Part shown: positions 1 through 32,000 of the stretch, in pieces
Position numbering within the stretch: the first letter of the stretch is position 1
Layout: each line of letters begins with the position of its first letter
Assembly: GCF_016127575.1 (NCBI RefSeq)
Contig: NZ_CP066019.1
Location: forward strand, 240,001 to 272,000
DNA from: Cupriavidus necator
Lineage (GTDB): Bacteria > Pseudomonadota > Gammaproteobacteria > Burkholderiales > Burkholderiaceae
Length of the DNA stretch: 32,000 nucleotides
Reading direction: 5' to 3'
Position numbers and translations under genes: made by a program
The notes under the pieces: model-generated
Seen by the model: the letters and a program-made list of their open reading frames with translations, nothing else
Told to the model about the DNA's origin: nothing
The model's database searches: none

Positions 1-26
1 AGCCAGGTGGGGCACGTAGCGCCTGC

Positions 27-377
27 CTAAGGTGGCCGCCCGAACGCTTCGCGCAGCTTGCCCTTGGCCTTTTCCAGCGTGGCGCGACGCGCCCTGGGCA
101 GATGGCGGCCGGCACGATTGATGTAGAAATTGAGCATCGACATCGCCGACTGGAACGCCGTGCCCTTGCGGCGCCGGCTGCTCACGGCGGAACGCTTGAG
201 CGAGGCGGCAATTTCCTCGGGGTTGTCCGAGGCGAAGATGTGCGGTTCGAGGTCCAGCGCGTTGCTGTGCTCTGTTATCTGCTGCGACCAGCGCCGCCCC
301 TTGCTGGCGCCAGCTTTGGCGCGGCCCTTTGCCGGCCGGCGGGTGGATTTCGCGGCAGCCATTTCCGGTCCTCCCAT
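27..377 (-). CDS. DUF3175-family small basic protein (function unknown)
   Basis: 116-aa ORF. It has a Lys/Arg-rich N-terminus. The core RWSQQITEHSNALDLE...FQSAMSMLNFYINRAGRHLP...LEKAKGKLREAFG matches my memory of DUF3175 proteins. Confidence 0.6.
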   Translation of the reverse strand: MGGPEMAAAKSTRRPAKGRAKAGASKGRRWSQQITEHSNALDLEPHIFASDNPEEIAASLKRSAVSSRRRKGTAFQSAMSMLNFYINRAGRHLPRARRATLEKAKGKLREAFGRPP

Positions 378-587
378 AGCTTTATCGGGATCCGTCTAGC
401 CTAGGCAACTTCTCGCCGTCCCGGGGGGGTCAGGGGGGACCGGCGCGTGGTGGCAAGACGGCCCGGGCGGTGTGGGATAATTGCCCCTTTGCCCAGGGCG
501 CAGCTCAAGAGGTTGTTCGCACGGGCGCGCAAGGGTCCTTATTCCTGTGGCCCGCTTCCTTTCTGCGATATTCCTTCAGCAATAAAA

Positions 588-2447
588 ATGCCCACATACC
601 GTTCCAAAACCTCCACCGCCGGCCGCAACATGGCGGGGGCGCGCTCGCTGTGGCGCGCCACCGGCATGAAAGACGAAGATTTTTCCAAGCCCATCGTCGC
701 GGTGGTCAATTCCTTCACCCAGTTCGTGCCCGGGCACGTGCACCTGAAGGACCTGGGCCAGCTGGTCGCGCGCGAGATCGAGGCCGCGGGCGGCGTGGCC
801 AAGGAGTTCAACACCATTGCGGTCGATGACGGCATCGCCATGGGCCACGACGGCATGCTGTATTCGCTGCCCAGCCGCGACATCATCGCGGACTCGGTGG
901 AGTACATGGTCAACGCGCACTGCGCCGACGCCATGGTGTGCATCTCCAACTGCGACAAGATCACCCCGGGCATGCTGATGGCCGCAATGCGGCTCAACAT
1001 CCCGGTGATCTTCGTCTCCGGCGGCCCGATGGAAGCCGGCAAGACGCGCCTGGCCAACCCCGTCACCAAGGCCATGGAGTTCAAGAAGCTCGACCTCGTG
1101 GACGCCATGGTGATCGCCGCCGACAGCGCCTATTCCGACGCCGACGTGGCCGAGGTGGAGCGCTCCGCCTGCCCCACCTGCGGTTCGTGCTCGGGCATGT
1201 TCACCGCCAACTCCATGAACTGCCTGACCGAGGCGCTGGGCCTGTCGCTGCCCGGCAACGGCACCGTGGTGGCCACCCACGCCGACCGCGAGCAGCTGTT
1301 CAAGCGCGCGGGCAGCCGCATCGTGGAACTGGCGCGCCAGTACTACGAGCAGGAAGACGAGCGCATCCTGCCGCGCTCGGTAGGCTTCAAGGCGTTCGAG
1401 AACGCCATGACGCTGGACATTGCCATGGGCGGTTCCACCAACACCATCCTGCACCTGCTGGCGATCGCGCGCGAGGCCGACATCGACTTCAGCATGACCG
1501 ATATCGACCGCCTCTCGCGCGTGGTGCCGCAGCTGTGCAAGGTGGCGCCCAACACCAACAAGTACCACATCGAAGACGTGCACCGCGCAGGGGGCATCAT
1601 GGCCATCCTGGGCGAGCTGGAGCGCGCCGGCAAGCTGCACACTGATGTGCCCACGGTGCATGCCCCCACGCTCAGGGACGCGCTGGAGCAGTGGGACATC
1701 AGCCGGACCCGGGACGAAGCCGTCAGGAACTTCTACCTGGCCGGCCCGGCGGGTGTTCCCACCCAGGTGGCGTTCAGCCAGAACACGCGCTGGCCCAGCC
1801 TGGACCTGGACCGCGCCGAGGGCTGCATCCGCTCCTACGAGCACGCCTTCTCCAAGGAAGGCGGCCTGGCGGTGCTGACGGGCAATATCGCGCTCGACGG
1901 CTGCGTGGTGAAGACCGCCGGCGTGGACGAGAGCATCCTCGTGTTCGAAGGCACGGCCCACGTCACCGAGTCGCAGGACGAGGCGGTGGAGAACATCCTC
2001 AACGACAAGGTCAAGGCCGGTGACGTGGTGATCGTGCGCTACGAAGGCCCCAAGGGCGGCCCCGGCATGCAGGAGATGCTCTACCCGACCAGCTACATCA
2101 AGTCCAAGGGCCTGGGCAAGGCCTGCGCGCTGCTGACCGACGGCCGCTTCTCCGGCGGCACCTCGGGTTTGTCCATCGGCCACTGCTCGCCCGAAGCTGC
2201 GGCCGGCGGCGCCATCGGCCTGGTGCGCGACGGCGACAAGATCCGCATCGACATTCCCAACCGCACCATCAACGTGCTGCTGTCCGACGAGGAACTGGCG
2301 AGCCGCCGCGAAGAGCAGAACGCCAGGGGGTGGAAGCCGGCCAAGGCGCGTCCGCGCAAGGTGTCTGCTGCGCTGAAGGCTTATGCCAAGCTGGTGATGT
2401 CGGCGGATAAGGGGGCTGTGCGGGACTTGTCGTTGCTGGATGACTGA
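588..2447 (+). CDS. ilvD: Dihydroxy-acid dehydratase
   Basis: The translation from ATG 588 begins [32 protein letters not shown], a canonical IlvD N-terminus. It carries CDKITPGM and [16 protein letters not shown] Fe-S cluster motifs and a [11 protein letters not shown] region. The ORF-track start at 447 adds 47 non-homologous residues. Confidence 0.95.
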
Positions 2448-2482
2448 TCCCGGGGCGAAGCTTTGCTTCGTTTGCCGATAAG

Positions 2483-2508
2483 GCCGCTCTTTGGAGCGGC
2501 TTTTTTTT
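2483..2508 (+). terminator. Rho-independent terminator of ilvD
   Basis: GCCGCTC (2483-2489), loop TTTG, GAGCGGC (2494-2500), then T8 (2501-2508). A second small hairpin, CGAAGC-TTT-GCTTCG, lies just upstream. Confidence 0.75.
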
Positions 2509-2541
2509 GGTTCTTATAAGAACGCGCCCCGTGGCTGGCCT

Positions 2542-2673
2542 TCGATCGATCCAGGAAATTCGTTTGCTGGCTATTGGGGCGAAGTGCTGACGGTCGCGGC
2601 CGAGGCGGCGGGTATTGCCGCACTGGTGATCGACGGCGGCGTACGCGATATCGCGGCACTTACCGCGCGGTGA
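2542..2673 (+). pseudogene. Remnant of an RraA / HMG-aldolase (dimethylmenaquinone methyltransferase-like) family gene; central segment only
   Basis: The translated segment FAGYWGEVLTVAAEAAGIAALVIDGGVRDIAAL resembles the conserved G-x-L-x(3)-A-x(3)-G-x-x-G-x-V-I-DG-x-x-RD core of RraA-family proteins. Only about 40 aa are present, and the nominal ORF starts inside the ilvD terminator. Confidence 0.4.
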
Positions 2674-2838
2674 CGGCGAAAGCCCACATGTTTAAGCGAT
2701 TCATGCCGCCAAGTAAAAGGAGGCTGGACGCTCCAGGCCCGAGATGCAGTCCTATGGTAAGGTTGCTGGCATGAGTTTACGGACTTCAACCAGTGACGCA
2801 TGGGCCGCAGCTATGTGGTGCTGGGAGAGTGATGCAGC

Positions 2839-3270
2839 GTGAGTGATGCGAAGCAGGATGCGCGGCGCGCGCCGCCGACTGAGAGAGTTTCAACCAGCAG
2901 GGCTTTGCGCCTGAGCGTGCCGCCAGAGGCCAGGCCTGCGCCGGTCAACGGGAAAGACTGGCTGCGACAGAGGAAAGAGCAATTGCAGGCTGCCCGTGCC
3001 GCTGCCAGGCAAAGGCGCGATCTGCTAAGAGCCGAAATCATGTCGGCCGTGCAAGATGTTGCCCGAGAGGAACGCACTGCTGCGCGGCTGGAGGCTGAAC
3101 GCCTGAAGGCGGAAGCCAGGACCGCGCGGGCCTACGCGCGGGAGGACGCACGCGCCGCCGCCAAGTTCGAGCGCGGCCAACCAACCCGCTCGGCGTCCAA
3201 ACGAAAGACGCTTGCTAACGAGAAACGCAAGCTGGTTTCTTACGCTGATCTGTTGCGGATGCGTGGGTGA
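2839..3270 (+). CDS. Hypothetical Arg/Ala/Glu-rich protein (predicted coiled-coil)
   Basis: 143-aa ORF with a GTG start. The composition is low-complexity and charged. I recognise no family, and it could be non-coding. Confidence 0.25.
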   Translation: MSDAKQDARRAPPTERVSTSRALRLSVPPEARPAPVNGKDWLRQRKEQLQAARAAARQRRDLLRAEIMSAVQDVAREERTAARLEAERLKAEARTARAYAREDARAAAKFERGQPTRSASKRKTLANEKRKLVSYADLLRMRG

Positions 3271-3522
3271 TCCGGTCATTCCATGGGTCTTGAAACGGAC
3301 GGTTAATCCGATCCGCCTGCGGGAGCTGACTATCTGCCCTTGGTCAAGGGCCACTTCCCGCCGCGGCCAGACTGCCTGATAAGACGCGCTGCGCAACATC
3401 GCGCGATTCGTGGGGAACCGGAATTCGTCAGACTGCGTTTTCCGAAAAATCAATGGCGCCCAGCGGTGCGTACTTCGCACGATTGCCTGTGCTCTTAAAT
3501 CTGGTGCCTGCCTATGAGAAAG

Positions 3523-3552
3523 GCCCGATGCGAGCATTTGCTGGCATCGGGC
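3523..3552 (-). terminator. Possible terminator hairpin downstream of the porin gene
   Basis: 9-bp inverted repeat GCCCGATGC (3523-3531) / GCATCGGGC (3544-3552). On the minus strand it is followed by CTTTCTCAT. It lies about 50 nt after the porin stop. Confidence 0.4.
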
Positions 3553-3600
3553 AAGAAGGCCGGTGGGCACGATTCCACCGGACGGTAGGCGGCAGAGAGG

Positions 3601-4677
3601 TCAGAAAGTGTGGTTGATACCAACGTTGAAAGCAGAGTTGCCGGCGAGCGGGTTGCCGACATCATTGGCATTCCATACGCGGTAGAAGCCGGACTTGGCC
3701 GTGTTCGCCGCGCGATTCCAGATGTGGGCGTAAGACGTATAGAGCCTGGTCCGCTTGGAGAGGTTATGTACGTAGCCGATCGCAAACTGATGGGCATCGT
3801 TGTCGGCGTCGGTCCGATCGTTCTTGTAGATGTACGAGGTCACGACCCGCCCGGCGCCGACCGGAATCGAAGCCCCGACCAGCACGTCTTCCGATTTGAA
3901 GTTGGGCGTGCCCGGTATGATGGCGCCTCGGTTGATCACGTAGTTGAGGTAACCAGTCGCGAGCCCGAAGTCGTACTTGGCGCCGAAGAACACTTCCCGT
4001 GCATTCTTGCCAGGGCCGTTGGCGTCATGGGCGTCCGCGTAGGCGACGCGTCCCATGAAGCTCCCCCCCGAATAGCCAAGTGACGCGCCAAACTGGCTGT
4101 TGGTGGCCGCACTGCCGGGCACTTCGCCAAAGCTGTAGGACAGTTCGCCATCGAGGCCGCCGAGTGTGCCCGGCAGGTTGTATTTAAGGGCATTGTCGAC
4201 ACGGTTGCTGCCGCCTCGACCGCCGGCTGAAATCAGGTTTGCAGACGTGCCGGCCAGGCCAGTCACAAACGGATCGAACTCCACTTGTGCCAGCGCCAGC
4301 GTTGTATATTGCCGCCCCATCGTGATACGGCCCGGCGATGCGTCGAGTCCGACGTAGGCCTGCCTGCCGAACAGTAAGCCACCTTGACCTGATGCGCCAG
4401 TATCCATCAGGATGCCGGCTTCCAGCGTAAAGAACGCTGCCGTGCCCCCGCCTAGTTCTTCGCGTCCGCGCATGCCAACGCGCGAGCCTGACATCATGCC
4501 GCTCGTGACCTTTGTTACCGAACCGGCTGCCGCGCCGTTTTCGTGTACCAGCCCGACGTCCGCTACGCCATACAGATTCACGCTGGACGACTGCGCCGCG
4601 GCATATATCGAGTGCCCACCTGCGCCGAATGCCACTGCCGCGCCGAGCACGCATCTTGCCAACATCGCCCGCTTCAT
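3601..4677 (-). CDS. Outer-membrane general porin (Gram-negative porin family, Burkholderiales OmpC-like)
   Basis: Signal peptide MKRAMLARCVLGAAVAFGAGGHSIYAAAQ, then SSVNLYGVADVGL. The sequence is Gly/aromatic-rich with beta-strand periodicity and ends in the C-terminal NVGINHTF (terminal Phe). The start could be 4695 instead of 4677. Confidence 0.85.
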   Translation of the reverse strand: MKRAMLARCVLGAAVAFGAGGHSIYAAAQSSSVNLYGVADVGLVHENGAAAGSVTKVTSGMMSGSRVGMRGREELGGGTAAFFTLEAGILMDTGASGQGGLLFGRQAYVGLDASPGRITMGRQYTTLALAQVEFDPFVTGLAGTSANLISAGGRGGSNRVDNALKYNLPGTLGGLDGELSYSFGEVPGSAATNSQFGASLGYSGGSFMGRVAYADAHDANGPGKNAREVFFGAKYDFGLATGYLNYVINRGAIIPGTPNFKSEDVLVGASIPVGAGRVVTSYIYKNDRTDADNDAHQFAIGYVHNLSKRTRLYTSYAHIWNRAANTAKSGFYRVWNANDVGNPLAGNSAFNVGINHTF

Positions 4678-4829
4678 TCCCATATCGATTCTCATTCTAA
4701 ATTTTTTAAAATATGCAAATATGTATGAAATATCTAAATTTTTGCGTGGCGCGCACGAGGGCGCCAGTCAGCCTGGTGGACTGTGAGCCTGCTCCTGGTT
4801 GGGGTCCTGCCGGGTGCGGCGGCGCGGAT

Positions 4830-5789
4830 CTACAGCATTGCAGCGAAGTGCCGCGTGGTCTCTAGTAGCGAATAGGAGGCCTTGAAGCCGATTTCGCGGT
4901 GAGCGGCACTGACGTCGGACGACGCCGGTCGCACATGCGGAAATCCGGCAAAGCCGCCCTCGGGCAGCCTGAGATCGGTGGTCTGCAGCGCCGGATAACA
5001 TTGGCGCACGACATCGATGAACGCTTCAACCGAGAACCATTCGCCGGTAGCGATGTTGTACACGCGTTGACGCGGTGCCGGTGCGGTCAGTGCAGCGATG
5101 TTGGCGATAGCGCAGTCCCGGGCATCGATGAATTCCTCACGGCCGTTCCACAACAGGATCGGATCGTCTAGCCTTGCAGGCACTCCGGTGCGTCCGGCTT
5201 CGAGCAGTGTGGCCAGTAGCCGGCCCGGCACACTGGTGACCGCGTCCCGTCCGGCGCCGAGCACAGCGCCGTAGCGCAGCACGACCGCATCGACGTCATA
5301 GAGCGAGGCGTAGGCGAGCGCGAGATGCTCGCCAGCCAGCTTGGTGGCCGCATAGATGCTGCCAGGCCGTTCGCTGAGGACCCGCAACGGGAAATCCTCG
5401 GCGATCGGTGTGGCAGGCAGGGACGGGAAGGCTGAGTACATGACGGTGGTCGAGCTGGCAATCACGACACGCGAGAGCTTACGCTGGCGTGCCAGCTCAA
5501 GAACGTTTGCCGTTCCCATCGTATTGACCCGGATGCCGGCGAGTGGATCCTTGCGAATGGCAGTGGAAAGCAAGGCCGCCGTATGGACGATAGCGGTGAC
5601 CCCATGCTCGTCCACCAGGCGGGACAATGCGTCGTAGTCGGTCACATCGCACAATGCCAGCGGCAGCGCGCCCAGTTCAGCAGAATCGGGCCGCCTGACG
5701 TCGGCGAGCAGCACAGGTTCTCCCTGGGCCAGCAACTGCGCGGCGGTCAGACGGCCGATCAGGCCGGCACCGGTGACTAATATCGTCAT
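4830..5789 (-). CDS. NAD-dependent epimerase/dehydratase family protein (extended SDR)
   Basis: N-terminal Rossmann motif MTILVTGAGLIGRL. Catalytic YxxxK motif in SIYAATKLAGE. 319 aa. Confidence 0.85.
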   Translation of the reverse strand: MTILVTGAGLIGRLTAAQLLAQGEPVLLADVRRPDSAELGALPLALCDVTDYDALSRLVDEHGVTAIVHTAALLSTAIRKDPLAGIRVNTMGTANVLELARQRKLSRVVIASSTTVMYSAFPSLPATPIAEDFPLRVLSERPGSIYAATKLAGEHLALAYASLYDVDAVVLRYGAVLGAGRDAVTSVPGRLLATLLEAGRTGVPARLDDPILLWNGREEFIDARDCAIANIAALTAPAPRQRVYNIATGEWFSVEAFIDVVRQCYPALQTTDLRLPEGGFAGFPHVRPASSDVSAAHREIGFKASYSLLETTRHFAAML

Positions 5790-5798
5790 GGCTGCTCC

Positions 5799-6788
5799 TC
5801 AGTCGGCCTGAATGCCGAATTCCTTGACGATCCGGCCATAGCGCTCGTAGTCGGCAGCGATCAGCTTGCCAAGGGCGGCTGGGTCGCTGCCCTGCGGAGT
5901 CACGGCAACCGTTGCCATCCGGGCGACGACGTCCGGCATTTTCAGGATGTCGTTGAAGTGCTTGTTCAGCGTCAGAACCAGTTCCGGGGACATGCCCTTC
6001 GGGCCCACCACGGCCTGCCAGGCACCAACCTCGACATCCTTGTAGCCAAGCTCGGCCAGGGACGGCACGTTCGGCGCGAAAGGCGAGCGCTTCTTGTCCG
6101 CGACGGCCAGCGGAATCAGCTTGCCCGACGGGAAGTACTGGGACACCGGCCCAAGCGTGGAGTACATCATCGGCACCTGCCCGCCCAGCAAGTCGACCAC
6201 CGCGGGGGCGCTGCCGCGGTAGGGGATCTGCGTGAGCTTGATGCCGGCCGATTTGTTGAACAGTTCCGCCAGTATGTGCATTGGCGATCCGTTGCCCGGA
6301 CTGCCATAGGTTTTCAGCGTACCGGCTTTAGCATGCGTGACGAAGTCTTCAATCCGGGTGACACCGGCGGCCTTGTTGACCACAACGAACAGCGACTGCG
6401 TGCCGAGTAGCGTGATCGGCGTCAGATCCTTGCGCGGGTCGTAGGAGGCACCCGTGCCGGGCCGCAGCACGTGCGGAGAGATCGAGATTGTGTTCGGGGC
6501 GAACAGCAGCGTATAGCCATCCGGCGCAGCCTTTGCCACGTACGCCGTGCCAATGGTGCCGCCGGCGCCGGTGCGGTTCTCCACCACGACAGGTTGCCCA
6601 AGCCGAGCAGTCAGCTTCTCGGCAAAGAGGCGTGCCAGCACATCTGTATCGCCGCCGGCTGGATAGGCCACGAGAAGCGTGACCGGCTTGGTTGGATAGC
6701 TGCCCTGCGCAGTGGCCCCGCCCGTCGCAAGTAGGGTGGCAATAGCTGTCAGGGCAACCAATGCCCGGCGTCTCGCGGATTTCTTCAT
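5799..6788 (-). CDS. Bug-family (TctC-like) tripartite tricarboxylate transporter substrate-binding protein
   Basis: From ATG 6788: MKKSARRRALVALTAIATLLATGGATAQGSYPTKPVTLLVAYPAGGDTD. A GGAG Shine-Dalgarno (SD) sequence lies just upstream. The longer track ORF reaching 6857 is an upstream extension. Confidence 0.9.
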   Translation of the reverse strand: MKKSARRRALVALTAIATLLATGGATAQGSYPTKPVTLLVAYPAGGDTDVLARLFAEKLTARLGQPVVVENRTGAGGTIGTAYVAKAAPDGYTLLFAPNTISISPHVLRPGTGASYDPRKDLTPITLLGTQSLFVVVNKAAGVTRIEDFVTHAKAGTLKTYGSPGNGSPMHILAELFNKSAGIKLTQIPYRGSAPAVVDLLGGQVPMMYSTLGPVSQYFPSGKLIPLAVADKKRSPFAPNVPSLAELGYKDVEVGAWQAVVGPKGMSPELVLTLNKHFNDILKMPDVVARMATVAVTPQGSDPAALGKLIAADYERYGRIVKEFGIQAD

Positions 6789-6859
6789 GTGATCCAACTC
6801 CTCTAGGTGCATTGCGGCCCGCCGGGCCTCACAGCAGATCCGGCGCTCACCGCGCATTG

Positions 6860-6913
6860 TTCATATATGAAACGGCGTCTCATTGAACACTCATGAAAAA
6901 TTATAAATTTATA
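6860..6913. promoter_or_regulatory. AT-only perfect palindromes in the bug/gntR divergent region (candidate operator or -10 elements)
   Basis: TTCATATATGAA (6860-6871) and TATAAATTTATA (6902-6913) are perfect 12-bp palindromes in otherwise GC-rich DNA. A third inverted repeat, AATTT-ATG-AAATT, lies at 7077-7089. Confidence 0.3.
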
Positions 6914-7146
6914 TCTATTGAATAAAAGGTGGAGTTTACCCTGCGTGGGCGAGGAGCGCGGAAATGGCCTGTATCGGCTGCAGACGGGCGAAATTCGGGC
7001 CTGAATCGGTAATCCGACGGGTCCGGCAGCACCTGCTCTGGTCCCCGGATAGTGCAAAATTTCGTTGTTGGAGGTAAATTTATGAAATTGCCAGTGTCCT
7101 ATAGATGCCGGCCAGCCCTTGCCGCTCATCCATCCAACAACAAATC

Positions 7147-7863
7147 ATGCGGACTTCCGATTTGCCGCGCAGGCTGCAGCACGCAGAGCCGGCGCCGACC
7201 CAGACCATTTCCGAGAAGGCGTATCAACTGCTGCGCGCAGACATCATCGCGGGCAGCCTGGCCCCTGGGGAAAAGCTTCGCCTGCAGGCATTGCAGGAAC
7301 GCTACGAACTCGGCGTGAGCCCGATCCGCGAGGCCCTGATGCTTCTCTGCGGCGAAGGACTGGTCAGCAATGAGGGCCAAAGGGGCTTCAGCGTGACCAA
7401 GCTCTCCAGGAGTGATCTGCTCGATCTGATGCATGCGCGCACCTCGATCGAACTGCTCCTGCTGGCCGATGCCATTGAGCATGGCGACGATGACTGGGGC
7501 GCGAACATCATGGCCGCCTATTACAAGCTGACCAGGGCGCGGCTCCCGACCGATGCATCGGACACGGTGGCAGTGGAACTGTGGGAAACGGCTCACCGGC
7601 GCTTTCACCTCGCGCTGGTTGCAGCGGCTACGTCGAAGTGGCTACTGCGCATCGACGAACAACTGGTCGACCATTCTGAGCGGTATCGTCGAATTCGCCT
7701 GGCCTACCCGCGCTCGAGCAAGGAACTGGCCGACGATGTGTTGAAGGAACACCTGGATCTCATGGAGGCGGTGCTCGCGCGCGACACGGAGAAAGCCTCC
7801 GCGCTGCTGCGGCACCACCTGATGCGCACCGCCGAAGTCCTCAGCAAGCGCTTTGCCGACTAG
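7147..7863 (+). CDS. GntR-family transcriptional regulator, FadR/FCD subfamily
   Basis: The winged-HTH region is ISEKAYQLLRADIIAGSLAPGEKLRLQALQERYELGVSPIREALMLLCGEGLV, followed by a helical FCD-type C-domain. Start chosen at ATG 7147 (MRTSDLPRR). Confidence 0.85.
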   Translation: MRTSDLPRRLQHAEPAPTQTISEKAYQLLRADIIAGSLAPGEKLRLQALQERYELGVSPIREALMLLCGEGLVSNEGQRGFSVTKLSRSDLLDLMHARTSIELLLLADAIEHGDDDWGANIMAAYYKLTRARLPTDASDTVAVELWETAHRRFHLALVAAATSKWLLRIDEQLVDHSERYRRIRLAYPRSSKELADDVLKEHLDLMEAVLARDTEKASALLRHHLMRTAEVLSKRFAD

Positions 7864-7871
7864 CCCCAATT

Positions 7872-8255
7872 TCAGGGCTTGTCGGGCAGCGCGACATAGG
7901 CCACGATTTCGATGCGCATGCCTGGCACTACCAAGGCCTTGGCGATCACCGTCGAGCGGTTTGGATAAGGCGGGGCGAAGAACTCTCCATAGAGCGCATC
8001 GACTACCGGCACGTCATCGGCTTCCAACAGGGTGATCAGCACCTGCACCACATCGTTCAGGTCCGCGCCCGCTGCTTCGGTCGCTAACTTCAGGTTCTCA
8101 AACGTCAGGCGGGCCTGCCGGGCGATATCGCCGGTATCCACCGACCCGTCAGGACGGACTGGACCGTGCGCAGTGAACAGCAGACCTGCGGCCTGGGTCG
8201 CCCAGGAAAATGGCTGTGCCGGAGTGGGCAAGCCAGTCTCAATGACTTGCTTCAC
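7872..8255 (-). CDS. RidA/YjgF/TdcF-family reactive-intermediate deaminase
   Basis: From GTG 8255: MKQVIETGLPTPAQPFSWATQAAGLLFTAHGPVRPDG...VVQVLITL...NRSTVIAKALVVPGMRIEI. A GGAGAC SD sits 6 nt upstream. The GTG overlaps the upstream TGA stop (GTGA). Confidence 0.8.
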   Translation of the reverse strand: MKQVIETGLPTPAQPFSWATQAAGLLFTAHGPVRPDGSVDTGDIARQARLTFENLKLATEAAGADLNDVVQVLITLLEADDVPVVDALYGEFFAPPYPNRSTVIAKALVVPGMRIEIVAYVALPDKP

Positions 8256-9136
8256 TGTGAGGTCTCCTTGACGAGTTGCGCGAGCCGCGCATACCAAGGG
8301 TGGGAAGGGTCCGAAAGCGCAGTATGCGTGCGGAAATGATCCTCGCCCGCGTGCATGTAGCAATCAACGGGAGCCGGCTGCATCCTCAGCATGGCGTACA
8401 GGGTGAGATTGGAGCGGATCACGCGCTCGCTGTCATGTTCGCCGTAGCTGAGCACCATCGGAACGGTATTGCCGGCAGACCACGTCAGCGGACTCATTGC
8501 CGCATCCAGTTCCTGCGAGTCGAGCAATGCGGTGTACACCCGCTCCTCAAGACTCCCGGGCGCCGGGTTCGGGTGGTGCAGGTTCATGATGCCACTGATG
8601 GGCAGGCAACCGCGAATGGCCTGCTGGTCAATACCCACCGCGCGCAGTTGTGGTTTTCGCATCGCCGCCATGGCCGCAATACCGCCGCCTGCCGAATGGC
8701 CGGAAAGATAGAGGTGAGAGGGTGAGCCGCCCCAGGTGGCAATGCTTTTCTGCACGCTGCCCAGGAGCAACGCCGCGTCGTCAAACGCTGCGGGCAACCT
8801 GTGGGCCGGTGCCAGCCGATACGTGGGCGCCACCAGCACCATGCCAAGGCTTATCACCATAGGCGCAAGGAACGAGGCGTATTCCTTGTAGCCATTCGTC
8901 CAGCCCCCACCATGCCAGAAGATCAGGACAGGCGCGTCGCGCAACCCTCGTGCCGTAAACACGTCGAACCGCTGCCGCTGGTCGGTACCGTAGGTGAGGT
9001 TGCGCACAGCGACGACGCTTTCCGGCAGGTGTTCGGCCCAGTCAAGAACGGTACGTTCATACGCCACTGCGGCCGCGGACGACAGCGGTGGCTGAGATGG
9101 CTCTGGTTCAGTTGCGAACTGGTCTGACATTTTCAC
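8252..9136 (-). CDS. Alpha/beta hydrolase (fold-3 / family IV esterase or arylformamidase-like)
   Basis: HGGGW oxyanion-hole motif (LIFWHGGGWTNG). GHSAGG nucleophile elbow. 294 aa. Confidence 0.85.
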   Translation of the reverse strand: MKMSDQFATEPEPSQPPLSSAAAVAYERTVLDWAEHLPESVVAVRNLTYGTDQRQRFDVFTARGLRDAPVLIFWHGGGWTNGYKEYASFLAPMVISLGMVLVAPTYRLAPAHRLPAAFDDAALLLGSVQKSIATWGGSPSHLYLSGHSAGGGIAAMAAMRKPQLRAVGIDQQAIRGCLPISGIMNLHHPNPAPGSLEERVYTALLDSQELDAAMSPLTWSAGNTVPMVLSYGEHDSERVIRSNLTLYAMLRMQPAPVDCYMHAGEDHFRTHTALSDPSHPWYARLAQLVKETSQ

Positions 9137-9228
9137 TTTGCTTCCATATCAAGTACGAGCCACCGGCTTGCGCCGCTCCTGGCAGTTTGCAAAATATACA
9201 TCTCAATTATTCATGTTTGCAAGAGAAC

Positions 9229-9240
9229 AATTTATAAATT
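9229..9240. promoter_or_regulatory. Perfect AT-only palindrome AATTTATAAATT upstream of the hydrolase-RidA operon
   Basis: It lies about 95 nt upstream of the hydrolase ATG. It shares the 9-mer TTATAAATT with the palindrome at 6901-6909. Confidence 0.3.
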
Positions 9241-9297
9241 AAAGGCGCAATGTCCGTGCCGGATAGGCAACGGACGCCTCCGGCGACACGACGCATA

Positions 9298-10914
9298 TCA
9301 CCTGCGGGGTTGGATGGTCGCTACCGCGAGACCCGCTCCGGCGAACGCGCACACGGCGGACACCAGCGCAACCGCGCGCAGCGCTTCAGTGATAGCTTCG
9401 GCTTCCGCCAGCGCCACGGGTGGCTGGGTCGGCAAATGGGCGTCGCCCGCTGCCGCCCCGGCTTGCGCGCCCGGCTCCAGCAACTGCCCGGTCCGGCGTG
9501 CGTCCCTGGGAACGCCCAGTTCATCGAGCCGCGCCGACAGCGCCGCCTGGTGCGACCACACGAACACGATGCCGAGCACCGCAACTGCCAGCAGACTCGC
9601 CATACGTGCAACCGCATTGTTGATGCCGGATGCAACGCCTGCGTGGTCAGCCGGCACCGAGCCCATCACAATCGTCGTGAGTGGCGCGACGGTGATCGTC
9701 ATGCCAAGCCCAAGCACGGTGAGCGCAGGGAAAAATCCGGCCCAATAGCTGCCGCCCACGAACGGCAACGCCAGCATCACGAATCCGATTCCCGCGATAC
9801 CCGGGCCAGCGCTCAACAGGATCCGCGAGCCGAAGCGGCTCGTCAGGCCGCCGGTGAAGCGCGACAACAAGCCGATGATGACCGGCACCGGCAGCAGCGC
9901 CGCGCCCGCTTCAGTTGCGGTGTAGGCATGTGCGCGGATCAGCGTGAACGGCAGGAAGAACAGTGCGCCGCTCAGGCCGAAGTAGAGCAGCAGTGTGACG
10001 AGGTTGGCGCCGGTGAAATCGCGTGAGCGGAACACGTCGAGCGGCATCATGGGGTGACGGCTGTTCGCTTCGATCATCACGAATGCGACCAGCACGAGCG
10101 CGCCGGCGCCGATCGCGCACAGTACAAGCGGATCTGCGAAACCGCGCGCAGACGCCTCGGTCAGACCATAGGTGAGGGCAGCCAGCCCCGCTGCGACGCT
10201 AAGCGCGCCGGGCCAGTCCAACTGTCGAGGCGCATCGAGCTTGTGGCTGTTCGGCACCGACAAAATCGCGAGCGCGATCGTCACCGCTGCAAGCGGGACG
10301 TTGAGGAAGAATATCGCGCGCCACGACAACACGTCGACGAGCCAGCCGCCCGCCACCGGCGCCGCCGCCGACGTGATCGCCCCGACGGCCGCCCAGGTGC
10401 CGATTGCCCGTCCGCGCGCTTCGCCTTCGTACACGGCGCCGATGATCGCGAGACTGCTGGGTACGAAGAGTGCTGCACCAATGCCCTGCACTGCGCGCGC
10501 GGCGATCAGCGAATTCGCGTCCGGCGCGAACCCGCAAGCGGCCGACGTCAGCGTGAAGACCCCGATGCCCGCAATGAATACCGTGCGGCGGCCGAGCTTG
10601 TCGCCCATCGATCCGCCCACCAGCACGAGGGACCCGAGAAAGAGCAGGTAGGCGTTAACGATCCACTGCATTGCCGCGACGCTCGCGCCGAGTTCGCTCT
10701 GAATGGCGGGTAGCGCGACATTGACGACGGAGCCGTCGATGAACGCCATGCTTGAGCCGAGGATCGTCGCGGCGAGTGCTAGACGCTTGCGCCGGCACGG
10801 GCGGTCGACTGCGGTGGGCTGCGTGCGGATGACGAGTTCGTCGCACGGGCTTGCTTGTGCAGCGATGACGTGCGCGATCATTTGGTCGCTATCGGGAAGA
10901 TCCGGGTTGGCCAA
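9298..10914 (-). CDS. MFS transporter, DHA2 (EmrB/QacA-like, 14-TMS) drug:H+ antiporter family
   Basis: 538 aa and highly hydrophobic. SMAFIDGSVVNVALPAIQSELGAS is a typical DHA2 TM1. It has the GDKLGRR motif A. The exact start is uncertain (M1 or M12). Confidence 0.85.
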   Translation of the reverse strand: MANPDLPDSDQMIAHVIAAQASPCDELVIRTQPTAVDRPCRRKRLALAATILGSSMAFIDGSVVNVALPAIQSELGASVAAMQWIVNAYLLFLGSLVLVGGSMGDKLGRRTVFIAGIGVFTLTSAACGFAPDANSLIAARAVQGIGAALFVPSSLAIIGAVYEGEARGRAIGTWAAVGAITSAAAPVAGGWLVDVLSWRAIFFLNVPLAAVTIALAILSVPNSHKLDAPRQLDWPGALSVAAGLAALTYGLTEASARGFADPLVLCAIGAGALVLVAFVMIEANSRHPMMPLDVFRSRDFTGANLVTLLLYFGLSGALFFLPFTLIRAHAYTATEAGAALLPVPVIIGLLSRFTGGLTSRFGSRILLSAGPGIAGIGFVMLALPFVGGSYWAGFFPALTVLGLGMTITVAPLTTIVMGSVPADHAGVASGINNAVARMASLLAVAVLGIVFVWSHQAALSARLDELGVPRDARRTGQLLEPGAQAGAAAGDAHLPTQPPVALAEAEAITEALRAVALVSAVCAFAGAGLAVATIQPRR

Positions 10915-10941
10915 GCTCGCTCCCGTGCCGGTCGATGGTGA

Positions 10942-11328
10942 CTAGCATAGTAGTGGGAGTGCGGGACCGCCGATACGGTTGGGACGGGTGCGTGCGTGCG
11001 AGCGGTCGCGGCGCCCATCAGTTGCGCGGTCCGCCTCATCTAGCGCATGGAACCAGGCGTGATCGCTGCCATCGATCTGCACCGGTTCGCTCCAGACTTG
11101 CTGTTCGACACCGGCTTCCGGGTGTCCTGGAAGCTGCGCCCACCCAAAAGCATCAGCCGTGCAACCGGCGGGAATGTCTATGATCCGGCATACGAAGACT
11201 GGCGAAATCTTGATGTCGTGCCGCTCGCGCAGGGTCTCGCAGGCCAGCATTGGGCCGAAGTCGGCGTAGCTGTCGCGAATCAGGCCGCGCACGCGGGATT
11301 CCAGGTCGGGCGGTTGGGCCCGTTACTC
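10942..11328 (-). mobile_element. Decayed transposase gene (ISNCY-like integrase-core family), internally deleted and lacking an N-terminus
   Basis: The translation LESRVRGLIRDSYADFGPMLACETLRERHDIKIS, then ...VQIDGSDHAWF, resembles two conserved blocks of ISNCY-type transposases. The roughly 60 intervening residues are missing or garbled, and a TAA stop lies just upstream. No inverted repeats were identified. Confidence 0.5.
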
Positions 11329-11437
11329 CCCTTGGTGGGAGGGAAGTCGATCTTCTAGCATAGATACGCTGGCCAAGCGACCGACAAGGCAGGGAGCGCT
11401 TGATATGACGGTTACGAAGCTTCAGGAGGTAATGGAT

Positions 11438-11740
11438 ATGTCTGCCACAAGGATTGAGATGTGCGACCAGGATGGCGACGGGGTATTGACCATTCGAGAT
11501 GACGGCGCCGCATTTTCAGGAGTCGCGCTTGAGCTTTCGAATCTATTCGGTGAAGACGTGGTCGCGGATCTTGATAAGCACCAGTTGCTCAAATGGTGCG
11601 AGATGGTCGCGGCCCATCTTCGCAACCAAGGCGTTATGCCAGGCGAGTGCGCTCCGGAGGGCTACGTCAACAAAACTAGTCAAAGCCGGACGAAAGAGCA
11701 GCCTGGCGTCGAGGAGCTTTTGCAGTCGGCGGCATCTTGA
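11438..11740 (+). CDS. Hypothetical small acidic protein (orphan)
   Basis: A strong AGGAGG SD (11424-11429) lies 8 nt before ATG 11438. The region is visibly AT-richer than its flanks. I recognise no family. Confidence 0.4.
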   Translation: MSATRIEMCDQDGDGVLTIRDDGAAFSGVALELSNLFGEDVVADLDKHQLLKWCEMVAAHLRNQGVMPGECAPEGYVNKTSQSRTKEQPGVEELLQSAAS

Positions 11741-11989
11741 CTCTGGCGAACGCGAGACGCTTTGCTGGCAACAGAGCGTCTTTTCGTTGGCGCATTGCTT
11801 AACAATCCCCACCAGCCAGCGATTCCGGTCGACGGCCGTTTCCGATTGCAGATTCAACCGGTCGATGCAACAGCTTGATGGAATCGTTCAGCCGGTACCG
11901 GCCGGATGCCCTCCGCGAAACTGCCGCCCGATGTTGCCGCCTTGAACCCCAAGGCCGGCCCACTACTGCGTTGCGATGGCCAGCACGCC

Positions 11990-12454
11990 TCAGGCGACCG
12001 CACCCGGCGGCGCATGGCGTGCCAGGAAGCGGTCCAATTGCCCAGCGAACGCCTTGCTGTCCTGCTGGGCGTACGCTGCCGGCCCGCCGGTATCAACGCC
12101 TGAACTGCGGAGTTGTTCCATCACCTCGCGCATGGTCAGGCGCTCCTGGATGTTCTCACGGCTGAACCAGCTTCCTCGCGGGTCGAGCACATAGGCGCCC
12201 TTGTCAAGGGCGGCGGCGGCAAGAACGATGTCCGCCGTAATGACGAGGTCCCCGCTGCTGACCAACTCGACGATACGGTCATCGGCGACGTCGAAGCCCG
12301 CAGGCACTTGCAGTGACTTGATGAAGCGCGAAGGCGGCGTGCGCATGTACTGGTTGGCAACCAGCGTGACGCACACTTCGACACGTTGTGCGGCCCGATA
12401 CAACATTTCCTTGACGACAACCGGGCAGGCGTCTGCGTCAACCAGTACTTGCAT
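11990..12454 (-). CDS. yaiI: YaiI/YqxD family protein (UPF0178 / DUF188)
   Basis: MQVLVDADACPVVVKEMLYRAAQRVEV..LVANQYMRTPPSRFIKSLQVPAGFDVADDRIVE...GDLVITADI.LAA...LTMREVMEQLRSSGVDTGGP aligns along its whole length with E. coli YaiI as I remember it. Confidence 0.85.
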   Translation of the reverse strand: MQVLVDADACPVVVKEMLYRAAQRVEVCVTLVANQYMRTPPSRFIKSLQVPAGFDVADDRIVELVSSGDLVITADIVLAAAALDKGAYVLDPRGSWFSRENIQERLTMREVMEQLRSSGVDTGGPAAYAQQDSKAFAGQLDRFLARHAPPGAVA

Positions 12455-12584
12455 CGCGATACTTCCAATGGGGGGAGGGAACGCTCATCTTACTGCCTGC
12501 GCGTCCCGTTCGTTTGTTATTCGGCCAACCCCTGGTCCGGCGGTAGCCGGCCCGAACGCACCTTCGCCTTTACTTCCCGCGCCG

Positions 12585-12710
12585 CACCGTCGTGAGGTGT
12601 TCGCCAAAGAAATCATCGACGACTTGCGCGGAATCCTGGCCAACGTCTGCACCGAAGTAGAGGCGGACATTGTGGAAATCGATGGAGAGGACGATCACGT
12701 CCACCTGTTG
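12585..12710 (+). mobile_element. Remnant of an IS200/IS605-family Y1 transposase (TnpA), about 42 codons of the central core only
   Basis: HRREVFAKEIIDDLRGILANVCTEVEADIVEIDGEDDHVHLL matches the YRR-x-VF...E-x-NGE-x-DHVHLL core. Both the N-terminal HUH region and the C-terminal Tyr region are absent. It abuts the 3' end of the permease gene. Confidence 0.55.
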
Positions 12711-12744
12711 GCAGGATGTACCCGCAAGCCTCGCCGGCGCCTCT

Positions 12745-13533
12745 TCACGAATGCCGGCCACCCCTCATGATCGCGCTGGCCGTGTCGACCACGGCCGCCA
12801 GGGCAAGCATGGCGATGATCACCGTGCAAGCCTGGGGCAGATGGAACAGGGACAGCTCGAAATACAACATCTGCCCAAGCCCGCCGGCGCCGACAAAGCC
12901 AAGGATTGCCGCCACGCGGATATTCGTTTCCCAGCGGTACAGGATGTAGGCCAGAAACTGGGGCCATACGCAGGGCAGCGTCCCGTACATGAAGACCAGC
13001 GCGGCAGGAGTGCCCCCTTCCATCAGCGCGCGGGCGGGTGCGCGCGGCGCATTCTCCAGCGCCTCGGCGAACAGGCGACCGAGCACGCCCGCGGTATGCA
13101 GTGCCAGGGCGAGGGTGCCGGCAAACGGTCCAAGGCCGACTGCGAGTACGGTCAGGGCAGCCCATACCAGCTCGGGGATCGAGCGCAACAGGTTCAGTAG
13201 CAAGCGCGACAAGGCGCGCAGCGCATCGCCGTAGAGCCCGGAAGCCGGTAGTGCCAGGCCAAAACCCAGCACCGCCGCACACAGCGTGCCCACCGCGGAA
13301 ACCGCGAGCGTTTCGAGCATGCTGCCAGCGGTTCTGGCCAAAAAAGCGGGTGACAGCTGCGGCGGGAAGAACGTCAGCAGGAAGCGCGCCATCTCGGCTG
13401 CAGCGTCCGCGGAAAAAAGCTGACCCAGATCGAGCGACAGATACGCGAAGCTGCCCGAAACCGCGGCGGCCACCGCGATCAGGGTGAGCAGGCAGCGCAT
13501 GCAGAATTGAGCGGCCTTGACCTTGTGCGCCAT
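12745..13533 (-). CDS. phnE: PhnE-type ABC transporter permease (second permease of the selD-linked transporter)
   Basis: 262 aa and multi-TMS. PhnE-like blocks are FFPP..SP.FL, LETLA.S..GT and RSIPELVWA. The EAA-like region is EALENAPRAPARALMEGG, followed by YRWETNIR. Confidence 0.85.
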   Translation of the reverse strand: MAHKVKAAQFCMRCLLTLIAVAAAVSGSFAYLSLDLGQLFSADAAAEMARFLLTFFPPQLSPAFLARTAGSMLETLAVSAVGTLCAAVLGFGLALPASGLYGDALRALSRLLLNLLRSIPELVWAALTVLAVGLGPFAGTLALALHTAGVLGRLFAEALENAPRAPARALMEGGTPAALVFMYGTLPCVWPQFLAYILYRWETNIRVAAILGFVGAGGLGQMLYFELSLFHLPQACTVIIAMLALAAVVDTASAIMRGGRHS

Positions 13534-13536
13534 GAT

Positions 13537-14358
13537 TCAGTCGAGCAGCTTGCGCAGGTGCGCGCTGAGCGCGTCCGCCAGCAGGACCAGCAGCAGGAAC
13601 ACTAGCAGGATGGTCGCGGCTTCCCCGCCGTTGAGCAGTTTCATGGCCTGGTCCATCAACTGCCCAAGTCCGCCGGCGCCAACGAAGCCCATGACCACGG
13701 AAGCCCGGATGGCACATTCCCAGCGGTAGACGGTGTACGAGACCAGCTCCTGCGAGGCATGGGGAAGCAGCCCATAGAACAGTGCCGCCAGGCGCCCGCT
13801 GCCGCTGCCAAGCAGGGCATCCACGGCGCGTGTGTCGCTGGATTCGAGGATTTCCGCATAGACCTTTGCCAGCATGCCGCCATAGGTGATGGCCAGGGCG
13901 AGCACGCCCGCCGCCGCCCCCAGGCCGAGGGCGCGCACGAAGACCAGTGCCCACACCAACTCCGGCACCCCGCGCAGCAGCAGCACCAGGGCGCGCACGC
14001 CAGCGCGCACCGCCATGCGCGGCTTGCGTCCCCGGCCGGGGCCGATGCGCGACACCGACAGGCTGCCCGTCAAGGCCACGGCCAGAGGTGTTGCGATCAC
14101 AAAGGCGAGCGCAATGCCCGCGGTGGCGATCGCCAGCGTTTCCAGCGTGGCGTTGACCACAAGCCCGAGGAATCCGGGCGAAACCTCGGGGGGAAGGAAG
14201 TTGCGCACGAAGGCGCCCATCACCTTGAGGTTTCCGGTGTCGAACAAGGCTGAAGGGCTGAACCGGGACAGCTGCAACAATGGCCACAGCAGAAGCAGCG
14301 CGAGCACCAGGCCGCTGGCGCGCCGCAGCGCCTGGGGATCGCGCGGGTGGGCGGTCAT
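13537..14358 (-). CDS. phnE: PhnE-type ABC transporter permease (first permease)
   Basis: From ATG 14358: [69 protein letters not shown]. The ATG overlaps the phnC-like stop (ATGA). The 410-aa track ORF is an upstream extension. Confidence 0.85.
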
Positions 14359-15197
14359 CGGCACGCCGGCCTGGGTTGGGTGTCGCCACCGATGGCGGCG
14401 CTCGCACCTGCCGCGATGCTCGTCAGGGCCTGGCTGCCCTGTACCGGTGGCGATGCGCTTTCGGAGGCATAGAGTTCGCGCAGCAGCGCGTCGGTGACGC
14501 GCTCGGCCGGCAGGTCGAAGGCGATCTCGCCCGCCTTCAGGCCGACGATGCGGGGAAACCAGCGCAGCGCCAGATCCACTGCGTGCAGGCTGGCGACCAG
14601 GGGCACCGCGCGTGTATCCGCTTCCCTGCGCAGCTCGCCCAGGGTGAGGTTGGCCAGCACCGGGTCCATTGCCGAGACCGGTTCGTCCGCCAGGATCAAT
14701 TCCGGGCGCTGGTAAAGCACGCGGGCGACGCCCACGCGCTGCAGCTGACCGCCCGAGAGCTGGTCGCACCGGTCGAACAGGCGGTCGGCCAGCTCAAGGC
14801 GGGCGAGCTGTTCGCCGGCACCATCGATGTCTGCCGGATAGACCAGCGACAGCAAGGATTTCCAGGCGGGCCAGATGCCCAGGCGGCCGGCAAGGATGGC
14901 CGTGACCACGCGCTGGCGCGGCGGCATCGGCGGCGCCTGGTGCACCATGCCGATGCGGCAGCGCAACTGCTGCAGGCGTGCGGCGGATACCGCCCAGGGG
15001 CTTTGCTCCAGCACCTCCACACGGCCCTCGCTTGGCCGCAGCGACGTTGCCAGCAAGCGCAGCAAGGAGGTCTTGCCGGCTCCGGACGGACCGATGACGG
15101 CGATGGGCTCGCCGCGGCTGGCCGCCAACGTGATCTGGCTGAGCGCACGCTGTCCGTTGGCGTAACTGACGCTGGCGGCGTCCAGGCGGAAGCTCAT
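14355..15197 (-). CDS. phnC: PhnC-type ABC transporter ATP-binding protein
   Basis: Walker A motif [10 protein letters not shown]-loop, signature LSGGQLQRV and Walker B LILADEP. 280 aa. Confidence 0.9.
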
Positions 15198-15207
15198 CAG
15201 ACCGGCA

Positions 15208-16059
15208 TCACCGGATCAGGCCCGCGGCCCGGGCTGCGGCCTCGATGCCGTCGTAGTTTTCGGGCCGGGTGGGAATGTACCTGGCGGTCCGCTGCAATGC
15301 CATGATCTCGCGCTGCTCGGGATTGGCCGGGTCCAGCCGCAGGAATGCTTCGGTCAGCTTCTTGCGCAAGGCGGGATCGAGCCCGCCGCGCACGGTCCAG
15401 TTGTAGTCGTAATAGGGCGGTGTGACAGCAAATACCCTGACCTTGGCGGGATCCACCTTGCGCTGCTCCACCAGCTTGTCCCACACCGAGGCATTGAGCA
15501 CGCCGGCGTCGGCCCTGCCGGCCTGCACGAAAGCCACCGTCGCATCGTGGGCGCCCGAATAGGCGAGCGTCTTGAAGTCCTTGTCCGGGTCGATGCCCGC
15601 CTGCAGCAGGAAGTGCCGTGGCATCAGGTGGCCGGAGGTAGAGGACGGCGCGCCGAAGACGAAGGTGTGGCCTTTGAGGTCGGCCAGTGACTTGATCGCG
15701 CTGTCGGCGGTGATGAACTTGCTGGTGAAGGCGGCATCTTCCTGGCGCTGGACGATGGGGATGGTGGCTCCCTTCGTCCGGATCTTGCTCTGCACATAGG
15801 TAAAGCCGCCCAGCCACGCCATGTCGATCTTGCCGGTGGCCAGCGCTTCGACCACCGCAGCGTAGTCCGTGACGGGCACGAACTTCACCTTCATGCCGGT
15901 TTCCTTCTCCAGGTAGTTGCCGAGCGGCGCGAACTTGCGCTGCAGTTCGGTGGGGGACTCGTCGGGAATGGCCGAGACCTTCAGGACAGCCTGGGCACTG
16001 GCGAGGCCGGCAAAGCCCAGCAGGGTCAGCGCGGCAAGGCGCTTAAGCAACGGCAACAC
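15208..16059 (-). CDS. PhnD-family periplasmic substrate-binding protein (candidate selenate/selenite-binding clade)
   Basis: Signal peptide [24 protein letters not shown], then [60 protein letters not shown], a PhnD fold. The GTG start at 16059 has an AAGGAG SD at 16066-16071 inside the 3' end of selD. Confidence 0.85.
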
Positions 16060-17116
16060 GGGCGGCTCCTTGCGTCATTTCTCCGATCACGGCAGCGTCT
16101 GCGAAGCCTTCCCGGTTAAAGATCTCCAGGACCTCGTCCACGGCTTCCGGTGCGCACGACACCAGCAAGCCGCCGCTGGTCTGGGGATCGGTCAGCAGTG
16201 CCTGCTGGCTTGGCGTGACCGACGTGGACAGGTCCACCTCGCTGCCGTAGCTGACCCAGTTGCGCCCCGATGCGCCGGTCACCAGCCCTTCGGCGGCCAT
16301 GCGCTCGACCCGCGGCAGCAGTGGAATCCGCGCCATGTCCAGCCGCGCGCCGACGCCCGCGCCACGACACAGCTCCAGCAGGTGGCCGAGCAGGCCGAAG
16401 CCGGTCACGTCGGTCAGCGCGTGGACAGCCGGCACTTCGGCCAGCAGTCGGCCGGGCGTGTTGAGTTTGGTGGTGCAGGCAATCAGTTCCTGATAGCCGG
16501 CCGCGTCGAGCTTGTCCTTCTTCACCGCGGCGGACAACACGCCCACGCCCAACGGCTTGCCGAGGATCAGCTTGTCGCCCGCCTTGGCGCCGCTGTTCTT
16601 CTTGACCCGGTTCGGGTGCACCAGACCAAGGACCACCAGCCCGTAGATCGGCTCAAGGGAATCGATGGTGTGGCCGCCCGCGACCGGGATGCCCGCCTGG
16701 GCGCAGATCGATTCGCCGCCTTCGAGGATCTTGCCGATGACCTCAGGCGGCAGCTTCTCGATGGGCATGCCGACCAGCGCCAGCGCCATGATCGGGGTTC
16801 CGCCCATGGCATAGACGTCGGAGATGGCGTTGGTGGCGGCGATACGCCCGAAATCGTACGGATCGTCCACCACCGGCATGAAGAAGTCCGTGGTGGCGAT
16901 CAGGGCCTGGCTGTCATTGAGCTGGTAGACCGCCGCGTCGTCGCTGGTCTCTTTGCCGACCAGCAGTGCTGCCGGAGCAGCGAAGCCGACCGAATTCCTT
17001 AGGATTTCAGAAAGCACACCGGGGGCAATCTTGCACCCACACCCGCCGCCGTGGGAGAAGGCGGTGAGCTTGATCTTTGCGTTGTTTGGCTGGTCCACTG
17101 CGGGGCTCCGAGTCAT
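16043..17116 (-). CDS. selD: Selenide, water dikinase (selenophosphate synthetase), Cys-type; SenC-equivalent
   Basis: N-terminal KLTAFSHGGGCGCKIAPGVL matches the E. coli SelD Cys17/Lys20 loop; the codons lie at 17030-17041. An AIR-synthase-like body follows (DDAAVY, ATTDFF, GGHT). The ATG overlaps the upstream stop (ATGA at 17113-17116). Confidence 0.9.
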   Translation of the reverse strand: MTRSPAVDQPNNAKIKLTAFSHGGGCGCKIAPGVLSEILRNSVGFAAPAALLVGKETSDDAAVYQLNDSQALIATTDFFMPVVDDPYDFGRIAATNAISDVYAMGGTPIMALALVGMPIEKLPPEVIGKILEGGESICAQAGIPVAGGHTIDSLEPIYGLVVLGLVHPNRVKKNSGAKAGDKLILGKPLGVGVLSAAVKKDKLDAAGYQELIACTTKLNTPGRLLAEVPAVHALTDVTGFGLLGHLLELCRGAGVGARLDMARIPLLPRVERMAAEGLVTGASGRNWVSYGSEVDLSTSVTPSQQALLTDPQTSGGLLVSCAPEAVDEVLEIFNREGFADAAVIGEMTQGAARVAVA

Positions 17117-18108
17117 TCTGGTTTCAAGGCGTCGGCGACAAGTTTACTCACTTCCGCCCGTTCCCGCGCCGGCGCGAACAGCGGCGCGCGAATTGCGCAT
17201 TGCTGCCGCAGGCGGTCCAGGAACCCGGCATCCCGGCTGGTGCGTTCCAGCACCAGCGCCAATTGCGCGGCGTCACCCAACGGAAAATAGCCTTCGTAGT
17301 CACGGCCCAGCATGCCGACGTTGCCCGGGATGCGGCTGGCCAGCACCGGCACGCCACTGGCGACGGCCTCGATGATCACGTTGGCGCCGCCTTCCATGGC
17401 GCTGGAGATCACCATGGCCTGTGCTTTCCGGATGTGCTGCAGGGTTTCGTCATGGGGCAGGTTTCCGAGCCAGACATAGCGCCGCACGCCGGGCCAGGCT
17501 CGTGCTTCCAGCGCCAGGGCCTCCTGCCGATAGGCGTCATCCAGCGCGCCGCCGATGTGGATCAGGCGCACGCGCGAATCGTCGGGAAGCAGCGAGAGCG
17601 CGCGCATGGGCGTCAGCGGGTCTTTTTCCGCCCGCATGTGGCCGACCAGCACGACGTCGAAGTGATTCTGGCGGGGCGCCGCGGGCGCGCATGCCGGGGC
17701 AGACTGGTAGATCACCCGGCACCGGGCGCGATGCGCGGCCGCCAGTTCGGCCAGCCCTTCGTCCTGCAGCACCACCAGGTGGGTGGCGAGTTCGAGCGAG
17801 CGCTGGGCCGATGCATCGGTGCGGATGTCGCGGTACAGATCGGTGCCGGTCAGCACGACGATCAGCGGACGATCCGGACAAGCCTCGGCAAACCTGGCGA
17901 TGGACTCGGCCGAGCGCCGGGCGTGCAGGGCGATCAGGCAGTCGGGCAGGGCGCCGCCCTGGCTGGCCGTCGACCATTCAGCGGCCAGCGTGACATCGTA
18001 GTCCCCCTGCAGGAACCGGGCCCAGCGATTGGCGGTTTGCCAGTTGCCATTGTTGGCTTTGCGCAGCGCTGGACTGATAATCGCGACGGTGGCCTTGGGA
18101 GGACGCAT
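17113..18108 (-). CDS. senB: GT-B fold glycosyltransferase, selenosugar synthase SenB-like
   Basis: From ATG 18108: MRPPKATVAIISPALRKANNGNWQTANRWARFL. The C-terminal GT1/GT4-type motif is SSAMEGGANVIIEAVASGVPVLASRIPGN. It is translationally coupled to selD. There is no obvious SD, and the alternative GTG at 18192 has none either. Confidence 0.75.
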   Translation of the reverse strand: MRPPKATVAIISPALRKANNGNWQTANRWARFLQGDYDVTLAAEWSTASQGGALPDCLIALHARRSAESIARFAEACPDRPLIVVLTGTDLYRDIRTDASAQRSLELATHLVVLQDEGLAELAAAHRARCRVIYQSAPACAPAAPRQNHFDVVLVGHMRAEKDPLTPMRALSLLPDDSRVRLIHIGGALDDAYRQEALALEARAWPGVRRYVWLGNLPHDETLQHIRKAQAMVISSAMEGGANVIIEAVASGVPVLASRIPGNVGMLGRDYEGYFPLGDAAQLALVLERTSRDAGFLDRLRQQCAIRAPLFAPARERAEVSKLVADALKPE

Positions 18109-19309
18109 GATGACAGGTTCTGAGGGGGCGGCAGCAAGAAGGATAAACAAGTTCGAGCTGGATGCGGCGTTTGCCGATGCGCACCGGCGCACCTGGGCCG
18201 TGCTTGAGGAGCTGTCGCCGTCCCAATGGCAGGTTCCTTATGACGCGGGAATCAATCCGCCCTTGTGGGAGTATGCCCATATCGCCTGGTTCACGGAGCA
18301 ATGGGTGCTGCGGGAGCCACGTGCCGGCGAGGACGGCTGCTGGGTGGCCAGCCTCCCGTCCATGCTGCCGGACGCCGACCGCCTCTTCGATTCCATGCGC
18401 GTCGCCCACCGGGACCGATGGCATCTTGCGCTGCCCCGGCTCTCCGAGATTCGCGACTACGCAGCCGCCGTGCTGGAGCACGTTCGCGCCAGGCTCGCCA
18501 CGTCGGACGATACCGACGCTGCGCTCTATTTCTTCCGGCTCGCCTTGTTCCACGAAGACATGCATGCGGAGGCGCTGACCTATATGCGCCAGACGCTCGA
18601 TTATCCGCTGCATGCCCCGCTCGGCATGCCTTCCATTGCGCCGGGCGCCGGCTCGGCAGCCGCAGGCGGCGACACGTTCGCAATGGGGTCGCCCATCGGG
18701 GGCGACGGGTTCGTCTTCGACAACGAGAAGTGGTCCCACCCGGTCCACATCGCCCCTTTCCACATCGATCGCACTTGCGTCAGCAATGCCGCATTTGCGG
18801 AATTCGTGGCCGCCGGCGGCTACCGCGACCATCAATGGTGGTCAGACGACGGACGCGCATGGCTGCAACAGAGCAGGCTGGCGCATCCGGTGCGCTGGCG
18901 CCGGACAGCCGGCGGCACCGCGGGGCAATGGGCGTTGCGCTGGTTCGGGCAGTGGGTGCCGCTGCCGCCCGAACAGCCGGTGTGTCATATCAATGCCCAC
19001 GAGGCGGAAGCCTATTGCCGCTGGGCCGGCAAGCGCTTGCCCACGGAAGCCGAATGGGAGTATGCGGCAACGCATGACCTGATCCGCTGGGGTAGCGCCG
19101 TGTGGGAATGGACGGCTGATCCTTTCGTGCCCTATGCAGGGTTCTCGCCCGATCCCTACCAGGAATATTCCGCCCCCTGGTTTCACACGCATCGCTCGGT
19201 TCGCGGCGGATCGTTCGCCACCCATGCCCGCATGCAGCATCCTCGCTACCGGAACTTCTACCTGCCGCACCGCAGCGACCCCTTCGTCGGATTCCGCTGC
19301 TGCGGTTGA
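18107..19309 (+). CDS. senA: EgtB-like non-haem-iron sulfoxide/selenoxide synthase homologue (DinB_2 + FGE-sulfatase domains), SenA-like
   Basis: A GGGAGG SD at 18097-18102 precedes ATG 18107/18110. The DinB-type helix bundle carries a His (AHIAWF, 18278-18280) and an HxxxH motif (FHEDMHAE, 18551-18565). The C-terminal FGE-sulfatase fold contains HEAEAYCRWAGKRLPTEAEWEYAA and RGGSF...FVGFRC. Confidence 0.8.
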   Translation: MMTGSEGAAARRINKFELDAAFADAHRRTWAVLEELSPSQWQVPYDAGINPPLWEYAHIAWFTEQWVLREPRAGEDGCWVASLPSMLPDADRLFDSMRVAHRDRWHLALPRLSEIRDYAAAVLEHVRARLATSDDTDAALYFFRLALFHEDMHAEALTYMRQTLDYPLHAPLGMPSIAPGAGSAAAGGDTFAMGSPIGGDGFVFDNEKWSHPVHIAPFHIDRTCVSNAAFAEFVAAGGYRDHQWWSDDGRAWLQQSRLAHPVRWRRTAGGTAGQWALRWFGQWVPLPPEQPVCHINAHEAEAYCRWAGKRLPTEAEWEYAATHDLIRWGSAVWEWTADPFVPYAGFSPDPYQEYSAPWFHTHRSVRGGSFATHARMQHPRYRNFYLPHRSDPFVGFRCCG

Positions 19310-19367
19310 GGAAGGAGGGCGTCTTCACGGTGATATCAACGATGCGGCTGACACCGCCCTGACCACC

Positions 19368-19694
19368 CTAGCGGCGGGCCGACCCACCAACGCGAAGTGC
19401 ATTCACCACCAGCGAAAAGGCTGGCGATGCCTGGCGGCTGGGGTAGTACAGGTGGTAGCCCGCAAACGGAGGGCACCAGTCTTCCAGCACGCGTACCAGC
19501 CGACCTTCCTCGATGTGGGGTGCAAATTCCTCTTCCGGGAGGAAGGCGACGCCCAGCCCCTCAAGCGCGGCCATCACGATATGGGGCGTGCTGTTGAAAA
19601 CGGCCTGGCCGTCGTCGCGCACCTTCAACTGACGGCCACGGCGCTCGAAGTCCCAGACGGACAAGCCCGCATGCATCGCCGATGCCGCGCGCAT
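19368..19694 (-). pseudogene. Truncated LysR-family regulator (C-terminal effector-domain fragment only)
   Basis: WDFERRGRQLKVRDDGQAVFNSTPHIVMAALEGLGVAFLPEEEFAPHIEEGRLVRVLEDWCPPFAGYHLYYPSRQASPAFSLVVNAL is a typical LysR C-terminus. The upstream part of the 222-aa ORF is a non-homologous shadow of the opposite-strand gene, and there is no HTH. Confidence 0.6.
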
Positions 19695-19815
19695 GAGGTA
19701 TCTTTTACAAGGGCGAGGCACGCCAGCCGCCGGAAAGGCCCGGCGGGACTTGTGCCAGGGCCGTGGATCGGTTCTTGCATGGCAGGCTGTGCCCGAGCCG
19801 TGACAGGAGCGCGCC

Positions 19816-21264
19816 ATGTCCGAAGCACTTCGATCCTCGCTTTGCCGATTCTTCATCGCCTGCTGCCTGGGTATCGCAGCTTGCGGAGGGGGCGGGGGAG
19901 ACGGGGGCGGTGACAGCGCCACCGGCACGCTGACGCTCTCCATCTCCGGCCTGCCGTCCGGGACGTCGGCGGCCATCACGGTATTGGGGCCCGGCCAGTT
20001 CCGCCAGACCGTGACCCAGTCGACCACGCTGTCCAACCTGGCTGCTGGCAGCTATACCGTCAGTGCCGCCAGCGTGCTGGCTGGCAGCACGCTCCTCAAG
20101 CCGCAGCCGCCTTCGCAGACCGTGGCGGTGACCGCGGGCGGCAGTGCTTTGGCAAGCGTGGAATACGGCTCACCGGAAACAGTGCAGTTGTCGCTGACGC
20201 AGGTTGCCGGCGGGTTATCCGAGCCCATCTTCCTGACCGCGCCCCCCGGCGATCCGCGCCTGTTCGTGGTCGAGCGGGCCGGCCGCATCCGGATCGTGCG
20301 CAACGGCGCATTGGTCGCTACGCCGTTCCTCAATATCGCCGCGCTGACGACGACCGATGGCGAGCGCGGGCTGCTGTCGATGGCGTTCGATCCCAACTAT
20401 GGGACCAACGGCCGCTTCTACGTCTATTACACCGACACCAATGGGGCCATCACCATCGCCCGCTACAACGTATCGGCCGCGAATCCGGATATCGCCGCGG
20501 CATCCGGCACCGTGCTGCTGTCGATTCCGCACGGCACCTTCTCCAACCATAACGGCGGCCAGCTCGCGTTCGGCCCGGACGGCATGCTCTATATCGGCAC
20601 GGGCGACGGCGGCGGCGGTGGCGATCCGTCGGGCAACGCCCAGAACCCGGCAACGCTGCTCGGCAAGATGCTGCGCATCGACGTCAGCGGGGCATCCGGC
20701 TACGGCTTGCCTGCCGGCAATCCCTTCGTCGGCCAGTCCGGCAGCCGCGGCGAAATCTGGGCTCTCGGCCTGCGCAACCCGTGGCGGTTTACGTTCGACG
20801 CCGGCTTGCTGTATATCGCCGATGTCGGCGAGGACCAGCGCGAGGAAGTCGACGTGGCGCCGGCCACCAGCGCGGGCCTGAACTACGGCTGGAACCGGAC
20901 CGAAGGCACCGCCTGCGTGGGTGCGGCCACGTGCGACAAGACCGGGCTGACCATGCCGGTCTTCGAATACGGCCACGAAGCGGGCGCTTGTGCCATCGTC
21001 GGTGGCTATGCGTACCGGGGCAGTGCCAACCCGGTGCTGCATGGGCGGTACTTCTATTCCGACCTTTGCACGGGCAAGCTGCTGAGCTTCATGTATCGCG
21101 ACGGCGTTGTCGCAGAACAGGTCGACTGGAACGTCACGATCCCGGGCAGTGTGTTCTCGTTTGGCGTGGATGACGCGCAGGCGCTGTACGTGCTGGCCGA
21201 TCCGGGCACGTCGGCGACGAGCGGGCGGGTGTATCGGATCGATGTGTCGGACGGCACGCCTTAA
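19816..21264 (+). CDS. PQQ-dependent sugar dehydrogenase (soluble glucose/sorbosone dehydrogenase beta-propeller family), lipoprotein with an extra N-terminal beta-rich domain
   Basis: Lipobox LGIAAC followed by a Gly-rich linker. Propeller motifs include PRLFVVERAGRIRIV, ERGLLSMAFDP, HNGGQLAFGPDGMLYIGTGDGG, LLGKMLRIDV, GLRNPWRFTFD and YIADVGEDQREEV. Confidence 0.85.
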   Translation: MSEALRSSLCRFFIACCLGIAACGGGGGDGGGDSATGTLTLSISGLPSGTSAAITVLGPGQFRQTVTQSTTLSNLAAGSYTVSAASVLAGSTLLKPQPPSQTVAVTAGGSALASVEYGSPETVQLSLTQVAGGLSEPIFLTAPPGDPRLFVVERAGRIRIVRNGALVATPFLNIAALTTTDGERGLLSMAFDPNYGTNGRFYVYYTDTNGAITIARYNVSAANPDIAAASGTVLLSIPHGTFSNHNGGQLAFGPDGMLYIGTGDGGGGGDPSGNAQNPATLLGKMLRIDVSGASGYGLPAGNPFVGQSGSRGEIWALGLRNPWRFTFDAGLLYIADVGEDQREEVDVAPATSAGLNYGWNRTEGTACVGAATCDKTGLTMPVFEYGHEAGACAIVGGYAYRGSANPVLHGRYFYSDLCTGKLLSFMYRDGVVAEQVDWNVTIPGSVFSFGVDDAQALYVLADPGTSATSGRVYRIDVSDGTP

Positions 21265-21374
21265 CGGCGGGGCGCAGGAGCACTGCGCTTCGGGCAGGGG
21301 CTCCTGGCCGTTGAACCGCCGCGGACGTGCTGCTATGGCACTTTCCTGCACGCGCCCTCATTGCTGCACGTGCA

Positions 21375-22292
21375 TCACAGCAAATCGGCCAACCGCTGCC
21401 GGCATAGGCTCACGAACTGCTGTGCCGCAGTCGACTGGCCTTGTGCCGGATGGAATGCCAGGATTGCCCGGAATCGAACGGGAGCGGTGAGCGGTACGCT
21501 GCGCAGCCCGAGCGCAACGTAGCCACGGGCCACCAATGGATTGGTGATCGCAAGGCCAGCACCGGCCAGGGTCAGTGAGCACTGCGTGTGGCTGTACGGT
21601 GTTGTCGCCACGAAACGCGGCTCGATGCCGGACTCGGAAAAGCACGCTTCCAGCCGGCGTTGCGCAGGATCCGAAGCGTCCAGGCCGATCAACGGAACCT
21701 CGATCAGATCCTCGATGCCGACTTTCGCGCGCGCCGCGAAAGGATGCGTCGCGGGAGCGACGCAAACCGCCTGCACTGCGTAGAACTCGGACGCGGTCAG
21801 GCCGCTGGTGTCCGCCTCGTCGCCCATGAACGCGATATCGAGTTCGCGCTGAAGCAGGCGCTCGCGCAAGCCCCTGGAGCTGTCGACCTCCAGCTGGCAA
21901 CGAACGCGGGGGTGGTTGTGGATGAAGTCCGCCACCGATGACGGCATCACGCTGGAGGCCATGGCGTGCAAGGCGCCGACGCGCAGGATCGTATCTTCAT
22001 AGGAACGCAACTGATCTATCTTGCGCTGCACGGCGTCGAGGCCGACATAGACGCGCTCGACTTCGTCGATCAGGGACGCCGCCTCGGGCGTGGGCGCCAT
22101 ACGCCCTTTGCTTCGGTCGAACAGTCTTAACCGCGCTGCCTGTTCAAGCTGCAGCACGATCTGTGTCACGGCGGGCTGGCTGATGTGCAGGGCTTCGGCG
22201 GCCCGGCGCGCCGATCCCAGGCGCATGACCATGCGAAACACCTCGATTTGGCGGGCGCTGATCACGATGTCGGTGGCTGTCCCCATACCCAA
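21375..22292 (-). CDS. LysR-family transcriptional regulator
   Basis: The HTH is ISARQIEVFRMVMRLGSARRAAEALHISQPAVTQIVLQLEQAARLRLFDR, followed by a full-length effector domain. It is divergent from the PLP-enzyme gene. Confidence 0.9.
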   Translation of the reverse strand: MGMGTATDIVISARQIEVFRMVMRLGSARRAAEALHISQPAVTQIVLQLEQAARLRLFDRSKGRMAPTPEAASLIDEVERVYVGLDAVQRKIDQLRSYEDTILRVGALHAMASSVMPSSVADFIHNHPRVRCQLEVDSSRGLRERLLQRELDIAFMGDEADTSGLTASEFYAVQAVCVAPATHPFAARAKVGIEDLIEVPLIGLDASDPAQRRLEACFSESGIEPRFVATTPYSHTQCSLTLAGAGLAITNPLVARGYVALGLRSVPLTAPVRFRAILAFHPAQGQSTAAQQFVSLCRQRLADLL

Positions 22293-22310
22293 CCCTATAA
22301 GTTTTGCTTA

Positions 22311-22326
22311 ATTCGATAATCGGAAT
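22311..22326. promoter_or_regulatory. Candidate LysR-type binding site (interrupted palindrome ATTC-N8-GAAT)
   Basis: ATTCGATAATCGGAAT lies in the 74-bp divergent intergenic region between the LysR gene and the PLP-enzyme gene. Confidence 0.3.
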
Positions 22327-22366
22327 GCCTGCGCTGCCCAGGCGTGACATCACATAGACTCGGGTC

Positions 22367-23560
22367 ATGACCACTTGGGCTTTTATCATGCGCGCCAGTC
22401 GCTATCCGCATCCGACCGAAGCGCTCGTCAATCCGGCGATGCATGCCCTGCAATGCATTACCTGCCACGCTCAATATCCAGTCAGCGACATGCCGGAAGG
22501 GTGCCCGAACTGCGCAAGCGCCGGCCGGCCCAGTAGTCTCGAAGTTGCCTACCAGCACCACGCACTGGATTTTGCACCAAGAAGCGGAAGTTATACATGG
22601 GGGCATTGGCAGCCGTACCTGGAAGGCGTGTCTTTGGGGGAGGGCGCCACGCCATGCGTACCGGTGCCAACCCTGGCGTCGCTGGCGGACGTGGCGTCCG
22701 TATGGATCAAGAATGAAGGCGCAAATCCGACCGGCTCGCACAAGGATCGCATGTCGGCGCAGGCCGTAAGCCGGGCGCTGGATATTGGCGCGAGCGAGGT
22801 GGTGCTGGCGTCAAGCGGCAACGCCGCAGTCTCGGCCGCGGCCTATTGCGCCGCCGCGGGACTGGACTGCGAAGTCGCGACCTACCAGGCGCTTCCGTCC
22901 GTTTTCGATGCGGCGTTGCGTTACTACGGTGCGCGGCGTGTCATCTGCGACAACGGTCACGCGCGATGGGCGCATGTCCGCCGCCGCGTCAGGGAAGAGG
23001 GAGCCTTTGCACTGACCAACTACAGCGTGCCCGCGGTGGGTAGCCCGGTATTTGGTGTGGAAGGCTACCGTGCTGTCGCACTGGAGTGGGTGGCGCAAGG
23101 ATGCCGCCCCGACCATGTCATGGTGCCGACGGCGCGGGGGGATCTGTTGTGGGGCATCTATAGCGCGCTGCGTGACCTGGTCACGCTGGGACATCTCCCG
23201 AAGCTGCCCCGCCTCTGGGCGATCGAGCCGTTCCCGCGGCTGTCGCGCGTGCTGGCGGGCGCGCCGCAGCAGTCCGACTTCCCGGGCACGACCCAGCAAT
23301 TCTCCACGGCCGGCTCGACCGTGACCGCGCAGCAGGTCCACGCCGTCAGGCAATCGGGCGGCGGCGCGGTGGTCATCGACGACGCGGCAGCACGCGACGG
23401 TACCCGCCGTCTCGCTGCGGCCGGATTCTGGGTCGAGCTGTGCGCGGGAGCGGGGTTTGCCGCCACGCAAGCGCTGCGCGCCGACGGGCGCATCGCCAGG
23501 ACGGAAGCAGTCATGCTGATGCTGACTGCACGCGGCGATCGCGATCCGGGACAAGCTTGA
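22367..23560 (+). CDS. Fold-type II PLP-dependent enzyme, threonine-synthase-like, with an N-terminal CxxC...CxxC zinc ribbon
   Basis: CITCHAQYPVSDMPEGCPNC (22454-22513). The PLP-lysine motif is NEGANPTGSHKDRMS, followed by SSGNAAVSAAAYCAAAGL. The start is ambiguous (22367, 22388 or 22439). Confidence 0.75.
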   Translation: MTTWAFIMRASRYPHPTEALVNPAMHALQCITCHAQYPVSDMPEGCPNCASAGRPSSLEVAYQHHALDFAPRSGSYTWGHWQPYLEGVSLGEGATPCVPVPTLASLADVASVWIKNEGANPTGSHKDRMSAQAVSRALDIGASEVVLASSGNAAVSAAAYCAAAGLDCEVATYQALPSVFDAALRYYGARRVICDNGHARWAHVRRRVREEGAFALTNYSVPAVGSPVFGVEGYRAVALEWVAQGCRPDHVMVPTARGDLLWGIYSALRDLVTLGHLPKLPRLWAIEPFPRLSRVLAGAPQQSDFPGTTQQFSTAGSTVTAQQVHAVRQSGGGAVVIDDAAARDGTRRLAAAGFWVELCAGAGFAATQALRADGRIARTEAVMLMLTARGDRDPGQA

Positions 23561-23586
23561 TTTCCAGACAATATTCGGAGCCACCC

Positions 23587-24555
23587 ATGAACTTGCGTTC
23601 TCTGTTGACTGCCATCACCTTCGGCCTCGCGGCTCAGGTACCGTCGGCCCTGGCCGCCTATCCTGAAAAGCCGATCCGATTGATCGTGCCCTGGGCTGCC
23701 GGCGGCAGCACCGATGCGCTGGCCCGTGCGGTCGCGCAGCGAATGAGCGAATCGATGGGCCAGCCCGTGGTCGTCGACAATCGCGCCGGCGCCTCCGGCC
23801 GCATCGGCGCCGACATCCTCGCAAAGTCGGCTCCCGACGGCTACACGCTGGGCGTCATCGAGCTGGCTCATACCGTGGCGCCGTCGGTGTTCCGCCAGAT
23901 GCCATATGATGTGTTGCGCGACTTCACGCCGGTTTCACTGCTCGGCGAGGCGCCGCTCATCCTGTTCGCGGACAGCACGCACTATCGCGCTGGCGACGTC
24001 CAGCGCTTCCTTGCGGACTCACGCAAGGCAGGAACGCCGCTGCAGCTTGCCACCAGCGGGAACGGCACGATCAGCCATCTGGCCGCCAAGATGCTTGAAG
24101 CGCAGGCGGGCATCCCGGTCGATGCCGTACCGTACCGGGGCTCGGCGCCCGCGCTGACCGATGTGTCCGCCCAACTGGTCAAAGGCCATTTCGCTACGCT
24201 GGCAAGCGGCAGCAGCCTGCTTGGCGGTGGCAAGATCGCGGCCTTGATGGTGACGGGGCCGGTGCGCGTGACTTCGCTTCCCGGTGTTCCGACCGCAGCC
24301 GAAGCCAGGCTGCCGGGAATGCAGGTCAGCCAATGGTGGGCCCTGGTGGCTCCCGCGCGGGCACCGTCTGCCGTCGTGAGCAGGCTTGCGGACGAAGTCC
24401 GCGCGGCATTGACGAATCCGCAGACCAAGGCACGGCTCGACAGCCAAGGTATCGACCTCAAGGCGTCCTCGCCTGCTCAACTCGGAGACCGGCTGCGCGC
24501 AGAGACGGATCGCTGGGCGAATCTGGCTAAGCAGGCTGGCATTCAACCCGAATGA
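23587..24555 (+). CDS. Bug-family (TctC-like) periplasmic substrate-binding protein
   Basis: From ATG 23587: MNLRSLLTAITFGLAAQVPSALAAYPEKPIRLIVPWAAGGSTDALAR. A GGAG lies upstream. The track ORF from 23440 is an extension overlapping the previous gene. Confidence 0.9.
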   Translation: MNLRSLLTAITFGLAAQVPSALAAYPEKPIRLIVPWAAGGSTDALARAVAQRMSESMGQPVVVDNRAGASGRIGADILAKSAPDGYTLGVIELAHTVAPSVFRQMPYDVLRDFTPVSLLGEAPLILFADSTHYRAGDVQRFLADSRKAGTPLQLATSGNGTISHLAAKMLEAQAGIPVDAVPYRGSAPALTDVSAQLVKGHFATLASGSSLLGGGKIAALMVTGPVRVTSLPGVPTAAEARLPGMQVSQWWALVAPARAPSAVVSRLADEVRAALTNPQTKARLDSQGIDLKASSPAQLGDRLRAETDRWANLAKQAGIQPE

Positions 24556-24837
24556 CTAGACCTGGACAAGCGCCTGGATCCTGACATGGGGAGTCTATAT
24601 CGGCCCGCGTCGTGACCGCCACAACATGACGGCTGGCCCAGTTGCTGAAAATGCCTGCTCTGGGAGCGGTGAAAACCCCGGCACCTTCTCGACTTCGTTC
24701 CCATCTGGATCGACGTATCCGGCCGGTAATACGCCAAGCAGGTGAAATGACGGGCCATACCCGCGTTGGCTGCGGCTGAGCATGGTGCCCTTACAATGCC
24801 GATGGTTCAGATCGACTGGTAGGCGCAAACAGGTGTC

Positions 24838-25782
24838 ATGCAAAGCAAGAGCAAAGCAACTCTCATCGGGCTCATCGCGATTCTGTTATGGAGCTCGATT
24901 GTCGGCCTGATTCGCGGTGTCAGCGAAAACCTTGGGGCAACCGGTGGGGCGGCAATGATCTATACCGTCGCCTCGGCCCTGCTCTTGCTGACAGTCGGTT
25001 TCGTCAGAATGCAGGATTTTCCCCGGCGCTATCTGGTTTGGGGAAGCATTCTGTTCGTTTCGTACGAGCTGTGTCTTTCCTTGTCCATTGGCTACGCCAA
25101 CAGCAGCAGGCAAGCCATTGAGGTGGGGATGGTCAACTACTTGTGGCCGAGCTTCACCATGCTGTGTGCCATCGCATTCAACAAGCAGAAGGCCAACTTG
25201 CTGATCATTCCCGGCTTCCTGATCGCCATTCTCGGGATCTGCTGGGTGCTTGGCGGGGATCAGGGCCTGGACTTCGCCGGGATGGCGGAGAACATCCAGG
25301 ACAATCCGCTCAGCTATGGGCTGGCCTTCCTTGGTGCCCTGATCTGGGCGGCGTATTGCACTGTGACCAACCGGATTGCCGAAGGCAGGAATGGCATCAC
25401 GCTGTTCTTCATGCTGACAGCGCTGGCGTTGTGGATCAAGTATTTCGCCACAGAGAGCGGGTCGATGGAATTTAGCTATCAGGCAGTGATTTATCTTGCG
25501 TTGGCCGCCTCTGCGATGGGATTCGGCTATGCGGCCTGGAATGTTGGCATCCTGCATGGCAATGTCACCGTCCTTGCCGGCGCTTCCTACTTCATTCCGG
25601 TACTTTCCGCCGCCCTGGCGGCCATGCTCTTGCGTACACCCCTGTCGATCGCCTTCTGGAAGGGCGCATCCATGGTATGTGCGGGGTCGATCCTCTGTTG
25701 GCTGGCAACACGTGGGCAACGTTCCAAGGCACCTCCGTTGCCGGAATTACCGCAGTCGCGCGAACGTGTCCAGGAACCGTGA
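24838..25782 (+). CDS. yddG: DMT-superfamily (EamA) aromatic amino acid exporter, YddG-like
   Basis: KATLIGLIAILLWSSIVGLIRGVSENLG..GGAAMIY...LFVSYELCLSLSIGYA...QAIEVGMVNYLWPSFTML...PLSYGLAFLGALIWAAYCTVTN...AAWNVGILHGNVTV is collinear with E. coli YddG as I remember it. The gene is visibly lower in GC than its neighbours. Confidence 0.85.
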   Translation: MQSKSKATLIGLIAILLWSSIVGLIRGVSENLGATGGAAMIYTVASALLLLTVGFVRMQDFPRRYLVWGSILFVSYELCLSLSIGYANSSRQAIEVGMVNYLWPSFTMLCAIAFNKQKANLLIIPGFLIAILGICWVLGGDQGLDFAGMAENIQDNPLSYGLAFLGALIWAAYCTVTNRIAEGRNGITLFFMLTALALWIKYFATESGSMEFSYQAVIYLALAASAMGFGYAAWNVGILHGNVTVLAGASYFIPVLSAALAAMLLRTPLSIAFWKGASMVCAGSILCWLATRGQRSKAPPLPELPQSRERVQEP

Positions 25783-25825
25783 GTGCGTGCGACCGCGCTG
25801 TTTGATCAAGCAAGCAGTATCCAAC

Positions 25826-26857
25826 TTATTTTTCGGTCGGCCTGCCTGACTGGAAGCCAGCGACCAGGTCGTGTGCATTGGCTGGCTCGGCGATACGCAG
25901 CACCAGCTTGCTTGCCGCCTTGCCCGACTGGACCAGATCGAGTGCGCGCCCCGCGTGTTCCAGCGGCAGGCATTCGATGCGGGGCGGTCGCAGGCGCCCG
26001 CTGTCGAGCAGCGCCGCGATCTCGCGCAGCCGCGCGCCGCTGGGCATCTTGCTGAACGCCACCGCGGTGCGGACGCCGCGCTGCGCGGCTGCGGCAGGAT
26101 CCGGGCCGTTGTCGCCGCTGACCAGCGTCAGGATGGCGACAAGGATGCCGCCGGGCCTGAGCAGGTCCATGCCGTTCGGCAGGGTGCCGCAGCCAACGGC
26201 GTCCAGTACCAGGTCGACGCCAGCCGGCGCCCATGCCTGCATCGCGGCAGCGATGTCGCCGCCACGGTAGTCGATTGCCAGGTCGCAGCCGAGCGCCATC
26301 AGTTCGTCGCGGCGTGCCGCGCTGCAGGTGGCTGCGACGGTTGCCCCGGCTGCTTTTGCCAGTTGCACGGCAAACGTGCCGACCGCGCCGGCACCGCCAT
26401 GAACCAGCACCGTCTGCACTGGCTTGAGTCCGCCTTCGTCGAAGAGTCCCGTCCAGGCGGCCAGCGCCGGGGTCGGGACGGCCGCGGCCTCGGCAAATCC
26501 CAGATTGTCGGGAATCGGCACCACGCAATCCTGGCTGACCGCGACGTATTCGGCATAGGAACCCCACTTGCCTGCGCCGACCGCGGTTTGCGCGAACACG
26601 CGCTGTCCCGGGACGAAATCCTTGACGCCGCTTCCCACCGCTGCCACGACGCCGCTGGCATCGAAGCCGATCACGAACGGGAAGCTGTACTGCATGAAGT
26701 GGCTCAGATAGCCTTCACGGCATTTCCAGTCAGCGGGATTCACGCCGGCACAGGCCACGCGGAGCAGGACTTCGCCGGCAGCGGGTTCCGGCGTCGGGAG
26801 GTTTCCAAGCCTGAGTACGTCGGGTCCGCCGGTACGATCAATGACGACAGCGCGCAT
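25826..26857 (-). CDS. Zinc-independent MDR-family NADPH:quinone oxidoreductase-like protein
   Basis: MRAVVIDRTGGPDVLRLGNLPTPEPAAGEVLLRVACAGVNPADWK, plus the Rossmann motif VLVHGGAGAVGTFAVQLAK. ATG 26857 has a GGAGAA SD, whereas ATG 26869 has none. Confidence 0.85.
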   Translation of the reverse strand: MRAVVIDRTGGPDVLRLGNLPTPEPAAGEVLLRVACAGVNPADWKCREGYLSHFMQYSFPFVIGFDASGVVAAVGSGVKDFVPGQRVFAQTAVGAGKWGSYAEYVAVSQDCVVPIPDNLGFAEAAAVPTPALAAWTGLFDEGGLKPVQTVLVHGGAGAVGTFAVQLAKAAGATVAATCSAARRDELMALGCDLAIDYRGGDIAAAMQAWAPAGVDLVLDAVGCGTLPNGMDLLRPGGILVAILTLVSGDNGPDPAAAAQRGVRTAVAFSKMPSGARLREIAALLDSGRLRPPRIECLPLEHAGRALDLVQSGKAASKLVLRIAEPANAHDLVAGFQSGRPTEK

Positions 26858-26873
26858 GCTCTTCTCCATGGGC

Positions 26874-27749
26874 TTAGCTTGCGGACAGGTCGTGGCTCAG
26901 GCCGGGATGTGCCCAGGACGGGATCACGGGCGGCGGCAGCATGCCCTTGCCATCCAGCGTATGGACGTCCAGCCCGTGCGCCAGGGGGAAGTGCAGGCTA
27001 TGGGCGATGTGGCCGGTGCGCAGCCGGGCCGGCACGCTGCAGAGTGCAAGCGCCGTTTCCACCAGGTACTCCACCGGCTCGGTCGGATAGCCGTCCGGGA
27101 TATAGCGCTCGCTGCCTGGCGTGAGGATCGCCGTGCTTGGCGCTACCGAATTGACCGCGATATTGTCGGCCTCCAGTTCTGCCGCCAGGCCCTCTGTGAA
27201 CCGGTTGATGGCAGCCTTGACCGCGGCGTAGGCCGTGACCCCGCCAGCCCGGTCAAAGTCTTGATACGGGCGAGCAGGCGACAGGGCGGTGACGGAGCCC
27301 AGGTTCAGGATCCATCCCGCGCCGCGCGTGCGCAGCAGCGGGATCGCTGCGCGGCTGAGCACGAAGGGGATGCGCAGGTAGTGCTCGACCGTCCTGTCGA
27401 AGATTTCCAGCGGCATCGATTCGATGCCGCTGTATTCCGCCATGCCGGCATTGTTGACCAGGATGTCGAGACCGCCCGCGGCGCTTGCCGCCCGCGCCAC
27501 CAGGTTGTCGCGCTGCGCCGGGTCTTCGAGGTCCGCCGCCAGCGCGATGGCACTGCCCCCTTGCCGCCTGATCTGGCCAACCGTCTCGGCCAGCGTGCCA
27601 GGTTCGTCCTCGGACTCGCCTGCGCGCCGTGCCGTGGCAACCACCAGCGCGCCCTCCACCGCGAAGCGCTGCGCGATGGCACGGCCGATGCCGCGGCTGG
27701 CGCCGGTCACCAGCGCAATCTTTCCTGTCAGTTTTCCGTGTGCGGTCAT
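26874..27749 (-). CDS. Short-chain dehydrogenase/reductase (classical SDR)
   Basis: From ATG 27749: MTAHGKLTGKIALVTGASRGIGRAIA. It has NNAG and YAAVKAA (YxxxK) motifs. The ATG overlaps the upstream TGA (ATGA). Confidence 0.85.
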   Translation of the reverse strand: MTAHGKLTGKIALVTGASRGIGRAIAQRFAVEGALVVATARRAGESEDEPGTLAETVGQIRRQGGSAIALAADLEDPAQRDNLVARAASAAGGLDILVNNAGMAEYSGIESMPLEIFDRTVEHYLRIPFVLSRAAIPLLRTRGAGWILNLGSVTALSPARPYQDFDRAGGVTAYAAVKAAINRFTEGLAAELEADNIAVNSVAPSTAILTPGSERYIPDGYPTEPVEYLVETALALCSVPARLRTGHIAHSLHFPLAHGLDVHTLDGKGMLPPPVIPSWAHPGLSHDLSAS

Positions 27750-28411
27750 GGCGCGTATTCCTCTGTGCGGTTGTGGTTGGCAATCAGGCTTGTCGCGAGC
27801 GGGCAGAAGGCGTGGGAGATCGCCTGGACTGTCCATTCGGGAAACTCGGGGTCGAACCATCGGTCGACGCGGCCCCAATGAAAGGGGTGCATCAGGTATT
27901 CGCCCAGCAGGTCGTCCGCGCTGGCGAACTCCTGCTGCCAGACATGGGTCCAGGTGCCGGGCGACAAGACGCGGGCAAGGCGCCAGTTGCGGATGCCGGG
28001 CATGTAACCGGGCATCCGCAGCAGGTCCTGCTCAAGTGCGCGGACCTGCCGGTCCGGCGCTTCAGGCCGGACCCGGAACATCAGCGTGCGCCAGATCCCG
28101 TGGCGCAGCTGAGGGGCGCGCAGACCGCCCGAGATCGGGTGATAGGCGACGCTATCCACCTCTGCCATGCCGTCCAGCGCGGCAGCCAGGCCGGTGCCGT
28201 GACCGGGCGAGCCGGATGCAGTCGCGCCGAATCGCAGGTCGAGCGTGTAGTCGCCAGCGCCCCAGCTTCCCGCCAGGTTTCGGCCAATCGCCACATGGCG
28301 CAGGCCCGGCAGTGTTTTAACGCGGGCAAGCAAGGCTTGCTCCTGTGTGCACGTCCCGGCGCTGAAGCCGGCGTGCAATCGCACCTGTGCTGTCTCAAGC
28401 CGCATCGCCAT
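27746..28411 (-). CDS. Tandem Dabb (stress-responsive alpha+beta barrel) domain protein
   Basis: The 221-aa protein contains two ferredoxin-like repeats, each with the pattern h-x-h-x-F-x...ip-G-h....G-x-N/R. The second repeat ends in HPFHW. Confidence 0.65.
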   Translation of the reverse strand: MAMRLETAQVRLHAGFSAGTCTQEQALLARVKTLPGLRHVAIGRNLAGSWGAGDYTLDLRFGATASGSPGHGTGLAAALDGMAEVDSVAYHPISGGLRAPQLRHGIWRTLMFRVRPEAPDRQVRALEQDLLRMPGYMPGIRNWRLARVLSPGTWTHVWQQEFASADDLLGEYLMHPFHWGRVDRWFDPEFPEWTVQAISHAFCPLATSLIANHNRTEEYAP

Positions 28412-28739
28412 GCTCCTTGCGCCGGGGCCGCGCAGCTGTCGCCTCGGCCATCACATGGCGGCGGCGGGCTTCACACAGCGTGCCGACTGTCGACCAGAAG
28501 GCTAGGGCCGGAGCATCGATGCTTGCGCGCATGGCGTAGTAAGCCGGCGCATCCGCCACTTGCCACAGCAGCCACAGCGTATTGGGTGCATCTTCCAGCG
28601 CCACGGGCGGCGACACCCAGCGCTGCAGCAGTGCCAGGCCCCTGGCGGCGCTGCCAGGCAAGTACTGACTTTCCAGCAGGCTCAGCACAGTGGGCAGGTG
28701 CCCGGGCGCGAGCACGATTTCATCGAGGATGTGGATCAT
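28395..28739 (-). CDS. Small hypothetical protein, possibly a NIPSNAP/dimeric alpha+beta-barrel fold
   Basis: From ATG 28739: MIHILDEIVLAPGHLPTVLSLLESQYLP... (114 aa). It overlaps the next gene's start by 17 nt. The family assignment is a guess from the sequence pattern only. Confidence 0.45.
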   Translation of the reverse strand: MIHILDEIVLAPGHLPTVLSLLESQYLPGSAARGLALLQRWVSPPVALEDAPNTLWLLWQVADAPAYYAMRASIDAPALAFWSTVGTLCEARRRHVMAEATAARPRRKEHGDAA

Positions 28740-28991
28740 TGTGTGTCTCACGCGGCGCAGGCAGGGCAGCAGGGCTGCGATGCCGGAGCCGCGGGTTTGC
28801 GGGAGGGAAGCGCGGTCATTGGGTTGTCCCGTATAGGCATGGTGTTCATCGCATGGCAACCTCCATCGCCCAGGCCGTGCGCAAGCTGTCGCGCGGGTGG
28901 AAGTGCCGGGATGATTATGGGAGGCCAGGTCGCACCGGATCCCCACCCGAACGATCAACCATCGCTACCGAAGCAATCACGACCAGCGACC

Positions 28992-30020
28992 ATGAATGCC
29001 CACATACCGGGGAATCCCGTACCTGTTCCGCACGGCATGGTGCAGCGCCTGCTGGACGAACTGAAGCGGCAGGGCGTCGAGGTACCACCTGCCGCCGGCG
29101 CATCCGGGCATGCGCCGCCCGCCAGGTTCACCGCGCTCTATCGCGCCGCGATCGAGCGGCTGGAAGCCCTGGTCGCCAAAGGCAACGGCCATCCCCCCAT
29201 GCGCAAGCAGGAAGTGGACTTGCTGTGCCGTTGCGTCTTGAGCAGCCAGACGCTGAGGGAGGCGATCCGCTGCGCTGCCGACTTCTGCGCGATGCTGTAT
29301 CCGCGCGCCGGTGCGCTCAGCCTCGGGCAAAGCGCAGGGCAGGCGGTGTTCCGCATGGATTCGCTGCGGCGTGCGAACTCCTCCGCGGCTTGCCTGGTGG
29401 ACCTGACCGGGCTCTTCTTCTATATGCTGCTGTTCGGCTGGCTGGTCGGCCAGCCGCTGCGCCCGACGCACGTCTACCTGGCGCATCCCCGGCGCGAGGA
29501 CGCCATGCCTTTCCTGGGCTTGTTCCATGCCGCGGTCACGTCCGGGGCCCAGACCTACGGATTCGAATTCGATGAGGCCTTGCTCGACCGGCCGGTCGTG
29601 CGCCAGGCCGCGGAGCTCGATGCGTTCCTGGAAGACTTTCCTTACCGGCTGATCGGTGCGCCGGTCGAGGTCGTATCACTGAGCCAGCAGGTGCATGGCA
29701 TCCTGCATGCAGCGCTGGTGCATGGCGCGCGGCTGCCAACGCTGGCTGAACTGGCCATGCGCTTTGACGTGAGCGAACCGACCCTGCGCCGCCGTCTCGC
29801 TGCCGACGGCAGCAGCTACCGGGTACTGCGCGAACACAGCCTGCAGGAATACGCGGAACAATGCCTGTGCACGACCAACTGGCCGGTAGGAAGAATCGCG
29901 GAGCAGCTTGGCTTTGCCAGCGAGGAAGCGTTTCGCCGGGCGTTCCAGCGCTGGAACGGGCATGCGCCGACGCGCTTCAGGCGGGAAAGCAGGGGTGAGG
30001 TGGTGAACGGGAGTTCGTGA
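28992..30020 (+). CDS. AraC-family transcriptional regulator with an N-terminal ligand-binding (Arabinose_bd-like) domain
   Basis: From ATG 28992 (MNAHIPGNP). The C-terminal dual HTH is LPTLAELAMRFDVSEPTLRRRLAADGSSYRVL...GRIAEQLGFASEEAFRRAFQRWNGHAPTRFR. The 486-aa track ORF is an upstream extension. Confidence 0.85.
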   Translation: MNAHIPGNPVPVPHGMVQRLLDELKRQGVEVPPAAGASGHAPPARFTALYRAAIERLEALVAKGNGHPPMRKQEVDLLCRCVLSSQTLREAIRCAADFCAMLYPRAGALSLGQSAGQAVFRMDSLRRANSSAACLVDLTGLFFYMLLFGWLVGQPLRPTHVYLAHPRREDAMPFLGLFHAAVTSGAQTYGFEFDEALLDRPVVRQAAELDAFLEDFPYRLIGAPVEVVSLSQQVHGILHAALVHGARLPTLAELAMRFDVSEPTLRRRLAADGSSYRVLREHSLQEYAEQCLCTTNWPVGRIAEQLGFASEEAFRRAFQRWNGHAPTRFRRESRGEVVNGSS

Positions 30021-30068
30021 AGCGGTAATTCCAGCTGTCGGCGACAGAGAACAGGCTGCGCGCGCCCG

Positions 30069-31183
30069 TTACCTGCGACGCGGCAGACGCACGTCAAACG
30101 CGGTCCCTGTCTGGTCGGAGCGCGCCTCGATCGATCCCTGATGGGCCTTGGTAATCTCGCTCACTATATACAGCCCGAGTCCGAGGCCGTCCGCGTTTTT
30201 GTGCTCCTGATCCGGGCCTCTCCTTAGCGGGTCAAAAAGGCGCTGCAGCGACAGCGGGTCAATGGCGGGACCACTGTTCCTGACCTCGAGACGGACTTCC
30301 GCGTCATGGCCGGTGACTACAACGCGGACCGGCTCGTCCGGCGCGCCGTACCTTATCGCATTGAGCACCAGATTAGAAAGCAGTTGCTGCAGGCGCGGAC
30401 CGTCCCAAATACCCTGCACGTTGTCCTTCACCTCAAGATCGATGCGGCGGGCCGGATACGCCGCACGCAACTGGTCCACGGTATCGGCAACCAAGTCAGC
30501 CAGATCGACGTCGTCAGGCGTGATGTTGATACCCAAGCCGAGTTTTGTTCGGTTGAAATCGCACAGATCATTCAGAAGAGAATTCATGCGGGAACCACTT
30601 CGAATCAGCCGGGCTGCAGCTTCCGATACCTTCTCCCCAGCGTTCAGCGCGCCAGATATGTGGCGGTCGTCTGGATGGTCTGCAGTGGGCTGCGCATATC
30701 GTGCCCAACCATGCCGAGCAACAGGTCGCGAGCCTGCTCTACCTCCGAATGGAAAAAATCCACGGATTCCGCGACTGCCTGATCGATAGCCTCGTTGAAC
30801 CGCATTACTTCGTCCAGATCCGGGGCGGCCGGCTGACATTCGTCAATCCACAAACGCAGCACGCTGGCGCGCAGCGCCCGGTATTCAGCGACCAGTTGAT
30901 TGATGTTGAAGCCACCGCGCGCGCGCATGAGGGCGTGTGATTGTGCGGCGGTCTCCGGCGCACCGAGTAGCCTGGGGGCCTGCCCCATTGATTTTTTGCG
31001 TTGAGCTTCCCTCGTTTGCGGGGTCAACAAATCCTTCGCCACGGCTTGCAGGATCTGCGGTGCGTGGTCACGCAGCGCGAGGGAGTCCATGCTTCTTGCG
31101 GCAGGCAGCAGGGTGGTCGCAAACTCCTCCCATACCGCCACAATGCGCCCTGTATTCCGCAAGATGAAGTCAGCTAGTCGCAT
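30069..31183 (-). pseudogene. Sensor histidine kinase interrupted by a 1-nt frameshift (or a sequencing error)
   Basis: ORF 31183-30644 carries the sensory N-domain and the H-box LGMVGHDMRSPLQTIQTTATYLAR, then stops. The HisKA continuation LNAGEKVSEAAARLIRSGSRMNSLLNDL and the full HATPase_c domain (N, G1 and G2 boxes: NLVLNAIRYG, DGLGLGLYIV) continue in another frame at 30069-30650. Confidence 0.7.
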
Positions 31184-31360
31184 GTCTCCCCCTGAAGCAA
31201 CTGAGCAAGCCCCGGAAATGCACTCTTGAGAATTTATCTTAGGCTAGTTGTCAGCGGTTCCAAGTAGCGTCGGAAACGGCCTGGAATGACCGATTCGGCA
31301 CAAACGTCGGTTGAGCCGTGGGGGCGAAATTCGTCTCCCGCAGATCCCTGGCGGCCCCGT

Positions 31361-32000
31361 TCAACGCCGTTGCAGGCCGCCAGACCTGTGCTTCCTGACC
31401 GCACGCAGCACCAGGCCCGCCAGCACCGCGACGACCGCCAGGATGCCGATGGCGACAAAGAAAGGTAAGGGCCGGTCGATTGCCAGGCTTTCCCCGGCGA
31501 CGACGATACCCAACGCATAGCCCGCTTCGGCGATGGCCATCGCGGCCAGGAATTTCCGGAAGGGGTAATGCATGGAGCCGAACAGATAACCGGGAATTTC
31601 CGACGGAACCGCGATACAGAACAGCAGCACCGCCCAGAATTTCATGCGCTGCGATACGTAGTCCTGGTATTTCGCGAGCTTGTCCTCGTAACCGCTACGG
31701 GCGAGCAATGGATAAGCCAGGCGGCCGATGCCGAAGGCGGCCACAGCGCCCAGCAGCCAGCCGCCCCAGAGCAGAACAATGGTGAGCGGCTTGCCCCACA
31801 CCTCGGTGGCCGGCGGCACCAGGACCACGCTCGAGGCGAAGGCGAGCATGGCAGACACGGCCGAGAACAGGAAGAAGACCAGCGCGCCTGCCGCGGGGTG
31901 CTGTTCCATCGTCGCCCGCGCCCAATCGATGGCCTGGTCGACGAAGGCCTTGAACGGAGGCGACAGGACGACCAGGCCAATCAGCACCGTCGCGGCGCCG
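31361..32000 (-). CDS. TVP38/TMEM64 (DedA/VTT-domain) family membrane protein; the 5' end may lie beyond the window
   Basis: Multi-TMS ORF containing FASSVVLVPPATEVWGKPLTIVLLWGGWLLGA...IAVPSEIPGYLFGSMHYPFRKFL. The reading frame stays open to the window edge upstream of the GTG at 31987. Confidence 0.65.
   Translation of the reverse strand, partial: GAATVLIGLVVLSPPFKAFVDQAIDWARATMEQHPAAGALVFFLFSAVSAMLAFASSVVLVPPATEVWGKPLTIVLLWGGWLLGAVAAFGIGRLAYPLLARSGYEDKLAKYQDYVSQRMKFWAVLLFCIAVPSEIPGYLFGSMHYPFRKFLAAMAIAEAGYALGIVVAGESLAIDRPLPFFVAIGILAVVAVLAGLVLRAVRKHRSGGLQRR

Follow-up and report, generated by a model that had tools for sequence, protein, structure and literature searches.

A PhnD1-type ABC importer in the senB-selD operon of Cupriavidus necator as a candidate selenite supply system

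Which compound does the ABC importer encoded directly downstream of selD in Cupriavidus necator bring into the cell? To our knowledge, bacteria have yet to be shown to possess a dedicated high-affinity system for selenium uptake, and sulfate, phosphate or other non-specific carriers are generally considered the main routes for selenite and selenate. The locus, analyzed here within a window of 32,000 nucleotides (NZ_CP066019.1, positions 240,001 to 272,000), offers a clean and genetically tractable candidate in the model organism C. necator H16, and could reveal how selenoneine producers acquire trace selenium.

The three members of the sen cluster, SenA, SenB and SenC/SelD, were all found at the locus, adjacent to one another (Table 1). 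SenA contains the Pfam domains DinB_2 and FGE-sulfatase, and its ATG at 18107 or 18110 is preceded by GGGAGGA at 18097-18103. For senB, homology with other loci extends to the ATG at 18108, with an in-frame GTG at 18192 as a possible alternative start. Following selD, the substrate-binding protein (SBP) carries a 24-residue signal peptide (16059-15988) without a lipobox Cys, and the ATPase contains Walker A (GPSGAGKT, residues 36-43), signature (LSGGQ, 147-151), Walker B (LILADEP, 167-173) and H-loop (SLH, 203-205) motifs. An EAA-like loop of 18 residues starts at residue 169 of permease 1, and the EAA loop of permease 2, EALENAPRAPARALMEGG, spans residues 157-174. With a signal-peptide SBP, the full ATPase motif set and EAA-loop permeases, the system is a type I ABC importer, and the PhnDCEE-type transporter proposed in an earlier sequence-only reading is borne out.

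Table 1. Features of the sen locus and the adjoining transporter genes, with the evidence for each
Feature	Position in window	Strand	Basis
senA (selenoneine synthase)	18107..19309	+	NCBIfam NF041186 SenA, 528 bits (cut-off 420); divergent from operon
Promoter-like site TTGGCT-17 nt-GATAAT	18053..18081	+	Consensus scan only, 1 found vs 0.7 expected from shuffles; weak
senB (selenosugar synthase)	17113..18108	-	NCBIfam TIGR04348 SenB, 471 bits (cut-off 300); first operon gene
selD/senC (selenide, water dikinase)	16043..17116	-	NCBIfam NF002098, 549 bits (cut-off 299); TIGR00476, 434 bits
Shine-Dalgarno AAGGAG of SBP gene	16066..16071	-	Direct sequence reading; in selD codons, 6 nt before GTG 16059
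Periplasmic SBP, PhnD1/TIGR04553 type	15208..16059	-	TIGR04553, 400.4 bits (cut-off 250)
ABC ATPase (PhnC-like)	14355..15197	-	TIGR02315, 210 bits, under equivalog cut-off 266
Permease 1 (PhnE-like)	13537..14358	-	TIGR01097, 194 bits, under cut-off 217; Pfam BPD_transp_1
Permease 2 (PhnE-like)	12745..13533	-	TIGR01097, 223 bits, over cut-off 217

As read from the sequence, senB, selD and the four transporter genes form a single compact operon on the minus strand, with six of six open reading frames intact and GC3 values of 0.79-0.87. The senB and selD genes overlap by ATGA (17116-17113), and the SBP frame opens with a GTG lying 17 nt within selD, which ends with TAA. A 10-nt gap separates the SBP stop codon (15210-15208) from the ATPase ATG at 15197, ATGA at 14358-14355 joins the end of the ATPase gene to the start of permease 1, and the permease 1 stop (13539-13537) is followed after 3 nt by the permease 2 ATG at 13533. 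The junctions given in the sequence-only reading, from the GTG and its AAGGAG to the 3-nt gap, were exact to the base, and its single operon from senB to the second permease stands. Public annotations give the SBP lengths of 283, 282 and 280 aa, which correspond to starts at GTG 16059, TTG 16056 and TTG 16050; all three fall within selD, and the AAGGAG spacing suits only the first two. This layout indicates co-transcription and probable translational coupling, and overlaps and short gaps of this kind are ordinary in operons. The selD/SBP overlap is restricted to C. necator-like Cupriavidus (four loci), while other lineages have spacers of 29-200 nt or another gene order in its place. Scans of positions 11800-19600 gave no sigma-70 promoter for the senB operon and fewer terminator-like matches than expected from shuffles; the promoter-like site in Table 1 precedes senA and falls in the first codons of senB. 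Searches of the window for Rfam families and tRNA genes gave no matches.

The association of the transporter with selenium genes was assessed from both sides. Among the 80 genomic loci closest to the SBP (63-96% identity), 39 place the transporter next to selenium genes (senA/senB, selD or a fused SelD), with several different gene arrangements, and for a single-copy gene in a 20-kb window we estimate that chance would give well below one such locus in 80. The linked loci comprise 19 with senA, senB and selD, ten with senA and senB, one with senB and selD, seven with selD alone, and two, in Sulfuritalea and Accumulibacter, with a fused oxidoreductase-SelD gene directly upstream of the SBP gene (TIGR03169 plus SelD at ~290 bits). 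In the other 41, the retrieved sequence contained no selenium gene; for some of these loci it extended less than 3 kb on a flank. From the senB side, 16 metagenomic loci offered 5 kb or more on each flank of senB, and the transporter was present at 13 of them. Its position varied: following selD, following senA, upstream of senA in convergent orientation, or at a distance of 1-7 kb. The tie to selenium genes is thus repeated and non-random, across many genomes and several gene orders. Since the transporter also occurs beside selD without senAB and beside fused SelD, we link it to the inorganic substrate of SelD rather than to selenoneine or hercynine chemistry.

The idea of a selenium transporter is itself already known. 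NCBIfam TIGR04553 describes a "putative selenate" ABC transporter binding-protein family, RefSeq gives the C. necator SBP that name, and this is the PhnD clade that the sequence-only reading had mentioned; the association of the family with selD or other selenium genes is seen here as the 17-nt overlap with selD. Such a transporter was also reported beside many sen clusters, and selenite-fed Variovorax paradoxus produces selenoneine (Kayrouz et al. 2022), so that selenite can serve as a selenium source; in other Variovorax genomes (three loci) the transporter adjoins senA. The RefSeq name occurs in one paper, which raises selenite export as a speculation not backed by data. We found no selenium-oxyanion binding or uptake experiment for any family member in the literature, and no report of selenoneine in Cupriavidus.

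At the family level, the sequence-only reading was mistaken in holding that no substrate had been demonstrated: picocyanobacterial PhnD1 proteins, which also exceed the TIGR04553 cut-off (Synechococcus 339 bits, Prochlorococcus 303 bits), have been structurally solved, and their affinities for phosphite (51 nM to ~3 uM), phosphate (26-182 uM) and methylphosphonate have been determined, whereas the ligand of the C. necator SBP is predicted from sequence. The text of the PhnD1 binding papers does not mention selenium (no word beginning with "selen"), and therefore no selenium oxyanion was tried in them. The SBP is 44% identical to PhnD1 of Synechococcus MITS9220 (PDB 7S6G) and 36% to that of Prochlorococcus MIT9301 (PDB 5LQ5 and 5LQ8). 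An AlphaFold2 model of the SBP (pLDDT 89.2) has the fold of a Type II periplasmic binding protein, nearest to PhnD1, with 7S6G, 5LQ8 and 5LQ5 as the top three Foldseek matches (TM-scores 0.79-0.82). The partner proteins are alike as well: PhnDCE pairs a PhnC-like ATPase with a doubled PhnE permease, which is a single fused 509-aa protein in Synechococcus CC9311 and two genes in C. necator. The genomic settings differ: the C. necator operon holds selD and senB, whereas that of CC9311 adjoins an aminotransferase gene and tesA, with no selD found within 10 kb of phnD1.

Other relatives are more distant. PtxB (Pseudomonas stutzeri, 5O2J; Trichodesmium, 5JVB) shares the fold and the pocket logic of Ser-Thr-Ser, His and capping Tyr, but has Tyr for F111 of the SBP (Te_PtxB Y100) and Gln for D218, and scores under the TIGR04553 cut-off (161 bits); the P. 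stutzeri protein is 34% identical to the SBP, and ptxB genes are linked to ptxD, which the C. necator window lacks. Escherichia coli PhnCDE has the same ABC architecture and its PhnD (PDB 3P7I) the same Pfam family, PF12974, but the sequence match between SBP and this solved PhnD is weak (59 bits), and only permease 2 scored above the cut-off of an E. coli-type PhnCDE profile, the SBP itself reaching 173 bits on the PhnD equivalog TIGR03431 (cut-off 261). The binding cavity of E. coli PhnD is also roomier and provides Asp and Glu as acceptors of aminoalkyl groups, and the C-P lyase linkage of the E. coli-type system is absent from the C. necator window.

In the SBP, the pocket consists of contact residues (Y66, S140-T141-S142, H171 and D218), a capping Y219 anchored by D33 and N189, water-holding T87 and S139, and hydrophobic I31 and F111. 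All 13 are those of PhnD1, with no selenium-specific signature, so that the altered ligand-pocket residues hoped for in the sequence-only reading did not appear in the first shell. Clade-specific substitutions relative to PhnD1 adjoin pocket residues (E34, D65, A67, F86, A170 and N220), all in the second shell. In the tree, selenium-linked members are mixed with unlinked ones; selD-linked members thus do not form a separate clade, and residues separating the two kinds were ruled out at the clade level. Each pocket residue is kept in 77-81 of 81 clade sequences, and D218 is invariant.

At neutral pH selenite is mostly HSeO3- (textbook pKa values), whereas selenate, like sulfate, is wholly deprotonated at physiological pH, the classical basis on which binding proteins discriminate phosphate from sulfate. 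In Pm_PhnD, the equivalent of D218, D205, contacts the ligand, which implies a mono-protonated anion (PMC5700983). Because the conserved pocket Asp needs a protonated ligand oxygen, pocket chemistry would favor hydrogen selenite over selenate. The fit of the pocket, in contrast, speaks against selenite: it is tight in PhnD1, where methylphosphonate loses ~2000-fold in affinity as the Tyr cap moves by 0.5 Å (PMC5700983). An Se-O bond exceeds a P-O bond by ~0.2 Å in length, and where phosphite offers P-H to the Tyr ring, selenite has a lone pair. In vitro, the SBP should bind phosphite too, since its pocket equals that of the phosphite-binding PhnD1. Of the earlier proposal that the transporter supplies selenite or selenate rather than phosphonates, the selenium linkage stands, the pocket argues for selenite and against selenate, phosphite binding is to be expected in vitro, and the epithet "dedicated" cannot be claimed.

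Together, these data lead us to favor, on balance, the reading that the four genes encode a binding-protein-dependent ABC importer of the PhnD1/TIGR04553 clade that takes up selenite and feeds SelD. Besides the tight fit, this reading has against it the first-shell identity with phosphite-binding PhnD1, the 41 of 80 closest loci lacking selenium genes in the retrieved sequence, and the orthologous CC9311 operon with no selD within 10 kb. The periplasmic SBP would capture a small XO3-type oxyanion with one protonated oxygen, in this genomic setting presumably HSeO3-, and the two PhnE-like permeases with the PhnC-like ATPase would carry it into the cytoplasm, where thiol-dependent reduction may yield selenide. 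Following the reactions described by Kayrouz et al., SelD would then convert selenide to selenophosphate, SenB would use selenophosphate to form a selenosugar, and SenA would join the selenosugar to hercynine to produce selenoneine. "Selenium supply" is here a statement on physiology, not on exclusive specificity. The expected substrate is thereby moved from selenate to selenite, and structures and ligand data are already on hand for family members.

It is unlikely that the importer is instead a physiological phosphite or phosphate scavenger like PhnD1, lying next to selenium genes for a reason other than selenium transport. The identity of its pocket with proteins of measured phosphite and phosphate affinity speaks for such a role, as do its top structural and sequence neighbors, all phosphorus-oxyanion binders, and the roughly half of the closest loci without selenium genes nearby. 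However, the recurrent adjacency to senAB, selD or fused SelD, in several orders and lineages, would be difficult to account for if no functional connection existed. Moreover, as the sequence-only reading had noted, no C-P lyase (phnGHIJKLM), phnW/phnX, ptxD or htxA gene was found among the window's major open reading frames. The Pho box search which that reading suggested gave nothing above chance, the sole match to the E. coli consensus (CTGTCAT-N4-CTGTCAT), from which the C. necator PhoB site may differ, having three mismatches and lying inside selD (1 found versus 1.6 expected). No Pho, phn or ptxD enrichment was seen around the selenium-unlinked loci, where all-vs-all clustering, together with a Pfam search on 65 ORFs of the flanks, gave only heterogeneous housekeeping genes, except for the two fused-SelD genes. 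In addition, cyanobacterial phnD1, whose role in vivo is unknown according to the authors, does not respond to phosphorus limitation, and strains lacking ptxD do not grow on phosphite.

An improbable reading of another kind is a broad XO3-oxyanion importer for phosphite, selenite, sulfite and perhaps arsenite or tellurite, recruited to selenium genes merely because it admits selenite. PhnD1 proteins bind at least two to three related anions, the same pocket occurs in selenium-linked and unlinked clade members, and the PhnD fold has given rise to binders of arsenite (AioX) and arsenate (ArrX), which share the fold of the SBP at ~19-25% identity with different pockets; the fold is therefore adaptable to group 15/16 oxyanions other than phosphorus. 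Both proteins serve two-component systems as sensors rather than forming part of a transporter. Against this breadth, PhnD1 affinities for phosphite and its analogues lie 2-4 orders of magnitude apart, as expected of a selective pocket, and in Cupriavidus the close joining of the transporter genes to selD within one operon points to a specialized role.

Selenate import, in which the SBP would capture SeO4(2-) for reduction in the cell to selenide for SelD, appears still more doubtful. The linkage to selenium genes fits it equally well, the NCBIfam/RefSeq name points to it, and the homologous Synechococcus PhnD1 takes a tetrahedral XO4 anion, phosphate (PDB 7S6G). However, that name is a hypothetical equivalog and not experiment-based, the affinity of PhnD1 even for phosphate is 10- to 3500-fold lower than for phosphite, and a fully deprotonated dianion is disfavored by D218, which receives a hydrogen bond from a protonated oxygen on the ligand. 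Hercynine import or selenoneine/selenosugar traffic, suggested by the co-located senA and senB and raised, for hercynine and selenoneine, as an alternative in the sequence-only reading, is highly improbable and was rejected on pocket size and selD-only linkage, given that the same Tyr-capped pocket in PhnD1 is too small even for ethyl- or aminoethyl-phosphonate, that the transporter also lies beside selD alone and fused SelD, and that binding-protein-dependent ABC systems are importers.

The selenite reading of the C. necator importer also touches on an acknowledged puzzle of the abundant picocyanobacterial PhnDCE, which binds phosphite tightly, yet is present in strains unable to use it. It is conceivable, though we think it improbable, that the entire PhnD1/TIGR04553 clade, including picocyanobacterial PhnDCE, serves in vivo as a high-affinity hydrogen-selenite importer, the nanomolar phosphite binding being molecular mimicry. 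The present analysis brings together the phosphite puzzle of marine PhnD1 and the study of selenium metabolism, two literatures without mutual citation. In Prochlorococcus and marine Synechococcus, SelD is fused to an NADH-dehydrogenase-like domain and ybbB is also present (Romero et al. 2005). The SelD fusion upstream of the SBP gene in Sulfuritalea and Accumulibacter is of the same type as in the picocyanobacteria, a hint towards the clade-wide selenite reading.

In the minus-strand stretch 18108-12745 on chromosome 2 of Cupriavidus necator, six intact and tightly packed ORFs were found (GC3 0.79-0.87), running from senB through selD to a binding-protein gene, an ATPase gene and two permease genes, with senA divergent from them. 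The sequence-only reading had taken these six genes for one compact operon; this finding is real and was correctly read, and every coordinate proved correct when each junction was re-read. The junctions are of the ordinary kind and show co-transcription of the six genes, and translational coupling across them is likely. The binding-protein GTG at 16059 lies within selD, with AAGGAG (16071-16066) 6 nt 5' of it; since public annotations of the protein exist as 283, 282 and 280 aa, its start is ambiguous between GTG 16059, TTG 16056 and TTG 16050, all three within selD. The binding protein has a Sec signal peptide that lacks a lipobox, and it failed the true PhnD equivalog (173 versus a cut-off of 261 bits). 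The ATPase, with complete ABC motifs, is PhnC-like and the permeases, both with EAA-type loops, are PhnE-like, their scores lying mostly below the NCBIfam equivalog cut-offs.

Features of the sen-transporter island and further elements of the window
Feature	Position	Strand	Family evidence	Junction or extent
IS200-like Y1 transposase fragment	12585-12719	plus	Pfam PF01797	model positions 15-59 of 121
permease 2	13533-12745	minus		operon end
permease 1	14358-13537	minus		3-nt gap before permease 2
ATPase	15197-14355	minus		ATGA overlap with permease 1
binding protein	16059-15208	minus		10-nt gap before ATPase gene
selD	17116-16043	minus	NCBIfam SelD, 549 bits	17-nt overlap with binding-protein gene
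senB	18108-17113	minus	NCBIfam SenB, 471 bits	ATGA overlap with selD
senA	18107-19309	plus	NCBIfam SenA, 528 bits	
truncated LysR ORF	19368-20036	minus	LysR substrate-binding domain	model positions 116-205 (C-terminal part), without HTH
DedA/VTT-domain membrane protein	31361-31987	minus	PF09335	

The senABC genes were defined by Kayrouz et al., in whose pathway SenC/SelD produces selenophosphate, SenB converts UDP-sugars to selenosugars and SenA joins selenosugars to hercynine. One genome per species was scanned with the binding protein as query, yielding 80 loci (63-96% identity) with neighbourhoods of up to 10 kb. Selenium genes were found at 39 of the 80: senA, senB and selD at 19, senA and senB at 10, senB and selD at one, selD alone at seven, and a fused oxidoreductase-SelD gene directly upstream at two (Sulfuritalea, Accumulibacter). 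By our estimate, a single-copy gene would be expected there by chance at well under one locus in 80. Of 16 metagenomic loci found with SenB as query, each with 5 kb or more to either side of senB, 13 also had the transporter. Its place in the gene order varies: it may follow selD or senA, lie upstream of senA and converge with it, or sit at a distance of 1-7 kb. The linkage to lone selD genes and to SelD fusions ties the transporter to the inorganic substrate of SelD and not to hercynine or selenoneine. On balance we lean towards a PhnD1-type ABC importer that would supply SelD with selenite, serving selenoneine synthesis here and other selenium traits in other genomes. An importer of XO3 oxyanions dedicated to no single one of them appears unlikely. 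No selenium gene was found at the other 41 loci, several of which have flanks under 3 kb, and linked and unlinked members are intermixed in a neighbour-joining tree.

Among PDB entries, the best match of the binding protein is the phosphite-binding PhnD1 of Synechococcus MITS9220 (7S6G; 201 bits, 44% identity), and PhnD1 of Prochlorococcus MIT9301 (5LQ5, 5LQ8; 36% identity) is among the best; 7S6G, 5LQ8 and 5LQ5 also rank first against an AlphaFold2 model of the binding protein (pLDDT 89; TM-scores 0.79-0.82). The MIT9301 protein, Pm_PhnD, has affinities of 51 nM for phosphite, 182 uM for phosphate and 109 uM for methylphosphonate and does not bind 2-aminoethylphosphonate (PMC5700983), and those of two Synechococcus PhnD1 proteins are 1.7-2.8 uM for phosphite and 26-88 uM for phosphate (PMC10284923). 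With the same pocket, the C. necator protein is predicted to bind phosphite in vitro. A physiological role in phosphite or phosphate scavenging nevertheless seems improbable. Both papers call the in vivo role of PhnD1 unclear, and report that phnD1 does not respond to phosphorus limitation and has no linkage to genes for using phosphite or phosphonates, and that strains without ptxD cannot grow on phosphite (PMC5700983, PMC10284923); no word beginning with 'selen' occurs in the text of either. The operon has no Pho box, an element that the sequence-only reading had suggested looking for; the genes around the unlinked loci are a heterogeneous set in which no signal of phosphorus metabolism was found.

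It is similarly doubtful that the clade as a whole, with cyanobacterial PhnD1 among its members, serves as a selenite system. Picocyanobacteria have a fused SelD and also ybbB, and an oxidoreductase-SelD fusion of the type described in Prochlorococcus and marine Synechococcus (Romero et al. 2005) adjoins the transporter in the two betaproteobacterial genomes. However, no selD was found within 10 kb of phnD1 in Synechococcus sp. CC9311 (CP000435). The phnD1 operon of that strain (L162:8804-13905) differs from the C. necator one in encoding a single permease of 509 aa, which looks like two PhnE-like halves fused together, instead of two; a class I/II aminotransferase gene lies 18 nt upstream and a GDSL lipase (tesA) gene follows. 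The betaproteobacterial fusions, pyridine-nucleotide-disulfide oxidoreductase-SelD genes in Sulfuritalea (L058:3091-5364) and Accumulibacter (L068:7491-9911) MAGs, match TIGR03169 plus a SelD domain (~290 bits), and the binding-protein gene comes directly after each.

The 7S6G site comprises eleven residues (D11, Y44, T65, S123-S126, H156, N174, D203 and Y204), whose counterparts (D33, Y66, T87, S139-S142, H171, N189, D218 and Y219) are kept in 77-81 of 81 clade sequences; the hydrophobic wall, I31 and F111, is also invariant. The first shell is therefore unchanged. The only clade-specific changes (E34, D65, A67, F86, A170 and N220) adjoin pocket residues, and the separate selD-linked clade with altered pocket residues that had been envisaged did not emerge. 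In this pocket an Asp carboxylate would contact the ligand, implying a mono-protonated anion. Near neutral pH, selenite is mainly HSeO3- and selenate is fully ionised, as textbook acid constants give. The likely selenium substrate would thus be selenite; of the two oxyanions first proposed, selenite is favoured, a selenate importer being quite improbable in spite of the name of the database model, in which 'selenate' is probably a misnomer. An organic substrate can hardly be entertained, as the Tyr cap would limit the fourth ligand substituent to the size of H, OH or a lone pair, excluding organic selenium compounds and phosphonates larger than methyl.

The selenium-importer reading has precedents. 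An ABC ATPase gene was listed among recurrent neighbours of orphan selD (Peng et al. 2016), and our literature search found no paper testing a selenium oxyanion on any TIGR04553/PhnD1-family member, so that the hypothesis of the sequence-only reading is an existing one at annotation level, and the finding is already known in that form. The cut-off of TIGR04553, the 'putative selenate' binding-protein model, is passed by both PhnD1 proteins (339 and 303 bits), unlike P. stutzeri PtxB (161 bits). It lets in proteins whose crystal structures are solved and whose affinities for phosphite and phosphate have been measured. For this reason RefSeq labels PhnD1 proteins that have been studied by experiment as selenate binders; the 'selenite export' speculation of one paper rests on such a name.

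Two gene fragments flank the sen-transporter island: that of an IS200-like transposase, probably a remnant at the island's edge, lies just 3' of permease 2, and a LysR fragment that looks like a truncated regulator gene lies 3' of senA. The remaining window genes are unrelated to phosphorus or selenium (ilvD, porin, epimerase, GntR regulator, lipase, MFS pump, yaiI, PQQ-type dehydrogenase, LysR regulators, TctC receptors and dehydrogenases), and scans of the window for Rfam elements and tRNAs found none. In Cupriavidus metallidurans CH34, a DedA protein has been linked to the uptake of selenite or resistance to it; the DedA gene here, 12 kb from the sen genes, is probably a coincidence. The stretch of about 1 kb that separates the MFS pump gene from yaiI (10915-11990) holds only two ORFs (10942-11292, minus; 11405-11740, plus), for which no family match was found, and may be degraded mobile-element DNA.

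The divergent start codons of senA and senB share the palindrome CATG (18106-18109), with zero intergenic DNA between the genes; therefore, the promoter of each gene must fall within the coding region of the other, unless the mRNAs are leaderless. Within the first senB codons lie the Shine-Dalgarno sequence of senA, GGGAGGA (18097-18103), and a promoter-like site at 18053-18081, and senB has no Shine-Dalgarno sequence of its own. The same back-to-back layout occurs in Cupriavidus and Paraburkholderia loci (L001-L011, L081-L089), and the spacing in other lineages is 9-120 nt.

Follow-up and report, generated by a model that had tools for sequence, protein, structure and literature searches.

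In Cupriavidus necator H16, whose chromosome 2 matches the analysed DNA exactly, we identified a locus that carries the known three-enzyme selenoneine pathway (published in 2022), joined to a probable selenium importer. We consider it highly probable (about 0.88) that positions 12745-19309 of the window, by which we mean the whole 32,000-nucleotide stretch of DNA analysed here, constitute a self-contained selenoneine module comprising SenA, SenB, SenC and this importer. Our analysis establishes to which four families the proteins belong, that their catalytic and substrate-binding residues are conserved, and how the genes are arranged. The unit covers seven genes and 6.6 kb, including a PhnD/PtxB-family ABC importer encoded downstream of selD:

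12745..13533, minus strand: ABC transporter permease 2, PhnE-like (TIGR01097, 223 bits), final gene of the block
13537..14361, minus strand: ABC transporter permease 1, PhnE-like (TIGR01097, 192 bits)
14355..15197, minus strand: ABC transporter ATP-binding subunit, PhnC-like (TIGR02315, 210 bits)
15208..16059, minus strand: periplasmic substrate-binding protein of an ABC importer, PhnD/PtxB family, 'putative selenate' subfamily (TIGR04553)
16043..17116, minus strand: selD/senC, Cys-type selenophosphate synthetase, longest ORF 357 aa
17113..18108, minus strand: senB, selenosugar synthase, a GT-B Se-glycosyltransferase of 331 aa
18107..19309, plus strand: senA, selenoneine synthase, a non-heme iron selenoxide synthase of 400 aa
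18053..18081, plus strand: candidate sigma-70-type promoter for senA (TTGGCT-17-GATAAT), inside senB codons

Organization and conservation of the module

The senA gene lies opposite senB and selD, with senB adjoining senA and selD directly downstream of senB. A preceding sequence-only reading had delimited these three ORFs, all of which are present, and had interpreted them as a senC/senB/senA triad; curated models, 49-51% identity to characterised proteins, motifs and layout all agree with that interpretation. The minus-strand genes for SenB, SelD (SenC), the binding protein, the ATPase and the two permeases are separated by 3-15 nt or overlap; they probably form one operon and would be co-transcribed.

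The seven genes recur as a single DNA block in three further Cupriavidus genomes (85-95% identity) and in a Paraburkholderia MAG (76-77%). The DNA shared with other Cupriavidus stops at 12724-12739, and in the loci L009 and L010, compared with 10 kb on each side, nothing aligns beyond the seven genes, the flanks being unrelated. The persistence of seven intact ORFs at such identity across Cupriavidus argues for selection on function. In our survey of 80 species-level loci, senB was found in 64 (adjacent and divergent in 57), selD in 46 and a TIGR04553-like binding protein in 27. The arrangement of senA, senB and selD in H16 is typical for sen loci of other species.

The senABC locus of Variovorax paradoxus DSM 30034 comprises the same three enzyme families, with senA divergent from senB-senC, and is likewise associated with a PhnD-type 'selenate' ABC transporter. 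Catalytic and substrate-binding residues are shared with H16, save two UDP contacts of SenB; SenA and SenB are only 49-51% identical between the two organisms. The position of the transporter differs: it comes after senA in the Variovorax locus L075, as in 16 more, but after selD in H16, an order shared by just 4 of the 80 loci.

The selenoneine enzymes

Profile placement, which the sequence-only reading had suggested as a check for the 400-aa and 331-aa proteins, assigns both to the sen families. The first passes the NCBIfam equivalog for SenA (NF041186, 528.3 bits for a cut-off of 420) and shares 49% identity with V. paradoxus SenA (crystal structures PDB 8RYZ/8K5I), the orthologue with which alone SenA-type activity has been demonstrated (bioRxiv 10.1101/2022.04.13.486033). 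The second, in which Pfam detects Glycos_transf_1, passes the SenB equivalog TIGR04348 (470.6 bits, cut-off 300), and SelD passes NF002098 (548.6 bits, cut-off 299). With 471-549 bits against curated equivalog models, the assignment of the three proteins is beyond chance.

SenB shares 51% identity with its V. paradoxus counterpart (crystal structures PDB 8JJQ/8FBX), for which residue roles have been described (PMC11237966, PMC10891094). K162 corresponds to the catalytic Lys158, and the sugar and selenophosphate contacts are kept (N22, T25, E239, R159, H62 and T87 for V. paradoxus N20, T23, E231, R155, H58 and T83). Two UDP contacts depart from the V. paradoxus state, Arg22 being replaced by Q24 and His235 by N243.

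SelD matches the E. coli enzyme (3U0O, E = 7e-104), and its Cys26 and Lys29, within SHGGGCGCK, align with E. coli Cys17 and Lys20. The GGGCGCK motif noticed earlier is present but spans 17030-17050, the interval first given for it (17030-17041) encoding CGCK alone. Similarly, the ATGA overlap said to fuse senB to selD does exist, at 17113-17116. However, its ATG is absent from the closest relatives, which keep a GTG or ATG six codons downstream, preceded by GGAG, so that the overlap is probably not the functional junction. In the window this conserved codon is GTG 17098, 18 nt downstream of the ATG, and on this comparison it is probably the true start of selD, giving a 351-aa product. Whichever start is used, the gap between senB and selD is at most 15 nt. 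The original GenBank call (CAJ95095) also has a 351-aa SelD.

The senA/senB start region

The head-to-head arrangement of the glycosyltransferase and the DinB_2 protein described by the sequence-only reading extends to the start codons themselves, which overlap by 2 nt (senB ATG at 18108 on the minus strand, senA ATG at 18107 on the plus strand). The spacer that is missing in H16 measures roughly 100 bp or more, judged from tblastn ends, in the Variovorax locus L075. The head-to-head start-codon overlap recurs across several genera, and each promoter would consequently sit within the opposite gene. TTGGCT-17-GATAAT is the sole promoter-like match within 12000-20200, where shuffled sequences average 1.0. 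Its -10 box lies in the stretch GCTGATAATCGC, which is conserved in Cupriavidus, Burkholderia and one Paraburkholderia MAG and doubles as coding sequence for the conserved AIISP strand of SenB. Positions 18053..18081 might conceivably serve as a senA promoter. The overlapping 5' transcripts of senA and senB could couple one arm of the pathway to the other.

A probable selenium importer

The binding-protein gene starts 17 nt inside the 3' end of selD, and its product passes TIGR04553 (400.4 bits, cut-off 250), a model of the hypothetical-equivalog type whose subfamily is defined by linkage to selD, as found here. A putative selenate transporter adjoins many sen clusters (bioRxiv 10.1101/2022.04.13.486033); for the 'selenate' label of TIGR04553, we found no biochemical support or ligand determination in the literature. 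The nearest solved structures are phosphonate and phosphite binders (7S6G, 5LQ5, PtxB), with phosphate-type ligands also represented among them, followed more remotely by the binders of arsenate (ArrX) and arsenite (AioX). The protein shares its fold family with the oxyanion binders PhnD, PtxB, HtxB, AioX and ArrX, and is set apart from them by its own TIGR04553 subfamily. The ATPase gene follows 10 nt downstream; as its product stays under the TIGR02315 cut-off of 266 bits, we describe it as PhnC-like and not as a phosphonate equivalog. For permease 1 we used ATG 14361, which gives 274 aa; the H16 record has 273 aa.

It is tempting to suggest, tentatively, that these 6.6 kb form a portable cassette leading from selenium to selenoneine, in which the importer would be dedicated to a selenium oxyanion and take it up with high affinity. 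In view of the phosphite- and arsenite-type ligands of the family, this oxyanion may be selenite rather than selenate.

Proposed pathway and hercynine supply

Kayrouz and Seyedsayamdost reconstituted the chemistry of the pathway in vitro, using the V. paradoxus enzymes (bioRxiv 10.1101/2022.04.13.486033), and by analogy the H16 module would follow the same course. The PhnD/PtxB-type importer may bring a selenium oxyanion into the cell, where it would be reduced to selenide, from which SelD/SenC would make selenophosphate with ATP. SenB would then transfer the sugar of a UDP-sugar onto selenophosphate, the Se-P bond being hydrolysed via Lys162 to leave a 1-seleno-sugar; the V. paradoxus system prefers UDP-GlcNAc, according to the literature on its enzymes. 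Finally, SenA, a non-heme iron enzyme that requires O2 and is transcribed divergently, would join the selenosugar to C2 of hercynine, and the resulting selenoxide would yield selenoneine by spontaneous elimination.

H16 may make selenoneine in vivo, for which hercynine would have to come from an egtD outside the window. Our scan, which covered every non-shadow ORF of 200 aa or more in the window and several shorter ones, found no egtD, and egtD lies near the sen genes in no more than about 10 of the 80 related loci. We also found no report in the literature of ergothioneine or selenoneine production by Cupriavidus. These observations would fit genuine SenA, SenB and SenC proteins in a pathway that is incomplete or silent in H16, the strain lacking hercynine and making only the selenosugar or nothing, or relying on imported hercynine. 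We regard this as unlikely: strains with sen genes normally obtain hercynine via a separate egt cluster (bioRxiv 10.1101/2022.04.13.486033), and the intact, conserved ORFs of the block speak against it. A self-contained selenoneine module remains our preferred reading.

Distinction from EgtB and OvsA systems

The sequence-only reading had recognised DinB_2 and FGE-sulfatase domains in the 400-aa protein, both of which Pfam recovers, together with EgtB-type iron ligands, now placed at H58 (codon 18278-18280) and at H149 and H153 (HEDMH, 18551-18565). This fold is common to EgtB, and an older GenBank record names the protein EgtB; it could accordingly be a sulfur-specific enzyme of ergothioneine synthesis, with the glycosyltransferase and SelD as unrelated neighbours serving the cell envelope and selenocysteine or selenouridine synthesis. 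Several observations make this very improbable. The protein fails the EgtB model TIGR03440 (270.4 bits, cut-off 360), in contrast to its score against the SenA model, and the adjoining glycosyltransferase is a SenB equivalog. No egtA, egtC or egtE neighbours, any more than egtD, occur among the window ORFs scanned. As the earlier reading had stated, the window is also without selA, selB, tRNA-Sec and selU: no tRNA and none of these families appeared among the ORFs scanned, and Rfam reported no family at gathering score. We thus rejected, within the window, a selenocysteine-decoding or selenouridine locus around selD.

The active site leads to the same conclusion. H58, H149, H153 and Y351 align with the iron facial triad and catalytic Tyr of V. 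paradoxus SenA (H71, H167, H171 and Y363). Combined, N50, E55, H58, H101, R104, H149, M152, H153, Y351, Y354, N383, F384, Y385 and R389 fit the SenA motif xNEH--HRHxHYYN(F/Y)(F/Y)R (PMC11030361; bioRxiv 10.1101/2022.04.13.486033) at all 14 specified positions. Neither EgtB type is compatible, since N50 and E55 do not suit the S and D/H positions of either EgtB motif (PMC11030361), that of type II being SHHYY...NFF. EgtB-I of Mycolicibacterium thermoresistibile (PDB 4X8D), from the EgtABCDE pathway, shares with SenA the fold, the 3-His iron site, the catalytic Tyr and the hercynine acceptor. Its thiol-binding residues are changed in H16 SenA (S43 to N, D48 to E, R87 to H, D416 to Y); the Arg87/Asp416 pair is replaced by His101 and Tyr385, in line with the His and Phe/Tyr of the SenA pattern. 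The donor differs accordingly, a selenosugar for SenA and gamma-glutamylcysteine for EgtB-I, and the SenA route has no EgtC/EgtE step because the selenoxide eliminates spontaneously (bioRxiv 10.1101/2022.04.13.486033).

The ovoselenol pathway (OvsA/OvsM) also combines SelD and a SenB selenosugar with a C-Se bond-forming non-heme iron enzyme related to SenA, ovs clusters employing senB and senC (PMC11030361), and OvsA is the next-best solved homologue of our protein (228 bits); yet production of ovoselenol or 5-selenohistidine by an OvsA-type enzyme is scarcely credible here, as OvsA selenylates C5 of histidine, has the motif ...YMQAYR where H16 SenA has ...YYNFYR (M/Q/A against the hercynine-binding triad Y354/N383/F384, which is in the SenA state) and is nearly confined to aquatic gammaproteobacteria (PMC11030361), and the ORFs scanned in the window include no ovsM-like methyltransferase.

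Annotation and significance

The pathway is already known through the 2022 publication, enzyme crystal structures, curated HMMs and RefSeq names. Contrary to the earlier expectation that routine annotation would hide the system, RefSeq calls the exact H16 proteins SenA, SenB, SelD and "putative selenate ABC transporter substrate-binding protein".

C. necator H16, a chemolithoautotroph in wide use as a production host, is genetically tractable. Its compact native module, which would take up selenium and convert it into selenoneine, could be exploited to produce this compound, and could help to define the ligand of the TIGR04553 transporter subfamily. If the block does prove to be a portable cassette with its own selenium-oxyanion importer, H16 would be a convenient host in which to demonstrate it.

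The sen enzymes of the locus

Every feature that we tested places the locus in the published sen family. The three open reading frames (ORFs) that the sequence-only reading had assigned to a senC/senB/senA selenoneine pathway are indeed present:

16043-17116, minus strand: selD/senC, 357 aa as the longest ORF
17113-18108, minus strand: senB, glycosyltransferase, 331 aa from the ATG at 18108
18107-19309, plus strand: senA, DinB_2 and FGE-sulfatase protein, 400 aa

The profile-HMM comparison proposed together with that reading gave a clear result with the NCBIfam models. The 400-aa protein scores 528 bits against the SenA equivalog NF041186 (cut-off 420) but only 270 bits against EgtB (TIGR03440), under the cut-off of 360, and the glycosyltransferase exceeds the SenB equivalog cut-off (TIGR04348, 471 bits for a cut-off of 300). 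SelD scores 549 bits against NF002098 (cut-off 299). The best solved match of SenA is V. paradoxus SenA (8RYZ/8K5I; E = 5e-97, 49% identity), those of SenB are the SenB proteins of a related bacterium and of V. paradoxus (8K5U, 8JJQ and 8FBX), the V. paradoxus one being 51% identical, and that of SelD is E. coli SelD (3U0O). Sequence evidence thus supports each of the predicted enzyme assignments (SelD, SenB and SenA).

Active-site residues and subfamily assignment

Residue roles were taken from structural papers on SenA and SenB (PMC11237966; PMC10891094) and mapped onto the proteins of the window. In SenA, the iron triad corresponds to H58/H149/H153, the catalytic tyrosine to Y351, the hercynine contact to N383 and the selenosugar contacts to N50/E55/R104. 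The iron ligands noted from the sequence (His58 at 18278-18280 and HEDMH at 18551-18565) are found in the 400-aa protein, and the GGGCGCK motif is real in SelD, although its full span is 17030-17050 and the proposed 17030-17041 covers CGCK only. SenB retains the catalytic lysine (K162) as well as N22, T25, E239, R159, H62 and T87, and departs from V. paradoxus SenB at two UDP contacts (R22 to Q and H235 to N).

SenA was originally distinguished from EgtB by the replacement of EgtB Arg87/Asp416 by His and Phe/Tyr (bioRxiv 10.1101/2022.04.13.486033); the corresponding positions are His101 and Tyr385 in the SenA of the window. The ovoselenol paper later gave an explicit composite motif for each subfamily (PMC11030361), namely xNEH--HRHxHYYN(F/Y)(F/Y)R for SenA and xSDH--RRHQHYYNWDR for EgtB-I, with OvsA ending in ...YMQAYR (PMC11030361). 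The composite motif of the 400-aa protein, N-E-H-H-R-H-M-H-Y-Y-N-F-Y-R, fits the SenA pattern and rules out EgtB-I and EgtB-II, as well as OvsA with its different ending.

Annotation of the locus

The SenA sequence exactly matches one on C. necator H16 chromosome 2 (AM260480.1), where the deposited gene calls coincide with ours. By exact-sequence look-up, the same sequences carry the older names 'ergothioneine biosynthesis protein EgtB' (GenBank) and 'Glycosyltransferase' (UniProt), whereas NCBI now names them 'selenoneine synthase SenA' and 'selenoneine biosynthesis selenosugar synthase SenB', next to 'selenide, water dikinase SelD' and 'putative selenate ABC transporter substrate-binding protein'. 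A homology search retrieved the SenA label on several close relatives as well. The initial view that routine annotation hides the system therefore held for the older record and no longer does: the locus is already known, and public databases annotate it as sen. A C. necator protein, WP_011616473.1, has been used as a 'characterized EgtB homolog' outgroup (PMC8433421); it may be the SenA of the window, mislabelled before SenA was known.

Proposed pathway

The chemistry was established in vitro, where the V. paradoxus enzymes were used to reconstitute the pathway (bioRxiv 10.1101/2022.04.13.486033). By analogy, SelD would convert selenide and ATP into selenophosphate, SenB would produce a 1-seleno-sugar from a UDP-sugar, and SenA would oxidatively couple this 1-seleno-sugar to hercynine. 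The resulting selenoxide would eliminate spontaneously to give selenoneine, so that an EgtE-like lyase would be unneeded. For this locus, we infer transporter function, co-transcription and in vivo selenoneine production.

The supply of hercynine is the main gap in this scheme: family scans, which covered every non-shadow ORF from 200 aa upward and several shorter ones, revealed no hercynine-forming egtD in the window. We found no literature report of selenoneine or ergothioneine production by Cupriavidus, and searches combining EgtB or egtD with Cupriavidus likewise returned nothing relevant. ARAGORN detected no tRNA in the whole window and no Rfam family reached the gathering threshold; hence there is no match to tRNA-Sec or any other known RNA family. 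The same family scans revealed no selA, selB or selU either, in agreement with the earlier observation that these genes and tRNA-Sec are absent from the window.

Start codons and embedded signals

The ATGA overlap between the senB stop and a selD start, noticed at the outset, is present in the sequence, but the ATG at 17116 is not kept in relatives: the four closest have AAT, TGA, TAA or CAT in its place, and among the genomes compared it is H16-specific. What the relatives conserve is a GTG or ATG six codons further downstream, with GGAG ahead of it; in the window this is GTG 17098, which yields the 351-aa SelD called in the original record. GTG 17098 is the conserved selD start, and the choice of start codon is ambiguous, public records holding both the 357-aa and the 351-aa versions. 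Operon linkage is unaffected, since the gap between senB and selD is at most 15 nt with either start.

senA and senB diverge without any intergenic DNA, their head-to-head start codons overlapping by 2 nt (18106-18109). Most loci examined from Cupriavidus, Burkholderia multivorans and Paraburkholderia share this overlap (it was noted in L003, L006, L009, L012, L013 and L015). In the Glaciimonas locus (L008) the starts overlap as annotated, but senA there begins with ATA and the next codon is an ATG. A spacer separates the two genes in many more distant loci, L075 and L034 among them. Read as the reverse complement, SenB codons 2-5 give the senA Shine-Dalgarno sequence, GGGAGGA. The region has a single sigma-70-like match, TTGGCT-17-GATAAT at 18053-18081, which falls inside the SenB codons and 26 nt upstream of the senA start codon; as one promoter-like match is expected by chance, this candidate senA promoter is only a lead. 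A terminator scan returned fewer sites than shuffled controls.

Genes flanking senA

A truncated LysR-family gene without an HTH domain lies at 19368-19856 on the minus strand, within an ORF reaching 20036. All that is left of its substrate-binding domain is the C-terminal part, at profile positions 116-205 of 209. At the 5' end it runs into the start of the gene for a PQQ-dependent (GSDH-type) dehydrogenase (19816-21264), and it is probably a pseudogene remnant. A complete LysR regulator (21375-22292, minus strand) is divergent from a threonine-synthase-like PLP enzyme (22367-23560, plus strand), whose N-terminal CxxC...CxxC pattern suggests a putative zinc ribbon. A link between this regulator and the sen module is unsupported, its score against the 'selenium metabolism-associated LysR' profile being 108 bits for a cut-off of 250.

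Extent and distribution of the module

Four further genes, encoding a binding protein, a PhnC-like ATPase and two PhnE-like permeases, directly follow selD on the same strand, either overlapping or spaced by 3-10 nt. DNA comparison with four related loci (L003, L009, L010 and L012) showed that conservation is limited to 12724-19338, with 85-95% identity in three other Cupriavidus genomes and 76-77% in a Paraburkholderia MAG. Outside this block there was no alignment in L009, which is 95% identical inside it, or in L010, each with 10 kb on either side. As the alignment is confined to the block, the seven genes behave as one portable module; it also suggests that the module relocates or that the part of the second chromosome where it resides is highly variable. 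Next to its left edge is a piece of an IS200-like Y1 transposase, 40 residues long (12597-12719, plus strand; PF01797 profile positions 20-59 of 121, with a DHVHLL motif), which may be a scar left when the module arrived at this site. A search for repeats at the edges found no terminal repeats, only short chance-like matches.

Features within the flanks of 80 species-level loci retrieved with the SenA profile
senB present: 64/80
senB adjacent and divergent: 57/80
selD present: 46/80
TIGR04553-like binding protein present: 27/80
TIGR04553-like binding protein directly after senA: 17/80
TIGR04553-like binding protein directly after selD, as in the window: 4/80
egtD cluster members (by ORF clustering; one confirmed as TIGR03438): about 10/80

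Compared with the V. paradoxus prototype, the locus departs in three respects only: where the transporter lies, the lack of senA/senB intergenic DNA and a sequence divergence of about 50%. The loci of Burkholderia multivorans (L006), Paraburkholderia (L013-L015) and Glaciimonas (L008) have the divergent senA-senB pair, with neither selD nor transporter in their flanks (10 kb per side at most; for L008 the upstream flank was about 4.7 kb). The selenophosphate source in these genomes must be a selD located elsewhere.

A possible selenium importer

A putative selenate transporter was reported to adjoin many sen clusters, with egtD co-localized in a small subset (bioRxiv 10.1101/2022.04.13.486033). 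The binding protein of the window scores 400 bits against TIGR04553, 'putative selenate ABC transporter substrate-binding protein' (cut-off 250), a hypothetical equivalog for whose 'selenate' label we found no experimental support in the literature. Its nearest solved relatives bind phosphonate or phosphite, those binding arsenate and arsenite being further off. We tentatively suggest, with the odds somewhat against it, that the TIGR04553 importer could be dedicated to a selenium oxyanion, possibly selenite, and that the arms of the pathway could be coupled via the overlapping divergent starts.
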